Below, one piece after another: positions 1 to 64,000 of a DNA stretch of 64,000 bases. Positions within the stretch are counted from its first letter, which is position 1; each line of letters begins with the position of its first letter. This DNA is from an uncultured cyanobacterium. Lineage in GTDB: Bacteria; Cyanobacteriota; Cyanobacteriia; CAKZMO01. The position numbers were made by a program, and so were the translations under genes. The stretch lies in the NCBI GenBank assembly GCA_963719515.1, contig CAVRCJ010000003.1, forward strand, positions 480,001 through 544,000, written 5' to 3'. The notes under the pieces were generated by a model, which worked only from the letters and a program-made list of their open reading frames with translations, had not been told where the DNA came from and ran no database searches.

Positions 1-439
1 ACAGGAAGACCTGGTAGAGCGTCACGGCTGGCTCACCTCCCAGCAGCTCTTGGACGCGATCGCCATCGGTCAGTTCACCCCTGGTCCAGTGTTCACCACG
101 GCCACCTTCGTCGGCTACCTGCTGGCGGGAAATCTGGGGGCGATCGCCGCCACCGTCGGCATCTTTCTGCCCGCGTTTTTGCTGGTGGGACTGATTAGTC
201 CCTGGGTACCGGCGCTGCGCCGCTCGCCTTGGTTTGGCGCTTTTCTAGACGGCGTCAACGCGGCCTCTTTGGGGCTGATGGCGGTGGTCACCCTCACGCT
301 GGCCCAGACCGCGCTGCTAGATCTTCCCACAGTGCTGCTGGCGATCGCTGCTGCGGTGGCGGTGTTCAAATATAAAATAAACTCCGCCTGGATTGTTCTC
401 GCAGGCGGAGTCGTCGGTTTTTTGCTGCAGGCGCTTTAG
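1..439 (+). CDS. chrA: Chromate efflux transporter (CHR family), 3' part; runs off window start
   Basis: DAIAIGQFTPGPVFTTATFVGY CHR signature, hydrophobic helices; frame open to the window edge. Confidence 0.9.
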   Translation, partial: QEDLVERHGWLTSQQLLDAIAIGQFTPGPVFTTATFVGYLLAGNLGAIAATVGIFLPAFLLVGLISPWVPALRRSPWFGAFLDGVNAASLGLMAVVTLTLAQTALLDLPTVLLAIAAAVAVFKYKINSAWIVLAGGVVGFLLQAL

Positions 440-493
440 ATAAGTGCGCTCTGACAGGCGGTTATAGGGCTGTATGCCCTTAAATCATCAACG

Positions 494-1174
494 CTAGACC
501 GCCGGTACCGCCGAGTAATCTGCGTCTTCACTGACGCGATCGCCCTCACCCTTAGGGGCGACACGATGCTCGATTTCGGCAAGCTTACCGTGGACATGGC
601 CGTTACCGTTGCGGGGCTGCAGCAGGCCATAGCCGCCGTGGTTACGCTCGTAGATGACGTTGATTTCGTCGGTGCTGGCGTTGCGGAACATATAGAAGTC
701 GTGGCCCACGAGCTGCAGCTGCTCTAGGGCTTCTTCTACAGACATGGGAGGCGTGGCAAAGTACTTGGTGCGCACCACATCTTCGGGCAGGGCAGGGGCG
801 CGGTCGCCCAGCAAATCTGGAGAGACCGGGGTACGGGCGATCGCGGTAGCAGTCTTGACGGGAGTATGGGCCTTGGCCTGACGCTTCTCCTTAAACTTGC
901 GCATCTGGCGCGCAATCTTGCTGGCGACCAAATCGATGCTGGCGTAGAGATTCTCGCTGCTCTCTTCCGCTCGAACCACAAAGCCATTGGCGTAAATCGT
1001 CACCTCAGCAATATGTTTCGACGTGATTCGAGGGTTGCGGGCCACCGATAGATGAACATCCACTTCTAAGGCTAACGTTTGGAAGTGGTTGACGGCTTTG
1101 ACGATCTTCTGCTCCACGTAGTCGTGAATCGCAGGCGTAACGTCAATGTTTTTACCTTGGATAACAAGCTTCAT
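494..1174 (-). CDS. hpf: Ribosome hibernation promoting factor, long form (LrtA/RaiA)
   Basis: [30 protein letters not shown]-terminal [26 protein letters not shown]. Confidence 0.95.
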
Positions 1175-1368
1175 ATAAGCTGCCTCCCATATCTTGGATG
1201 CCCACAGCGTAGCCCAAGATGTGTTCTAGGTGACACTAACATTTATAGTGTGTTGCATCTCTTGAGAATTCTTGACGTCGGCGCTGCGACAACGGCCCCT
1301 GCATTCCTCTGATGTTTGAGGAGAATGAAGGGGCCGCGGCTTAAGCTCTGCTGATTTCAGTTTGGAAA

Positions 1369-2169
1369 TCAGTCGATGCTGATGCGCGTTGGGCTCGTAC
1401 CCGCAGTGGGCGGGGTGGAGGTTGCCGCTGGCCCTGCGACTCGGTAGTCGGCGTAGAGGCGATCGCGCCAGTCAAAGACCGCAGCGTAGGCCGGATTGTC
1501 TACGATACCGGGGACGCCGCGCTCCTGCAGCGATGTGGGCAGGTCTACGTAGGCCGCAGAGGGAAATTTGATGTACATGGTCATGGCAGCTACGGCGAAG
1601 TCCGCCAGAGTGGGCTGGTCGCCAATGAGGTAAGGGCGATCGCTCAGCAGCAGCGTCAGCGCTTCTAGGCTTTGCTCGATGGCAACCCGCGCCGCTTTGA
1701 CGACGTCAGGGCCAAGCCCCACCCCGGTGCTTAAGAGGTCGAGGGCCTCACGAGGCACCGCACCCACTAGCCCTTTGAGAAAGTCAGGGGTCTGGGTGGG
1801 CAGCAGCGCCGTCCGCAGGTCCGAGTTTTGTCCGAATGCTCCCAACATCACCTTGCGGGCGTTGAGGCCAATGGAGTCGTCAGCCCAAGCTTCCAGGGCT
1901 AGGCAGTAGCCGCGCTGGGCGGGGTCTGCAGGAATAATTGGGCGATCCGGGTAGGTGGTCTCCAAGTATTGGGCGATCGCCGTGGAGTCGGCAATCACCT
2001 CAGCGCCGTCTTGCAGCACGGGAACTTGGCGTTGCCCAGACAAGCGGTAGACATCGAGCTGACCGATACCGGGGGTAACCTCTACCTTTTTATACGCTAA
2101 GCCTTTGTAATCTAAGAGGAAGCGGACCTTTTCGCAGTAGTGAGATAGCTCAAATTGATGCAGTTCCAT
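1369..2169 (-). CDS. Glutathione S-transferase family protein
   Basis: ELHQFELSHYCEKVR, QVPVL, ADSTAIAQYLE, PYLIGDQPTLADF; start at ATG 2169 behind an AGGAGA RBS. Confidence 0.9.
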   Translation of the reverse strand: MELHQFELSHYCEKVRFLLDYKGLAYKKVEVTPGIGQLDVYRLSGQRQVPVLQDGAEVIADSTAIAQYLETTYPDRPIIPADPAQRGYCLALEAWADDSIGLNARKVMLGAFGQNSDLRTALLPTQTPDFLKGLVGAVPREALDLLSTGVGLGPDVVKAARVAIEQSLEALTLLLSDRPYLIGDQPTLADFAVAAMTMYIKFPSAAYVDLPTSLQERGVPGIVDNPAYAAVFDWRDRLYADYRVAGPAATSTPPTAGTSPTRISID

Positions 2170-2361
2170 AACGTCTCCTAGACAAGTGATCGCTTTAGCG
2201 GCTGACCAAAGTGCCTGGTAGGCGTCAGCCGAGCATTCCCCCCTGAGTCTGCCACAATCCACATCGGGCTGCTGAGACCAAAAGAGAGAACCCGTCTCTA
2301 CGCTGGGGACTGTATATCCGAGCAAATTTTTCCAGAGGCGGGCGGTTCGCTATGATAGCTG

Positions 2362-3282
2362 ATGTTGTTCTTCAGGCGTATTGTCCCCGTGACTGAGATT
2401 ATTCAGGCCGCTAGAGATGCCTTGCTGAAGATGGTTGAGCAGGGCGTTGCCACGCTTCCTGCGCTAGTAGCGGCGATCGCAATCATTGCGGTTACGTCGT
2501 TTATCATCAATCCAATCCGCCGGGTGGTTGGGGCGACAGCTGACCGTCTGTTCAACAGCGAATCACTGCGGTCTCTAGCGACCCAGATGACCACGGTGAC
2601 CGTTTGGGTCTTGGGAATTCTGATCGCCGGAGCCGTCCTGTTCCCAGGACTGGAGCCGGGTGACCTACTGGGCCTATTGGGGTTGGGGTCCGTTGCCATC
2701 GGTTTTGCGTTCCAAGATATCTTCAAGAACTTTCTGGCCGGGATCCTGCTGCTGCTCAACCAGCCGTTCCAGCTCAACGATCAGATCATCGTGGCCGACT
2801 ACGAGGGGACAGTGGAGGAGATCACCATTCGCTCAACCCACATGCGCACCTATCAGGGGGAAAAAATCGTCATCCCCAACTCCATCGTGTTTACTAGTCC
2901 CATCAACGTCTTGACCGAGCGCGATTTTCGCCGCACCGATTTGGCCATTGGGCTAGACTACAACACGTCGCTGCCCAGAGCGCGGCAGGTTCTACAGATG
3001 GCTCTTGTCGACGTGGATGGCGTCCTCTCGCAGCCGTCTGTTGAGGTGGACATCGTTGGGTTTGGCGATAGCGCTATCGATTTTATGGTCCACTTTTGGA
3101 CCCGCCCTGAAAAGGTCCACGTACGGCAAACCCAAACGAAGGTAATCCTGGCGCTGAAGCAGGCCTGCGATGACGCCGACTTCAATATTCCCTACCCCAT
3201 CCGGACGGTTTATCATTTCGACCAGGAAAAGTTTAGCGACCATTTCGAGACGGATAGGCTGTCGAGTCCTAACGGGGAGTAA
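2362..3282 (+). CDS. Small-conductance mechanosensitive channel (MscS family)
   Basis: GLGSVAIGFAFQDIFKNFLAGILLL..PF..D.I..GTVEEITIRST..IPNS. Confidence 0.92.
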   Translation: MLFFRRIVPVTEIIQAARDALLKMVEQGVATLPALVAAIAIIAVTSFIINPIRRVVGATADRLFNSESLRSLATQMTTVTVWVLGILIAGAVLFPGLEPGDLLGLLGLGSVAIGFAFQDIFKNFLAGILLLLNQPFQLNDQIIVADYEGTVEEITIRSTHMRTYQGEKIVIPNSIVFTSPINVLTERDFRRTDLAIGLDYNTSLPRARQVLQMALVDVDGVLSQPSVEVDIVGFGDSAIDFMVHFWTRPEKVHVRQTQTKVILALKQACDDADFNIPYPIRTVYHFDQEKFSDHFETDRLSSPNGE

Positions 3283-3443
3283 GACGGCGTCCTATTGCCG
3301 GCTAGATCTCTAAATTTTCAGTAAAGTTGGGTCGGGTTGGCCTATCATCTTTGATATAGAACGAAGATCTTGGGAATATATTTTGTATTGAATTGCGTGA
3401 ATTGCGCAGTGAGCGATTTCAGCTCAGAAAAGGCGGGGCTTAG

Positions 3444-6239
3444 ATGGTGTCGCCGGCCCAATGTGTGAGGAGTTCAGCTTTGATCAACATGCGCGTTCCA
3501 CTCAATTCTGCTAGGTCTATGGGCAGGCTGCACCAGCGCGTCTTCCTGTCCGCTTTTGGCCTCTGGGTTACGGTGGGCGCCCTGATGGGGTTGCCGGGTC
3601 CCACTGGGTTTGGTGTTCCTGGTGCAAGGGCTCAGTCGAGCGCTGTGGCTCCTCAATCTCGTCAGACGGTTCTAGTGCTGCACTCGCCGCTCGGCATGCC
3701 TTTATCTGAGCCTCAGCTTGCTGCGCGTTTTGGAGCAGCTGGCATTGACTACCAGCTGATTCGCTGGTCCCAGCTCAGCGATGTGTCTCTCTCTGGGGGT
3801 GCGGTCGGTCGTACCGACGAGGCTCCCATCTTGTTCCTCCCCAATGCCGAGATGGTGTCTCGTCAGCAGGTGGCTGCCCTGAGTCGTTTTCTGGAGTCGG
3901 GGGGACAGCTGGTGGTCACTGGCCGTATCGGTCTCGCGTCGCCCGATACCGTTCAGCAGGAGCTGCGATCGCTGCTTGGGGCGTACTGGGCGTTTCCGCT
4001 GCTGCAGCCGGCTCAGATCACCCCCGTCGCCGACCGCATGCCCGAACGCGCCGATACGATTGAGGGGGGCGTCGTTGTACCCCACAGTTCAGCAAGCCAC
4101 GTCATGGCAACTTGGCACAGCGACACTACCGCTGCCACCCCGCGCGACGCGCCTGCCGTTGTCAAGACCGGTCAAGTGCTGTTTTTAGGGTGGAACTGGG
4201 GAGAAGAGTCTGATCTGAATATGGACAGCGCCTGGCTGCAGGCCGCAGTCCTTCAGTTTGACAGCGACTTTGCCGTGGGTGGCCCTGCCGGCGATGGCGA
4301 TCCTGCCAGCGTGGAGGCTGGCGATACTAATGTGGTCCCCACTCAGCCCAGTCAACAGGCCAGAGCGCCTCAAATTGCCCCTAGTTCCCCTCCCGAGACT
4401 GCTGTGTCCGAGGCTCCCCTGGAGCTAGCGCAGGCGTCTGACGTCCTTCCGATTTGGCCTCGGGAAGCTAGCTTGATGGTTCAAGAGCTGGAGAGCCTGA
4501 TGGGGCGGTTCGAAAGCGCCCTGCTGATGGCAGATTCAATAGCGCCGTCTCTCAACGCCCAAGAGGCTCCTGGTGACGGTTCTGTCTTGGTGGCCTCTGC
4601 CTCGCTGGACTCGGCAGAACAGGTGCAAATTGCAGAACGCGATCTTCCTGCCGACACGGTCGACGGAAGATATTCCATTCTCGAGCAAACGCGGCAAACC
4701 CTCGACGAATTTCCGGTACTGGTCGCGCGGCGGGACTATGAAGCCGCGCGGCGGGAGTGGTTTGAGGCTCGGAAGCTTCTGTGGGACAACTTTCCCACCG
4801 ATCGCCCTGTCGCCCAGTCCGAAATTCGCGCCATCTGGCTCGACCGGGGAACCATCGTCACCGCGGGTTCCCACGACGAGCTCGCCCGTATATTTGATCG
4901 GCTGGCTCAGGCTGGGATCAATACCGTCTTTTTTGAGACCCTCAATGCAGGGTACACCGTCTATCCCAGCCGCGTTGCGCCCCAGCAAAATCCTTTAATT
5001 TCAGAAGATTGGGATCCCCTAGAATCTGCTGTCGAGCTGGCTCACGACCGGGATATGGAGCTACATGCCTGGGTCTGGGTGTTTGCGGCGGGCAACCAGC
5101 GTCACAATACGCTGGTGGACCAGCCCTGGGACTACCTTGGCCCAGTGCTAGCGCGTCGCCCCGACTGGGCCAATACCGACCATGAGGGAAACGCTATTCC
5201 CAAAGGGCAGACCAAGCCCTTCCTCGATCCTGCCAATCAGGGAGCGCGGCGCTATCTGCTGCGGCTGTTCGACGAAATTTTGACTGAGTATGATGTCGAC
5301 GGCCTTCAGCTCGACTACATTCGCTATCCGTTCCAAGACCCCAGCGCGGGTCGCTCCTATGGCTATGGCACAGCGTCTCGCCGTGCGTTCAAGGCTCAGA
5401 CGGGCGTTGACCCCACCACCATTTCCCCTAGCGATCGCGCCCTGTGGGAGCGCTGGACCGACTTTCGCATTGAGCAGGTCGACTCGTTTGTCTCAGCGGT
5501 GTCGCGCCTCGTCGAGCGCCGTCGCCCAGAGGCTATTTTGTCGGCAGCCGTTTTTCCAATGCCGGAGCACGAGCGCCGCCACAAGCTTCAGCAGGGCTGG
5601 GAGCGCTGGGCTCGGTCGGGGGAAGTCGACATCATCGTGACCATGAGCTATGCGATCGATACTCCGCAGCTTGAAGCGCTGGTCAACCCTTGGCTTGACC
5701 CAAGTCTCTCACCTGCGCTAGTTTTGCCCGCAATTCGGCTGCTGAATCTGCCCAACACGCTGGCGGTGGATCAGATTCAGGCACTACGAGATTTGCCCGC
5801 AGGGGGATATGCCCTGTTTGCGGCTGAGAACCTGACTCAAAACGAGTCTTTGCAGCAGGTCTTTCAGCGGACTCAGGGCAGCGTCGATGCTCCGGTGATT
5901 CCCTACCGGAAACCGTTTGAAGCGGCAGCAGCGCGCTACGAGGTTCTGCAGCGGGAGTGGGCCGTAACCTTAGGCAGCGGTAGACTTTATATCTCTTCGG
6001 AGCAGCAGGAGGAGCTGACGGAGCGAGCGATTGACCTCGAAGATGAGCTAGGAGATCTGGCGAGAAATCCGTCATCTAGAAATCTGCGTCGGGCAAAGCG
6101 AGAGCTACAGAGCTTCCGCCAAGATTTCTCCCAGTGGATGGATCTGCAGTCTATCAACGGTCGATATCGCGTTCAGGCTTGGGAGAACCGACTAGCGGCG
6201 ATCGATAGCCTGTTGGCCTACGGGGAAGAGCGGCGTTAG
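3444..6239 (+). CDS. Glycoside hydrolase family 10-like (GHL10/DUF187) exported protein
   Basis: EIRAIWLDRG, GINTVFFET, LHAWVWVF, VDGLQLDYIRYP; N-terminal signal-like region; true start may be downstream. Confidence 0.85.
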   Translation: MVSPAQCVRSSALINMRVPLNSARSMGRLHQRVFLSAFGLWVTVGALMGLPGPTGFGVPGARAQSSAVAPQSRQTVLVLHSPLGMPLSEPQLAARFGAAGIDYQLIRWSQLSDVSLSGGAVGRTDEAPILFLPNAEMVSRQQVAALSRFLESGGQLVVTGRIGLASPDTVQQELRSLLGAYWAFPLLQPAQITPVADRMPERADTIEGGVVVPHSSASHVMATWHSDTTAATPRDAPAVVKTGQVLFLGWNWGEESDLNMDSAWLQAAVLQFDSDFAVGGPAGDGDPASVEAGDTNVVPTQPSQQARAPQIAPSSPPETAVSEAPLELAQASDVLPIWPREASLMVQELESLMGRFESALLMADSIAPSLNAQEAPGDGSVLVASASLDSAEQVQIAERDLPADTVDGRYSILEQTRQTLDEFPVLVARRDYEAARREWFEARKLLWDNFPTDRPVAQSEIRAIWLDRGTIVTAGSHDELARIFDRLAQAGINTVFFETLNAGYTVYPSRVAPQQNPLISEDWDPLESAVELAHDRDMELHAWVWVFAAGNQRHNTLVDQPWDYLGPVLARRPDWANTDHEGNAIPKGQTKPFLDPANQGARRYLLRLFDEILTEYDVDGLQLDYIRYPFQDPSAGRSYGYGTASRRAFKAQTGVDPTTISPSDRALWERWTDFRIEQVDSFVSAVSRLVERRRPEAILSAAVFPMPEHERRHKLQQGWERWARSGEVDIIVTMSYAIDTPQLEALVNPWLDPSLSPALVLPAIRLLNLPNTLAVDQIQALRDLPAGGYALFAAENLTQNESLQQVFQRTQGSVDAPVIPYRKPFEAAAARYEVLQREWAVTLGSGRLYISSEQQEELTERAIDLEDELGDLARNPSSRNLRRAKRELQSFRQDFSQWMDLQSINGRYRVQAWENRLAAIDSLLAYGEERR

Positions 6240-6295
6240 AATCGGCATCACGCCAAGGCGCACGGTCCGTACGCCCTGCTGGTGTAGGTTGAAGC

Positions 6296-6454
6296 CTAGA
6301 GCGCCTGACGGCTGGCTCGCGATTCGAGGTAGGGATCGCCCTCAAACGGCTGCACTCCAACCAAAGGATAGACGCCATCGTCAGGGCTAAACAGACGAAC
6401 CACGCCTTCCCAAACAAACTGCAGCGCTCTCTGTAGGCTGTTGGCGATGATCAT
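6296..6454 (-). CDS. Small conserved cyanobacterial protein (52 aa)
   Basis: ACAGGAG RBS before ATG 6454; EGVVRLFSP.D..YP..GVQPFEGDP resembles a recurrent cyanobacterial small-protein family. Confidence 0.7.
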   Translation of the reverse strand: MIIANSLQRALQFVWEGVVRLFSPDDGVYPLVGVQPFEGDPYLESRASRQAL

Positions 6455-6591
6455 AGCGATCTCCTGTTGTAAGTGTTTCAAGTCAGCTTGTGTAGCGTCA
6501 GCTGTTAACTCTATCTTTACCCACTTCACCTCAGATTTACCTTAATTTTTGTGGATAGCCTTCACCGTACTTAATTGAGTTTCTTGAAGAC

Positions 6592-7665
6592 ATGCAGCCG
6601 ATCCTATACGTTGCCATCACAGACCACGGCTTTGGTCACGCTACTCGTACCGCCGCCGCCGTCGCCGAGATTCAGCGGCAGCGTCCCGACATCACCCTGA
6701 TTTTGGCGACCACTGCCCCCCGCTGGCTGCTGGAATCTTACATCCCCGGAGACTTTATCCACCGGCCCCGTGCTTTTGACCTGGGGGTGGTGCAAAGCGA
6801 TAGCGTCACCATGGACAAGCCCGCTACCCTGGCGAAGCTGCAGCAGCTGCGCGACAGTCAAGCCGCAACGATTGCCAGCGAGGCCGCTTTCCTCAAGCAA
6901 AACCGCGTTAGCCTGGTTTTGGCCGACATCCCGCCGCTAGCTGCCCCCATCGCCCGCCGGGCCGGGGTGCCCTGCTGGGCAGCCAGCAACTTTGGCTGGG
7001 ATTTTATTTACCGGGACTGGGGCGGAGAGTTCACAGCGATCGCCGACTGGATTTCCGACTGCTTTTCCCAATGCGATCGTCTGTTTCGCCTGCCGTTTCA
7101 CGAGCCTATGTCCGCCTTTACGAATGCCGAAGACGTTGGCCTAACGGGGGGAACGCCGCGCTGGTCAGTGGAGGAGCTGCGCCAGCGGTTTGACCTCAAG
7201 CTTGAAGCACAGAAAACGGTGCTGCTCACCTTCGGGGGGCTGGGGCTGGCTCAAATTCCCTATGGAGGTTTGAAGCCGTTTGAAGACTGGCAGTTCATTA
7301 CCTTCGACCGCACTGCCCCGGAGCTGCCTAACCTGCTCAAGGTAACCGATAGAACCTATCGCCCCGTGGATATGTTGCCCCTGTGCGACGCGCTGGTGGG
7401 CAAGCCGGGGTACGGCACTTTTGCCGAGGCCTGCCTGCAGGAGGTTCCCATTATTTCTATTACCCGCGAGGGCTTTGCTGAAGCGCCGATCCTCATTGAG
7501 GGTATTCGGCGAGTCTCCCGCCACAGCATCATCTCCCCCAATAGCCTGATAGAGGGGCACTGGGACTTTCTTAAGGATCCGCTGACGCCGCCTACCGCCC
7601 AGACCCCCTTGTCTAAAACTGGAAATCAAGTGATTGCCCAAGCTGTAATCGACGCGGTGACGTAG
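6592..7665 (+). CDS. GT-B glycosyltransferase-like protein
   Basis: HGFGHATR N-terminal motif, LVGKPGYGTFAE C-terminal motif. Confidence 0.8.
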   Translation: MQPILYVAITDHGFGHATRTAAAVAEIQRQRPDITLILATTAPRWLLESYIPGDFIHRPRAFDLGVVQSDSVTMDKPATLAKLQQLRDSQAATIASEAAFLKQNRVSLVLADIPPLAAPIARRAGVPCWAASNFGWDFIYRDWGGEFTAIADWISDCFSQCDRLFRLPFHEPMSAFTNAEDVGLTGGTPRWSVEELRQRFDLKLEAQKTVLLTFGGLGLAQIPYGGLKPFEDWQFITFDRTAPELPNLLKVTDRTYRPVDMLPLCDALVGKPGYGTFAEACLQEVPIISITREGFAEAPILIEGIRRVSRHSIISPNSLIEGHWDFLKDPLTPPTAQTPLSKTGNQVIAQAVIDAVT

Positions 7666-7732
7666 CCTCAACGCCCGGAGCCCCGTCACCAGGCCATTCC
7701 GGCAGGCGTCGCCTCCACGGCCCCCCGCTTCG

Positions 7733-9466
7733 CTATACTCCTTTGTCCGCCAATGCTTCGAGCTGCTTTGCCGCTTTCTCGACGGCCTCATACTGGCGCT
7801 TAATCGGCTCTACCGCCGCTGCCTCCCGCTGTACGGTGTCGAAAAACGGCACAAACAGCCGCTCGATCTCTTCGTACACGACGTTCAACTTCGACGTCAG
7901 GCGATCGCTGATGTCGTCCTTGAACCTGCTGCGCTCATTATCTAGCGCCCGATCAAACTTGCGGATGACCTGGTTGCGCTGCCACAGCAGCCCCATGCCC
8001 AGCACCAGCACCCCTACCCCAGCAAAGGCAATGCCGATGGCGTTCAAGATCACTTCGCCGATGGCAAACTCAACGGCATGGAGAATGATGCCCGTGATCG
8101 CTGCAAATGCGCCTCCCACAACCTCTACCGCAATTTCGTCCGCGTCTGCCACCAGGGAGTTAATCATCCGCTCATCCGTAAGCAGGTCGTCCAGCTTGCG
8201 GCGAATATCTTCGATCACCTCCTGCCGCCGCTCTAGCACCTTGATAGTGATGCGATCGCCCACCAGGTTTTGCCGGGCCTGAAGCTCGTCTAGCTCCTGG
8301 GCTAGGCCGTCTAGCAGCTGATAGATGCCGTCCATGAAGTGCTTAGCCCCTTCGTTAGAGGTCTCTTCTAGGGAAGAGCTGAGCTGCTGCTGGCAGTAGG
8401 TCTTAAACTCGTCTACCCAAGCCTGGATAGACTGGTCCTTATTAAAAATGCCGAGGAACGATCGCTTGGTGAGCATCAGCACCGAGAAGCTGTCGCGGAA
8501 ATCTTGCTTGATGCGGGTGGCGATGCGGTCATAGCGGGCCAGCAGCCGGTCAGCTAGGCTCTCTACTTCGTAGAGCGATCGCGATCTGGCGGCGCTGATC
8601 TTACTGTGGATAGTCTCCACCGCCCGGATGTCGCGGGCCAGCTGCTCGTCTAGCAGCGCCACGTCTTCCGCCAGTCGCTCTACGATGCGGGTGGTGGTGG
8701 TGCTTGTGGAGCTGAGCTTGAGGCGGTAGCTTTCGCCGCTGGTCACCATGCGGTAGATGTAGTCCCGTACGGCAATAAAGCCGCTGTGCTCGGTATCACC
8801 CTCTTGCTCTTGCTCCGCAGAGGTCGCAAACACTGTGGGGTCGTCGATCTGCTTTTGGCGGGCAAGCTCCTTGACCCGCTCAACGTTGCGCAGCAGGTCG
8901 TCGGGCTTTACCAGATCTGCCTGCTGCAGAATGAATACCACCTTTTTGCGCCAGTCCGCGTTGACGTAGTCTAGAAGGGTCCAGGTGCTCTGCTGGTAAG
9001 GATTTTTGGCAAAGAAGACAAAAAACACCAGGTCGCTGTTGGGAATATAGCTCTCGGTAATCGTTTGGTGCTGCTCGACGATGGTGTTGGTTCCCGGCGT
9101 GTCTACGATAGAGATATCTTTCAAAATTTCAATGGGGCGGCCAACCTTCTTGATGTGTGGCCCTACAGCCTGCTCAAAGGATTGCTCAGCAAAAATGATT
9201 TGCTGCACGGTATCGGTGCAGGGCTCGACGTCGGTGCCGCAGACTTCGGCCCCCAAAAGGGCATTGACGAAGCTGCTCTTTCCCGCCTTGACCTCGCCTA
9301 CAACAACAAATAAGAACGGCTCACTGATGGTCTGCTGTAGGCCTTTTACGGTGCCCTGCAGCTCACTGTTTTCCAGGGCGATCGCCAGTCCATGAAGATT
9401 CTGCAGCAGGTCGTCCAGCTTTTGCTGATACCGCTGTAGCTGCTGATTGATGACGGGGCGGCTCAT
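7733..9466 (-). CDS. Dynamin family GTPase (FZL-like) with C-terminal membrane segment
   Basis: G1 GEVKAGKSS, G2 PCT, G3 DTPG; coiled-coil stalk; hydrophobic segments near C-terminus. Confidence 0.85.
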   Translation of the reverse strand: MSRPVINQQLQRYQQKLDDLLQNLHGLAIALENSELQGTVKGLQQTISEPFLFVVVGEVKAGKSSFVNALLGAEVCGTDVEPCTDTVQQIIFAEQSFEQAVGPHIKKVGRPIEILKDISIVDTPGTNTIVEQHQTITESYIPNSDLVFFVFFAKNPYQQSTWTLLDYVNADWRKKVVFILQQADLVKPDDLLRNVERVKELARQKQIDDPTVFATSAEQEQEGDTEHSGFIAVRDYIYRMVTSGESYRLKLSSTSTTTTRIVERLAEDVALLDEQLARDIRAVETIHSKISAARSRSLYEVESLADRLLARYDRIATRIKQDFRDSFSVLMLTKRSFLGIFNKDQSIQAWVDEFKTYCQQQLSSSLEETSNEGAKHFMDGIYQLLDGLAQELDELQARQNLVGDRITIKVLERRQEVIEDIRRKLDDLLTDERMINSLVADADEIAVEVVGGAFAAITGIILHAVEFAIGEVILNAIGIAFAGVGVLVLGMGLLWQRNQVIRKFDRALDNERSRFKDDISDRLTSKLNVVYEEIERLFVPFFDTVQREAAAVEPIKRQYEAVEKAAKQLEALADKGV

Positions 9467-9615
9467 GGAAACTCCTTAATGACCATCACGGGTGACGGGC
9501 TAACGCTCGCTCACAGGCGCACTCTAGCCTAAGGTAATTCGGCAGAGCGTATGCGATCGTACTAAAACGGTCACACTAACTAAGATGGACAGTCGCTGAG
9601 GATTCGTCAATCTGT

Positions 9616-9645
9616 CTTCGGTGGTGGCTTCGGTGGTGGCTTCGG
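9616..9645. repeat. Short tandem repeat CTTCGGTGGTGG x2.5
   Basis: Read directly in the intergenic region. Confidence 0.8.
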
Positions 9646-9694
9646 CTGAAAACCATCAACGCGATACCGCACCGGTACCTGAACGCAGTGAAGT

Positions 9695-10357
9695 CTAGCG
9701 CTCAATCAAGATGCCGTAGAGCCCAGCAGCGATCGCCCCTTCGTAGTCTTGGGAAGCGCTGTCGCCAATGTGCCAAGCTTTCTCAGGCGGGCAACCGTGC
9801 TTCTTGAGCGCGGCTGCAAAAATGTCGCCGCTGGGCTTGGCGGCCCCCACATCGGTAGAGATGGTTATCGAATCGAAAAAGCGGTCTAGGCCCAGGGCAG
9901 GCAGCACGTGGTAGAGGCGGGAGTCAAAGTTAGAGATCACCCCCAGCTCGATGCCTTGGCGCTGCCAGGCCTCAAGGGCTACCGGTACATCGGGGTAAAC
10001 GATCCAGGGCTCCGCCGTCGCGAAGTGGCGATAGAGGTCGTCAAAAAAGTCATCGAACTGGCTGAACTGGTCTAGCAAGTTGAGCCGTTTGAAGGTGTCT
10101 TGGGCAACCTGCTTCCACCAGACGAATTCCTTCTCAGGGATGACGGCCCGCTCAGCCTTGGGAAATGCCATAGGGGGCGCGGCCCCAAAGCTCTCAAAGA
10201 AGGCCTGCTCCAACGCCTCCGCCTCTGCCACGATGCCAAATGAGCGAGCAAGGGCACTATAAACCTCGCCAACGCCGCCTTTAACGCCAAAGAGCGTACC
10301 AACGCCGTCAAGAAAGATAGTTTGGGGAGTCGGGCGAATCGAGTTGGCGGTAGCCAT
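9695..10357 (-). CDS. HAD-IA family hydrolase
   Basis: FLDGVGTL motif I (second Asp replaced), ISNFD, KP, HIGDS..D. Confidence 0.9.
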   Translation of the reverse strand: MATANSIRPTPQTIFLDGVGTLFGVKGGVGEVYSALARSFGIVAEAEALEQAFFESFGAAPPMAFPKAERAVIPEKEFVWWKQVAQDTFKRLNLLDQFSQFDDFFDDLYRHFATAEPWIVYPDVPVALEAWQRQGIELGVISNFDSRLYHVLPALGLDRFFDSITISTDVGAAKPSGDIFAAALKKHGCPPEKAWHIGDSASQDYEGAIAAGLYGILIER

Positions 10358-10395
10358 TCAGCAGTGGCGGTCTGCGGTGAGCCTCTACAGCGCTT

Positions 10396-11589
10396 CTAGA
10401 GAGCCAGCAGATCGCGTATAGGTCGGGTAACCCAGTTTAGACCGACCTTGACCTGGTGATCAAGCGTTGGCATTCGGTAGAGGTAGGCCAGCCGACGCGC
10501 CACGTGGGCCATTGGACCTTCTAGAGTGACGCCTAGCCCCGTCAGCGTGGCATTGTCCGTACCCAGAGACAGCATTTCTCCTAGATGTTGGTAGCGGAAC
10601 GGCAGCAGGGGCCGTCCCGTAGCCGACGCCCAAATATTCCAGGCGGCGAACTGCGCCTCCTGCAGCGCGGCCTGGGCGGTAATAGGGACGAGATCGCCGG
10701 AGGCATCGTGAGTGACAGCCACATCTCCCAAGGCAAAGATTTCGGGGTGATTTCGAGTTTGTAGCGTTGGGGTTGTCAGCAGCTTTTGCTGCTCGTTTTT
10801 CTCCAAAGGCATATGGGTCACCATGTCGCTCACTTTCGTGCCCACGGTCCACAGCACCACATCCACGGGAATTTCGTCCACCTGCCCCCGATACTCTAGG
10901 GAGATGCTTTCGGCCTCGACTTGGCTCACCTTGGTTTCTGTGTCAATCCACACCTTGCGGTCTTCCAGCGCCTTGTTGGCAGCGGCGCGGTTGAACTCCG
11001 TAGACGAGCCTAAAATCTTATCGCTTAGCTCGATGATGCGGACCCGGCCCCGCTCCCCTAGCCTATCCGACAGCTTACAGGCTAGCTCTACGCCGCTGTA
11101 CCCGCCGCCCACCACAGCAACGCGGATGCGATCGCGCTCCGATTCTTCAAGCTGCTGAATCTTTTGTTTCAGCCGATAGGCATCGTCCACGGAGCGAAAA
11201 GGCAGCGCGTGGTCTGCTGCCCCGGGGACAATATCCAGCGGTGTTTCGCCACCTAAAGCCAGCACTAAGTAGTCGTAGGGACGGGGGTCCGCGCCGTTGA
11301 AGTAGACCATCCGGTTATCTACGTCTACGCCAGCGACGGAGAGCTGCTGAAACTGAACGCAGGTATTGGCCAGCAGGTCAACGTACAGCGGCGCAATTTC
11401 CCAAGTTTCTAGCTCGCCGGTGAGCAGCTCATAGAGCAGGGGAGCAAACACAAAGCGATCGCGCTGATCGGCGAGCAGGATACTGGGCTTTTCCTCCCAG
11501 GCCAGCTCGTCAATTTTCAGGGCGGCGTAGAGGCCAGCAAAACCACCGCCTAAAATCACGACGCGGGGAGACGATGCGGGTTGAGTCAT
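10396..11589 (-). CDS. ndbB: Type-2 NAD(P)H dehydrogenase (NdbB-like, demethylphylloquinone reductase family)
   Basis: GGGFAG and GGGYSGVELA dinucleotide motifs, IFALGD, TAQAALQ, RRLAYLYRMPT; start MTQP. Confidence 0.78.
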   Translation of the reverse strand: MTQPASSPRVVILGGGFAGLYAALKIDELAWEEKPSILLADQRDRFVFAPLLYELLTGELETWEIAPLYVDLLANTCVQFQQLSVAGVDVDNRMVYFNGADPRPYDYLVLALGGETPLDIVPGAADHALPFRSVDDAYRLKQKIQQLEESERDRIRVAVVGGGYSGVELACKLSDRLGERGRVRIIELSDKILGSSTEFNRAAANKALEDRKVWIDTETKVSQVEAESISLEYRGQVDEIPVDVVLWTVGTKVSDMVTHMPLEKNEQQKLLTTPTLQTRNHPEIFALGDVAVTHDASGDLVPITAQAALQEAQFAAWNIWASATGRPLLPFRYQHLGEMLSLGTDNATLTGLGVTLEGPMAHVARRLAYLYRMPTLDHQVKVGLNWVTRPIRDLLAL

Positions 11590-11756
11590 AGGAGCCAAGG
11601 GGGGAGTGCAGAGTGCTGGTAACGCGGCGATTTGCCACTGGTAAAGGCTGAATCTTCTCAATCTTTAAGATAACAAGTCCAAGCAAAACTGCACCTCAGA
11701 TGCTTATGCCAAAGGGTACAAAGTTCCCCAAGAGTCTCGCAAGCAGAGCGCCAAGA

Positions 11757-12293
11757 TCAAAGTCCTAGATCCTGAGCCGCCAGGCGAATTTGCTCTAGCC
11801 GCCGCCGATTGACCCCTAGGTCAGACTCCCCCACGCGAGCGGCTGAGCGCATGTGAATCACGGTCTCATCAGAAGGAAAGTAGAATTCCACGTCGTCTAC
11901 AAATCCCATCAACCGACTGCTGGATTCAGCCCGGATGTAGTTCTCTGTGCGCTCCACAATAGTTGTGCGAGGGACCACAGACAGAACGTCAATCAGCGTT
12001 GTATAGGCGTTCTCCTGCGGAATTTGGTAGGAGAGAGGAGCGATCGCATGGTCAGGGTCGGGGGTCTGGCTGACGACGCAATTGGGTGAGTCAGGGCAAG
12101 GCAACAGGGCTCCGTTCTCAAGGCCTAGCGGCTTGGGAGTGCCGGCGAATACCCTTTTGAGCCCTGGCAAAGCGGCTAGAGACGGCGTGTGAAGGGCGGC
12201 CTGTCGGGACAGGTCCGTGGGGTCATCGGCTAGGCCCGCCACAGGGCCTGTGATGGCGATTAGTCCTACGAGAATCCAGGCAAAAATTTGCAT
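11757..12293 (-). CDS. DUF1499 domain protein
   Basis: CPDSPNCVVSQ, GFVDDVEF, RSAARVGESDLGVNRRRLE. Confidence 0.9.
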   Translation of the reverse strand: MQIFAWILVGLIAITGPVAGLADDPTDLSRQAALHTPSLAALPGLKRVFAGTPKPLGLENGALLPCPDSPNCVVSQTPDPDHAIAPLSYQIPQENAYTTLIDVLSVVPRTTIVERTENYIRAESSSRLMGFVDDVEFYFPSDETVIHMRSAARVGESDLGVNRRRLEQIRLAAQDLGL

Positions 12294-12567
12294 GATTGCG
12301 ATTTTAAAATTACAGCTTATTGCTCAGTCACAATCAATGGTAGTGGATTCCGGCAAGCGGGTTTAATAGTGACGTGTGATGCCAGTCTGATGAAACTTAG
12401 GTGAAACCTCTCCCCATAATTTTGCGTCAATTGGGACAACCCTTTGTCTCCCATCGATAGTAATTTAGAGTACAGATCGCCCGATATTACGCCGTTAGGG
12501 TAATGCTCATCGTCGTCAAAAGTTTTTACAATCACTATCATCGTGCGTCTCCGTAGCTCCCAAAATT

Positions 12568-14100
12568 ATGAAACGTATTCGCCTCTTTATTGCTGCAACA
12601 CTCTTCATTTTTACGCTGGTCACAGTGCTGTTTTTACAGCCGGAGAGGACTAAGCTGGCATCAGCCTTCGTGCGATCGCAGCTAAATTTGGGAGAGACGC
12701 TGACGGACGAGCTTGTTCTAGCGGAAACCTCCCGCGCTGCTCGAGCGGGCGCGGGCGTCCAGCGTACGATGCAGTGGCTGCATACCAGTACCCCAGAGCA
12801 TCCCAACACAGTCCGCATTCTGATTTACGGCCAGTCTATTAGCAAGCAAAGCTGGTGGCTCGATGTGGCCGACAATTTAAACAGCCGGTTTCCTTCTGCA
12901 AATGTATTAATTGAAAATCGCGCCATCGGGGGCTTTGACAGCTCTAGGCTAATTCGTACAGCCGAACACGATTTATATTCTTTCTATCCTGATTTACTGC
13001 TCTTCCACGTCTACGGTAGCGAAGAAGATTACGAGTCAATTATCGCTAGGCTCCGGGCGCAAACGACAGCAGAGATAATGCTGATTTCTGACCACATTAC
13101 GTGGCTCCCTTCGGGCACCTCTGAAGATAGTTTTGATGAGCTCAAGCGCTTTCAATGGCATAACCAGCATTCTTTGGAGTGGCTCCCGGCGATCGCCGAC
13201 AAATATGGCTGTGAGCTGTTAGAGCTCCGTGCCCCTTGGACGGCCTATCTCACAGAAAACTCTCTTGAGCCCCAAGACTTACTGAAAGACCAGGTTCACC
13301 TCAACGAGCGCGGCAGCGAGCTGATGGCGTCTTTGATTGAAAAGCGCCTGACCTATGATCCATCGCTGAGCCCCGCGCTGCCTGCAACCACCGTCCAGTT
13401 TCAAAAGACTTTTCCCCCATCCCAGTGGCGCGACGGCAAATTCGAGGCGACGTTTGAGGGCAACCGCGTCACCGCGTTTCTTCATCAGTCTGCTGCGTCG
13501 TCTCCCAAGGTTGAGTTTTTCATTGACGGCCAGCGACCCTCACAGTATCCAGACTCCTACGCCGTGACCCGCTCAAGCAACACCGTGGGCGTCGAGTGGC
13601 CCGCTATTTTGCAGGTTGGTCACCAAAACCCGCTGCTGCTCGAAGAGTGGAAGGCTGTGATTACCGAGATTGACGATCGGGCGGAAGCGTTTACCTTCAC
13701 GGTATTCGGCTCCCTAAGCGGGTTCGACGGCTCGGGCCGCAGCGACCAACCGTTTGTCTCAAATTCGGGACGGGTGGTGATCCAGCCTCAGGATTGGTGG
13801 CTAGCCAACGCCCAGCGGTTTTCCGAAGTGCCGACCCCAGAGGGCTTCCAAATTACCTGGGAGGTTGAGCCCCTATTTGCGGATGGGTATTTTTCTTCAG
13901 GCATCAATCCCGCCCCCAATCCCGCAGCTCTGACAGAGATCCTTGTGAGCCAGCACCTCGACAACGGCAGTCATACCTTGGAAATCGTGACCGATTCTCC
14001 CGATCTCGTCGCCGAAATTCGCACCGACCACCCGCCGTCGTTAGATGAAATTTCAGCGGCGTCAGCGAGACAAACTGCTAGCCCAGCTGCAGCGAGCTGA
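12568..14100 (+). CDS. Membrane-anchored/secreted SGNH-hydrolase-like protein with C-terminal beta-rich domain
   Basis: N-terminal TM; YGQSIS block I, NRAIGG block II, DQVHLN block V. Confidence 0.65.
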   Translation: MKRIRLFIAATLFIFTLVTVLFLQPERTKLASAFVRSQLNLGETLTDELVLAETSRAARAGAGVQRTMQWLHTSTPEHPNTVRILIYGQSISKQSWWLDVADNLNSRFPSANVLIENRAIGGFDSSRLIRTAEHDLYSFYPDLLLFHVYGSEEDYESIIARLRAQTTAEIMLISDHITWLPSGTSEDSFDELKRFQWHNQHSLEWLPAIADKYGCELLELRAPWTAYLTENSLEPQDLLKDQVHLNERGSELMASLIEKRLTYDPSLSPALPATTVQFQKTFPPSQWRDGKFEATFEGNRVTAFLHQSAASSPKVEFFIDGQRPSQYPDSYAVTRSSNTVGVEWPAILQVGHQNPLLLEEWKAVITEIDDRAEAFTFTVFGSLSGFDGSGRSDQPFVSNSGRVVIQPQDWWLANAQRFSEVPTPEGFQITWEVEPLFADGYFSSGINPAPNPAALTEILVSQHLDNGSHTLEIVTDSPDLVAEIRTDHPPSLDEISAASARQTASPAAAS

Positions 14101-14101
14101 G

Positions 14102-15175
14102 CTAGAGCGAATTGGAGTCGAGTATAGGCCTAATTGCGTTGATGGGGACTGCGAAGCCAAGCCCCTGAGTGCCCTCTAGCACCGCTGTATTGATGCCGAT
14201 GACCTCCCCCGATGCATTCAGCAGGGGGCCGCCAGAGCTGCCGGGGTTGATAGCCGCGTCGGTTTGAATGAATGGACCCGGACGATCCGTGAGCTGCAGC
14301 TCTTTCCCCTGACGATTGATGGCGCTGATGATGCCCACCGTCACGGTGTTGCTCAAACCCATAGGGCTTCCGATGGCGATCGCCCACTCTCCTGGCCGCA
14401 GGCGATTTGAGTCTCCGAGAGTAACGGCGGGATAGTCTCCCTCTGCCACGCGCACCAAAGCGACGTCGAGGCTGGGATTACGGTAGACTACCTGTCCCAT
14501 CAGCGGGCGGCCCTGCTGCAAAATAATTTGAGCCTGTGGGTTGTTGCCGACAACGTGGGCATTGGTCACAATCAGTCCATCGGAGCGAACGAACATGCCT
14601 GAGCCGGAAAACGGCGAGGCGGTCTGTGGACCAGCCTGCGGGACAGTAGGCGCTCCTGGCTGCGGCTGATAGCCTGCTGGCCGAGCCACTGGGCGCACCT
14701 GAACAATGGCCGGACTAATATATTCAACTAGATCTGCGATTGAAGCGGGCGGGTGGAAAGCGTCAGGCGGCAGAGGATGGGGGGCTGTGGTGGGTGCAGG
14801 TGCACGAGGGGCAGTGACTTGGGGAGCCGCAATCTGGGGAGCAGCTTGAGGAGTGATGGCCTGAGGAATATCGCCCTGAACAGGGGACGACGGCAGGGGG
14901 GACATCGGGGCCGCTGTGGAAGGGCTGGGGAGGGGTGATGGGGCGGCTTTAGGCAAATTGAGCGATGCAGCCTCACGCCTGGGCTCTGCTGGCCGGGGTG
15001 CCGTAGTGCTGCGATCGCTCAGCAGTACCACAGCGGCGACGACGACAAGACAGTAGAGGAGCCGCGCGGCGGGAGTCGCCACAGGCACGGCAGAAGGCTT
15101 ACCTTGAGTCGTTCTCATCTGAGGCTCTGGCGGCTTTGATGGCGGACGAGATGACGGCTGAGGCGAATACGTCAT
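14102..15175 (-). CDS. HtrA/trypsin-like serine protease without PDZ domain, Pro-rich linker
   Basis: [30 protein letters not shown]; ends just after the protease domain. Confidence 0.88.
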   Translation of the reverse strand: MTYSPQPSSRPPSKPPEPQMRTTQGKPSAVPVATPAARLLYCLVVVAAVVLLSDRSTTAPRPAEPRREAASLNLPKAAPSPLPSPSTAAPMSPLPSSPVQGDIPQAITPQAAPQIAAPQVTAPRAPAPTTAPHPLPPDAFHPPASIADLVEYISPAIVQVRPVARPAGYQPQPGAPTVPQAGPQTASPFSGSGMFVRSDGLIVTNAHVVGNNPQAQIILQQGRPLMGQVVYRNPSLDVALVRVAEGDYPAVTLGDSNRLRPGEWAIAIGSPMGLSNTVTVGIISAINRQGKELQLTDRPGPFIQTDAAINPGSSGGPLLNASGEVIGINTAVLEGTQGLGFAVPINAIRPILDSNSL

Positions 15176-15471
15176 AGGTCAGTCGGCAACCCAAGATAAG
15201 TATATCAGTACCATAGCGCAGCGCCAACCGTTCCGGCAACTGCTGTTTGCCGAATGCCCTGGACTCCTCTACCGGAGGGACATTGCGGCGCATCTCCTAA
15301 TCTATTGCAGCCCCGCCGAGGATTTCGACCCGGAAAACCATCCCGTAAGATCACGGAAATTTCGCTAAAATGAGCCTGCACTTTTCAGCAATTCCCCGTA
15401 CTAATTTCCGTAATTTTAACGACGTAGAATGCTGTCAAAAGCGCCACAATAGATTCAACTGCTAAAGAACA

Positions 15472-15590
15472 CATCCAAGCGGTCAAGCAACTGAGGGGGC
15501 ATTGTTGCTTCTGTCCGTCCCTGGATGAGTTACTTAAGCCAGAAGCCTGGTCATCCTGGGGGCTTATCAGAGACCAGGCTTTTTTCTTTT
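15472..15590 (+). ncRNA. Candidate structured sRNA or leader with intrinsic terminator
   Basis: CATCCA/TGGATG plus AAGCAAC/GTTGCTT stem; AAGCCTGGTC/GACCAGGCTT stem followed by a T-tract. Confidence 0.45.
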
Positions 15591-15789
15591 AAACTTTTAA
15601 ACTGCTTTGGCCCTGAGGGGGCTTTAGCTCGCTGCCCTATAGGTATTGAAGCAGCTATTTGAGCCTAGTTCTAGGGTGGGCCAGTACGGAAAGCCGTCTA
15701 CTGTCGGGCAAAGTGAGCAGAGTCGAAGCCGCTAGAATTGTGGGACAAGCTCGCGTAGCGTAGTGTCTCTCACGATTAGACTCAGAGCA

Positions 15790-16956
15790 ATGCAGAAAAA
15801 ACGTTTGGTTCGATTGTTTGCGGTAGTGCTGGGCGCGCTGCTGATATTGCCGGCGGTAGCCCTAGCGCCAGCGCAGGCTTCTCCCTTGCTGCCTTTGAGG
15901 CCAGGTCCGGCTCTGCTAGCTCAAATTCCGCAAAATCAGAATTTTGTCGCTAGCGCCGTTGAGACGGTGGGCAAGGCTGTCGTTCGCATCGACACGGAGC
16001 GGACGGTAACGCGCCGCTCTAGCAATCCCCTTTTTGAGGATCCCTTCTTTCGCCCGTTCTTCGGTGACCAGATGCAGGTCAATCCGTCTTTTGAGCAGCG
16101 GTTGAGGGGCCAGGGTTCGGGCTTCATCATCGATGGCGATGGCCTCATCTTGACCAATGCCCACGTGGTTGATCGGGCAGACCGGGTCAGCGTTCGGCTC
16201 AAGGACGGTCGCACCTTCAACGGTGAGGTGCTGGGGGCAGATGAGGTGACTGACCTGGCGGTGGTGCGTATCGTCGGTAGCTCTGACCTACCCGTGGCGT
16301 CGCTGGGAGATTCGGACCAGGTGAATGTAGGAGACTGGGCGATCGCCGTCGGTAATCCTCTCGGTCTTGACAACACCGTGACGCTGGGGATTGTGAGCAC
16401 TCTCAATCGATCCAGCAGCGCCGTGGGCATTCCCGATAAGCGGCTGGAGTTTATTCAGACCGATGCGGCCATCAATCCGGGCAACTCCGGAGGCCCACTG
16501 CTGAACGATCGCGGTCAGGTCATCGGCGTCAACACCGCCATTCGCGCTAACGCTAACGGTATCGGCTTTGCCATCCCTATCAATAAGGTAAAGGAAATCA
16601 CCCCTCAGCTGGCGCGAGGTGAGCAGGTGGAGCATCCCTACATCGGGGTGCAAATTGCCACGCTGACGCCACGAATTGCGCAGGACAATAACAGCGACCC
16701 CAATTCGACGGTAGTGCTCCCTGAGGTAAACGGGGTGCTCGTCACCGGGATTCAGCCCGGTACGCCCGCCGCCTCTTCGGGGCTTCGTCGAGGAGATGTC
16801 ATTGTGTCCATCGACGGCCAAGCGGTGACTTCTGCAGCAGACCTGCAAAACCGCGTCGACGATGCCCAGGTGGGTCAAAATCTACAGCTGCAGGTCCGCC
16901 GAGGAGAGCAGGCGGTTCGCATATCGGTGAGAACAGCGAACCTAGAGAACACCTAG
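15790..16956 (+). CDS. hhoA: HtrA/DegP family protease with one PDZ domain (HhoA-like)
   Basis: Signal peptide, [48 protein letters not shown]. Confidence 0.8.
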
Positions 16957-17064
16957 AGCTTGCCCAAATCTTTACTCTTAGCTCCGTACATTCACTCTGA
17001 GTTTATGTAATCTATGAGACTTAAGGGTCACAATTAAGAGGAGTGTTGCACAGCTCGTCTCTCT

Positions 17065-17098
17065 AAATCCCGGCCTCACCGCCGGGATTTTCCTTTTC
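17065..17098. terminator. Intrinsic terminator between convergent hhoA and moaD-like genes
   Basis: AAATCCCGGC-CTCACC-GCCGGGATTT followed by TCCTTTT. Confidence 0.8.
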
Positions 17099-17115
17099 TG
17101 TGGGCAGGACTGTGG

Positions 17116-17391
17116 CTAGCCTCCGGCAACGGCGGGCACAATGCTAACTTCGTCGCCTTCGTTGAGTGCAGTCTTTTGCCCTTCTAAAAAGCGAATGTCT
17201 TCGCTGTTGACGTAGAAGTTGACAAAGCGCCGCAGCTTCCCCTCATCATCGCAGAGGCGGGACTTAATGCCGGGGCACTGCTGCTCTAAGGAATCGAGCA
17301 GCGATGAAATGTCGCCACCTTCACAGTCAACCGTGGCCTGGTTTTTGGTAAATTTTTGCAGCGGGGTGGGGATGAGAACTTTAACGGTCAT
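17116..17391 (-). CDS. MoaD/ThiS/CysO-type ubiquitin-like sulfur carrier
   Basis: V.IPTPL, FVNFYVN.EDIRFL, C-terminal PAVAGG. Confidence 0.93.
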
Positions 17392-17495
17392 GGATTTTTA
17401 TAGGTCAGAAAATTAGTGACTAGAAGAGTTTTAGGTTGAACCCATCGACGGTAATACGCGAAGGGCGTACGACGTCGGCGGTGTTGAACACGTTT

Positions 17496-17524
17496 GTAGG
17501 GACATGGCATCGCCATATCCCTAC
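17496..17524. repeat. GTAG-type REP-like palindrome
   Basis: GTAGGGACATGGC-ATC-GCCATATCCCTAC. Confidence 0.7.
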
Positions 17525-17553
17525 GAGGTTTGAAGGATGATATCGTCTGCGAT

Positions 17554-18864
17554 TTACACGATGGTTTGCTGCCACTCCAGGCGGCCCAGGGTTTGCGCCC
17601 GCTCTAGCGCCCGCTCAAAGCTGTCGAGCTTCGGCTCAATGAAGAACGGCTCGCCGACGTGATCTTGAACGGCTTCTTGAGTTTTGAGACCGTTACCCGT
17701 GATGTAGGCCACCGTTGTCTCCTCGGAATCAATTTTGCCGGCTTCCACCAGCTTTTTGAGCACGGCAATAGTAGTACCGCCCGCCGTCTCGGTGAACACG
17801 CCTTCGGTTTCCGCCAGCAGCTTCATGCCCTCCACGATTTCCGCGTCGGTCACCGCCTCGATGTTGCCGTTGGTCTTGCGGGCCAGCTCTAGGGCATAGA
17901 CGCCGTCAGCCGGGTTACCGATAGCAATAGACTTGGCAATAGTGTTGGGCTTGACGGGGGTGATGAAGTCTCGCCCTTCTTTAAAGGCCTGGTAGATGGG
18001 GGAGCAGCCTTCTGCCTGAGCGCCGCTAAAGCGCACCGGCTTATCGTCTACAAGGCCGACTTTGACAAATTCCTGGAAGCCTTTGTAGATTTTGCCGTAT
18101 AGAGAGCCGGAGGCCAGGGGCGCAACGATGTGGTCGGGGAGCTGCCAGCCCAGCTGCTCAGCCACCTCAAAGCCTAAAGTCTTGGAACCTTCGGAGTAGT
18201 AGGGGCGCAGGTTAATGTTGACGAAGCCCCAGCCGTGGGTGTTGGCCACCTCGGAGCACAGGCGATTGACCTGGTCGTAGTTGCCTTCCACCGCCATTAG
18301 GGTAGGGCCGTAGATGAGGGTGCCCAGCACCTTACCGGATTCTAGGTCAGAGGGAATAAAGACGCAGCAGTCCAGTCCGGCGTGGGCCGCGATCGCCGCT
18401 GTAGAGTTGGCGAGGTTGCCGGTGCTGGCGCAGGATACGGTGGAGAAGCCCAGCTCCTGGGCGCGGGTGAGGGCCACGGAGACCACCCGGTCTTTAAAGC
18501 TCAGGGTGGGCATGTTGACCGCGTCGTTCTTGATGTAGAGATTTTTGAGACCCAGTCGGCGGGCCAGACGGTTGGCCTTGAGCAGCGGCGTCATGCCCGT
18601 CCCCACGTCGATGGGGGTATTGGTTTCTACGGGCAGAAAGGGGCGATAGCGCCAGATGGAGTTAGGGCCAGCCTCAATCACCTCGCGGCTCGTCAACCGT
18701 CGGATAGCATCGTAGTCGTAGCTCACCTCTAAAGGACCAAAGCACTCTTCGCAGACGTGCAGCGCCTTGGGCTCATACTCCGTCCCACATTCTTTACACT
18801 TCAGCGCGGTGAAGGTAGCGCTGTTGAGGCGAGGGTCGGTGATGCGGTTGAGGGACTGGGTCAT
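17554..18864 (-). CDS. thrC: Threonine synthase-like PLP enzyme with N-terminal Zn ribbon
   Basis: CKEC..CEEC ribbon, PTLSFKDR (PLP lysine), CASTGN, EGSKT, TGNGLKT. Confidence 0.8.
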   Translation of the reverse strand: MTQSLNRITDPRLNSATFTALKCKECGTEYEPKALHVCEECFGPLEVSYDYDAIRRLTSREVIEAGPNSIWRYRPFLPVETNTPIDVGTGMTPLLKANRLARRLGLKNLYIKNDAVNMPTLSFKDRVVSVALTRAQELGFSTVSCASTGNLANSTAAIAAHAGLDCCVFIPSDLESGKVLGTLIYGPTLMAVEGNYDQVNRLCSEVANTHGWGFVNINLRPYYSEGSKTLGFEVAEQLGWQLPDHIVAPLASGSLYGKIYKGFQEFVKVGLVDDKPVRFSGAQAEGCSPIYQAFKEGRDFITPVKPNTIAKSIAIGNPADGVYALELARKTNGNIEAVTDAEIVEGMKLLAETEGVFTETAGGTTIAVLKKLVEAGKIDSEETTVAYITGNGLKTQEAVQDHVGEPFFIEPKLDSFERALERAQTLGRLEWQQTIV

Positions 18865-18941
18865 GGGTTGCTCTCTCTTGAAAGTGGTTTCTTTTTCCTA
18901 GGTTGCTCGAAGTGTATCACGGCTAAAAAATTGGCGTCAAA

Positions 18942-18968
18942 CATACCCGACCTAAAGAGTCGGGTATG
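18942..18968. promoter_or_regulatory. IscR/Rrf2-family type-1-like operator
   Basis: Perfect inverted repeat CATACCCGAC-N7-GTCGGGTATG; close to IscR type-1 consensus ATASYYGACTRwwwYAGTCRRSTAT. Confidence 0.75.
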
Positions 18969-19212
18969 CCAAATCTCTCTTTGTGTAAGGCTCTGAGGCG
19001 ATTCTTCTGTAGCGGGCTTAAAAGAAACTCAGTTTTGAGGCCACAAGTTGACGGTCTATTTGGCCCAAAGCTTGACAAGGGCTACATCCAAAAGCGATCG
19101 CACTATAAGAAATCAACACCGTTAATCTGTCCGGTATCAGGGTCCCGTTGGCTATCGTGGATTGGCAGTGAGTCTGTTTGACAAATTTTATGCCCTTCTG
19201 CGGAGCTAACCC

Positions 19213-20037
19213 ATGATTAACCCTGTTGTTTGCCCCGAAACCTCCGCTAGTCTATGGGCCAGTTTTAGCTGGCAGACGTTTGGCTGGTTCAGCGACATCA
19301 AGCTGGTTTTAACGGCCCTACTCTCTCTCACTGTTTTGCCCTGGCTCATCAAGCTACCGTTCAGACGCTGGATCAGCGGTTTCAGCCTCGCTCTTCTGGC
19401 GCTCTATTTCATCGCGGCGTCTCCCACAGTGACAGCGTTAGGGCTGCAGGGGCTGACCCTACCGCTCGCTGCACCCCAGACGACCAGCGCCGACGCTATC
19501 GTTGTTTTGGGCCGAGGGGCAAATCTACAGACCGCTCGGCTCGAAACGGCATTTTCGCTGTGGCAGAGCGGGTATGCCCCCCGAATTTTTATCAGCGGTC
19601 GCGTCGATGCCCCCCAGATGGTTCAAAAGCTCAGAGCTATGGGGGTGCCAGAGCGCGCTGTCGACGGCGAGCCTTGCTCTAGCACGACTGAGGAAAATGC
19701 TCAGTACAGCGCCAGCATCCTGCAGCCCCAAGGCGTCAGCCGGATTGCCCTGGTGACAGACGGTCCCCACATGCTGCGATCGCTGCTGACCTTCCACAGC
19801 TTAGGATTTGACGTCACGCCTTACAAAACACCGCTGCCCAATACTCTAGGACAGTCAAGGTCCAAGTTTCTCATCGCCCGTGAGTATCTAGGACTAGCCA
19901 GCTACGGCGCTTTGGGGCGCTTCTTTCCGCGTACGGTTGCCTCGATGCCAGCGGTTCCCACTGACATCTCAGCTTCGCCGGATAGCGACGCTTTGCTTAA
20001 GAGCATTTTTGATAGCGCTGCAGCGCCCCGAAGCTAA
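19213..20037 (+). CDS. YdcF/ElyC (DUF218) family membrane protein
   Basis: ADAIVVLG, IFISG, S.TTEENA, LVTD..HMLRS, RE. Confidence 0.9.
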   Translation: MINPVVCPETSASLWASFSWQTFGWFSDIKLVLTALLSLTVLPWLIKLPFRRWISGFSLALLALYFIAASPTVTALGLQGLTLPLAAPQTTSADAIVVLGRGANLQTARLETAFSLWQSGYAPRIFISGRVDAPQMVQKLRAMGVPERAVDGEPCSSTTEENAQYSASILQPQGVSRIALVTDGPHMLRSLLTFHSLGFDVTPYKTPLPNTLGQSRSKFLIAREYLGLASYGALGRFFPRTVASMPAVPTDISASPDSDALLKSIFDSAAAPRS

Positions 20038-22100
20038 TCCTCTCGCCGCTGGCTGGCGCTGACCTGCGCTTCGAGCTGCTCCACTGAGCGAGCAGGCTCC
20101 TGGCAGCTTAGCCCCTGGCACACCAGTCCAATCGCGCCCTCTGGCAGCGGCGAGATCTGAGCGACCAAAGTGGGAGCATACCGAACCGCTAGCTTGACGA
20201 GTTCAGGTGTTGTCTTGAGCAGGATATGGGTTTGATACCAGTCTAGGGCCGCAAATAGACTCGGGCAGCTCTGGGGCGATCGCGCCATTACGCCAGCAAA
20301 GGCCTCCAAGGCCCGCTCGGCTCGATCTAGGTAGTCCAATTTTTCCTGCCGCAGGGCCAAGCGGACGAGACTGGCGATCGCCACGCCGTTGGCTGATGGC
20401 GTGGCGCTGTCAGTGTAGCTGCGCTCACGCACCAAGACATCGTCGCTCACATCTTCAGCGGTATTAAAATACCCCCCCGCCTCACTCCCAAGCTGCCGGT
20501 CAAATTCCTGCTGAACGCGATCGGCTAGGGCTACCCAGCTTGTGCTTTGGCCCTGCATGTCTTGGCCCAGCACTAGCGCCGCCTGGTCAAGATCCAGCAG
20601 CGCCTTGATAAATAGCGCGTAGTCTTCAGATTGGGCAGGGATAGTGGGAACCCCGCCGTAGTTGAGGCGGTAGAGACGTTCGTCCTGCCACTGGTGAGCC
20701 AAAATAAAGCGGGCAGCTCCGGTCGCCAGCGCGTAGAAATCGGGCCGGTCAAACACCGCTGCCGCTCGCGCCAGCCCCGAGATCATCAGGCTATTCCACG
20801 CCACAATCATCTTGGTATCGGTCACGGGGGGAATGCGCCCCGGCCCGAGATTCTCCTTAGCTTCTTCGGCAGTGGTGGCCGGGGGAAAGCTTGCGCCAGG
20901 CTCAACGCCGTAGCGCTGCCGAAATAGGGCATCAAAGGCGGGCTGCAGCGCCGGATCAAGCTCGCCGCCGTGCTGCCGCTGCAGCACGATGTTGCCCTCA
21001 AAATTACCACCTGCGGTGACGTCGAAAGCATTAGAGAGCTGCACTAGCTCATGGTCGGTGAGAAGTTCCGACAGCGCGCCGTAGTCCCACACATAAAACG
21101 CCCCCTCTTCCGGCTCAGAGTCTTCTGGGGTGACAAAACTGTCGGCATCCTGAGCGGCGTAGAAATAGCCCTCCGGCGCAGTCATCTCTCGCCGCAGCCA
21201 GGCCACGGCCCCATCAATTGCCCGCCGGTATGCGGGGTCGTGCTCACCAGCACTCCACAAGTTGGCCAAATACTCTACGATTTGTCCGTTGTCGTAGAGC
21301 ATCTTCTCGAAGTGGGGGACGGTCCAGGTGGGGTCGACGGTGTAGCGGTGAAATCCGCCTCCCACATGGTCACAGATCCCCCCCAGCGCCAGGTTGAGGC
21401 CGCGCTGCTGGGCCAACGCCATTGAGTCGTAGCGGCTTTCAGGCCCAAACTTGGCCCCTCGCAGTGCCGCGTCCGCATAGGGAATCATGGGAAACCGGGG
21501 GCCGGCTCCCGAGGCGGACAGGACGCCAGCGCTGTAGCCCAGACCTGCTTTTAGAAGCTCTGGCGTCAACGCGCCTGTGCCTGCCGTAGACGTCAGCTGG
21601 CTAAGCTGCTGCAGCTGCGTCAGCATCTGGCTCGTCATCGCCTCTAGCTCACCCGCTTCGCTGTCGTAAAACCGGCGAATGGCCTGCAGCACTTCCAAAA
21701 AGCCAGGTCGCCCGTAGCGCGGTTCTACGGGGAAGTAGGTGCCGCCATAAAAAGGCACGCGACCAGGCGTTAAAAATATGTTGAGCGGCCACCCCCCTTG
21801 CCCCGCCATCATCTGCAGCGCCTGCATATAGATGCTGTCTAGGTCAGGGCGCTCTTCCCGATCCACCTTGATGGGGACAAAGTTGGCGTTCATGTAGGCG
21901 GCGATCGCCTCATCTGAAAACGCCTCTCCCTCCATGACGGTGCACCAGTGGCAGCTAGAGTAGCCGATGGATAAGAAAATGGGCCGGTTTTCGTCTACGG
22001 ATAAAGCCAGCGCCTCGTCGCACCAAGGCCACCAGTCGATGGGGTTGTGAACGTGCTTGCGCAGATAGAGGCTTTGGGAGCGGGCAAGATGGTTGGGCAT
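20034..22100 (-). CDS. Thioredoxin-domain protein (YyaL/DUF255, SPATA20-like)
   Basis: NHLARSQSLYLRKH, GYSSCHWCTVME, GGGFHRYTVD..PHFEKMLYDN. Confidence 0.93.
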   Translation of the reverse strand: MPNHLARSQSLYLRKHVHNPIDWWPWCDEALALSVDENRPIFLSIGYSSCHWCTVMEGEAFSDEAIAAYMNANFVPIKVDREERPDLDSIYMQALQMMAGQGGWPLNIFLTPGRVPFYGGTYFPVEPRYGRPGFLEVLQAIRRFYDSEAGELEAMTSQMLTQLQQLSQLTSTAGTGALTPELLKAGLGYSAGVLSASGAGPRFPMIPYADAALRGAKFGPESRYDSMALAQQRGLNLALGGICDHVGGGFHRYTVDPTWTVPHFEKMLYDNGQIVEYLANLWSAGEHDPAYRRAIDGAVAWLRREMTAPEGYFYAAQDADSFVTPEDSEPEEGAFYVWDYGALSELLTDHELVQLSNAFDVTAGGNFEGNIVLQRQHGGELDPALQPAFDALFRQRYGVEPGASFPPATTAEEAKENLGPGRIPPVTDTKMIVAWNSLMISGLARAAAVFDRPDFYALATGAARFILAHQWQDERLYRLNYGGVPTIPAQSEDYALFIKALLDLDQAALVLGQDMQGQSTSWVALADRVQQEFDRQLGSEAGGYFNTAEDVSDDVLVRERSYTDSATPSANGVAIASLVRLALRQEKLDYLDRAERALEAFAGVMARSPQSCPSLFAALDWYQTHILLKTTPELVKLAVRYAPTLVAQISPLPEGAIGLVCQGLSCQEPARSVEQLEAQVSASQRRED

Positions 22101-22148
22101 AGGCCAAGGGATGGAGTTGCAGATCAGCCTGAGTCACTGCAACCAGCA

Positions 22149-22209
22149 TAGTGCGACCCGCCTCAAGAGATTAGTGCGACCCGCCTCAAGAGATGGTCTA
22201 TCTTGAGGC
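22149..22209. repeat. Perfect 23-bp tandem duplication overlapping an inverted repeat
   Basis: TAGTGCGACCCGCCTCAAGAGAT at 22149 and 22172; GCCTCAAGA..TCTTGAGGC inverted repeat. Confidence 0.85.
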
Positions 22210-22267
22210 CACTGTTGGGGAACATAGCGTAGCATAGCTACGGAATGATTCTTATTTGACTTCAACT

Positions 22268-22567
22268 ATGAGCATGTTTACCGGCCAAAACGGCCACACC
22301 ACCACGGGCAATCTCGGAATTGCCGTGATCGCAGGCGTTGGCGGCACCATCACCTTTCAGGGCTTTGAAACGGATGCCGAGGGAGATCTGCAGGCCTGTC
22401 TGACTATCAACGGTAACCTGTCAAAACGGACCATTGACCTGGGAACGCTGCCCGAGACCAGCGGCACTTTTAACGTTTCTTTCCCCGACGGCACTGACAT
22501 GAGCCTGTTCGATACGCTGGTGGTAAAAGCGGGAGACGATGCTGTGGGCAAGGCCCGTATCTCTTAA
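22268..22567 (+). CDS. Small DM13-like domain protein
   Basis: F.G..GH.T.G, F.T..GDL...L, IDLG.L...G, P.G.D...F.T.V pattern. Confidence 0.5.
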   Translation: MSMFTGQNGHTTTGNLGIAVIAGVGGTITFQGFETDAEGDLQACLTINGNLSKRTIDLGTLPETSGTFNVSFPDGTDMSLFDTLVVKAGDDAVGKARIS

Positions 22568-22578
22568 GTCATTGAGCC

Positions 22579-23772
22579 TCAGACCGTCCAGCCCATTGAC
22601 TTCAAGACGTCCCGCAGTCGCTCAGCCTCGCTAGGGTTATCGTGGCGCTGGTGGATCGCGATCGCCTGCCGAAAGGCTTTGAGGCTCTCCTCGATGTAGC
22701 CCAGCTTGAGCAGCGTCACCCCCAGATTTTGGTGCGCCTCTGCAAACTCAGGCTCTAGGGCGATCGCCCGCTGGTAGGCGGCGGCAGCCTGTGGAAGCCG
22801 CCCCATTTGCTTGAGGGTGAGCCCCAGGTTGTAATAGCCTTTGGTAAAGCTAGGATCGGCCTGAAGGAGTGCCTGGTACTGGGCGATCGCCCCCTCTAGG
22901 TCGCCCTGACTCTGCTTGAGAGAGCCCAAATTCAGCCAAGCGCCAATCTTCGTCAGCGGGTCCACCGCCTGAGCAATCGCCTGCTCGTAGGCCGACATTG
23001 CCTCAGCAACGCGCTGCTGCTGCCGGTAGCCGATGCCCAGGTGGTAGTAAATTTCGTAGGCCTCAGCAGGGCCAGGCTCAAGCCTGAGCCCCTGTCTCAG
23101 CAGCTTTAGGCCGCTCTCAACTTGCCCTATCTGCAGATACAGCCCTCCTAGCTTGGCGCGTACGTAGGCATCTTCGGGGTGAGCGTCTCGAAACGCCTCC
23201 ATAGCCCGCCTCGCCCGCTCTAGCTTATTGAGGCGGACGATCGCGTCGGCCCCGTAGCCGTCATGGGCAATGGCCACGCCGGGCAGCTGGCCGATTTGCC
23301 AGTGGGGCTCCCGCGCCACCAGATCGCTGACGCTGTCGTCGACCATGGCGTGATAGGGGCGACTAAAGTGGATGTCGCTGTGGCGGCGAAACAGCCGGGA
23401 CACCAGGGAGTAGGGAGACTGAGCTGCACCCAGTTCCTGACGTAATAGGTTGATTACCAGTCGGTCCTCGGGGGCGATCGCCGTCGGAATTTGGGCGATC
23501 GCCTTGGGGGTCAAATACTCGTCGGCATCTAGCACCAGCGCCCAGTCTTTCGTGGCGCGGCGCAGGGACTGATTACGGGCCTCAGCAAAGTCATTGTTCC
23601 AGGGCACATGGTAGAGGCTTGCCCCAAACCGTTGGGCAATGTCGGGGGTTTTGTCCGTTGACCCCGTGTCGACCACGACAATTTCGTCGACGATAGCTTG
23701 AGCGCTGCCCAGGCAGGTCGCCAGTCTATCGGCTTCATCTTTAACAATCATGCACAGACTAAGCGTTGCCAT
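22579..23772 (-). CDS. Family 2 glycosyltransferase with TPR repeats
   Basis: LSLCMIVKDE, VDTGSTD, DFAEARN, LVLDADE; C-terminal TPRs. Confidence 0.92.
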   Translation of the reverse strand: MATLSLCMIVKDEADRLATCLGSAQAIVDEIVVVDTGSTDKTPDIAQRFGASLYHVPWNNDFAEARNQSLRRATKDWALVLDADEYLTPKAIAQIPTAIAPEDRLVINLLRQELGAAQSPYSLVSRLFRRHSDIHFSRPYHAMVDDSVSDLVAREPHWQIGQLPGVAIAHDGYGADAIVRLNKLERARRAMEAFRDAHPEDAYVRAKLGGLYLQIGQVESGLKLLRQGLRLEPGPAEAYEIYYHLGIGYRQQQRVAEAMSAYEQAIAQAVDPLTKIGAWLNLGSLKQSQGDLEGAIAQYQALLQADPSFTKGYYNLGLTLKQMGRLPQAAAAYQRAIALEPEFAEAHQNLGVTLLKLGYIEESLKAFRQAIAIHQRHDNPSEAERLRDVLKSMGWTV

Positions 23773-23808
23773 AGGGTCAATGGGTGAGCTTTCTTTCACC
23801 AAAGGTCA

Positions 23809-23841
23809 AATGTAACGGATTGCAACAAGGAGATTTATAAT
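23809..23841 (+). promoter_or_regulatory. HLR1 (RpaB)-like site and -10 box upstream of crtP
   Basis: Minus strand GTTGCAAT-CC-GTTACATT (23809-23826); TATAAT at 23836-23841. Confidence 0.55.
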
Positions 23842-23873
23842 TTAGGCTATTAAAGCAATAGATGGATTTTTAA

Positions 23874-25304
<1,431 letters not shown>

Positions 25305-25455
25305 CAGTAAGCTAGATATGGGACTGTCCCCGCATGCATTACGGTGCGGTGCCTAAGCGATATGTCTTGGGTATCGCCGTGTGAGTGCGAGCCAGCTGTA
25401 AACCTGTTGGAGAAATTGGCTGCTTGCTGTAATGTCTGAATTTTCCCGCAACGCA

Positions 25456-26382
25456 ATGCTGCAACTGACTAAGCCTATCTCCATGACTACACTGGCTCCA
25501 CTGGAGGACGCTTACGAGTTCTGCCGGCAAGTGACGGCTAAATACTCAAAAACTTTCTACCTCGGCACGCTGCTCATGCCTGAGGCTAAGCGGCGGGCGA
25601 TATGGGCCATCTATGTCTGGTGTCGCCGCACTGATGAGCTTGTAGACGGGCCAGATGCGGAGTCTACCACTCCCGAAACCCTAGACCATTGGGAAGCCCA
25701 ACTCGAATCGATTTTTGCAGGTCAGCCCCTCGAAGATCCCGATGTGGCGCTGGTTGACGCGCTGCAGCGGTTTCCCATCGACATTCAGCCCTTTAGGGAC
25801 ATGATTGCGGGACAGCGCATGGATCTGTACCGCAGCCGGTACGAGACTTTTGAGGAGCTGAATCTGTATTGCTATCGGGTGGCGGGTACCGTTGGGTTGA
25901 TGTCGAATAGCGTCATGGGGGCGGATACCAGTCGAACGACAACGCCCTGGTATCGGGAAACCACCAGTAACCCTGAAGAAGAGGCGATCGCCCTCGGCAT
26001 TGCCAATCAGCTCACGAATATTCTGCGGGACGTAGGGGAAGACGCTCGCCGAGGCCGCATCTATTTGCCCCTAGAGGACCTATCGCTGTTCGACTATACC
26101 GAGGCTGACCTCATCAACGGCGTCATCGACGGCCGCTGGCGGGAGCTGATGCGGTTCCAGATTCAGCGGGCGCGCAAGTTTTACGCTGAGGCAGAAAGCG
26201 GCATCTGTCGCTTGAGCCCAGACGCTCGCTGGCCGGTGTGGACGGCGCTAATGCTATATCGGCAGATTTTAGATGAAATTGAGCGCAACCAGTATGATGT
26301 GTTTACCCGGCGAGCCTATGTGCCGAGCCTGCGAAAGTTAGGCACGGTGACTCTAGCCCGCATGCGGGCAGAAGTGCTTTAA
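25456..26382 (+). CDS. crtB: Phytoene synthase
   Basis: YSKTFYLGT, CRRTDELVD, YCYRVAGTVG, NQLTNILRDVGED. Confidence 0.97.
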   Translation: MLQLTKPISMTTLAPLEDAYEFCRQVTAKYSKTFYLGTLLMPEAKRRAIWAIYVWCRRTDELVDGPDAESTTPETLDHWEAQLESIFAGQPLEDPDVALVDALQRFPIDIQPFRDMIAGQRMDLYRSRYETFEELNLYCYRVAGTVGLMSNSVMGADTSRTTTPWYRETTSNPEEEAIALGIANQLTNILRDVGEDARRGRIYLPLEDLSLFDYTEADLINGVIDGRWRELMRFQIQRARKFYAEAESGICRLSPDARWPVWTALMLYRQILDEIERNQYDVFTRRAYVPSLRKLGTVTLARMRAEVL

Positions 26383-26445
26383 CGCAGAGGCAGTTAGGGG
26401 GCAATCCTTGTCGGCTTACACCATCAGTCAGTAGGGAGTTCAAGT

Positions 26446-27231
26446 TTGGTGAGCACTGCTCAGCAGCTTATTCAGTACAAGCAGGACGGAACGCCCATTG
26501 TGGTGTTGACGGCCTCCGACTATCCCACAGCGCAGCTGCTAGATCAAGCGGGGGTCGACGTTATCTTGGTGGGGGACAGCCTGGGCATGGTGACCCTGGG
26601 CTACGACACTACGCTACCCCTAACCCTCGAAGAGATGCTGCACCACGCCAAGGCCGTACGCCGGGGCGTCAAGCAGGCTCTGCTGGTGTTTGACCTCCCG
26701 TTTTTGAGCTACCAGGCTAGTTTAGAGCAGGCTACCCTAGCGGCAGGGCGGGCGCTCAAAGAGGCAGGCGCTCAAGCCGTGAAGCTAGAGGGGGGCTACC
26801 CTCGACTGGTGGAGACGGCCGCCCATTTGGTGCAGGTGGGCATTCCGGTGATGGGGCATCTGGGTCTTACGCCCCAGTCTGTCCATCAGCTAGGAGGATT
26901 CCGCAAGCAGGGAAAATCCCCCGAGGCCCAAGACGCGCTGATTTCGCAGGCAATTGCCCTTCAGGGGGCAGGCGCATTTTCCATCATCTTGGAGCATATC
27001 CCAGCAGAACTCGCCCAGCGGGTCACCCAAACTCTGGAGATCCCCACCATCGGCATTGGCGCTGGGCCCTACTGCGATGGGCAGGTGCTGGTCACCTCCG
27101 ACGTGCTTGGTCTCTCAGAGTGGCAGCCTCCCTTCGCCAAGTCCTACGCTGACCTACGGAGCGTTATTGCTGAGGCAGCGAAGGCCTTCTCGAATGACGT
27201 GCGGCAGCGTCAGTTTCCCCCCTTGCCTTAG
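26446..27231 (+). CDS. panB: 3-methyl-2-oxobutanoate hydroxymethyltransferase
   Basis: [40 protein letters not shown]. Confidence 0.96.
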
Positions 27232-27236
27232 CTGCC

Positions 27237-27878
27237 GTGACCCAGCTCGATCATCCTATTACCCTTGAAAGCTTCGCCATCATCGATCGGGAACTGGAGC
27301 CGCATTCCTTCACGGCTTCGGAATACGCGGTGGTCCGTCGGGTGATCCACGCGACGGCGGACTTTGAGTTTGCTAAACTCATGCGCTTTAGCCCAACGGC
27401 GATCGCCAGCGCTATGAGAGCCCTTCAGGCGAAAGAGCCCATCGTTGTGGACGTCAATATGGTGCATCAGGGCATCCGGCGGCGGGTGCAGCAGACGTTC
27501 CAAAACCCGATTTGGGTGGCGGTCAATGAAGCTGAGCGAGCCGCCCCCGGACTGACTCGCACCGAGACAGGGCTGCTGGAATGCTGGCAACGCTGCCCCC
27601 AAGGCATCTACGTCATTGGCAATGCCCCTACGGCGCTGCTGGCCCTGTGCCGCCTGCTTGAGCAGCGTCCTGCAGCGTCCCCCGCTGTAGTCATCGGCGC
27701 GCCGGTCGGCTTCGTTGCGGTGGAAGAGGCGAAGGCCGCCCTTTCCGAGCGCGATATTCCCCAGATTTTGATCGCAGGGCGGAAGGGAGGCTCTGCCGCC
27801 GCTGCCGCCATCGTGAATGCGCTTTTGGGGTTGGCCTGGGCCGAAGAGCGCGATCGCCCCCTGTCCTATGAGCGCTAA
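27237..27878 (+). CDS. cobH: Precorrin-8X methylmutase
   Basis: ESFAIIDRE, RRVIHATADF, IGNAPTAL, PVGFV, GRKGGS. Confidence 0.95.
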   Translation: MTQLDHPITLESFAIIDRELEPHSFTASEYAVVRRVIHATADFEFAKLMRFSPTAIASAMRALQAKEPIVVDVNMVHQGIRRRVQQTFQNPIWVAVNEAERAAPGLTRTETGLLECWQRCPQGIYVIGNAPTALLALCRLLEQRPAASPAVVIGAPVGFVAVEEAKAALSERDIPQILIAGRKGGSAAAAAIVNALLGLAWAEERDRPLSYER

Positions 27879-29160
27879 TTCATCCAATTTTTCCCTAATT
27901 CACGTCGTGGGCATTGGCCTAGACGGCGCGCCAGGGCTGTCTGAAACCAGCCGTCAGTACGTTGCAGCGGCTACGGTGCTGGTGGGCAGCGATCGCCAGC
28001 TGAGCTACTTTTCCGAGCACCCTGGGGAGCGCTGGTCCTTAGATACCCTGCTGCTGCGGCTTCAGCCCGTAGCGGATGCACCGGACCCTACGCAAGCGTC
28101 AGCCAAAATTGTTGTTCTCGCCTCCGGCGATCCCCTATTCTTTGGCGTTGGCCGGCTCCTGCTCCAGCACGTTTCTCCCCAACGTCTCGTATTTCATCCC
28201 CATCTAAGCGCCGTGCAGCTCGCTTTTAGCCGCGTCAAGCTGCCCTGGCAGGACGCTGAGGTCATCAGCGTCCACGGGCGATCGCCAGATGCCTTGATCA
28301 CTGCCCTGCGACGAGGGGCCTCCAAGCTAGCGGTACTCACCGACGGCGTCACTACACCTGCCGCCATCGGTCAGCTGCTTTTGAGTCTAGGTTTGGGCGA
28401 TCGCTACAGGGCCTGGGTTTGTGAGGCTCTTGGCAGCCCCGAAGAGCGACTGCTCTGCTGCTGTGCTAGCGAGCTGGCCCAAACAGACCACACACTGCTC
28501 AACGTCGTTATCCTTCAGCGCCAGACCCAGCCGTCTGCCTTAAACCCACCCAAGATTGGCATTCCCGACGAGCAGTTTGCCAGCTTCCCCGATCGTCCGG
28601 GCCTGATTACCAAAAAACCGGTGCGGCTTGTTGCTCTGGGCCAGCTCGAACTCCAGAATCATCAGGTGGTGTGGGACGTTGGCGCTGGCACCGGATCGGT
28701 GTCCGTCGAAATTGGGCGATTGTGTCCCCAGTCAAAAATATACGCCATCGAGAAAAGCGCCGCGGGTGCGTCGCTAATTCGCGAAAATCTGGCGCGTTTT
28801 AACGTCAAAAATGGCGTTCTCGTTCGAGGTCGAGCCCCAGACTGTCTTGTAGACCTTCCTGCCCCTCACCGCATTTTTGTGGGAGGAAGCGACGGCAACC
28901 TCGCTGAGATTCTTGAGCTTGCCCAGTCCAAACTGCTCGCAAACGGGGGGCTTGTTGCGGCCTTAGCCACCCTTGAAAGTCTCGCGATCGCAACGCAGTG
29001 GTTGGGCGATCGCGCGCCAGAAATTGTGGCTCAGTGGCATCACCAATTTTTACAGGTGCAGCTCACCTACTCGGTTCCAGTCGGCCCACTAACTCGATTT
29101 TCTCCCACAAATCCCGTCGCCCTACTGACCCTGCGTCGCCAGAACTGGGCCCCAAACTAA
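27868..29160 (+). CDS. cobL: Precorrin-6Y C5,15-methyltransferase (decarboxylating), CbiE-CbiT fusion
   Basis: VVGIG, VLASGDPLFFG, ISVHGR, ITK..R, WDVGAGTGSVS. Confidence 0.92.
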   Translation: MSANSSNFSLIHVVGIGLDGAPGLSETSRQYVAAATVLVGSDRQLSYFSEHPGERWSLDTLLLRLQPVADAPDPTQASAKIVVLASGDPLFFGVGRLLLQHVSPQRLVFHPHLSAVQLAFSRVKLPWQDAEVISVHGRSPDALITALRRGASKLAVLTDGVTTPAAIGQLLLSLGLGDRYRAWVCEALGSPEERLLCCCASELAQTDHTLLNVVILQRQTQPSALNPPKIGIPDEQFASFPDRPGLITKKPVRLVALGQLELQNHQVVWDVGAGTGSVSVEIGRLCPQSKIYAIEKSAAGASLIRENLARFNVKNGVLVRGRAPDCLVDLPAPHRIFVGGSDGNLAEILELAQSKLLANGGLVAALATLESLAIATQWLGDRAPEIVAQWHHQFLQVQLTYSVPVGPLTRFSPTNPVALLTLRRQNWAPN

Positions 29161-29939
29161 TGGAAGGTGAGCCATAGCGTTCCCGCAGTTCCCAGCAAAA
29201 AGAAGAGCGACCCCACGCCCGTTAGAGGCAGCCCTTCCTGACCCGTAATCCAGAGAGAAACTTGCCCTGTTGGGGAGAGCGCTCCCCAGATTTCAGACAG
29301 CGCCATCCCAAAAATCCAGCCTGAATGCAGCCCCCAAGGGAGCCCCACTGAAAAGCCGTCTACGGTGTAGGCTAACGCCAGCACCATTCCCATAAGCCAA
29401 AGGCCGGGAAGCTGCAGTCGAGTATTGCGCCAATCCCAGATTAGGTGGAGAAACGCAAATGCTAAACTACTGATAATCGCAGAGAGCCAAAGCGAAAAAC
29501 TGCTCGAAAGCTGATCGATCAAAAAAACTCGAAAAATTACCTCTTCAATCAACCCCACCCCTATAGCCAAAGCGCCACTCAAGCAGACGGCCTTAGCAAT
29601 TGTTCTAGCCGTGGTGGTGGCTGGCTTTAGCTGCAGCCAAGACAGCTTCACCTGAACCAAAAACAAAATGGCCAGACCGAAGAGCCCAAGCACAAAACCT
29701 AGCCCTGCCGACATCAAAACAGAGGATTGAGCTAGTTCACCGAATATGGTACGAGCGGCGATCGCTTCGACCGTGAAAAGCGCCAGTGGAGCCGTTGCGT
29801 ATAGCGTCAGCAGCAGCGGCAGCTTCTGACGAAGAGTAGCCGATTGAAACGGTCGCCAGCGCAGTCCAATCGCTAGGGGCAGCGCAATGGGCAGCCAATA
29901 AGCTCCCCAAACCACTAAAAACAGGCCTACATGACGCAT
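29157..29939 (-). CDS. CPBP (CAAX/Abi) intramembrane metalloprotease
   Basis: EEVIFR, F...H, LPWGLH. Confidence 0.88.
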   Translation of the reverse strand: MRHVGLFLVVWGAYWLPIALPLAIGLRWRPFQSATLRQKLPLLLTLYATAPLALFTVEAIAARTIFGELAQSSVLMSAGLGFVLGLFGLAILFLVQVKLSWLQLKPATTTARTIAKAVCLSGALAIGVGLIEEVIFRVFLIDQLSSSFSLWLSAIISSLAFAFLHLIWDWRNTRLQLPGLWLMGMVLALAYTVDGFSVGLPWGLHSGWIFGMALSEIWGALSPTGQVSLWITGQEGLPLTGVGSLFFLLGTAGTLWLTFH

Positions 29940-29966
29940 AGGTTACCGCAGCTCGCAGACGGCCCG

Positions 29967-30374
29967 CTACTCGGCTGCCGGACCTGAGCCATTGGTATCC
30001 ACTTCTGACGAATCTAGCTTGATGAGCTGAATATGCTTGTATCCCAGCTTAATTTCAAACTCATCTCCAGGCTCTAGCCCCATTTTTTCGGTATAGGTTG
30101 AGCCAATCACAATTTGACCATTCTTGTGAACGCTAACGCGATAGGTCGGTTCACGTCCACGGCCATCTTTGGCGGCGTCAATACCAACGGGGACGCCGCT
30201 GGCGGTCAAGATCGCTTCGGTAAAGTCAGACAGGTTGACCCGAACCTGCTCGTCTTTCCCAACAGTGTAATAGCCACACAGCCTTGCCTTTTCACGGCGC
30301 GACAGATGGGAAAGGTCTTTAACTTTCTGTAGCAGTGCTTTACCTGTCAGGGGAGTTGTTGCGGCCTCAGTCAT
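29967..30374 (-). CDS. Cyanobacterial AbrB-like transcriptional regulator (cyAbrB)
   Basis: LTGKALLQKVK, CGYY, GRGREPTYRVSVHKNGQIVIGSTYT, FEIKLGYKHI. Confidence 0.95.
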   Translation of the reverse strand: MTEAATTPLTGKALLQKVKDLSHLSRREKARLCGYYTVGKDEQVRVNLSDFTEAILTASGVPVGIDAAKDGRGREPTYRVSVHKNGQIVIGSTYTEKMGLEPGDEFEIKLGYKHIQLIKLDSSEVDTNGSGPAAE

Positions 30375-30753
30375 CACAGTCAAAATGCCCTCACTGTAGT
30401 TTTAAAGGATAGCAGAGAGATAAACGGAGCTTCTGTATTAAGCCTAAACGCAATGAGCCTAAACGTATAAGAATAGATTTTAGCAATAAAAGAAACGCTT
30501 TAGCTAACTCTAGAATAATTGAGTTTGACGCATATGAAGCTTCTAACTATATTTAGTTCGTCGCTTTCTGATAATCTGACGAAATTATTTAACTGAACTT
30601 GATTTTATGTTGGGTGAGAGCCCCTTTGCACCCGCCTCGATTTCCTTTACTCTCTCAAGCTAGGCTGAACGGGGTTCTAAAAGCGGCTGTTTGCTCAGCA
30701 AAAGTACCTTGGTTATGCTGTAGGAGAGGGCTCGCACATCGGCGAGATTAATT

Positions 30754-31875
30754 ATGCACGTTGTCTTCAATATTGTTCGCAAGACTAATCAGGCTCCTTA
30801 TCTGGCGCGCTATACCCTAGAGGTTGAAGCTAGCACCACAATTTTGGACTGCTTAAATCGAATTAAATGGGAGCAGGACGGCAGTCTGGCGTTTCGGAAA
30901 AATTGTCGAAATACGATCTGCGGCAGCTGCGGTATGAAGATCAACGGTCGCTCTGCTTTGGCCTGCAAAGAGAGCGTCGGGGGTGAGCTGTCTCGGCTCG
31001 CTAGCGGAATTAGCGGCGGTAGCGACTCTACCGCCGATCTGTCGACAGCTACACCAACAATTACGATTGCGCCGATGGGCAATATGTCCGTCATTAAAGA
31101 CCTGGTCGTTGATATGAAAAGCTTTTGGGACAACCTCGAAGCGGTCGACCCCTACGTTAGTGCCCAAGCTCGTCAGCCAGCATCCCAGCAGCCAGTAGCC
31201 CAGCATCCAGCATCCCAGCAGCCAGTAAGCAGCCCATCCTTAAACTCCCGCCCAAGCGAGTCCCTCCAGTCGCCAGAGGAGCGCGATCGCCTCAACCAGG
31301 CCGGTAACTGTATTTTATGCGGAGCCTGTTATTCAGAGTGCAACGCCAGGGAGGCCAACCCAGAGTTTGTCGGTCCCCACGCCCTCGCCAAGGCGCAGCG
31401 GCTGCTGGCCGACCCCCGAGACGAGCGCACCACTGAGCGTCTCGGAGCCTACAGCGGCGGCAAGGACGGCAGCAGCACCAACGGCGTCTGGGGCTGTACC
31501 CGCTGCTATTACTGCAACACGGTTTGCCCCATGGACGTCGCGCCTATGGATCGAATTGGTGAAATTAAGCAGGCCGTCCTGTCGCGGGAAACGGCTGAAA
31601 CGAGTCGTCCCGTTCGGCATCGTAAGGCGATGATTGATCTCGTCAAGCGCGGCGGCTGGGTGGACGAGCGCCAGTTTGGCCTCATAGTCGTCGGCAACTA
31701 CATGAGAGACCTACAGGGTCTGGCAAGTCTGGGACCGCTGGGGCTAAGGATGCTGCTGCGCGGAAAGCTGCCGTGGCGGTTTGAGCCCTCCGAAGGAGCA
31801 CAGCAGGTGCGATCGCTGATTGAATCGGTTCAGCGCTGTAGCGCCGCAGCCCCCATCGATAGGCTTCAAGACTGA
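30754..31875 (+). CDS. sdhB: Succinate dehydrogenase iron-sulfur subunit
   Basis: RKNCRNTICGSC, CILCGACYSEC, GCTRCYYCNTVCP. Confidence 0.93.
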   Translation: MHVVFNIVRKTNQAPYLARYTLEVEASTTILDCLNRIKWEQDGSLAFRKNCRNTICGSCGMKINGRSALACKESVGGELSRLASGISGGSDSTADLSTATPTITIAPMGNMSVIKDLVVDMKSFWDNLEAVDPYVSAQARQPASQQPVAQHPASQQPVSSPSLNSRPSESLQSPEERDRLNQAGNCILCGACYSECNAREANPEFVGPHALAKAQRLLADPRDERTTERLGAYSGGKDGSSTNGVWGCTRCYYCNTVCPMDVAPMDRIGEIKQAVLSRETAETSRPVRHRKAMIDLVKRGGWVDERQFGLIVVGNYMRDLQGLASLGPLGLRMLLRGKLPWRFEPSEGAQQVRSLIESVQRCSAAAPIDRLQD

Positions 31876-32154
31876 CGCAGCGTCGATTGACCAGAATTTA
31901 GATTTGGGCTACAAGCTCAGGGGTATTGAGTCTGATGTGCTCCTCGTAGAGGACGCGAGCTTCGTCAACGTTAGCGACGGGATACTGGGCCTTTGCGCCG
32001 TCTTGACCTAAGGGGATAATCAAGCATAGTCGCATGCGGCGATCGCCAGAGCGGATAGGTTTGCGTTGAATCAGCATGGTGAGTAACTGAAGGTAGACAG
32101 CAAAGAGACTCTGCCAACGCTCTACGACGCCCTTGCTGGGCCTTCAGGAAAAAA

Positions 32155-32196
32155 TTACAAAAATGTTGCAGAAACTTTGCGAAAACTTTGCAGAAG
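32155..32196 (+). promoter_or_regulatory. Four phased 11-bp direct repeats (probable regulator array)
   Basis: TTACAAAA, TTGCAGAA, TTGCGAAA, TTGCAGAA starting at 32155, 32166, 32177, 32188. Confidence 0.55.
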
Positions 32197-32313
32197 ACTG
32201 TACCCAGACGATACCCTGAGCGCCCCGTGGTGGTGGAGCGCTCTGCAATATAGGGCATAACCTCTTATCCTAGATGGGTAGCTCAACTTTAAATTGAGGA
32301 GACCCCGATCGCT

Positions 32314-32982
32314 ATGACCGCCGCAAACGTAACTGCCGCAAGTCCCGCCACTGCAAACTCGGCCCGCGAGCTGTTTCGCTCGGCCTACGAAAACCGCTAC
32401 ACCTGGGACAGCAGCTTCCCGGGCTATACCGCAGACGTAACCTACAAGATGGGAGAGGCGATCTATGAAGGAAAGGTGCGCGTTAGCCCTGACCTGAAAG
32501 CTGAGGTTTCTGGTATTGAAGACGAGCAGGCCCATAAGGCGATCGCAGGACAGCTGTTTGAGATTGCTATTCACCGGGTGCGCCGCGATTTTGAAGACGT
32601 CCACGGCAAAAACACCTTTTCCTTCGGCGAAACCGGTGAGTCTGGGGCGAGGGAAATTCTGGTGAGCGGCAAGGGCGAGGGCGATCGCTACCAGCTAAAA
32701 GACAACGAAGTCACGATGGTCCATCGCCACATTCACGGCATCGTGGTCACCATCTACACCTTTAGCAGCCACGACACCGGGGAAGGCTATCTCTCCCACC
32801 GCTACGATTCGATCTACCACGATCCGAAGACGGGCGAGCAGAAGGGCGGCAAAAGCCTGTTCACCGATGAGTATGACAAGGTTGGGGACTACGTGATTCT
32901 CAGCCGCCGTCTGGTAGAAACTGAAGGCGAAGCCGCCCAAGATATCGTCTTCTCTAATATTCAGCTGCTTCCCGCTGAGTAA
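32314..32982 (+). CDS. DUF3386 family protein
   Basis: ARELFRSAYENRYTWDSSFPGY, IHRVRR.FE..HGKN. Confidence 0.88.
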   Translation: MTAANVTAASPATANSARELFRSAYENRYTWDSSFPGYTADVTYKMGEAIYEGKVRVSPDLKAEVSGIEDEQAHKAIAGQLFEIAIHRVRRDFEDVHGKNTFSFGETGESGAREILVSGKGEGDRYQLKDNEVTMVHRHIHGIVVTIYTFSSHDTGEGYLSHRYDSIYHDPKTGEQKGGKSLFTDEYDKVGDYVILSRRLVETEGEAAQDIVFSNIQLLPAE

Positions 32983-32985
32983 ACG

Positions 32986-33657
32986 GTGCAGCGCGCTACC
33001 TGGGCGATCGCCGCCGTTGCCTTGGCGCTGTGGCCCCAAGCCGCCGTGCCGGAAACGGCGGAAGAGTACCGGCTGCAGGGTCTAGACTATCGCAGCCAGG
33101 GCCGCTATGAGGAGGCGATCGCTTCCCTAGAGCAGTCTGTGGCTCGCGCGCCAGATCACCAAGGCGGGCGGGTAATCCTGGGCTGGACGCAGCACCTCGC
33201 GGGGGAATCGGAAACGGCGGCGCAGACCCTCACTGAGGCGTTCTACGCCGACCCGTTTGATGTATCCACTCTTAACGCTCTGGGTATCGTGCAGCTGGTA
33301 GAGGGTCATTTGGGTAAGGCCATCGCCAGCCATCTGTGGGCTGCCCACCTCAATCCCGATAACGAGGTGGCCCACTTCAATCTCAGTCTGGCCGCCCAGC
33401 GGCTAGACCTCCAGGACTGGGCCGTCGAAACCGCTGCCCGCGCCGCCCAGCTCGAACCCTACAATCCCCACCCGCTGATTGCAGAAGCCGTGGCGCTATG
33501 GAGTCAGGGCGATCGCCTCTTGGCGCAGCAGCGCTACCAAGACGCCCTGGCCCTGAGTCCACGCTACGGCACGGCAGATCTAGACTTCTACCTAGAGCAG
33601 GCGGCCTTTAGCCCAGAGCAGATTGCGATCGCCTATGCGATCGTTGATTCCCTGTAG
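32986..33657 (+). CDS. Exported TPR-repeat protein
   Basis: Signal peptide plus several TPR units. Confidence 0.8.
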   Translation: MQRATWAIAAVALALWPQAAVPETAEEYRLQGLDYRSQGRYEEAIASLEQSVARAPDHQGGRVILGWTQHLAGESETAAQTLTEAFYADPFDVSTLNALGIVQLVEGHLGKAIASHLWAAHLNPDNEVAHFNLSLAAQRLDLQDWAVETAARAAQLEPYNPHPLIAEAVALWSQGDRLLAQQRYQDALALSPRYGTADLDFYLEQAAFSPEQIAIAYAIVDSL

Positions 33658-33748
33658 ACCTGAAACATGCCGCGCCACGAAAGGTAGCGCTACCCTACGG
33701 CACTCCTCAATTTCTCTAACCCGCAGCTCATCAAGCGCGTAAACCTCA

Positions 33749-33880
33749 AGAGAACGTCTGAAGTATTCACAACTGCTCACAGATATCGTCGTTTGCAGGG
33801 GGGTTGGGGGAGACAATCCGTCCTCTAGCCAGGGGGTTTAGGGGCCAAGCCCCCAAGGCAGCCGATTTTCAGACAGCTTC
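33749..33880. mobile_element. MITE/REP-like dispersed repeat
   Basis: Imperfect terminal inverted repeats (GTCTGAA / TTCAGAC) around G-run hairpins such as TAGGGGCCAAGCCCCCAA. Confidence 0.5.
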
Positions 33881-34069
33881 AAACACCGTACGTTGCCCCA
33901 GCAACCGCGCCCGACAGCATTTCATGGCCCCTACCCCAAGTCAAATTGCAATCGCCTACACAACCTTCGAGTCACTGTAAAGTCTAAGCCAGAGCCCGAC
34001 ACTTCCCTAGCCAACTCTTTACAATAGGGGCTATTCATCTAGCGTTATCTCGTGAGGAGTCGTGCGTCT

Positions 34070-35974
<1,905 letters not shown>

Positions 35975-36131
35975 GCAGGGCAGCACCATGTCCAAGGCCA
36001 TTTCCTCGCGCTCTGCCAAGATGTTGCTGCTAAAGCTAGTTAGGGTCAATCGAGCCGAATTCCGTCGGAACTCTACCTAATGGGCAGGCCGAGACTCCCC
36101 GCTCCTTAGGGTAGGAAGGATGCCGACGCAG

Positions 36132-36833
36132 CTACAGTAAGCGCGCGTACTCAGTCTTAACGATGTTGTAGCATTCACAGCAGGCGGTTTTGAGCGCTTC
36201 TCGGTCTAAGATTTGAACCTGTCCTCGGCTATAGCGAATCAAGCCTGCCTGCTGCAGCCCCCCGGCAGCAGTAGTAACGCTGGCGCGCCGGGTTCCCAGC
36301 ATGCTGGATAGAAAAGCCTGGGTGAGATTGAGAGAGGAAGACTGGGTACAGTCTTGAGACTGTAGGAGCCAGCGGGCTAGTCGCGCTTCTGTCACATGAA
36401 ATCGGTTGCAGACTGCCGTTTGACTCACTTGGGTGATAAACGCTTGGGTATACAGCAGCAGCAGCTTTTGCAGTACCTTACCTTGGTCAAAGGCTTTTTT
36501 TAGCACCAGAGCATCAAGGGCGATCGCCTCTCCTGAAATCTGAACGATGGCGCGGCTGGAGCTGCATCCTCCTCCTAAATAGACGGGGTATCCCAGCATC
36601 CCGTCGTTGCCCACAACACCTGACTCAAGGGTAGTACCGCCTTTCACAATCTGGACCAGCGAGATCATCGCGTGGGTTGGGAAGTAGACGGTTGATATTG
36701 TTTCGGCTGGCTCGTGAAGAATTTGCCCCAACGATAAGTTCACGACTCTGAAATGGGGGGCAATCTGTAGATACTCCGCTTCTGGAAGTAATGCTAGCAG
36801 ACGGTTAGACTGACTCGCCTGTTGTAGATTCAA
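36132..36833 (-). CDS. Crp/Fnr family transcriptional regulator
   Basis: NRLLALLP, VYFP, CNRFH...RLARWLL, LTQ.FL..MLG.RRASVT HTH, CCECY tail; start uncertain (TTG 36833 with RBS; ORF open to 37079). Confidence 0.88.
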   Translation of the reverse strand: MNLQQASQSNRLLALLPEAEYLQIAPHFRVVNLSLGQILHEPAETISTVYFPTHAMISLVQIVKGGTTLESGVVGNDGMLGYPVYLGGGCSSSRAIVQISGEAIALDALVLKKAFDQGKVLQKLLLLYTQAFITQVSQTAVCNRFHVTEARLARWLLQSQDCTQSSSLNLTQAFLSSMLGTRRASVTTAAGGLQQAGLIRYSRGQVQILDREALKTACCECYNIVKTEYARLL

Positions 36834-37256
36834 GGATCCTCTCTTCGATATTGTGCTGAATGAACGTAAGAACTCTATGGCACTACCCTGTAGAGCTACG
36901 GTAACGTTCTGTAGAAACGGTTTGCTTCTGCTGGCCTTCAGGGCTACCGGTTTCGCTTCCGCATAAAGCCGGTAACATCGCTGTGATTGGGGCAACCGCT
37001 GGCTGGCCTCTTGAGTCCTGCGCTCGTGATGCTGAGTGAGCATATCACTGTAGCTCAATCCAGCTAATTGACGGCTCATCTTGGCCTACGAGCTGCTTGA
37101 AAATGTGCGCGTTCTTGAGATTAGGTCGTCTGCGAATTAGCTCAGTTTCGGAGCTGATGTAAAGCCAACCCCTGTGAGCTTAGAGAAAAGCGATCGCTCG
37201 CTGCGAGCGTGTCTTTGGGGATCAGGTCCTGCTTCCACCGTTAGTTGACGCAGTTC

Positions 37257-37283
37257 GTTAAGAAATTTAAGATTTGTTGCAAT
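37257..37283 (+). promoter_or_regulatory. Weak HLR1-like direct repeats upstream of apcD
   Basis: GTTAAGAA / TTTAAGAT-TT-GTTGCAAT. Confidence 0.35.
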
Positions 37284-37364
37284 CTTTCATCTTTCGCTTA
37301 TCGCGCCAAACCCGCTAAAATACGAGCGATAGCCGAATCATCACGATAAATAATTCCCATCATT

Positions 37365-37868
37365 ATGAGTGTAGTAAGCAACGTTATTTTGAATGCCGAC
37401 GATGAGCTTCGCTACCCCAGTAGTGGAGAGCTAGAGAGCATCAGGACTTTTCTGGGTACGGGTGAGCAGCGGATGCGGATCGCCTCTACCCTAGCCGAAA
37501 ATGAGAAAAAGATTGTCGAAGAGGCCAGCAAGCAGTTGTGGCAGCGTCGCCCCGATTTCATTGCTCCCGGTGGAAATGCCTACGGTCAGCGCGAGCGGGC
37601 CCTGTGCTTACGGGACTATGGCTGGTATCTTCGCCTGATCACCTACGGCGTCTTAGCAGGCGATAAAGGCCCTATCGAAAGCATCGGCCTAGTTGGCGTG
37701 CGCGAGATGTACAATTCTCTGGGCGTTCCGGTACCCGGTATGGTTGCGGCGATTGATTGCCTCAAGAAGGCGTCTCTTGGCCTTTTAGACGCTGACGACG
37801 TAGCTGCAGCAGAGCCTTACTTCGACTACATCATCCAGGGCATGGCAACATACAGCGTCATGAGCTAA
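37365..37868 (+). CDS. apcD: Allophycocyanin subunit alpha-B
   Basis: [48 protein letters not shown]. Confidence 0.95.
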
Positions 37869-38103
37869 ACGCTCCTACCGCATGAACTCGAGATCTTCTT
37901 CGAGATAGCAGCCCTAACCTAGCTACTCGCCAACTATTACGATCTTCGTTCCCCGCTGATACGGAAGCTTAGCGGCTATTTCGTTAAGTTTCTGACCGTT
38001 GGCGGGGAACGCTTGTATTATAGGGGTTACTTTGTGGCAGTGGGCGATCGCCCAAAATATCTCCTTGGACTGTCACACTTGGTACTCCCTTGAGGTAAAG
38101 GCT

Positions 38104-38733
38104 ATGCGTCTTGGCAAAGTAGTCAAGTCAAATTCTCACTGCGACTACGTCATTCAGCTCGATGACGACCTATCCACGTCCACTCCACCCGACGCGAATC
38201 AGTTTGGATTTGGCAGCTTCGTCAAGCTCGAAGACGCTGGGGACCGGGGCTTGGGGATGATCTCCGACCCTCGCCATTGGGCGGTTGGCGTTATCTACAA
38301 TACTCAGCTTTTTAACCCCAGCTTTAGCAACAGTGGTCCCAGGCTGTCCAGCGAGCCTGACCCGCTATTTACCCCTGACCAGGTTCACGAGGCGCGAACG
38401 CTGTTAGGCGTAGTGCTGATTGGAGCCCTGCAGCAGGAGAGCGATCGCCTTTATGGGGTACAGCGCATTCCCCGGATAGTTGTCCCCTTCAACACGACTG
38501 CTGCGCTGATGTCTTCAGAAGAAATCTACCGGTTTCACCGCGATCAATCCGATCAGCCTCAGTTCCGCTATTACATGCATCTGCTGCGCGGTGGCGGTCA
38601 CTTTGCCTCAGAGCTGATTCAACATATTCTCGATGGCCTGCAGACGTCTCCGTTTGCGCCCGATGAACGGCGGGCATTAGAGGTTCTACGCAAAGAACTT
38701 TCGTGGAAAATGGCGATGGGAGCCATGCAATAA
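38104..38733 (+). CDS. Conserved cyanobacterial protein (HAS-barrel-like)
   Basis: MRLGKVVKSNSHCDY, FGSFVKL, GVIYNTQLFNP..GPRLS. Confidence 0.7.
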   Translation: MRLGKVVKSNSHCDYVIQLDDDLSTSTPPDANQFGFGSFVKLEDAGDRGLGMISDPRHWAVGVIYNTQLFNPSFSNSGPRLSSEPDPLFTPDQVHEARTLLGVVLIGALQQESDRLYGVQRIPRIVVPFNTTAALMSSEEIYRFHRDQSDQPQFRYYMHLLRGGGHFASELIQHILDGLQTSPFAPDERRALEVLRKELSWKMAMGAMQ

Positions 38734-38800
38734 AAAAGCCGACACATACGTATCGGCCAGTCGTGTGTTCCCTGTTGATGACTCGGCTAGAGTTGAGTCA
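38732..38800 (-). terminator. Minus-strand hairpin plus intrinsic terminator (possible sRNA 3' end)
   Basis: Minus strand TGACTC..GAGTCA hairpin, then GCCGATAC-GTAT-GTGTCGGC-TTTTTT. Confidence 0.6.
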
Positions 38801-39100
38801 ATTAAAGTATCGTCCAATTCTGGAAGGACTCGTAGGATCGCGATCGTGCGGGTCGTGTGATATCGAACAGCTCAGTAAGTGATTTTAGTCACTCGTAAAG
38901 TTGCGGTGGCGTCCGTAGTCGCCACAGGTCTACCCAAGGGGCGACTCTCCCACCTGGCGCTTCGTGATAGCTTAAAGAGCACTGTAGAGTTGTATTTTCC
39001 ATGAAAGATAAAGACTATTCTTGGAAGGGAAGCCCCAACGCAGGACTCGTTCTTACCCTTCTGGCCCTAGCTGCCGGTGTCGCCCTGTTCCTCGCTGGAT

Positions 39101-39583
39101 TTAGCTAAGGCTACCCAAAACGCCTTTTTCAACCCGATATCCTGCCGACAAGGTTTGAACAAAATCCAGCAGGATTTGCCGGTGGGGTGTTCCTATGAGG
39201 CAAGAGCGGTTTGCCTTAGGCGAATGGCGCTCACCCGCCTGGACATCTGCGGGGGTAAATAGCCCTAGGTCCCATCCTTCCTGCAGCGTCAGCTGCTCTA
39301 TTTCCACAGCTAGAGGAGCGATGAAAATGTGGCGAATAGCTCGCTCACCCTGCTGGCAGGCAAAAGGAATGACGTAAGGGGGCCGGTAGGCAATCTCTTC
39401 TTCTAGCTCTCGGAAAAGGGCAGTCTCTGGAGTTTCCCCTGGATCGAGATGCCCCCCAAAAAATCCCCATTGGCCAGGGTAGAGGATTCCCGGAATATCG
39501 TCTCGGAGCTGGAGGAGAAACCGATCGCCTTGGGTAATGATGGCGATCGCCACTTCGGCGCGGACGTTGAGGGTTTGGGTCAT
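39101..39583 (-). CDS. NUDIX hydrolase
   Basis: LLQLRDD, GGHLDPGETPETALFRELEEEI Nudix box. Confidence 0.92.
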   Translation of the reverse strand: MTQTLNVRAEVAIAIITQGDRFLLQLRDDIPGILYPGQWGFFGGHLDPGETPETALFRELEEEIAYRPPYVIPFACQQGERAIRHIFIAPLAVEIEQLTLQEGWDLGLFTPADVQAGERHSPKANRSCLIGTPHRQILLDFVQTLSAGYRVEKGVLGSLS

Positions 39584-39586
39584 GGG

Positions 39587-41026
39587 TTAGGGCTGGACGG
39601 TCGCGTCAATTCCCTGCTCTGCCAGCTCGTTGACAAACTGCTCCGCTCGCGACTCCGACTCGAATGCGCCGAGCTGCACCTGTGCGCCACTGTCAGAATT
39701 GCGGAGGTAGGCCCCTGAAACTGCGTCTTGCGCTTCCTCTAGGCTGCGATCGCCCGTATAGGGGGCCACGACATGGTGATAGTCGCTAGCGGCAGGGGGT
39801 GGCGGGGTAGACGCGGCGGCTTGGGGGCTGGGCGGAGAGGCCGCAGGTTGTGGGCTAGCGGGCTGGATGGCGGCGGGCTGGGCAGGGGACGCCTGCGGGG
39901 TCGGGGGCACAGATTGGGGTGCGGATTGGGCCGCCGAGTCTTGAGGGGCTAAGTTCTGAGGCGTAGGCTCCTGAGCAGACTCTCGGGCAGATTCTTGAGG
40001 CGCAGCTTGAGGTATAGAGCGCTGCGGTTCCGGCCTTGGCGTAGCTTGAGGCTCTCGAGCAGCAGGGTTTGACGCAGCGGGAGCGATCGCGCTGTCAGGG
40101 GCCGCAGGGGCTATAGGCGCTGGCGGCAGGGCAGGAGATGGAGCAGGAGATGGGGCGACCGCACGCTGCGCGGGGCGAGCCGGAGCGGGGGGTGGCGCTA
40201 CTCGGACGGGGGGCAGCGCGGGGCCAAGAGGAACGACCGGAATAGCTGCGGGAACGTTGGGATTACTGTTGGAGCTAGCGGCGGCTGGATCTATCCCTGG
40301 GAGTTCCACGTCGTTTGGGGTCAGATCTGCGTCAGCGCCGTCAACAGTGGCTGAATCTATCGCCGGGGGTACCACGTCTTTGGAGCGAGCGTTGAACCTA
40401 GGGAGGCTAATCAGGCGGTTTAGGTCAAGCTTCGTAAACTCGCCTCCTGCTAGGTCAGGGGACAGCGGCGACAGCGGTTCACCCTCAGCGGCTTCGGATA
40501 CCGATTGGGTAGGATCTTGACGGGCCATCTGCGCCGACCGCGCGCTGAAGAAAATATAGGTCATCATCAGGGTAGACAGGCTGACTAGCAGCAGCAGTCC
40601 AACCCCCAAAGGGGTAAAGAGACTCGATAAAATTTGTCGGGGTCGAGGCTCTTCTTCCAAAGCGTCCAGACTTCTCAACAGATCTTCGGACGATTTTAGG
40701 TAAGTGTCTGGAGCTATCTGCGCTTCAGGGATTACTGTCCCCCAGGAGGCTTCACGTCCCGAACCGTCTGCCTGTGCTGCCAGCAGTCTGTCGTCTTCCA
40801 GCACCGTTATCGCAGCAGGCGCAATCGCCGCCGTCATTAATGACGGTGCCTCCCCAGTCGAGGGCGACTCTAAAGGCTTTCGGTACTGAGTCATCTGCTG
40901 ATAGCGGGCCAGTTCGTCCTCTAGCTCGAAATCCAAGCAGTCGACTGCGGCGCTCAGAACTGGATGAAGATCATGCCGACGCTCGGAGTCCGCGTGACGA
41001 GACGATGATGGGAGGGGTGTGATCAT
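39587..41026 (-). CDS. Membrane-anchored Pro/Ala-rich protein with C-terminal SPOR-like domain
   Basis: LD.ELEDELARY N-terminus, one TM, low-complexity linker, VQLGAFESESRAEQFVNEL. Confidence 0.8.
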   Translation of the reverse strand: MITPLPSSSRHADSERRHDLHPVLSAAVDCLDFELEDELARYQQMTQYRKPLESPSTGEAPSLMTAAIAPAAITVLEDDRLLAAQADGSGREASWGTVIPEAQIAPDTYLKSSEDLLRSLDALEEEPRPRQILSSLFTPLGVGLLLLVSLSTLMMTYIFFSARSAQMARQDPTQSVSEAAEGEPLSPLSPDLAGGEFTKLDLNRLISLPRFNARSKDVVPPAIDSATVDGADADLTPNDVELPGIDPAAASSNSNPNVPAAIPVVPLGPALPPVRVAPPPAPARPAQRAVAPSPAPSPALPPAPIAPAAPDSAIAPAASNPAAREPQATPRPEPQRSIPQAAPQESARESAQEPTPQNLAPQDSAAQSAPQSVPPTPQASPAQPAAIQPASPQPAASPPSPQAAASTPPPPAASDYHHVVAPYTGDRSLEEAQDAVSGAYLRNSDSGAQVQLGAFESESRAEQFVNELAEQGIDATVQP

Positions 41027-41229
41027 AGGGGGAAGTCTGGTCAGTAGGCAGCAAGCCGCTGTTCTCAACACAGCGTAACCATAGTGTCTATCATATTAGG
41101 GACTATGGCCGTGAAAAGACTGCTGCTAACTGTAAATTTTGCTGGACGCTGCAAAACCGGGGACAGCGGCATTCCCGAATTACCCTCACCGCAGCGATTC
41201 TTCTATGGCGCAGCATCATACCTCATTCT

Positions 41230-41772
41230 ATGGCATTCACCTCCCTCACCCAGCTCGTCAAAACCTTCGAGCGCCATCCCGCTCGGCGTCAGCAGCAGCA
41301 GTTTCAGCAGCTGCTAGGGGTCTGGGCCGAGGTCGTGGGGTCTGCCGTAGCGGCAAAGGCTTATCCCATCGCTCTGCGGCAGCAGCGGCTCGTGGTAGCT
41401 ACCGCTAACCCAGTGTGGGCGCAGACTTTAGCGTTTGAGCGCCACCACATTCTCAAAAAGCTTCTCCAAAGGTTTCCGGACTTGCCCTGCAAAGATATTC
41501 AGTTCTCTACCGCGCAGTGGCGCTCCCCGTCCAGCGAGTCCGTTGCCGCTCCAGCTCCGTGGAGGGACCACCCTTCACGGGTCAAGTCGTGCGCTACGCC
41601 GCCGAAAGCGTTGCCCAAAAGCGCCGCCGAGGCGTTTCAAGCCTGGGAAGTGGCGGTGCGATCGCGCTCCCAAGGGCTCCCAATCTGTCCGCGCTGCCGC
41701 TGCGCTACCCCCGCTGGCGAGCTAGAGCGCTGGTCGATGTGCTCTTTGTGCGTCGCTCAGACCTGGTCTTAG
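41230..41772 (+). CDS. DUF721/DciA family protein with Zn ribbon
   Basis: W.EVVG..VA, LVVAT..PVWAQTL, CPRC..C...GELERW..C..C. Confidence 0.85.
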   Translation: MAFTSLTQLVKTFERHPARRQQQQFQQLLGVWAEVVGSAVAAKAYPIALRQQRLVVATANPVWAQTLAFERHHILKKLLQRFPDLPCKDIQFSTAQWRSPSSESVAAPAPWRDHPSRVKSCATPPKALPKSAAEAFQAWEVAVRSRSQGLPICPRCRCATPAGELERWSMCSLCVAQTWS

Positions 41773-41841
41773 CGCTGGCGCAGCCCCTATTGTCCTGCTT
41801 CTGCTGCGATCGCTTTTTCCCAATCCGACCTTTTGGCGAAG

Positions 41842-42747
41842 CTAGCCTTGAACCCGGTCCTTGGGGCTGCCCGAGCTGGCACTCTTCTCAATAAACTCGA
41901 TAATTTTCCCTGACACATCTACCCCTGTCGCCGCCTCAATGCCTTCTAGCCCCGGAGAAGAGTTGACCTCCATGACTACAGGGCCATGGTTAGAGCGGAG
42001 AATATCGACCCCCGCCACCCGCAGCCCCATAGCTTTTGCCGCTCTCGTAGCGGTGCTGCGCTCCTCCGGCGTCAGCCGAATCTTTTCTGCTGAGCCGCCC
42101 CGATGGATGTTAGAGCGAAATTCACCGGGGGCTCCCTGGCGCTTCATGGAGGCGATGACCTTGTCCCCCACCACAAAGCAGCGAATGTCCATTCCCTTCG
42201 CCTCTTTGATGAATTCCTGCACTAGAATATTGGCGTCTAGGCCGCGAAACGCCTCGATTACGGATGTCGCCGCCTGGGTCGTCTCCGCCAGCACCACCCC
42301 AATGCCCTGGGTGCCCTCCAGCAGCTTGATCACCAGCGGCGCACCGCCCACCACCTCAATCAGCCCGTCGATGTCCTTCGTGGAGTGGGCGAAGCCCGTC
42401 ACCGGTAGGCCGATGCCTTTACGGGCTAAAAGCTGCAGGCAGCGCAGCTTATCGCGAGAGCGGGAGATAGCCTGAGACTCGTTCGTCGTGAACACATCCA
42501 TCATCTCAAACTGGCGCACTACGGCGGTGCCGTAGAAAGTCTTAGAGGCTCCGATGCGGGGGATAACCGCGTCGATATCTTTTAGAGGATTGCCTTGGTA
42601 AATCACCTGGGGATTATGGGAGGTGATGTTCATGTAGCAGCGTAGATAGTCGATTACCCTGATGCTGTGACCCCGAGCTTCTCCAGCTTCCTTAAGGCGA
42701 TTCGTTGAGTAGAGTGAGGCGTTGCGGGAAAGAATAGCAATTTTCAT
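41842..42747 (-). CDS. rimK: Ribosomal protein S6--L-glutamate ligase (ATP-grasp)
   Basis: [46 protein letters not shown]. Confidence 0.95.
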
Positions 42748-43208
42748 GGCTTATGCCCTTTTGGCGGTTTAGCGGTTGACTGCAAAAACGATCGCCCGCT
42801 GTCAACTAGGAATCGGCTCCGTAGCGCCTCCCGGCCCAAAAGCATGCGAAAGGCCATGGCCTTTCGATGGGTCAGGGTGAGGTCAATATCCCAGGCTTGC
42901 TCATTGAGCACGACGGTGGTGCGAATTACGGGGCGCTGCTCGATTTGGCCATTGGAGCTGCGCACGGAGCGGTTTTCGACTAGGGGAGCCTGGGCGACGA
43001 CGGTGCGATCGCGATCGCCCTGGAACGGATGCACTTTGAAGCGCACCATTGGGGTCTCGCCTTCTTGGAAGGGCTCGACGTCAAAGGCATAGAGAGACGA
43101 GGTTTTTGCGCCCGTGTCCACTTTTGCCTTGATTGTTTCGATGCCTAATTTAGGCAGCGACAAGCGCTCGCGCCAGCCAATCGGTTTTAGAGCAGATTGG
43201 GACGTCAC
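42744..43208 (-). CDS. RimK-associated retropepsin-like protease (RimB-like)
   Basis: [28 protein letters not shown]; overlaps rimK start. Confidence 0.85.
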
Positions 43209-43406
43209 GGTGATTACCTCGGTGCTGTGCCTGTCTAGGCTAACCCTACCGCCGCTGCGGTTGGCTCCAACGGCAGCTGGGCAGCCCACGAACAGGCAAA
43301 TACCACCAGCAATGTGCCAGTGGTATTCAGAACCTGCTGCTTCTTACAGGGTATGCCCGTGCGGCACAATAGACAATCTGTCTGGGGTTCAGCGATCGCC
43401 TCGGCG

Positions 43407-45038
43407 CTACTGCGGCTCGATGACGGGAGCGGCTGTGGCCGCAATGAGACCGTCGGGATGTTCTACTATCGCCACCTTATCTAAGGCAGGCCACAGCTGG
43501 GCCATCGGAGCCGTCTCCACCAGCGCCGGAACGGAGCTGCGCATAAGCTCAGTCAGCTGAATGGTTTTGGCGTCGTAGACCTGGGTCAAGATCTTAGGAT
43601 ATAGCCCGATGCCGATGATGGGCACCAGCAGAGAAGCAATGATAAATACCTCGCGGGGCTCAGCATCCACCAGCACCTCGTGGGAGGTCAGCTCTTTGTT
43701 CTCAGGTCCGTAGAAGATGTCCCGCAGCATTGTTAGCAGGTAGATGGGCGTCAGGATAACGCCGACAGCGGCCAGACAGACGATGATCACCCGGAAGGTG
43801 AGGCTGTAGGCGTCGCTAGTGGCAAAGCCCACGAATATCATCACCTCTGCCACAAAGCCGCTCATGCCGGGCAGCGCCAGCGACGCCAGCGAGCAGGTGG
43901 TGAACATGGCAAAGATGCGGGGCATCTTTTGACCAATACCGCCCATCTCCTTCAAAATCAGGGTGTGGGTGCGATCGTAGGTGGCCCCCACCAGGAAGAA
44001 CAGGCTGGCCCCGATGAGGCCGTGGGACACCATCTGCAGCACCGCGCCGCTGAGGGCTAGGTCGGTGAACGCTCCAATGCCGATGAGCACGAAGCCCATG
44101 TGAGAAATCGAAGAGTAGGCAATCTTGCGCTTCAGGTTGCCCTGGGCAAAAGACGTGAGGGCCGCGTAGATGATGTTGACCACGCCCAAAATAATCAGCA
44201 CTGGGGCGAAATAGGCGTGGGCATCGGGCAGCATCTCGATATTCATGCGGATCAAGGCGTAGCCCCCCATCTTCAGCAGGATGCCCGCCAGCAGCATATG
44301 CACCGGGGCCGTTGCCTCGCCGTGGGCATCGGGGAGCCAGGTATGCAGCGGAAAGATGGGCAGCTTGACGGCGTAGGCAATTAAGAATCCGGCATAGGCC
44401 AGCAGCTCAAACTTAAGCGGAAAATCCTTCTGCATCAGCGCCGTCATATCGAAGGTGACGGTGTCGCCGTAAAAAGCCATGGCCAGCGCCGCCACCAAGA
44501 TGAACAGCGAGCCACCTGCCGTGTAGAGGATGAACTTCGTGGCGGCGTACAGCCGCTTCTTGCCGCCCCAAATCGACAGCAGCAGATAGACCGGAATCAG
44601 CTCCAGCTCCCAAGCCAGGAAGAACAGCAGCAGATCCTGCACGGCAAATACCGCAATCTGCCCGCCGTACATCGCCAGCAGCAGAAAGAAGAACAGCCTC
44701 GGCTTCAGGGTCACCGGCCAAGAGGCTAGGGTAGCCAGCGTGGTGATAAAGCCGGTGAGCAGCACCAGCGGCATGGACAGTCCGTCCACCCCCACCGACC
44801 AGCTCAGCCCTAGCGCGGGCACCCAGTTATAGCGCTCCACCATCTGCAGCTCGGAGCTGCTGGGGTCATAGAAGTTATAAAACGCGTAGGCAATGATGCA
44901 AAAGTCGATCAGGCCAATGACTAGGGCATACCACCGGATGGTTTTGCCGTCTTTGTCGGGAATGAAGGGGATCAGCAAAGACGCCGCGATCGGAAAGAGA
45001 ATGATGGTCGATAGCCAGGGAAATTCAGCAGTAAGCAT
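43407..45038 (-). CDS. ndhD: NDH-1 subunit 4 (NdhD1)
   Basis: [40 protein letters not shown]; downstream of ndhF1. Confidence 0.95.
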
Positions 45039-45217
45039 TACGGTTTCTGCAAAAGTATTTGCAAGATGCAGTGTGGGCAAAACGTAATAGTAATAGGCAA
45101 GTCTGGCGGTGGCCTATGGCCGGTCCTTTGGACCATCGCGTCAGTCCGGGGCACCCGCTGGGAAGGTCAATGGCTGACGCTCCCCAGCCAGGCCGTCATA
45201 GCGCTTGTTAGCGCTTG

Positions 45218-47305
45218 TTATGTAACACCCGAGATGAGTACCAGACCCAGCACTGCGCCAAAGATGATCAGCGCATAGAACTGTGCCCGTCCATTTTCGA
45301 TGTACTTCAGACCTTCGCCTGTGACCAGGGTAACGAAACCGGCAAGGTTGACCACCCCATCGACGATGCGAATGTCGACTTCGAGCACCTGCTTAGCCAG
45401 GCGAATCACGCCCTGGACAAAGACGGTGTTGTAGATTTCGTCGATGTACCACTTGTTGAGGCTGAGCTTGTAGAGGGGGCGAATCTTGCTGGCGATCGCA
45501 TCCGGGTTGATCTTGTGCTGCCGGTACATCAGCGATGCCAGGGTAATGCCGATCAGGGCAATGCCCACCGAGTTACCCGCCATGATTAAGAACTCGCTCA
45601 GCTCAAACTCGGCGTGCTCTAGAGCCGCTTCGCCGGGGGCGTGGATAAACGCCTCAAAGTAGTTGGCAAACGGCGTCCCCACCAGACCGATTAGCATGGC
45701 GGGAATCGCTAGGGCCATCAGCGGGAAGGTCATGGTAAAAGGCGACTCGTGGGGTACCTCGCTGTGCCCACCGTGGTCGTCATGTCCATCATGGGCATTA
45801 TGGGCTTCTCCCTCATGGGCTCCCATCGCCACTAGCTCCTGCGGGTCCATGGCGCCGGGGCCAAAGGCCAACCCCATGCGCTGCAGCTTCTCGCGGTTGA
45901 GCAGCTGACGAATGCCCTCATCCTGACCGCGAAACTCCCCTTCAAAGGTCATGAAATACATGCGGAACATGTAGAAGGCGGTCGCGCCAGCGGTCAGCCA
46001 GCCGATGCCCCAGAGGATGGGGCTCACGGCAAAAGTAGAGCCCAAGATCTCGTCTTTGGACCAAAAGCCCGCAAACGGCGGAATGCCGGAGATTGCCAGG
46101 GTGCCGATCAAAAAGGTGATTGCCGTGATGGGCATGTAGCGGCGCAGACCGCCCATCAGCCGCATATCTTGGGCCAGAGCGGGGTCGTGACCGACGACGT
46201 CCTCCATGCCGTGAATCACCGAACCCGACCCCAGGAACAGCATCGCTTTGAAGTAGGCGTGGGTCATCAGGTGAAACAGGCCGGCGGTGTAAGCGCCGAC
46301 GCCCATGGCCATTACCATGTAGCCCAGCTGAGACATCGTGGAGTAGGCCAGACCTTTTTTAATGTCGTTTTGGGTCATGGCGATGCTGGCCCCCAAGAAC
46401 GCGGTGAGCGCGCCCGTCCAGGCGATGATAGACATCGCGTCGGGCAGGGCCTCGAACATGGGGAACATGCGGGCAATGAGGAACACCCCTGCCGCCACCA
46501 TGGTTGCCGCGTGAATTAGGGCGGAGATGGGCGTGGGGCCCTCCATGGCGTCGGGAAGCCACACATGTAGCGGAAACTGAGCTGACTTGGCCACGGGGCC
46601 GAGGAACACCAGCACCGCAAAAAAGCCCGCCAGCGCAGGCGCTAACGCGCCGCTGGCCACCAGCTCCTGAAGGCGCTCGCCCACGACGTTGAACTCGAAG
46701 CTGCCGGTGGCCCAGTAGAGTGCCAGAATACCGAGCAAGAGACCAAAGTCCCCGACTCGGTTGGTGATAAAGGCTTTTTGGCAGGCGTCAGCCGCTGCCT
46801 TGCGGTCGTACCAGAAGCCAATCAGCAGGTAGGAACACATGCCCACCAGCTCCCAGAAGATATAGACCTGCACCAGGTTGGGGCTGATGATCAGGCCCAG
46901 CATGGAGGAGCTAAACAAGCTCAGGTAGGCATAGAAGCGCACATAGCCTGGATCGTGGGCCATGTAGCCATCGGTGTATATCATTACCAAAAACGCCACC
47001 GTGGTGACAACCACTAGCATCAGCGCCGTTAGGTGGTCGATGACATAACCCATCGTTAGGCGAAAATCTCCAGCCGAGGCCCATTCGATGAGGTACTCGT
47101 AGGAGGCGTGCCCCTGAATTTGGCTGTAGAGAATCGCAAACGACAGCACCATGGCTGTTCCGGTTAGCGACACGATAAAAGTGGAGGATAGGCTGCGAAG
47201 CTTTGCAACAGAGTCTCCATAGGAGAGCAAACCAATGCCCAGCACCATCGCGCCAAAGAGCGGAAGCACTGGAATTATCCAGGCGTATTCATATATCAAA
47301 TCCAT
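45218..47305 (-). CDS. ndhF: NDH-1 subunit 5 (NdhF1)
   Basis: YTDGYMAHDPGYVRF, KSAQFPLHVWLPDAMEGPTPISALIHAATMV, ENGRAQFY. Confidence 0.96.
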   Translation of the reverse strand: MDLIYEYAWIIPVLPLFGAMVLGIGLLSYGDSVAKLRSLSSTFIVSLTGTAMVLSFAILYSQIQGHASYEYLIEWASAGDFRLTMGYVIDHLTALMLVVVTTVAFLVMIYTDGYMAHDPGYVRFYAYLSLFSSSMLGLIISPNLVQVYIFWELVGMCSYLLIGFWYDRKAAADACQKAFITNRVGDFGLLLGILALYWATGSFEFNVVGERLQELVASGALAPALAGFFAVLVFLGPVAKSAQFPLHVWLPDAMEGPTPISALIHAATMVAAGVFLIARMFPMFEALPDAMSIIAWTGALTAFLGASIAMTQNDIKKGLAYSTMSQLGYMVMAMGVGAYTAGLFHLMTHAYFKAMLFLGSGSVIHGMEDVVGHDPALAQDMRLMGGLRRYMPITAITFLIGTLAISGIPPFAGFWSKDEILGSTFAVSPILWGIGWLTAGATAFYMFRMYFMTFEGEFRGQDEGIRQLLNREKLQRMGLAFGPGAMDPQELVAMGAHEGEAHNAHDGHDDHGGHSEVPHESPFTMTFPLMALAIPAMLIGLVGTPFANYFEAFIHAPGEAALEHAEFELSEFLIMAGNSVGIALIGITLASLMYRQHKINPDAIASKIRPLYKLSLNKWYIDEIYNTVFVQGVIRLAKQVLEVDIRIVDGVVNLAGFVTLVTGEGLKYIENGRAQFYALIIFGAVLGLVLISGVT

Positions 47306-47879
47306 AGCTGATGCCTACTTCATACTTCTTTATGTAATTTGGCAAAACCGCTTACATTCTGACACACTCTTCGCCCGTGCGATAAGGCCCTCCCGGAGCT
47401 ATTGGCGTCAAGCTTAGCTCAGCCAGGGCGCATTCGCTTTCCACAGCACACCCGTACTTCACAATGGCTTATGGACTTCCCGCCAATTGTGAAATGATTC
47501 TAAGGGTTTTACCAAAGCCGATTGCCGTGAGCTAGCTTTGACAGAATGCGATAGGGTCAGGTCTAATCACTGACGCTCTGTGATGGGTTTTGCCAGTTTG
47601 GCTCCCTGCTCGCCGCCAAGTTTGGGCGATCGCCCAAAGCGCGACTAAACGCGAGTCGACTACTGAAATGATGTCTCAGATTTTTGGGAATACCGCATGT
47701 TTAATTCAGCCTCGTCAGCGTCAACGCTTAAAGAGACCTACTGGTGGATGCTGCGCCTGTTCATGATGCAGGGCGCTCTGCTCTCTCTGGGCCTGCTTGC
47801 CATTTTGCGGGTGCTGTAGCGTTTGGCCGCAGCGCTTGGCCGCAGAGATTTACAGGTCTTACAGAAGTAGTAATAGGTT

Positions 47880-48185
47880 TCACAGCTCAATGCCCTCTTT
47901 CCGCTGGCGGTGCTGCGCGATCGCCCGCCGAAACCCCAAAACCACCAAAATATTTGTCAGCGTCAGAAAAACCTCCGCCCCGCCGTGTAGCCAGTCCACG
48001 TTGGCCAGCTCTTCTCCGTAAGCTGATTTAGCGTATAGCCCTGCGGGAATCGTGACGGCAACAAACACCAGCGTTCCATAGAACCCCGCTAGCGCTAAAG
48101 GGGGCGTTTTGCCGGAGCGGGTCAAAAACCACAGAAACCCGAGGTAGGGGAACAGCGATAGCGCGAACAGGGTTTCTTTAGACAT
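47880..48185 (-). CDS. DUF3593 membrane protein
   Basis: LFALSLFPYLGFL, LANVDWLHGGAE..LTLTN. Confidence 0.88.
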   Translation of the reverse strand: MSKETLFALSLFPYLGFLWFLTRSGKTPPLALAGFYGTLVFVAVTIPAGLYAKSAYGEELANVDWLHGGAEVFLTLTNILVVLGFRRAIAQHRQRKEGIEL

Positions 48186-48207
48186 TCTTTTCTCCGCATA
48201 TTTCCGT

Positions 48208-48380
48208 GGACTGCTAAACGTGGGCTGGTGACATCCTCCCGACGCTGATGCTACGCATACAGCGCGGGCTTCCTCAGTGACTCCCAGCTACCGCTGAGAC
48301 ATTCCCTGAGAGATTAAGGGCTTGATGTCCCACAGCCCTATTCAATAGGTTGATAGCCGCGTTGTGGTCGCGGCAGATCG
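48208..48380 (-). ncRNA. Predicted TnpB omega/reRNA: scaffold from tnpB 3' end and right end, guide from the flank
   Basis: Standard IS200/IS605 architecture; guide would start CAGCCCACGTTTAGCAGTCC; 5' boundary is a guess. Confidence 0.6.
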
Positions 48381-49471
48381 TTAAGCCGCATGACGGGCAA
48401 CTATGGACCCGATCGGCCAGCGTCTTTTGTACCCGCTCACCACAACCCGAGCAATCAATGCTGGTTCCGCGTGGGTTCTCAGCGATGGTCATCTTTCCAG
48501 CTTTCGCGGCTTTGAAAGAGCCTATCTCCAAGAATGTACCCCATGCGGCATCAGCGATTGACTTTGCCAGTCTGGTTCGAGCAAGTCCTTTGATGTTGAG
48601 CTTTTCATGAGCGACAACATCGTACTTTGAAAACAGCCAATCCCACACCTTAGAAAAGAAATCACGACGCTGACGCGATATCTTTCAGATGCAGTTTGGC
48701 GATGCGATTTACCTGCTTACGCCAGCGGTTAGAGCCCTTCTTCTGTCTCGATAGCTGCCGCTGCAGCTTGGATAGCTGCCGCTCTGAGCGTCGAAAGAAC
48801 TGAGGGATAGGAACGCTCTCACCGTCACTGGTAACCAAGAAATCCTTCAGCCCAACGTCAACACCGACAGACTTAGCCCTATCGACATCCGGAGTAAGCA
48901 TCGGAACGGCATTGTTTTCCAGTAACAGGCTCACATACCAACCATCTGCTTTGCGAGTCACCTTGGCCGTTTTGACAGTAAACCCATCAGGTATCGGGCG
49001 ATGAAGGATTAGCTTCACCTGACCAATCTTAGGCAGGGTAATACGACTTCCATCGATGCAGTCAGGTTTCATCTGCGGGAACGTGAACGTCCTGTAGCGC
49101 CCCGCGCCTTTGAACCGAGGCTTGCCGCTACGCTTACCATTCCTATCACCTTTGATGAAACGCTCGAACGTCTGCTTTACCTGCTTCGTCACCTCCTGAA
49201 GCGCTTGTGAGTGCAAATCTTTGTACCAGGGTCGCTCTCGCTTGAGAGGTACTAGGCTAGCCTTCTGGCTGTAGTAATTAGGATTATCTTTGAGTGGCGC
49301 AAGGCTACAGGTGAGTGGGCAGGCGTTGACCGAACAGCGGTTCATCTCCCACCAGTCGAAGCGCTCAGCCAGCAACCAGTTGTACTGTGCCCGAAGCATA
49401 TCTAGCCATCGGGTCATGGTAACCGTTTGCTCAGCCGCTGGACGCAACTTGTACTGATAAGTGACTTTCAT
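48274..49471 (-). pseudogene. tnpB: RNA-guided endonuclease TnpB, frameshifted by one extra base near 48683-48685
   Basis: YQYKLRP, GKPRFK, ITLPKIG, ADGWYV, RuvC GVDVG / HEKL / CRDHNAA, CSGC..CPSC; removing one A gives LKISRQRRDFFSKVWD and a 398-aa ORF. Confidence 0.9.
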
Positions 49472-49504
49472 GCAATAATGATAGCATATTGACATCAGAA
49501 CGAC

Positions 49505-49687
49505 ATGCAGCAAATAACTATTAGAGCCGCTGACAGAGAAAAGCAGCATCTTGACAAGTATTGTGAGATGACCGAAAGAACTATCAACGATGTCCTTAGG
49601 GAGTACATCCGAAGTTTGGCCGTCTCCGGGGTATTGAGCCCCATCGACGACCGCGACTCTCATCCCGACGCTCACCCTGACGGGTAG
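49505..49687 (+). CDS. Ribbon-helix-helix (CopG-like) protein inside the IS
   Basis: QITIRA (strand), DREKQHLDKYCE (helix), TINDVLREYIRSL (helix). Confidence 0.75.
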   Translation: MQQITIRAADREKQHLDKYCEMTERTINDVLREYIRSLAVSGVLSPIDDRDSHPDAHPDG

Positions 49688-49734
49688 AGCGCGGGGCTTC
49701 CTGTCTAGTAGCTAAACCTAGAGCAACCTTGACG

Positions 49735-50037
49735 CTAGGTTTTGGGCTGGGGCGATCGCCAGATCCACCAGGCGGCTACGCAAAGCGTGACGTTGCCCAA
49801 AACCGTCATGGCCGCCTGCAGGGTGACCAGCCAGCCTAAGCTGGGGGGATTGTCGAAAAAGTGCCAGGTACAGGCGCACATGGCGCTCACGAAGGCGGGC
49901 AGCATGGCCACAGACAGCGCCCGCCAAGAGCGATCGCCGCTGACGTCGCCGTAGGCCCAGATGAGGGCGATCGCTGCTGCCCATTCGATAACGCTAGAGA
50001 TATGGATAATCCAGGTGGGAATAGAGAGGGCGTGCAT
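49735..50037 (-). CDS. DUF2499 (Ycf49-like) membrane protein
   Basis: [37 protein letters not shown]. Confidence 0.9.
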
Positions 50038-50117
50038 GGGGATTGTGGGTGACTGTAGCCGCGTGGAGGCCTAACCTGCTCTATTGTAAATGGGTACGTT
50101 GTCTCGGATAGCGCTAA

Positions 50118-51155
50118 ATGCGGACAATTTTGTGCGGCTACTATGGCATGGGCAACGGAGGCGACGAGGCTCTTCTGGCGACAGCGCTGCAGATGCTGCC
50201 CTCCAACGCCACCCCCATAGTGCTGTCCGGGCAGCCCCAGCTTACCCAACAGCAATATTCCGTCGAGGCGGTGCCGCGTAAGTCCCCTACGGCGGTGCTG
50301 GGGTCGATGCGGCGAGCCGACGCTTTTGTCTGGGGCGGCGGTAGCCTGATGCAGGATGCCACCAGTCGCCTAAATCCGCTTTACTACGGCGGGCTGATGG
50401 GGCTGGCTCAGCAGTTTGGACTCAAAACCGTGGCCTGGGCCCAAGGTATCGGTCCCCTCAACCAAGAGCTCACCCGGCGCGTCGCCCGGCAGGCCTATCG
50501 CCAGTGCCACGCCGTCAGCGTGCGGGATCAAGGCTCAGCCCAGCAGCTGGCCGCCTGGAACGTTCCTGGCATTTTGGCCCCCGATCCCGTCTGGGCTCTC
50601 GAAGGAAAGTCCCTGGCTGGACTGTGGGAACTGCCCGCTCCAAGAATTGCGGTCACCCTCAGAACCCATCCGGATTTGACCCCGCAGCGGCTGTCAGTTA
50701 TGACGGATGCCCTGTCAATGCTGCAGGCCGCAACGGGCGCATGCTTGCTGATTGTTCCTTTTCAACTGCCCCAAGATTTGGCCCTGGCCCAGGCGGTCCA
50801 GGCGCGTCTACCCAAAAGCCATCTGCTTCAAATTCAAGATCCCCGTCAGCTCGCAGGTGTCTTTAAAGGGGTGGAAATGGCGATCGCCATGCGGCTACAC
50901 GGTCTGATTATGGCAGCGGCGGCGGAATGCCGTACCTTTGCCATTAGCTACGATCCCAAAATCGACCAGCTGATGCAGACACTTTCCATACCGGGCTGGC
51001 GACTCGACCAGATGCCGCTTGACGCCGCTAAAATTAGCCAAGCTTGGCTAGAGCAGTTCGTCAATGGCGATGCCCTGTCTCTAGACCAAATTCAGTCCCT
51101 ACGCGATCGCGCTCTGATGCATCAAGACGTGCTGCATGAGGCGCTGACGTCTTAA
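50118..51155 (+). CDS. csaB: Polysaccharide pyruvyl transferase
   Basis: GYYGMGNGGDEA, GGGSLMQDATS, QGIGPL, SVRD, MRLH, SYDPK. Confidence 0.92.
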   Translation: MRTILCGYYGMGNGGDEALLATALQMLPSNATPIVLSGQPQLTQQQYSVEAVPRKSPTAVLGSMRRADAFVWGGGSLMQDATSRLNPLYYGGLMGLAQQFGLKTVAWAQGIGPLNQELTRRVARQAYRQCHAVSVRDQGSAQQLAAWNVPGILAPDPVWALEGKSLAGLWELPAPRIAVTLRTHPDLTPQRLSVMTDALSMLQAATGACLLIVPFQLPQDLALAQAVQARLPKSHLLQIQDPRQLAGVFKGVEMAIAMRLHGLIMAAAAECRTFAISYDPKIDQLMQTLSIPGWRLDQMPLDAAKISQAWLEQFVNGDALSLDQIQSLRDRALMHQDVLHEALTS

Positions 51156-51207
51156 GAGGAACACAGTTCGGTATGATGGGGGGAGCCAATTTTTGCATTG
51201 AGATACT

Positions 51208-51324
51208 ATGCTGACCTTAAAAATCGTTGTATACGTCGTCGTCTCCTTCTTCGTCGGGATCTTTATTTTCGGATTCTTGTCCAACGATCCCGCCCGCAAC
51301 CCCAACCGCCGCGACTTCGAATAA
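51208..51324 (+). CDS. psbI: Photosystem II reaction centre protein I (below the ORF-track cutoff)
   Basis: Translates to [38 protein letters not shown]. Confidence 0.97.
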
Positions 51325-51553
51325 GCCTCTAGTCGCGATTTCACGAGCGCTTGAGTTATAGGCACTCGGCCACAGCACCTGAGCTATAGGCTGAGTGGGC
51401 ACGTCAGTGCCATTCCGTCCCCTTATGCTTACGCTGACTTGGGGACGTTTTCTTAGCGAGTCGTCAATCGGTGATGCAGCGCTGTAGCGTAGCGACTGAG
51501 GTATTGACCCTGCGGACCAGTCGGGCTTTGTTTTTGGTGTGAGTTGTTAGTCT

Positions 51554-54500
51554 ATGCCCTATCCAGTGCCGCCACCGCCACCGCTCGTTCATGTGGCAGC
51601 AGTGTCTTATGTCGATGCTCTGCCTCGGCCCGAAAACCTGATTGCTGAGGCAGAGCGTCAGGTTCTCTTGCCAGAGCCGATGTCCGCTAGGCCCTTGGCG
51701 TCATTGAGCCCGTCTCTACTATCCAGCACTGCAGGGCCCAGCTCTGCAGTGCCCAGGCCTGTAGCGCCAGAGTCTACGGTGCCAGGACTCACACCGCCAG
51801 GGCTTACACCGTCAGGACTCACAGCGCCAGAACTCACAGCGCCAGGACTCACAGCGCCAGGACTCACAGCGCCAGGACTCACAGCGTCAGGACTCACAGC
51901 GCCACAGCCTACAGCGCCCGTCCTGCCGGATCTAATAGCGCAATCGGCGAGGGCGCAATCGGTACTATTACCCACGTCAGCATCGACGCCCGACGAGCCT
52001 GGGATACCGCTCAACGTCTATCCCACCGCTTCTGCTGGCGACGCCGATGGCGAAACGGTCGACCCCAGCAGCCTCGGCCCGGCGGTGGAAGTTGGCCTTC
52101 CGTCGGGCGGCTCCCTGCCGGGATCTCACCTCGGCAACCTGCAGCGGGACTACGGCCTTAATGAGGCGACAGCGCTCCAGCTCGAGTCTGATGTAGTGTC
52201 ACGTCTGGAGTCTGACGAAGCGGCATACGAAAAGACGGCGGTATTGCTGCACGATAGCCGAGACATTTTGGGCGAGCTAGTGGACTGGGTGGCCCAGCAG
52301 TCTCAAGAGATTATCCCCGGCGAACTTCAGGCTCCCCTGCCGAGCTCGACCAATCGGCCAAACGCCGCGCCAGAGACCAACGCCATTCCTCTAGAAGACC
52401 TCGATCTAGGCCCTTCTGACGAGGCTGCTCCAGAGGAGACGGCGGCTGTCGGTGCCCTAGAGGTGATCGCCGATCGCCAAATCTACGATCAGCGGCAGCA
52501 GGCGTTCATTGCTGAGGGGAACGTTGCCCTATTGGTCAGAGGCTCGATCCTCACTGCAGATGAGGTGCGGGTCAATTTACCCAATCAAATCGCTATTGCC
52601 ACCGGAGACGTGGTGTTCACCCGGGGCGACCAGGTGCTGCGAGGCGATCGCATCGAATATAATTTTGTGCGGGAAGAAGGGGCCGTGCTGGATGCCCGAG
52701 GCGAGGTGTTTATTCCTCAAATTGCCGCAGACCTTTCCGGCGATCGCCCCATAGCGGGTCCCTCAACGGCCACGCCTCAGGCAGGCGTTGACGTCGGGGT
52801 TTCCCAAGAAGACATTCTTAGCCAGCGCCTCAGCCGCCAGCAGCCCGAGGTGCAGACGGCAACTTCCACTGGGGGCGTAACCGTCGGGGCCGGGATCTCT
52901 GGCGCTCGGGGAAGCTCCAACCAAGGGTCAGCCTCGGGAAGCGTCCGGCAGCTGCGGTTTGAGGCCGAGCGCATCGATTTTCGCCCCGGCGGCTGGGTCG
53001 CCTCTAACGTCCGGCTCACTAACGATCCCTTCTCCCCTCCAGAACTCGAAATTCGCACCAACCAGGCGACCTTTCAAAGGCTGTCTGCCACCCGCAGCGA
53101 GCTGCGGCTCAAAAATCCCCGCCTGGTCGTTGACCAAGGACTTGCCATCCCGCTGCTGCGATCGCGCTTTATCTTTGACGAGCGCCAGCGCAATCCACTG
53201 CCGATCCAGTTTGGTTTTGATGAAGAGGATCGAGATGGCCTGTTTGCAGAGCGACCGTTTGAGGTACTTGCCACTCCGGACATTCAGTTCACCGTCACGC
53301 CTCAGTTTTTTATTCAGCGAGCTTTTACGGGCCGTGACGCAGACGCCATTGAGCTGGGCGAAAACGATACTGGGGTGCTCAACCCTAACTCCTATGGTCT
53401 GACTTCGGAGTTAGACATTGCCTTTGACTCGCTGACCTCCTTAGAGGCAAACACCGTTCTTACCAGCCTAGACTTCGACCAAAACTTTGCCGACGAGGAC
53501 TTACGGGGGCTGGTGCGTCTGCGCCGCCGTACCCCCAGCGGGTACACCTTCACCGGAGAATACAACTACCGCGATCGCCTCTTCAACGGGACCTTAGGGT
53601 TCCAAACGGTAGACCAGTCCTTTGGCTTCATCGCCACCTCTCCCACGATTCGATTAGGCAACTCTGGCGTCGAGCTCACCTACCAGGGAGCCATTCAGCG
53701 GATCACAGACGACATTCGCTTTGAGCGGCGAGACGACCTTCTGGGGCCTATCCTCGAGCGGGAGGACAACAACACGACCTTGACCCGCTACCAGCTCGCG
53801 GCTGAGCTACAGCGCTTTTTTCTCCTATGGTCAGGTACCCCCCTTCCGGCAACGCCGGACCAAGGTCTGCGCTATACGCCAACGCCCGTAGTTCCTTTTA
53901 TTGGGTTCAGCCCTCGGGTGCGAGGGGTTGCAGGGGTCTATAGCAGCGGCGACACTCAGCCTATTCTGACTGGGCAGCTGTCGTTTTTTGGCCAGTTTGG
54001 CCACTTTTCTCGATCGGCCTTCGACTATCTAGGCTTTAATCTCACCTATCGCCGCAGCACTGAGGGGAGTGAATCTCCCTTCAACTTCGATCTGGTACGC
54101 GATCGGGAGGTGTTCTCAGGAGGATTGACGGCCCAGCTCATTGGCCCCTTCCGCGCCGGCTTTCAGACTTCGATCAGCCTCTCCCAAGACCGGGGTTTCG
54201 ATACCAGCTACTTTGTCGAATACAGTCGCCGCACCTTTGGCCTGGTTGCTCGGTTCAATCCCGATCGGGAAATCGGCTCTTTCAATCTGCGCATCAGCGA
54301 CTTTACCTGGGCTGGAACGCCGCGCCGCTTTGACGCTGAGCCCGTAGAGTACGACCCACAGCTTGTGGATCCTGACTCAGTAGATTTCCCTGCTGATAGG
54401 GTGATTGACGCTGAGTCCGATCCGGCTGAGCCAATCGACGCTGAGCTTGGAGAGGCTGAGCCCGTAACCGATGAGCCCGTAACCGATGAGCCCATAGATC

Positions 54501-54586
54501 TAGATCAACTGGATTTAGACTCACCGATTTTAAATCCATTAGAAGATGACCTCAACGAAAACTCAGCACCCCTATTTGAGCGCTAA
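51554..54586 (+). CDS. DUF3769 / LptD(OstA)-like outer-membrane protein
   Basis: MPYPVPPPPP start, ADRQ.YD..AEGNV OstA-like region, LRFEAERI, TNDPFSPPEL, YRDRLFNG.LG; sits downstream of psbI. Confidence 0.85.
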   Translation: MPYPVPPPPPLVHVAAVSYVDALPRPENLIAEAERQVLLPEPMSARPLASLSPSLLSSTAGPSSAVPRPVAPESTVPGLTPPGLTPSGLTAPELTAPGLTAPGLTAPGLTASGLTAPQPTAPVLPDLIAQSARAQSVLLPTSASTPDEPGIPLNVYPTASAGDADGETVDPSSLGPAVEVGLPSGGSLPGSHLGNLQRDYGLNEATALQLESDVVSRLESDEAAYEKTAVLLHDSRDILGELVDWVAQQSQEIIPGELQAPLPSSTNRPNAAPETNAIPLEDLDLGPSDEAAPEETAAVGALEVIADRQIYDQRQQAFIAEGNVALLVRGSILTADEVRVNLPNQIAIATGDVVFTRGDQVLRGDRIEYNFVREEGAVLDARGEVFIPQIAADLSGDRPIAGPSTATPQAGVDVGVSQEDILSQRLSRQQPEVQTATSTGGVTVGAGISGARGSSNQGSASGSVRQLRFEAERIDFRPGGWVASNVRLTNDPFSPPELEIRTNQATFQRLSATRSELRLKNPRLVVDQGLAIPLLRSRFIFDERQRNPLPIQFGFDEEDRDGLFAERPFEVLATPDIQFTVTPQFFIQRAFTGRDADAIELGENDTGVLNPNSYGLTSELDIAFDSLTSLEANTVLTSLDFDQNFADEDLRGLVRLRRRTPSGYTFTGEYNYRDRLFNGTLGFQTVDQSFGFIATSPTIRLGNSGVELTYQGAIQRITDDIRFERRDDLLGPILEREDNNTTLTRYQLAAELQRFFLLWSGTPLPATPDQGLRYTPTPVVPFIGFSPRVRGVAGVYSSGDTQPILTGQLSFFGQFGHFSRSAFDYLGFNLTYRRSTEGSESPFNFDLVRDREVFSGGLTAQLIGPFRAGFQTSISLSQDRGFDTSYFVEYSRRTFGLVARFNPDREIGSFNLRISDFTWAGTPRRFDAEPVEYDPQLVDPDSVDFPADRVIDAESDPAEPIDAELGEAEPVTDEPVTDEPIDLDQLDLDSPILNPLEDDLNENSAPLFER
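51781..51915 (+). repeat. In-frame 15-bp tandem repeat, about 9 copies (PGLTA-type)
   Basis: GCCAGGACTCACAGC and variants read directly. Confidence 0.92.
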
Positions 54587-54610
54587 CTGACTGCTCCCCA
54601 GCCCTAGGCC

Positions 54611-55288
54611 ATGCATATCCTCTTGGTGGACGATGAAGTCGAGCTAGCAGACGCCCTCAGTCAAATTTTGCGGCGAGAGGGCTATGAGGTGACGGTGGCC
54701 TACGACGGCAATGCCGGCGCAGCGCTGGCGGAGGCTGGAGGTCACGACCTGCTAATTTTGGACTGGATGCTGCCGGGGCAAAGTGGCCTAGAGCTGTGCC
54801 AGGGGCTGCGATCGCAAGGGCGAGTAACGCCGGTGCTTTTTTTGACGGCAAAAGATACGCTGGATGACCGGGTTGGGGGGCTAGATGCTGGAGCAGACGA
54901 CTATCTGGTAAAGCCCTTTGAGCTGAAAGAGCTGCTGGCGCGGGTGCGGGCCTTACTGAGACGACCGCCTACCCTGGCGACTGCGGTTAGCTGCCTCACG
55001 TTGGGGAAGCTGACTCTCGATCCCGCTAACCAAGTCGCCCGTCGCGGCGATCGCACCGTGGAGCTATCAGAAAAAGAGAGTCTGCTGCTGAGCTATTTTA
55101 TGCGCCACCCTAACCAGCTGCTATCTCACGAAGCTATCTACCAGCAGGTTTGGCAGGAAGAGCCCGCCACCAGCAACGTATTGGCGGCCCAGGTGCGGCT
55201 GCTGCGGCGCAAGCTAGAACATTTAGGCGAGTCGTCCCTCATCCATACGGTTTACGGCAAGGGCTATCGCGTTGGCCCGCTGGGTTAG
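54611..55288 (+). CDS. OmpR-family response regulator (RppA-like), no adjacent kinase
   Basis: LLVDDE, ILDWMLP, FLTAKD, GADDYLVKPF, IHTVYGKGYR. Confidence 0.92.
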   Translation: MHILLVDDEVELADALSQILRREGYEVTVAYDGNAGAALAEAGGHDLLILDWMLPGQSGLELCQGLRSQGRVTPVLFLTAKDTLDDRVGGLDAGADDYLVKPFELKELLARVRALLRRPPTLATAVSCLTLGKLTLDPANQVARRGDRTVELSEKESLLLSYFMRHPNQLLSHEAIYQQVWQEEPATSNVLAAQVRLLRRKLEHLGESSLIHTVYGKGYRVGPLG

Positions 55289-55517
55289 TCCTGTGGCCCT
55301 AGCGCAGCATCAAGGCCTAGATCTGACGCTTGGTTCGCATTGACGCGCTTGCACAATACTGCTGGCGGGTCTATTGGTCTCTGTAGGTCACAAAAGGGGG
55401 AACCTATCACTTTTAGTTGAGAGTGAGATAAGAGTAACCAATCTTTTATAGACCGTTTGACCTGGCGCAGCTGCCGCCTAGCCGCTCTCGTCACCCATCA
55501 TTCACAGGAGTAACGCT

Positions 55518-55757
55518 ATGTTTAGCTCAGCGATCGCGTCTGTCTCCGACTCGTTTTTGCCGAGATTTACCACCCAGCTCAATGAGGCCGTTGTCGATAA
55601 AGTCATCTCTCAAGGAGAAAAATGGAGGGTGAAGTACCAGGCCACGACGTGGGCGGCTCGCTGCGTTCGAGAGGACACATGCCTTAGCCCTGACGACGTC
55701 GTATACGTAGTGGGTAGGCAAAACCTAACGCTGTTAATTGATACGGTTATCACCTAG
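55518..55757 (+). CDS. Short NfeD-like OB-fold protein
   Basis: WRVKYQATTWAAR, L.P...V.VVGRQNLTLLI; CAGGAG RBS. Confidence 0.8.
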   Translation: MFSSAIASVSDSFLPRFTTQLNEAVVDKVISQGEKWRVKYQATTWAARCVREDTCLSPDDVVYVVGRQNLTLLIDTVIT

Positions 55758-55828
55758 AACTTAAGGGCGGCTGCGGTGAAGGAATAGTCTTTCAACCTAG
55801 CTGCCCTAACATTTTGGTGCGGCAGTTT

Positions 55829-56455
55829 TTATCGTTTGCCAGCGCCCTGCTGCTGCAAGAACTCCTCCTCAAGCTGATGATAAATGCGCCGCAGCAGGCG
55901 CTTTCCTCGCTGAGCCCGCTTGCGCAACGTCGCGGCTTTGCAGGTTTCTCCCTCCCCCGCCAAAATTATTTGGATGTCTGCCCACTCATACCCATCCAGT
56001 AGACGAAACTTCATAAGTTGACCGATATCAGGTCTGATTTCAAGCAGCCGCGCTAGGGCGAGCCATAGAAGATCGATGCGCTGCTCGCGGGTAAGTAACA
56101 GTGCAGGCTCGCTCTCCGCTTCGACGGCAGTTTGGGTCTCAAACTCGTAAGACTGAGGATCCATCAGTATTTCCCTGCGCCGCTCACGCGACTTCTCGCG
56201 GATGATGTTGAGGCATGTGCTGCGCAACCAAGCTTTGTAGTTACGAATAGTCTGTTTTTTCTCCGCCTTGAGCGTACGCTCGTAGGCGATGTGAATGATT
56301 TCGTGGGGTTCAGTCGTGTGGCTCAAGTTGTACTGGTTTATGAACCGCTGCACCATAGAGATAAATGAGTACGGATGGGCGCTATTGGTGCTGAGGATCT
56401 CCCGAACAACATCCTGGAGCTGATTGGGGGGGCAATCGTCGTTAGCCATGCTCAT
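55829..56455 (-). CDS. Divergent ECF-like sigma-70 factor
   Basis: Region 2 EII..AYER..AWLRSTCLNIIRE; region 4 L..L...LM.FR..G..W..I..AATLRKRAQR. Confidence 0.75.
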   Translation of the reverse strand: MSMANDDCPPNQLQDVVREILSTNSAHPYSFISMVQRFINQYNLSHTTEPHEIIHIAYERTLKAEKKQTIRNYKAWLRSTCLNIIREKSRERRREILMDPQSYEFETQTAVEAESEPALLLTREQRIDLLWLALARLLEIRPDIGQLMKFRLLDGYEWADIQIILAGEGETCKAATLRKRAQRGKRLLRRIYHQLEEEFLQQQGAGKR

Positions 56456-56818
56456 GGAAGGTAGAGATATCTAGATAATTGTGACGAAAGGAACTAAGTG
56501 TGACACTTGAAGTCAAAAATTCTACCGCTTTGAGAAAACTAATTGTGAGACTGAACATATCACATCTGAACAATATGTCTTTTAGATATTGAGGTTCGAA
56601 GCGGTTTGACATAGACTCGAGCGAAGCCCTGTGACCTGATGCTACGAGCTACATCAGTTTATAGAAGCTTTACGGACCGGGCGGATCCATCAAGCTTTCG
56701 TAAACTCCAGCTGTCAAAGCCGTCACATTTGCCCCATCACAACACATATGTAAGTCGCACATATGTCGGCGATCGCGTTTCAACCCCTCACTACTCAAAA
56801 CATACTTCAGGTAAACTT

Positions 56819-57439
56819 ATGGATATTGAAAATATTGATACTGTCTCCGAAGACTTGCTCCTCGAGTCGCAAGGCTATGCAGAGATTGCTCAAGAGTATT
56901 ATTGCCTCTCTCTTCAAAAGCAGCTCAGTGAGGCCCAGGACGAGCGGCTGTCCATTATTCTTCAACTTGCCGAAGGCGATCGCTTGCTCAGCTTTATCAT
57001 TGATGAAACAGACCATATCCTGGGCCACGAGCTCGGCCTAATCGATTTGCCTAAGATTCGTGAGCAGCAGGACCGCCTCCGTCACGCCTTGGACAACAGC
57101 TGGGTCGACCAGGTGATGAAAGGCAGCCGCGATCGCCAGTCGGCCCAGGTGCCAAAGCAATCGCTAGAGCAGGCCCAGACGCGGCTAAAGCAGGAAGGGT
57201 TTTACAACGGTGAGATTGACGGACAGTATGGCCCTGAGACCCAGCAGGCATTTGACAACCTGCGGCAGGCGCTAGCCCATGAGCTAAAGCGACGCGGCCT
57301 CTACAGCGGTCCTGCTCCGGCCAGCTCTCAAACGCTGCAGGATCTGCTGCGCCAGATCAAAGAAAGTGAGCCGGTTCGCGGTACAGATATTGAGACGAAG
57401 GTGGATTTACTGAGTTTGGAGTCTTGGCTGGAGCGCTGA
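56819..57439 (+). CDS. Protein with acidic helical N-terminal domain and a peptidoglycan-binding (PG_binding_1-like) motif
   Basis: QTRLKQEGFYNGEIDGQYGPETQQA motif; start taken at MDIEN. Confidence 0.65.
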   Translation: MDIENIDTVSEDLLLESQGYAEIAQEYYCLSLQKQLSEAQDERLSIILQLAEGDRLLSFIIDETDHILGHELGLIDLPKIREQQDRLRHALDNSWVDQVMKGSRDRQSAQVPKQSLEQAQTRLKQEGFYNGEIDGQYGPETQQAFDNLRQALAHELKRRGLYSGPAPASSQTLQDLLRQIKESEPVRGTDIETKVDLLSLESWLER

Positions 57440-57493
57440 GTGGACTATGGGGCGGGCCGCGGAGCAGCAGGTATGAAGCGACTTAGCGTACCG

Positions 57494-58438
57494 CTATCCT
57501 CCTTCACGCAGGGGGGCAGTCACCGTCAGCGCAGTCTTCACAGGTCGCTCGATCCATTGGCTCTCTGACCAGCGCCCCAGGGAAAGATGCCCCTGATAAT
57601 ACAGCGCTGTGGAGCTGCCGCCGTCGAGGTTTAGCGCCTCTACCGCGCCCAGCTCTTCCATGAGGGTCGCTAGCTCGCGCAGCGTTAGCCCCGAGGTCGC
57701 TAGCTCAGGGCGTTGAGCAGCGGCTACCAACAGCAGCTTTCCCGACGCCGTGATGCCAATGGCGCTGCGGGCGTTGGGCCGAGTCTCCCCAAGGGCGTCT
57801 CGAATGCGATCGCCCCCCGCTATAGCCACAAACCCCTCTTCTACAGAGGTCAGCTCGGGCAGCAGGCGCGGTCCGCCGCCCACCGCGTCGAGGGTGCGAC
57901 AGCCCACAGGCGGCGGCTCGCTGTGCGGCGCAATCGCGTAGCTGCCAGGGCTATGTTCACCGCTCTGACTACCCGCACAGCGGTAGCGACGAAACTCAGA
58001 GCGATTGAGGATTTTGGAGAGGTAGGGCGCTAAATCTGGGTTATCCATCAGCCGCGAGTTGTCTCGGGGGGTGGCGACCTCCTCGCCATCAACCGTGATG
58101 TAGGAGGTCGTCTCGCCGTTTTGAGGGTCAAAGAACCCCGCATTGATGGCGGCGATCGCATCCGACTGCTGGGCGATCGCCGCGACGGTATCTAGGGAAG
58201 CCGCAACGCCGACGCTGACTCTGTAGGACGCTGGAACCGTTACAATGTGAACCGTCGACCGCTCTAGCTCACGCGTACTGTAGGTGACTACGGCGGCGGA
58301 CGATGGGTCCGGCGGCGGGGTGGTGACTAGCCCCGGCGCGATTGCTCCGCCTTGCTCTTGAGACATGCCTTGATGTCCGAGTAGAGCGGCCAAGAGACCC
58401 AGGACTATAGCAGTTAGCAGTACAAGTGAACGGCGCAT
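57494..58438 (-). CDS. Phosphodiester glycosidase family (DUF2233/NAGPA-like) exported protein
   Basis: AAINAGFF, GGGPRL, ARSAIG, ALNLDGGSS. Confidence 0.9.
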   Translation of the reverse strand: MRRSLVLLTAIVLGLLAALLGHQGMSQEQGGAIAPGLVTTPPPDPSSAAVVTYSTRELERSTVHIVTVPASYRVSVGVAASLDTVAAIAQQSDAIAAINAGFFDPQNGETTSYITVDGEEVATPRDNSRLMDNPDLAPYLSKILNRSEFRRYRCAGSQSGEHSPGSYAIAPHSEPPPVGCRTLDAVGGGPRLLPELTSVEEGFVAIAGGDRIRDALGETRPNARSAIGITASGKLLLVAAAQRPELATSGLTLRELATLMEELGAVEALNLDGGSSTALYYQGHLSLGRWSESQWIERPVKTALTVTAPLREGG

Positions 58439-58483
58439 TGGCGCTTCCCCTCAGTGATGTAGCCGATTAAACCTCTGCTAGAG

Positions 58484-59293
58484 CTAAAATACCTGTCCGC
58501 CCAGCAGTAGTCCAATCATAATCAGCAGCAGCCGTCGCCCGAGCACAAATCCAGCGTCAGGGTTAATCGCAGTGCGGTAGAGGGCGATCGCCGCTGGCGC
58601 AACGATTAGGGCCACGATGGGAAGCCACAGCCCGCTGTAGGTCACGAGCAGAAGATCAAGGCCAACCCTCACCGCCGCCGATGCAGCAATCCAAAGCACC
58701 GCATCTTGTAGGGTTAGGTCAGCAGAGGCCGCTGTACGCTCAGACGATGAGGCGAGTTGGCGCGGTGTGCCGGACGCTGCGGGGGGTTGGGAGGGTAAGG
58801 GAGACTGCAGCGATTGGCCAAACCGCTTTCCCCAGCGAAGCAAATAGGCAGGTCCACTTTGAAGATCTGCTTTGGCGTTCTGCTGAGGCAGACTGCGATA
58901 CTGCCGTCTCAGCCTATCGGCGAGCTGCGCGGCGTCTGCAGCGGACGACGGTGCTGATGGTGATCGGTCTAGGACGTCAGCTTTCAGATCAGCAGGTGCC
59001 GCACCGCTAAATTTTGGGAGTCGCGAGGGGTAGGGGGCTAGAGCGGGATGGCTAGCAGTGCTTATGGGAGAGGCGATCGCCCGGCGCAGCTGCCTGATGC
59101 CGGCATTGTTCACGTCTCTTCTATTAGCTTCTCTTTCCCCAAGCTCTCTCCGAGAGGGTAGGGCTGGAGTAAACGCCGCCAAGTCGGCTACCGCCAAATC
59201 ACCCCGACTGGGCTGGCGAGTTTGGCGGCGCTGGTGACCTATTGTCTGCAGCTTAGTCTGAATACGCTGAATCTCAGCCTGATCGCTGTGCAT
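58484..59293 (-). CDS. Conserved cyanobacterial protein with C-terminal membrane domain
   Basis: Long ORF; three C-terminal hydrophobic helices ending RLLLIMIGLLLGG. Confidence 0.7.
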   Translation of the reverse strand: MHSDQAEIQRIQTKLQTIGHQRRQTRQPSRGDLAVADLAAFTPALPSRRELGEREANRRDVNNAGIRQLRRAIASPISTASHPALAPYPSRLPKFSGAAPADLKADVLDRSPSAPSSAADAAQLADRLRRQYRSLPQQNAKADLQSGPAYLLRWGKRFGQSLQSPLPSQPPAASGTPRQLASSSERTAASADLTLQDAVLWIAASAAVRVGLDLLLVTYSGLWLPIVALIVAPAAIALYRTAINPDAGFVLGRRLLLIMIGLLLGGQVF

Positions 59294-59395
59294 GTATAGC
59301 CTCCACAATTCCAAGGGTTGAACGTAATTGAGTACAAGTGTACTATACAACTCGGAATTGACCAAGATTTTTCACAGCAATTTAACCAGCGCGCT

Positions 59396-60307
59396 TCACC
59401 GCGCTTGGGCGAGCTTGTCAATGACGGACTGCGTCGATACGACATGGCGGTCTAAGCCCAAGTCCGCTGGCGACACCCCCAGCGCTAAGGCCACCAGCTG
59501 CGGTAGATGGAGGATGGGTAGCTCAAAGGAGGCCTGCAGCACTTGGGCGACCTCTGGCTGCCGGGAGTCCAGGTTGAGGTGGCATAGGGGACAGGGGGTG
59601 ACGATGCAGTCTGCCCCGGCGGCGATCGCCTCTTGAATATGTCCCCCCGCCATCCGAAAGGAGGTGTCGGTGTCGTAGCTCGACAGGGGCCAGCCGCAGC
59701 ATTGCGTTCGGCCCCGATAGTCAATCGGCGTTGCCCCCAAAGCGCGAAACAGATTTTCCAGGGATTGGGGATTGAGCGGATCGTCATAGGGCAGCTGCTT
59801 CTGGGCCCTGAGCAGATAGCAGCCGTAAAATGCAGCGCAGTTGAGGCCGTTCAGGGGCCGGACAACGCGCTCTCGCAGTGCGCTCAGCCCGTAACGCCCC
59901 ACCAGCATCCACAGTAGATGGGTGACCTCGGTAGTCCCTTGGTAAGGAGAGCAGTGCTCTTGCTCTAAGAGCTGATTGACCTGATCAACGTAGCCGGGAT
60001 CTTCAATTTGCGAGGCTTTGAGGCGCTCGTCGACTCGACCCATCACCCCCTGACAGGTACTGCAATGGGTCAGCAGCGGTAAGTTGAGCGACTCCGCCAG
60101 CGCGATGTTGCGGGCGTTGACGGTGTCTTCGAGCAGCAAAGAATCTTCTCTAAAAGTGCCGGAGCCGCAGCAGGATGCTCGCTTCAGCTCAATGAGCTCT
60201 ATATCCAATGCCTGAGCTACGATTTGCGTCGATTGATGAAGCTCTCGGCAAGCGCCTTGAGCAACGCAGCCCGGAAAGTATGCGTAGCGCAGGGGTGAAG
60301 TTGCCAT
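59396..60307 (-). CDS. hdrB: HdrB-like CCG-domain protein (probable SDH membrane-anchor subunit)
   Basis: [39 protein letters not shown]. Confidence 0.85.
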
Positions 60308-60540
60308 AGATGCACAGTCGCTTAGAGAAAAAGTGGTTTAAGCAATTAGTTTAAGACTGATGTCGTAAGCGTCAGGATCTGGTGCCGCTGTCCAATAAAA
60401 TGGAAGGATGCAAAATTACCACAAGTTGCCGAGCTTGGCGATCGCCTACGCTACCGGCGCTCGATCTAGCTTCTGCTAGTGCGAACGTCCAGAGGAGTGG
60501 TTTAATGATAGCTGCTGATAGTTAAAGAAGAGACAATGTA

Positions 60541-60786
60541 ATGGATCAGGACAAGATTTTTGCAAAAGTTCAGGAAATTGTTTGCGAGCAGTTAGGCGTT
60601 GAGGATTCCGAGGTGAAAGCAGAGTCGAGCTTCGCGAACGACCTTGGGGCGGATTCGCTCGATACGGTCGAGCTCGTCATGGCCCTAGAAGAAGAATTCG
60701 ACATCGAGATTCCTGACGAGGCCGCTGAAAAGATCGCTACGGTTCAGGCCGCTGTGGACTTTATCAAAGAGAAAACTGAGAAGTAG
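60541..60786 (+). CDS. acpP: Acyl carrier protein
   Basis: [27 protein letters not shown]. Confidence 0.98.
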
Positions 60787-60963
60787 ACGGCGCACCGTCT
60801 GTGCATCGTCTCGACCCTGTGGGTGGCGCAGCACCCACAGGCCGAACCCAAAACGACTCGTGCGAATAGGAGCTGCCCTCTCGCCAAGGGCCAGCACTCC
60901 CCCGCTGGCGCAAACGCTGTGCAAGCGCGACGTAAGACTGTAACAGATCCCGATCCTAGAACT

Positions 60964-62223
60964 ATGGTAAATTCTGATTTTCCTAGAGCGCGCGTCGTCA
61001 TTACTGGGTTAGGCGCCGTCACCCCTATTGGCAACACTCTATCTGACTATTGGCAGGGGCTGATGGAGAGCCGCAACGGCATTGGGCGAATTACCCACTT
61101 CGATCCATCAAAGCATGCCTGTCAGATCGCTGGAGAAGTCAAGGCCTTTGACCCGCTGCAGTATCTCGATCGCAAGGACGCAAAGCGAATGGATCGCTTC
61201 GCCCAGTTCGCTATCGCGGCGAGTAAGCAGGCGCTCGCCGATGCCCAGTTTGAGATTACTGAACTCAATGCCGAGCAGGTCGGCGTCATGATTGGAACGG
61301 GTATCGGGGGACTCAAGGTGCTAGAAGAGCAGCATGAGGTCTATCTCACCCGAGGGCCGTCTCGGTGCAGCCCCTTCATGATTCCCACGATGATTGCGAA
61401 CATGGCCGCTGGATTGACGGCTATTCAGGTGGGGGCAAAGGGGCCAAACTCTTGTGCCGTAACCGCCTGCGCTGCCGGGTCTAACGCCATCGGGGATGCC
61501 TTTAGAATTTTGCAAAGGGGCGATGCCCAGGCCATGATCTGCGGTGGCACTGAAGCCGCAATTACGCCTTTGTCCTATGCTGGATTTGCCTCAGCGAAGG
61601 CGCTCTCGACCCGTAACGATGACGCTGCCCATGCGTCGCGCCCCTTTGACCTCAACCGCGACGGCTTTGTTATGGGAGAAGGCTCGGGCATCCTAATTCT
61701 TGAATCGCTGGAGCATGCCCTTAGCCGAGGCGCGAACATCTATGGCGAGATTGTGGGCTATGGTATGACCTGCGATGCCTATCACATGACCTCCCCACCT
61801 CCGGGCGGCACCGGCGCTGCTCGGGCGATGCGCTTAGCGCTTAAAGACGGCGGACTGTTGCCCAGCGCTGTCGACTATATCAATGCTCATGGAACCAGTA
61901 CGCCCGCCAACGACTCTACCGAAACGGCGGCTATCAAGTCGGTCTTAGAAGAGCATGCCTACCAGGTCGCCATCAGCTCGACCAAATCCATGACCGGCCA
62001 CCTGCTCGGCGGGTCTGGGGGAATTGAGGCGGTCGCCGTCGCGATGGCTTTGGTCAAGGAGCGCGTGCCGCCCACAATCAATCTAGAAGTTCCTGACCCG
62101 AAGTGCGATCTCGACTATGTTCCCAACCAGTCCCGAGCCCTGACGGTCAATGTGGCCCTGTCTAATTCGTTCGGATTTGGGGGCCATAACGTCACTCTCG
62201 CATTCAAGCGCTATAGCAATTAG
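60964..62223 (+). CDS. fabF: Beta-ketoacyl-ACP synthase II
   Basis: RVVITGLG, TACAAG, NAHGTST, KSMTGHLLG, SNSFGFGGHN. Confidence 0.97.
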   Translation: MVNSDFPRARVVITGLGAVTPIGNTLSDYWQGLMESRNGIGRITHFDPSKHACQIAGEVKAFDPLQYLDRKDAKRMDRFAQFAIAASKQALADAQFEITELNAEQVGVMIGTGIGGLKVLEEQHEVYLTRGPSRCSPFMIPTMIANMAAGLTAIQVGAKGPNSCAVTACAAGSNAIGDAFRILQRGDAQAMICGGTEAAITPLSYAGFASAKALSTRNDDAAHASRPFDLNRDGFVMGEGSGILILESLEHALSRGANIYGEIVGYGMTCDAYHMTSPPPGGTGAARAMRLALKDGGLLPSAVDYINAHGTSTPANDSTETAAIKSVLEEHAYQVAISSTKSMTGHLLGGSGGIEAVAVAMALVKERVPPTINLEVPDPKCDLDYVPNQSRALTVNVALSNSFGFGGHNVTLAFKRYSN

Positions 62224-62577
62224 CGATCGCTGTCTACGCTTCAATTTTTCCCATCGCTGGCGGGGGTTCATCCAGCCTGCATTAAGCCCAGGGTTATAGA
62301 GTTTATACGCATTAGGATATAAACTTAAATAAATAGGAGTTGCCTAGGTATAGTTGCCTACTGCACTGCGATCCGATTTCGAATAGGCGTGCATGGCGTT
62401 CAGTCAGTCAAGCGTTGCGCTGCGTTACGTCAATGACATAAGGCAGCGGTGTAGAACAATTACGGATGCAGGGCAGTTCTAACCTAGCTTCTGTTAGAGC
62501 TAATTGATCTCAAAGATACCTAGTACGCTCCAACTACTCCCTTTTCACCATTGTCGTTGACTTACACCGAGAGGATT

Positions 62578-64000
62578 ATGGCTGTCGTCACCCAATCTTT
62601 GGAAGAGCTTTGCATCAATTCAATCCGCTTTCTGGCTATTGACGCGGTTGAAAACGCTAAGTCTGGTCACCCTGGTCTTCCGATGGGAGCCGCCCCCATG
62701 GCGTTTGTACTGTGGGATAAGTTTTTGCGGTTTAACCCCAAGAATCCAGGCTGGTTTGATCGCGATCGCTTTGTGCTGTCGGCAGGGCATGGCTGCATGC
62801 TCCAGTATGCGCTGATGCACCTCACCGGGTACGACAGCGTCTCTCTAGACGACATTAAGCAGTTTCGCCAGTGGGGCTCTAGAGCGCCCGGTCACCCCGA
62901 GAATTTTGAAACGCCTGGTGTTGAGGTGACCACCGGACCATTGGGTCAGGGTATCGCCAACGCAGTCGGCTTAGCGATGGCGGAGGCTCATCTCGCCGCT
63001 CGCTTCAACAAGCCCGATTCAACTTTGATTGACCACTATACCTACGCCATCCTGGGTGACGGCTGCAACATGGAGGGCGTCTCCGGCGAGGCCTGCTCTC
63101 TAGGAGGCCACCTCGGCCTAGGTAAGCTCATTGCTCTCTACGACGACAACCATATCTCCATCGACGGCTCCACCGATATTTCCTTCACCGAAGACGTCGC
63201 CAAGCGGTTTGAAGCCTACGGCTGGCACGTCCAGCACGTCGAAGATGGCAACACCGATCTAGAGGCGATCGGCCGCGCCATTGAAGCCGCCAAGTCGGTA
63301 ACCGATAAGCCTTCCTTCATCAAGGTGACGACCACCATCGGCTACGGCTCCCCCAACAAAGCCAACACCGCTGGAATCCACGGCGCAGCCCTAGGCGATG
63401 ACGAAATTGCCGCCACCCGTAAAAACCTAGGCTGGACCCACGGGACGTTCGAAATCCCGGACGACGCGCTGGCCCACTTCCGCAAGGCGGTTGACCGGGG
63501 CGCTGACCTAGAGTCTAAGTGGCAGGACACTTTGGAGTCCTACCGCAAGCAGTATCCCGACGAAGCCGCAGAATTTGAGCGCATGCAGCGCGGCGAGCTA
63601 CCCCAAGGCTGGGCCGACGCGCTGCCTACCTACACCAGCGCCGACAAAGGCATCGCTACCCGCAAGCATTCCCAGGCCACGCTGAACGCGATCGCTCCTG
63701 TCGTGCCCGAGCTGATTGGTGGCTCTGCTGACCTCACCCATTCCAATTTGACCGAAATTAAGGTTTCCGGCGACTTTCAGCACGGGCAGTACGAGAATCG
63801 CAACCTGCGGTTCGGCGTTCGGGAGCACGGCATGGCGGCAATCTGTAACGGAATTGCGCTGCACAATTCTGGCCTCGTGCCCTACTGCGCAACGTTCCTC
63901 GTGTTCGTTGACTACATGCGGGGGGCTGTGCGGCTGTCGGCGCTGTCAGAAGCGGGCGTCATCTACGTGATGACCCACGACTCCGTAGGTCTAGGCGAAG
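62578..64000 (+). CDS. tkt: Transketolase, 5' part (runs off window end; absent from ORF track)
   Basis: [69 protein letters not shown]. Confidence 0.97.

Follow-up and report, generated by a model that had tools for sequence, protein, structure and literature searches.

A putative MetM/MetO homocysteine pair in cyanobacteria behind a conserved operator that tracks a cysteine-free Rrf2 regulator

Genes and promoter at the locus

The window, a 64,000-nucleotide stretch from the genome of an uncultured cyanobacterium (G000), carries a gene for a ThrC-like PLP enzyme and, 162 nt 3' of it on the same strand, a gene for a sulfur carrier ending in VAGG (Table 1). The co-oriented pair of a ThrC-like enzyme and a GG-terminated MoaD/CysO-like protein described in the original prediction was thus confirmed. 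In profile searches, the enzyme scored 341 bits with TIGR00260 and 304 bits with PRK08197 (cut-off 303). Its N-terminus holds a CxxC..CxxC knuckle (C23, C26, C38 and C41), the PLP lysine is K124, and VNINLRPYYSEGSKT stands where ThrC has the motif VNS[VL]NPYRxEGQKT, a loop whose residues have a role in phosphate binding. The carrier gene adjoins the enzyme gene in 78/80, 57/60 and 42/43 related loci from three sets. The last of these sets belongs to one family (f18) of 71 genomes, 43 with and 28 without the enzyme; moeZ adjoins the pair in 3 of the 43 f18 loci and in 1 of the 80 close loci. The palindromic repeat between the two genes has no operon specificity.

Table 1. Features at the locus, with positions in the window.
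Feature	Position	Strand	Description
MetM-like PLP enzyme	17554..18864	-	436 aa, PALP family; labelled threonine synthase by family models
MetO-like ubiquitin-fold sulfur carrier	17116..17391	-	91 aa, ThiS/MoaD family, C-terminal Gly-Gly
Short palindromic dispersed repeat	17496..17524	.	Between enzyme and carrier genes; pattern occurs 18 times in the genome
Terminator-like hairpin with T-tract	17065..17090	+	Lies between the carrier gene and a convergent gene of the htrA family
Palindromic operator	18942..18968	.	25-bp core ATACCCGAC-N7-GTCGGGTAT; upstream of the -35
-35 hexamer TTGACG	18935..18940	-	2 nt past the operator core
Extended -10 (TG-n-TACACT)	18911..18919	-	26 nt from the edge of the operator core

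The perfect palindrome that had been noticed about 80 bp upstream is exact (CATACCCGAC-CTAAAGA-GTCGGGTATG) and lies 77 nt before the enzyme ATG. As a bare palindrome it is unremarkable, since G000 contains 92 perfect palindromes with arms of at least 10 bp and a 7-nt spacer; what beats chance is its conservation, the point on which the original prediction had laid itself open to refutation. Among 78 related loci (those of the 80 with at least 200 nt upstream, two having been dropped for too little upstream DNA), 77 have a site with at most 2 mismatches to AWWCCCGAC-N7-GTCGGGWWT, a degenerate consensus drawn up after viewing those sites, and the best site in every one of 390 shuffles had at least 4 mismatches. 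A second sample of 60 genomes, drawn apart from the first, has the consensus with at most 1 mismatch in 58. Genome G053 carries a naturally altered site.

A matrix built from 62 distinct sites was used to scan G000, where the operator is the only site above 20 bits. Below 20 bits, the counts in G000 (83/27/12/3) were comparable to those in shuffles (about 95/35/12/4) and gave no second operator, and no site of at least 16 bits was found in 89 other loci save one hairpin. A wider regulon was therefore rejected, with counts in G000 at shuffle level apart from the single site.

The promoter geometry is equally conserved. A TTGAC-type hexamer follows the operator by 2 nt in 76 of 77 close relatives, and the distance from the operator to the extended -10 is 25-26 nt in 57/59 and 42/42 relatives with the site. 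In f18, the -35 was lost at 42/42 sites while that distance stayed fixed. Because the spacing to the -10 is retained even where the -35 is gone, the geometry suggests that the operator is likely an activator site rather than a repressor site. The spacer is A-rich in 59 and T-rich in 18 of the 77 sites, a flipping that is expected of a DNA dyad. Lying upstream of the -35, the operator is likely outside the transcript, and on account of its position and strand-flipping spacer an RNA element or transcribed hairpin was rejected. No Rfam riboswitch was found at 16900-19300, where one match, far below its gathering score, fell outside the operator.

The enzyme among threonine synthases

G000 holds a separate, long-class ThrC (PF14821, TIGR00260), so that the second thrC proposed as a genome check is indeed present. 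The short ThrC was lost in 5/5 genomes of this genus, of which 4/5 have the long class; the long class is found in 0/26 other relatives, 25 of these 26 having a second ThrC-like gene. Across the same class, the enzyme orthologue and a second thrC-like gene are both present in 60/60 genomes. The suggested phylogeny against true ThrC gave a consistent picture: in a quick tree, whose rows do not include S. albulus MetM, the enzyme shares a clade of 26 rows (SH-aLRT 99) with homologues from actinobacteria, apart from 12 short ThrCs. Motif comparison likewise showed that it lacks the ThrC substrate loop. Against solved structures, the enzyme matched ThrC with an E value of 1e-61 and cysteine synthases at about 1e-3. 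It shares with canonical short ThrCs (Aquifex 2zsj, Bacillus 6cgq, Thermus 1uim) the fold type II PLP core, the SFKDR lysine motif and the CASTGN loop, but differs from them in its additional four-cysteine knuckle, altered substrate loop, own clade and obligate carrier neighbour. Assignment as a cysteate synthase was rejected, as that gene is a separate one on contig C11 of G000.

Evidence on a proposed homocysteine function

The ThrC-homologue/sulfur-carrier route that the original prediction mentioned from Streptomyces is real: for the S. albulus system of MetM, MetO, MoeZ and Mec, PMC12172450 and PMC13759103 cite Hasebe et al. (2024, Appl Environ Microbiol 90:e01247-24). Cyanobacterial homologues have also been pointed out before, with a Microcystis member of the clade 51.6% identical to S. 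albulus MetM and its neighbour 47% identical to MetO (PMC12172450). The pathway is already known and its cyanobacterial homologues are in print; on its own, the pair is an unexceptional member of a family described since 2024. MetM membership rests here on that second-hand identity and on an orthologous pair from Nonomuraea. The Nonomuraea pair, with 53.6% (enzyme) and 49.5% (carrier) identity, lies behind a SAM-I riboswitch (RF00162, 68.7 bits).

G000 encodes the remaining parts of such a route, namely ThrB (homoserine kinase), and the MoeZ (PRK07411) and JAMM (155 aa) proteins for which a search had been advised. Neither MetA nor any full-length gene of the MetB/MetY/MetZ family was found in this genome, and the sole match to MetX was a partial, apparently frameshifted hydrolase far below the cut-off. 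A statement that the genome has no other homocysteine route was dropped as first framed, as PF01837 (DUF39) is present. Within f18, 27 of the 28 genomes without the enzyme have two to three PF01053 (MetB/MetY-family) genes; of the 43 genomes that carry the enzyme, 7 have a single such gene and the other 36 lack it altogether. This replacement alone cannot separate the enzyme from PF01837, since the two occur together in 60/60 same-class genomes.

Published data from other cyanobacteria bear on this function in both directions. The S. elongatus Tn-seq of Rubin (2015), tabulated in supplement file 6 of PMC5464585, scores as essential each of the two thrC genes and also Synpcc7942_1781, a neighbouring gene of the ThiS family. 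The enzyme gene of that pair is Synpcc7942_1782, and the putative counterparts in Synechocystis are thrC sll1688 (433 aa) and the carrier slr0821 (91 aa). The JAMM gene is listed there as non-essential, which counts against a MetM/MetO reading, and so is an Rrf2 gene of unspecified A or B type, which counts against the regulatory explanation proposed below. In Microcystis under threonine, thrC rose 10.5-fold and the metO-like neighbour 6.8-fold; the thrC induction was reverted by methionine, and there is no SAM riboswitch (PMC12172450). On the contrary side, the same study describes the Microcystis orthologue as making threonine from O-phosphohomoserine and deaminating threonine in vitro; with Na2S only one unidentified peak was obtained, in an assay whose description mentions no carrier, and cells rich in ThrC showed no rise in methionine. 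Kim et al. (2025, PMC12172450) read this "moonlighting ThrC" mainly as a threonine synthase/deaminase, in a main text without IscR or Rrf2. Our enzyme is of the same clade, shows the same motifs as the printed Microcystis row and has the same metO-like neighbour; methionine-responsive expression is a feature of Microcystis.

Altogether, gene context, distribution and tree lend good support to the prediction of a sulfur replacement in which O-phosphohomoserine reacts with a thiocarboxylated carrier, and the pair is most likely the cyanobacterial MetM/MetO, forming homocysteine. By analogy with Streptomyces and with CysM/CysO, MoeZ would adenylate and thiocarboxylate the terminal glycine of the carrier. 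On the PLP enzyme, O-phosphohomoserine would lose its phosphate and be attacked at C-gamma by the thiocarboxylate; the adduct would turn into carrier-Gly-homocysteine through an S-to-N acyl shift, for cleavage by a JAMM peptidase or some other hydrolase. As in S. albulus, the ThrC-like enzyme is followed by a Gly-Gly carrier, and MoeZ and a JAMM peptidase are encoded elsewhere in the genome. Unlike the Streptomyces operon, the locus has a DNA operator at a fixed distance from the -10 in place of a SAM riboswitch, and the putative pair is accompanied in the genome by a NIL-ferredoxin, a second Rrf2 protein and a DUF39 that lacks its motif cysteine.

A probable regulator and its proposed sensing partner

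The operator is a 25-bp type-1-like dyad with an A/T spacer, and it matches the IscR type-1 consensus at 22/25 positions, in keeping with the resemblance first noted. The Rrf2 character of the operator gained support, whereas the two regulators originally named did not. G000 has no IscR: its two Rrf2 types scored 76.6 and 108.4 bits against a TIGR02010 cut-off of 207.55. The CymR-like protein, Rrf2-A, is linked to cysK in 30/30 loci and has a CymR-like C-terminal end with an MYYI tail, features that, with the IscR-like consensus, would favour Rrf2-A, an IscR or a non-Rrf2 factor as the binder for the same enzyme function. However, the operator keeps full strength (29-36 bits) in 9/9 genomes without detected Rrf2-A but with the second type, Rrf2-B, and is intact in 10/10 genomes lacking Rrf2-A at 1e-30. 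Additionally, the rrf2A-cysK promoter has its own distinct 25-bp element, AAACCCCAG-N7-CCGGRGTAT, over its -10. Rrf2-A was rejected as the binder on operator retention and this separate element, and a binder of any of these other kinds is improbable; as a sub-case, a non-Rrf2 binder may have been lost in genome G199, described below.

Rrf2-B (G000:C3:291480-291917) is a protein without cysteine. It, or a divergent form of it, is present in 60/60 genomes, and in two genomes that carry the operator (G077 and G125) it is the only Rrf2. This co-distribution makes Rrf2-B the likely binder of the operator. Slr0846, presumably its orthologue, reportedly acts on psaAB, and the scan of G000 gave no second operator above shuffle level, a discrepancy that counts against the explanation preferred here.

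What is new here is that the operator tracks this second, cysteine-free Rrf2, a DUF39 protein without its invariant cysteine and a NIL-ferredoxin. In f18, any Rrf2, PF01837 and NIL-ferredoxin are each found in the same 42 of 71 genomes. The one genome that has the enzyme, carrier and -10 but none of these three is G199, a single draft genome (94% complete), and its operator is absent (7 mismatches, shuffle level), whereas the other f18 genomes with the enzyme have the operator in 42/42 cases. The 28 losses in f18 may trace back to a single event, or to two, within a clade that is streamlined. None of the three genes adjoins another, and the operator is absent upstream of the DUF39, NIL-ferredoxin and Rrf2-B genes.

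Both DUF39, on contig C11, and NIL-ferredoxin are encoded in G000. In the DUF39 motif TTGTFxxMCSSG, the invariant cysteine is conserved in 115/115 distant family members, is missing from the G000 protein, and is replaced by Glu in 4 cyanobacterial-type members and 8/8 aligned core cyanobacteria; in f18 both invariant cysteines are missing in 6/6. The motif cysteine would be the persulfide-bearing residue of MA1821. PMC5764234 speaks only of "a conserved cysteine". The cyanobacterial protein is, on these residues, probably a disabled form of an older homocysteine enzyme. Core cyanobacterial members retain 96/124 conserved columns and the second invariant cysteine, which counts against a sensor reading. 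No relative of known structure was found for DUF39 by sequence, plasmid and long-protein searches gave no match to it, the Atlas yielded clusters of PF01837 only, and for S. elongatus the GapMind 2020 supplements do not list the DUF39 steps. The literature covered, which excluded RegPrecise-type regulon databases and key primary papers, has no description of the operator, its binder or the cysteine-less cyanobacterial DUF39.

Without Fe-S ligands, Rrf2-B would need a partner. In Firmicutes, the cysteine-free Rrf2 regulator CymR needs an enzyme partner, CysK, to sense a sulfur amino-acid intermediate. The co-loss points to the cysteine-less DUF39 and NIL-ferredoxin as a comparable partner, which would report methionine or sulfur status to Rrf2-B as CysK does to CymR; Rrf2-B would bind the operator and probably activate the MetM/MetO promoter. 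Rrf2-B, DUF39 and NIL-ferredoxin are accordingly proposed as a methionine-sensing module in place of the riboswitch. The sensor role of the latter two is tentative, at somewhat less than even odds, and equally so is the wider idea that an old DUF39/NIL-ferredoxin machine, its catalytic cysteine disabled, was reused class-wide to license Rrf2-B at a single promoter. Cyanobacteria differ from the CymR-CysK case in that their CymR-like protein, Rrf2-A, has a site of its own while the present operator tracks Rrf2-B, in that the proposed partner is DUF39 rather than CysK, and in that the geometry suggests activation instead of repression. Of the DUF39/NIL-ferredoxin/COG2122 route by which methanogens and Desulfovibrio make homocysteine (PMC5764234), DUF39 and NIL-ferredoxin have counterparts in G000, where the motif cysteine is Glu and the genes are unlinked. 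The explanation as a whole, with at its core a MetM/MetO homocysteine pair and a conserved operator likely bound by Rrf2-B, has in our estimate a probability of about 0.62.

Implications and alternative explanations

For Synechocystis, a 2020 review listed the steps that lead up to homocysteine as undetermined (PMC7133116). Pfam-based annotation would close this gap with DUF39, an annotation that is doubtful because the invariant cysteine is missing; most likely the gap is filled by a mislabelled thrC and its carrier. The operator offers a candidate target site for a conserved Rrf2, probably Slr0846, that has been catalogued as an uncharacterised IscR (PMC7058544), and candidate roles are offered for the DUF39 and NIL-ferredoxin genes. 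If true, the sensing module would explain how cyanobacteria perceive methionine need, and the enzyme of an old pathway would have been reused across the class as regulator of its successor.

Two other products of the pair need to be considered. The enzyme could be a second, bifunctional threonine synthase/deaminase next to an unrelated carrier (Kim et al. 2025), as the in vitro activities reported for the Microcystis protein (PMC12172450) and the TIGR00260 score would suggest. This is improbable, given that a separate ThrC is always retained or replaced, that both S. elongatus paralogues and the carrier are essential, that the phosphate-loop motif is unlike that of ThrC, that the actinobacterial pair lies behind a SAM riboswitch and that enzyme loss is matched by MetB/MetY-family genes. 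The same parts, a fold type II PLP enzyme, GG carrier, MoeZ and JAMM protein, would also suit synthesis of cysteine from O-phosphoserine as by mycobacterial CysM/CysO. Cysteine, named originally as an alternative product, is very improbable, as G000 has CysK, the enzyme is much nearer ThrC than cysteine synthases among solved structures, and both the riboswitch and the MetB/MetY replacement point to methionine.

A homocysteine-forming pair would also be compatible with DUF39 and NIL-ferredoxin acting as catalysts instead of sensors, by supplying reduced sulfur to the carrier, by releasing homocysteine in place of JAMM, or by a parallel route from aspartate semialdehyde. PF01837 matches of 1e-140 to 1e-154 in 58/60 same-class genomes agree with this, as do the retained second cysteine and most conserved columns, the homocysteine synthesis by DUF39 and NIL-ferredoxin in Desulfovibrio and methanogens (PMC5764234), and the JAMM gene, which is non-essential for S. 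elongatus and whose conservation among cyanobacteria is just 76.7% (PMC5464585 supplement). Such a catalytic role is nonetheless unlikely beside the sensor reading: the motif cysteine is Glu, f18 proteins lack both invariant cysteines, and the S. elongatus enzyme and carrier are essential although that genome has PF01837. G199 has the pair without DUF39, NIL-ferredoxin or PF01053, and its operator was lost with them.

Organization of the enzyme-carrier locus

The ThrC-like gene, the co-oriented gene for a Gly-Gly carrier and the upstream palindrome of the original prediction were all present, the two genes on the minus strand. No family in an RNA family search accounted for the palindrome. The moeZ gene adjoins the enzyme-carrier pair in four other loci, L469-L471 (genomes G181, G213 and G236) and L079.

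Features of the window and of other extracted loci (L) in the host genome, G000
Feature	Position	Strand	Basis or remark
PLP enzyme gene, 436 aa	18864->17554	-	window ORF and family matches
ThiS/MoaD-family gene, 91 aa, Gly-Gly	17391->17116	-	window ORF and family matches
Palindrome (operator)	18942-18968		77 nt before enzyme start codon
-35, TTGACG			1 nt downstream of palindrome
Extended -10			18 nt further
Short palindromic repeat, GTAGGGRC...RYCCCTAC	17496-17524		intergenic between enzyme and carrier; 18 copies genome-wide
HtrA/Deg-family protease gene	14102-15175	-	downstream of operon, one of a divergent pair
HtrA/Deg-family protease gene	15763-16956	+	second of the pair; passes NF041521
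Long-class ThrC gene	L003:1498-2907 (C14:232295 onward)		E. coli/yeast-type
Rrf2-B gene	C3:291480-291917
Second Rrf2-like element, 25 bp	L005:1440-1470		upstream of rrf2A-cysK
Duplicated rrf2A-cysK segment, ~20 kb	C9:4523-24822; C10:695441-717047		98-99.5% identity
Cysteate synthase gene	C11, L001:5812-7134	-	TIGR03844, 491 bits, above cut-off
GH3-family gene	C11, L001:4142-5911	-	overlaps the preceding gene
Alpha/beta hydrolase	C10, L219:1480-2491		weak MetX match; broken into two overlapping frames

Distinction from threonine synthase

Sequence comparisons indicate that the window enzyme is not the threonine synthase of the cell. The second canonical thrC named as a check in the original prediction was found in G000 (100% complete, 21 contigs) by profile search, as a long-class gene on contig C14, and a genome search found no short ThrC there. 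Short ThrC was missing from 5/5 genomes of the host genus and long-class ThrC was present in 4/5; among other relatives, long-class ThrC occurred in 0/26 and a second ThrC-like gene in 25/26. The genus therefore swapped its true ThrC while the window gene stayed, and the long-class gene was probably acquired by horizontal transfer. In a phylum draw of 150 genomes, an orthologue of the enzyme (E < 1e-220) and a second thrC-like gene were found together in all 60 genomes of the same class as G000, and no orthologue at this threshold was found in the 90 genomes of other classes.

The separation from true ThrC that the prediction implied was recovered in a quick tree of 45 proteins, where the window enzyme grouped with actinobacterial homologues, apart from short ThrC. 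Its substrate loop is altered relative to ThrC, and it carries an N-terminal knuckle with four cysteines. The second ThrC-like gene in loci L246 and L247 (G159, G161) is of a third type, ~453 aa, on a long branch beside the short ThrCs; matches of similar strength occur in G157, G160, G166 and G172.

Link to methionine

The Streptomyces sulfur-carrier route to homocysteine named in the prediction does exist: GapMind 2026 enters Streptomyces albulus MetM, MetO, MoeZ and Mec and cautions that MetM is frequently misannotated as threonine synthase (PMC13759103). According to Kim et al. 2025 (PMC12172450), a Microcystis 'ThrC' with a metO-like gene beside it is 51.6% identical to MetM; its gene has no SAM riboswitch and is induced by threonine, methionine restoring the baseline, and in vitro the protein had threonine synthase and deaminase activity but gave no clear homocysteine. 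We infer that the window pair belongs to this already known family.

An orthologous pair in Nonomuraea (53.6% identity for the enzyme, 49.5% for the carrier) lies downstream of a SAM-I riboswitch. G000 encodes ThrB as well as one MoeZ and a JAMM protein, both of which had been anticipated, with ThiS and MoaD carriers encoded separately; a genome search found neither MetA nor a full-length MetB/MetY/MetZ-family (PF01053) gene. Among 71 genomes of one small-genome family, f18, 28 lack the enzyme, and 27 of them carry two or three PF01053 genes; the 43 that have it carry none (36) or one (7). This exclusion is not strict, since a PF01053 gene coexists with the enzyme in 22/60 class genomes. Both thrC genes of Synechococcus elongatus are essential, as is a ThiS-family gene adjoining one of them; an Rrf2 gene and the gene for the JAMM protein are non-essential (Rubin 2015 data tabulated in PMC5464585). 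Altogether, gene distributions and the Nonomuraea riboswitch point to methionine as the pathway served by the window enzyme.

Two further G000 loci were observed. The cysteate synthase and GH3-family pair possibly belongs to a sulfonated lipid or metabolite pathway, and the split hydrolase sits beside two genes that, going by their sequences, encode a fatty-acid-desaturase-like protein and a GntR-like regulator.

Conservation and geometry of the operator

Palindromes with arms of at least 10 nt and a 7-nt spacer are common in G000 (92 in a genome scan), and the weight of the operator therefore rests on its conservation. Scored as AWWCCCGAY-N7-RTCGGGWWT, it was found at <=2 mismatches in 77/78 close loci (2/80 were excluded for too little upstream DNA), at <=1 mismatch in 58/60 class genomes and at <=3 mismatches in 42/43 f18 genomes, the last two sets sharing G103 and G125. 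Among shuffled controls, one of 300 and one of 215 came as close as 3 mismatches, and in G000 the operator was the sole strong site genome-wide. The distance from operator edge to -10 was 25-26 nt in 57/59 and 42/42 cases; in f18 the -35 was lost in 42/42 with this spacing retained. Lying in phase directly upstream of a vanished -35, the operator fits an activator site better than a repressor site.

Candidate binding protein

The expectation of an IscR/Rrf2-type operator stood in its Rrf2 part, as the site tracks Rrf2-B across genomes, and not for IscR, which is neither of the two Rrf2 types in G000. Rrf2-B, presumably Slr0846 of Synechocystis, scored in 58/60 class genomes; the remaining two have a divergent form that retains the C-terminal motif, and both have lost the A/T spacer of the operator. 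In G053, a divergent Rrf2-B accompanies matching changes in both operator arms. G077 and G125 have one Rrf2 only.

A CymR-type reader, as also envisaged, would be Rrf2-A, which has a CymR-like tail, lies upstream of cysK and has a different promoter element of its own. Rrf2-A was discarded because the operator survives without it: in the 10/60 class genomes where it was undetected, the operator was kept in 10/10, at 29-36 bits in nine. The element upstream of rrf2A-cysK, AAACCCCAG-TGGARAA-CCGGRGTAT, is conserved in many relatives (L100-L129), overlapping the -10 of the operon, and is likely the autoregulatory site of a cyanobacterial CymR-like protein. The doubled rrf2A-cysK segment is either a recent duplication or assembly redundancy.

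DUF39, NIL-ferredoxin and their joint loss with the enzyme

Profile searches showed that G000 encodes DUF39 (HcyBio, PF01837) and a NIL-ferredoxin, described in PMC5764234 as components of an aspartate-semialdehyde homocysteine route. PF01837 is present in 60/60 class genomes. An alternative route to that of the enzyme would be expected to show complementarity; joint loss was observed instead: in f18 any Rrf2, PF01837 and NIL-ferredoxin each occur in the identical 42/71 genomes, all within the 43 bearing the enzyme. The 28 full losses may represent few events.

The main rival to a sensing role is that DUF39 is catalytic. A metagenome pattern scan with the tested codon left open gave at least 120 loci, 119 of those listed being DUF39 family members; among the listed loci, the motif residue was Cys, which we take to be the persulfide cysteine, in 115 and Glu in four of cyanobacterial type. 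Aligned against 60 full-length Cys-type proteins, core cyanobacterial DUF39 had Glu in 8/8 with the second invariant Cys retained, and f18 DUF39 had lost both in 6/6.

If Rrf2, DUF39 and NIL-ferredoxin act at the operator, a genome lacking them should have lost it. Such a genome is G199, a 94% complete draft in which enzyme and carrier are present and profile searches detected neither any of these three nor a PF01053 gene. Its operator was absent (7 mismatches) with the extended -10 kept, and 12/12 other previously unexamined f18 loci had the site. This match of operator and module loss is a strong lead from one draft genome, not proof.

Proposed mechanism

By analogy with MetM and CysM/CysO, the carrier would most likely be charged by MoeZ, used by the window enzyme for gamma-replacement on O-phosphohomoserine, and cleaved by a peptidase with release of homocysteine. 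Under a shortage of methionine or reduced sulfur, the promoter is likely switched on by Rrf2-B. NIL domains bind methionine, and the co-loss suggests Cys-less DUF39 with NIL-ferredoxin as the sensor. The strong -35 of most lineages would give basal expression, in keeping with an essential operon whose regulator is dispensable. Rrf2-B as candidate binder, the Cys-less DUF39 and the four-part co-loss are apparently new, no published account of them having been found in a literature search that ran without regulon databases or three key papers and their supplements.

In G148, G114 and G136 (L321-L323), of another class, DUF39 likewise lacks the motif cysteine and is accompanied by a PF01053 gene and two genes for Rrf2 proteins. 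None of these three genomes yielded a close orthologue of the window enzyme, and the proposed DUF39 sensor may serve a different methionine route there.

What the first reader, a model, noticed from the sequence alone, without database searches (positions are those of the whole stretch)
48208..49717. TnpB element whose ends, TAM (TTAG), guide and empty site can all be decoded from the sequence
Seen (minus strand): the left end reads GTTTAG|CTACTAGACAGG-AAGC-CCCGCGCT..AGCGTCGGG and the right end reads GAAG-CCCGCGCT..AGCGTCGGG-AGGATGTCAC|CAGCCCACGTTTAGCAGTCC. Known: in IS608-type ends, the 4 nt 5' of each hairpin specify the cut site (AAAG for TTAC, GAAT for TCAA). The same rule gives AAGC for TTAG and GAAG for TCAC, exactly the motifs found here. 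Independent support: removing 48228-49711 restores a 14-bp tandem repeat, GTTTAGCAGCCCAC-GTTTAGCAGTCCAC. Inference: this is a compact RNA-guided nuclease with a (T)TTAG TAM and a guide starting CAGCCCACGTTTAGCAGTCC.
Basis: partly seen in the sequence, partly recalled or inferred. Interest (0 to 1): 0.75.

Follow-up and report, generated by a model that had tools for sequence, protein, structure and literature searches.

The report
TnpB transposon with decodable TTAG target
This is a real but familiar kind of jumping gene in a cyanobacterium; the new point is that in its relatives the DNA word it jumps next to and two amino acids of its RNA-guided nuclease change together, which suggests a testable code for the word the nuclease reads.

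Summary
Observation confirmed. The genome holds 13 full sisters with intact TnpB, 3 tnpA-bearing copies and 52 mini-elements; the frameshift is private to this copy. The guide rule holds: AAGC-TTAG 91/91, AAGT-TTAA 14/14 here; 141 of 153 ends elsewhere, with TTAT, TTAC, TGAG, TCAG, TCAA variants. The 14-bp repeat is rare by chance (6/3000), but no true empty site was found. All this is a known kind, and this scan reported sister elements before. New here: TnpB residues 70 and 89, which align with ISDra2 TAM contacts S56 and F77, track the target (K with -1 G 50/50, Q/N with -1 A 7/7, H with -3 G 11/11). This supports the TTAG TAM from the protein side. It is not significant on independent pairs (p=0.125) and two published non-cyanobacterial TnpBs break it. 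TAM, guide RNA and cleavage are inferred, not measured.

The parts
49712..49716 (-). Target word TTTAG (core TTAG), left flank; TnpA cleavage site and inferred TnpB TAM
   Evidence: TTAG before 91 of 91 AAGC left ends, T at -5 in 63 of 73
48228..49711 (-). Whole element, 1484 bp, non-autonomous IS200/IS605 (arc + tnpB)
   Evidence: 13 sisters of 1483 bp plus interrupted and partial copies
49696..49699 (-). Left DNA guide AAGC
   Evidence: covaries with target at -1 and -3
49662..49695 (-). Left hairpin with bulged T, followed by AT (same letters as IS608 A+42 T+43 triplet bases)
   Evidence: IS608 bases
49505..49687 (+). Arc-like ribbon-helix-helix gene, 60 aa, in the tnpA slot; its last ~20 residues match the TnpA tail and share its stop
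   Evidence: Pfam RHH_1 E=0.022, below cut-off; Atlas RHH clusters 0.92; homologues in the same slot in other cyanobacteria
49472..49504 (.). 33-bp gap between the divergent arc and tnpB starts; likely shared promoter and Arc site (inferred)
   Evidence: sequence; the promoter scan found nothing here
48274..49471 (-). tnpB, 398 aa in sisters; RuvC D205/E289/D368 and zinc finger present
48683..48685 (-). A run with one extra A, private to this copy; frame ends after 269 aa
   Evidence: 1 of 14 full copies; contigs of runs X3 and X4 all lack the base
49262..49264 (-). Codon K70 (= ISDra2 S56), tracks the -1 target base
49196..49207 (-). Codons Q89 (= F77, tracks -3 base) to Q92 (= Q80, reads -2 A in ISDra2)
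48269..48272 (-). Right DNA guide GAAG
48236..48268 (-). Right hairpin followed by AG (same letters as IS608 A-10 G-9)
48228..48231 (-). Right cleavage site TCAC, ending 10 nt from the hairpin foot as in IS608
48228..48400 (-). Predicted reRNA scaffold overlapping the tnpB 3' end; 5' end unknown
   Evidence: folds at z -3.3 with the guide; no Rfam match; no RNA data laid
48208..48227 (-). Predicted guide of this copy (right flank)
   Evidence: position inferred from the right end
48206..48219 (-). Second unit of the 14-bp tandem repeat
49735..50037 (-). Host gene DUF2499, upstream flank
47880..48185 (-). Host gene DUF3593, downstream flank

Best explanation
A non-autonomous IS200/IS605 element. 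SHOWN: its ends carry IS608-type hairpins and guides; it and its sisters sit 3' of TTAG; a copy with the same ends and intact TnpA lies elsewhere in the genome. INFERRED from IS608, ISDra2 and ISGst work: that TnpA peels out the top strand in trans, leaving TTAG joined to the right flank; a reRNA ending in the right flank guides TnpB to cut the empty allele 3' of (T)TTAG, and repair from the sister chromosome restores the element. This copy's TnpB is truncated, so any cutting needs protein from an intact sister. INFERRED from the Arc preprint: the RHH protein represses the divergent promoter. INFERRED here: K70 reads the -1 G, Q89 suits -3 T and Q92 reads -2 A, so the TAM equals the TnpA target.
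For: Sister copies and target counts. Intact TnpA with HUH and Tyr motifs plus intact 398-aa TnpB at G000:C10:313970. Guide-target covariation in other genomes: 141 of 153, non-AAGC 49 of 57, best of 5000 shuffles 28. Gapless paralogue across a sister's rebuilt junction. Residues 70 and 89 rank first of 284 columns for the -1 and -3 base and align to ISDra2 S56 and F77, known TAM contacts. A second TnpB family in this genome has Q with TTAA 7 of 7 and K with TTAG 4 of 4.
Against: No cleavage, RNA or excision data. No empty allele found: same-genus spacers cannot be aligned and four runs show no skipping joint (contigs drop rare forms). Four CAGC ends in this genome sit at TTAG/CTAG, not TGAG. 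Arc is below the Pfam cut-off and no promoter was called in the gap. Loading of a sister's TnpB on this copy's reRNA is untested. Some Arc-linked TnpBs showed no activity in the preprint.
Confidence: 0.85

Rival explanations
1. The ends are decoded correctly, but the TnpB TAM differs from or is looser than TTAG; the residue pattern is only shared ancestry or linkage of the left end with the 5' part of tnpB.
For: Independent pairs do not reach significance: 4 same way, 0 opposite, 1 no change for -1 (p=0.125); 2 and 0 for -3 (p=0.5). In Nety et al. File S2 (read by eye), ortholog 42 has H at the F77 position with measured TTAA, and ortholog 52 has Q at the S56 position with measured TTTAT.
Against: The top columns are known TAM contacts. 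The switch appears in several clades of a tree built without those helices. A mosaic copy (C3:362181) keeps the match although neighbouring residues are of the other type. TAM equals TnpA target in tested systems.
Confidence: 0.1
2. This copy is an inert passenger: it still moves or stays through TnpA in trans, but makes no working guide-nuclease complex, so its guide has no function.
For: Private frameshift removes RuvC-II, RuvC-III and the zinc finger; TnpB matures its reRNA from its own mRNA (Nety et al., passages); no RNA evidence.
Against: The extra base lies in an A run, several other copies also carry single-base indels, so it may be an assembly error; the ends are intact; 52 gene-less mini-elements with these ends are abundant. 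This rival concerns this copy only and is compatible with the rest of the best reading.
Confidence: 0.35
3. The RHH gene and TnpB form a toxin-antitoxin pair, as proposed for archaeal RHH/MazE-TnpB.
For: Weak RelB-antitoxin hit, E=0.023, below cut-off; model proposed in Altae-Tran et al. 2023 (passages).
Against: That system is archaeal, immobile, with the RHH gene upstream of tnpB and a rearranged RuvC; here the genes diverge, the element is multicopy and D-E-D is canonical.
Confidence: 0.04

Closest known systems
IS608 (H. pylori) ends; He et al. 2011 PMC3201880 and Morero et al. 2018 PMC5934647 (passages read)
   Same: Tetranucleotide guides 5' of each hairpin, first two guide bases pairing crosswise with -3 and -4, AT after the left and AG after the right hairpin, right cut 10 nt from the hairpin foot.
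   Different: TTAG/TCAC instead of TTAC/TCAA; left cut 16 nt, not 19 nt, from the hairpin; third left-guide base G, not A; no tnpA in cis.
ISDra2 TnpB (Nakagawa et al. 2023 PMC10097598, TAM section read; PDB 8H1J, 8EXA)
   Same: Sequence and fold match (E 3e-43; Foldseek E 3e-14); Y52 and Q80 positions kept; RuvC triad and zinc finger.
   Different: K, S, Q at the S56, K76, F77 positions; predicted TAM TTAG/TTTAG instead of TTGAT; about 16 extra residues in REC.
Arc-bearing IS605 elements (Moon et al., bioRxiv 10.64898/2026.09.24.754181, parts 1-3 of 6 read; Zedaveinyte et al. 10.1101/2023.11.20.567912, passages)
   Same: Small RHH gene divergent from tnpB; the preprint tested elements with arc and tnpB alone.
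   Different: The reporter work read was on Firmicutes elements; its supplements were not seen, so cyanobacterial members may be among them. Here arc ends in the TnpA tail and shares its stop.
ISGst1-5 and PATE-like elements (Meers et al., bioRxiv 10.1101/2023.03.14.532601, passages)
   Same: One TnpA serving many non-autonomous and gene-less copies; covarying guide and TAM/TEM used to define ends.
   Different: Other host and motifs; the passages read do not link TnpB residues to the TAM.

Membership tests
IS200/IS605 | Subterminal imperfect hairpins at both ends | tested here: met
IS200/IS605 | Insertion 3' of a fixed 4-5-nt word, no target duplication | tested here: met
   TTAG 91 of 91; gapless paralogue at a sister junction
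IS200/IS605 | DNA guides that specify cleavage sites | tested here: met
   covariation, 141 of 153, exceptions listed
IS200/IS605 | Y1 HUH TnpA | tested here: met
   absent in cis; intact in trans in copies with the same ends
IS200/IS605 | Single-strand excision with a precise donor joint | not testable with these tools
   no joint seen in four runs of contigs
IS605 subgroup, autonomous (tnpA + tnpB) | tnpA inside the element | tested here: not met
   slot holds the RHH gene; filed as non-autonomous tnpB-only type
TnpB RNA-guided nuclease | HTH/REC, RuvC D-E-D, zinc finger in one frame | tested here: inconclusive
   met in 13 sisters, broken in this copy
TnpB RNA-guided nuclease | reRNA from the right end, guide in the flank | tested here: inconclusive
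   structured, no Rfam match, no RNA run laid
TnpB RNA-guided nuclease | TAM-dependent DNA cleavage | not testable with these tools
   inferred
Arc-like IS605 repressor | Stand-alone RHH protein beside tnpB or tnpA | tested here: met
   Pfam score below cut-off
Arc-like IS605 repressor | Binds and represses the element's promoter | not testable with these tools
   none here
Archaeal RHH/MazE-TnpB | Immobile locus, rearranged RuvC | tested here: not met
   multicopy, canonical triad

The most novel reading that the evidence does not exclude
In this cyanobacterial branch the match between TnpA target and TnpB TAM is kept by repeated paired switches: one base in the left DNA guide with one residue in REC (position 70: K for -1 G, Q/N for A, S/T for T; position 89: Q for -3 T, H for G, D for C). 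The near-identical TTAA and TTAG TnpBs in this genome would be a ready-made pair, and the code would let TAMs of this clade be read from sequence and switched by one or a few substitutions.
Probability: 0.5. Interest if true: 0.7.

Novelty: new member of a known kind. Interest (0 to 1): 0.48.

Why it matters
The element itself is ordinary. Its value is as a test case for an open point: how a DNA-guided transposase and a protein-read TAM stay matched. Nety et al. note the shared motif and say the link is unclear; a 2026 review says TAMs must be measured ortholog by ortholog. If the residue pattern is causal, it gives natural TTAG, TTAA, TGAG and TCAG TnpBs of about 400 aa and a rule for moving between them. 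No TTAG TAM was among the measured TAMs seen in the 'Typical' rows of Nety File S2 (TAM column hidden for 2 of 32 rows).

Tried and rejected
True empty site: 14 of 19 relatives' loci have DUF2499 and DUF3593 within 7-405 nt and no element, but the spacers do not align to ours; runs X1-X4 show no joint skipping the element. Copies of the TGAG (L047) and TCAG (L049) elements: one each in their genomes, so their cut positions rest on spacing alone. TTAG enrichment just downstream of insertions: 8 of 92 against 209 of 3000, rejected. Self-targeting by the guide: 10 TTAG sites match 8 nt with at most one mismatch, none match 10 nt. Cross-phylum transfer suggested by L040 (99% identical, record titled as another phylum): its flanks match G000 C12 at 92-99%, so it is not evidence of transfer. 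Rfam: no match. Plasmids: 3 partial matches, none covering 80%. The ADP-ribosyltransferase hit of the RHH ORF (E=0.09, below cut-off) is noise. The AlphaFold model (pTM 0.46) is too weak in RuvC to add more than the fold. Literature: searches (TTAG as whole word with TnpB) found 0 papers; others listed none that, in the listings or passages read, describes the residue pattern; subscription papers and preprint supplements were not searchable.

Full report
Observation. The element is 1484 bp and lies between DUF2499 and DUF3593 in a cyanobacterium (judged from relatives).

Copies. The genome holds 13 sisters of 1483 bp, one of 1612 and one of 5511 bp with insertions, three copies of 1780-1801 bp with a divergent tnpA, 52 gene-less elements of 391-393 bp with the same ends, and further families of 422-450 and about 1400 bp (108 of 111 left ends could be paired). 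Two pairs share a right flank, so not every copy is an independent insertion. With the cut fixed by distance from the stem, guide AAGC goes with TTAG in 91 of 91, AAGT with TTAA in 14 of 14; four CAGC ends go with TTAG (3) or CTAG (1), against the rule; two atypical ends were set aside. T is preferred at -5 (63 of 73). The right-end tally is circular, but the base after TCAC is free.

The rule. IS608 papers (passages) give the crosswise pairing of the first two guide bases with -3 and -4, triplet bases AT and AG after the hairpins, and a right cut 10 nt from the foot; all are matched here. The pairing of the fourth guide base with -1 is recalled, and borne out by the counts. In other genomes, 204 stems found by the hairpin pattern alone gave 193 distinct ends; 153 have an NAGN guide and 40 were set aside. 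The predicted word lies 14-19 nt upstream in 141 of 153, and in 49 of 57 non-AAGC ends, against at most 28 in 5000 shuffles. Seen: AAGA-TTAT 11 of 11, CAGC-TGAG 16 of 18, AAGT-TTAA 19 of 23, and single AAGG-TTAC, GAGC-TCAG and GAGT-TCAA. Such covariation is already used to define ends (Meers et al., passages).

Empty site. The rejoined 14-bp repeat is reached by 6 of 3000 random TTAG sites and by 2 of 104 rebuilt junctions; it supports the register TTAG|C. A paralogue aligns without gaps over 113 nt across a sister's rebuilt junction. A real empty allele of this site was not found.

Genes. tnpB starts at 49471; 13 of 14 full copies are open (398 aa, one 414), and only this copy has an extra A at 48683-48685. 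Whether that is real or an assembly error is open. The sister protein has D205, E289, D368 and the zinc finger and matches ISDra2 TnpB. It shares its stop and last residues with the TnpA of the autonomous copies, so it most likely replaced most of tnpA. Among 67 ends with a readable TnpB, the slot gave a TnpA match in 16, an RHH match in 8 and neither in 43; at least three more carry RHH-like ORFs by eye. Arc-tnpB elements are published, and this scan reported a sister copy and a similar element before; I had found the gene and the preprint beforehand.

Is the TAM TTAG? This is not measured, but the protein side agrees. A second TnpB family in this genome comes with either left end: Q at position 70 with TTAA in 7 of 7, K with TTAG in 4 of 4, 5 hits without an assigned end; outside the two helices their end branches are about 0.03. 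Across 60 proteins (L099, L125 and L160 left out as unalignable, truncated or degenerate), column 70 ranks first of 284 for the -1 base (G: K 50 of 50; A: Q 5, N 2; T: S, T, K) and column 89 first for -3 (T: Q 43, T 4, V 1; G: H 11 of 11; C: D 1). A profile alignment puts K70, S88, Q89 and Q92 on ISDra2 S56, K76, F77 and Q80, which contact -1, -3, the target strand and -4, and -2. This copy has K70, Q89, Q92.

Against over-reading. Kin share states: independent pairs give 4/0/1 (p=0.125) and 2/0/0 (p=0.5) on a quick tree with long-branch warnings, and recombination could spread one module. Held-out check in Nety File S2, by eye, on the 9 'Typical' rows with a measured TAM and a readable helix: S or A with -1 T in 6 (one is ISDra2 itself), D with C in 1, Q with A in 1, Q with T in 1; none has K or -1 G; ortholog 42 has H at 89 with -3 T. 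So the pattern is at best clade-limited, and firmer for -1 than for -3.

Mechanism. Shown: ends, target word, multicopy spread, TnpA in trans, intact sisters. Inferred from known systems: single-strand excision, reRNA-guided cutting of the empty allele and repair, Arc repression. Inferred here: the residue code.

Papers seen. Moon 2026 preprint: parts 1-3 of 6, supplements closed. Nety 2023: passages, and File S2 parts 1 and 4 plus the 32 'Typical' rows. Nakagawa 2023, Morero 2018, He 2011, Meers 2023, Zedaveinyte 2023, Altae-Tran 2023, Thornton 2025 and two 2026 reviews (PMC13639567, PMC13565253): passages only. Large TnpB TAM screens in subscription journals were not searchable and may hold TTAG enzymes or the residue pattern.

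Verdict. A correct decoding of a new member of a known kind; interest 0.48, carried by the testable residue-target co-switching.

Noticed in passing
G000 second TnpB family, e.g. C10:347740 (+, TTAA) and C10:892623 (+), C3:362181 (-) (TTAG): Near-identical TnpBs with two left-end types; differences cluster in the two TAM-reading helices.
   Followed up: yes
G000, 52 copies of 391-393 bp, e.g. C1:23689 (+): Gene-less elements with this element's ends and a different right-end interior; families of 422-424 and 449-450 bp also occur. Possible reRNA donors.
   Followed up: partly
G000 C10:597009, C11:34718, C13:152520, C13:70566; also L042: Guide CAGC with TTAG or CTAG target. True TGAG elements have AA after the hairpin; these keep AT. 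Unexplained: tolerated mismatch, or conversion after insertion.
   Followed up: partly
window 48206-48219 (-): A second TTTAG 14 nt past the right end is followed by 8 of 9 matches to the guide; probably too short for self-cutting.
   Followed up: partly
window 49477-49485 (-): Extended -10-like TGCTATCAT a few bases before the tnpB ATG, also in the tnpA-bearing copies; would mean a leaderless mRNA. Seen by eye, not called by the scan.
   Followed up: no
G000, 14 full copies: Variable sites form a patchwork, suggesting recombination between copies.
   Followed up: no
L231: Three-gene form, RHH then tnpA divergent from tnpB; a plausible ancestor of the arc-only layout.
   Followed up: no
L040: 99% identical element in a record titled as another phylum; flanks match G000 C12, likely mis-binned.
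   Followed up: yes
G000 C16:71602 (-) and C13:120428 (-): Sisters interrupted by other insertions (about 4 kb in tnpB; 129 bp in arc).
   Followed up: no
L164, L225, L134, L144, L160: Left ends with TCGT or TATA before the hairpin but TTAA or TTAT-like targets; they do not fit the guide rule.
   Followed up: no
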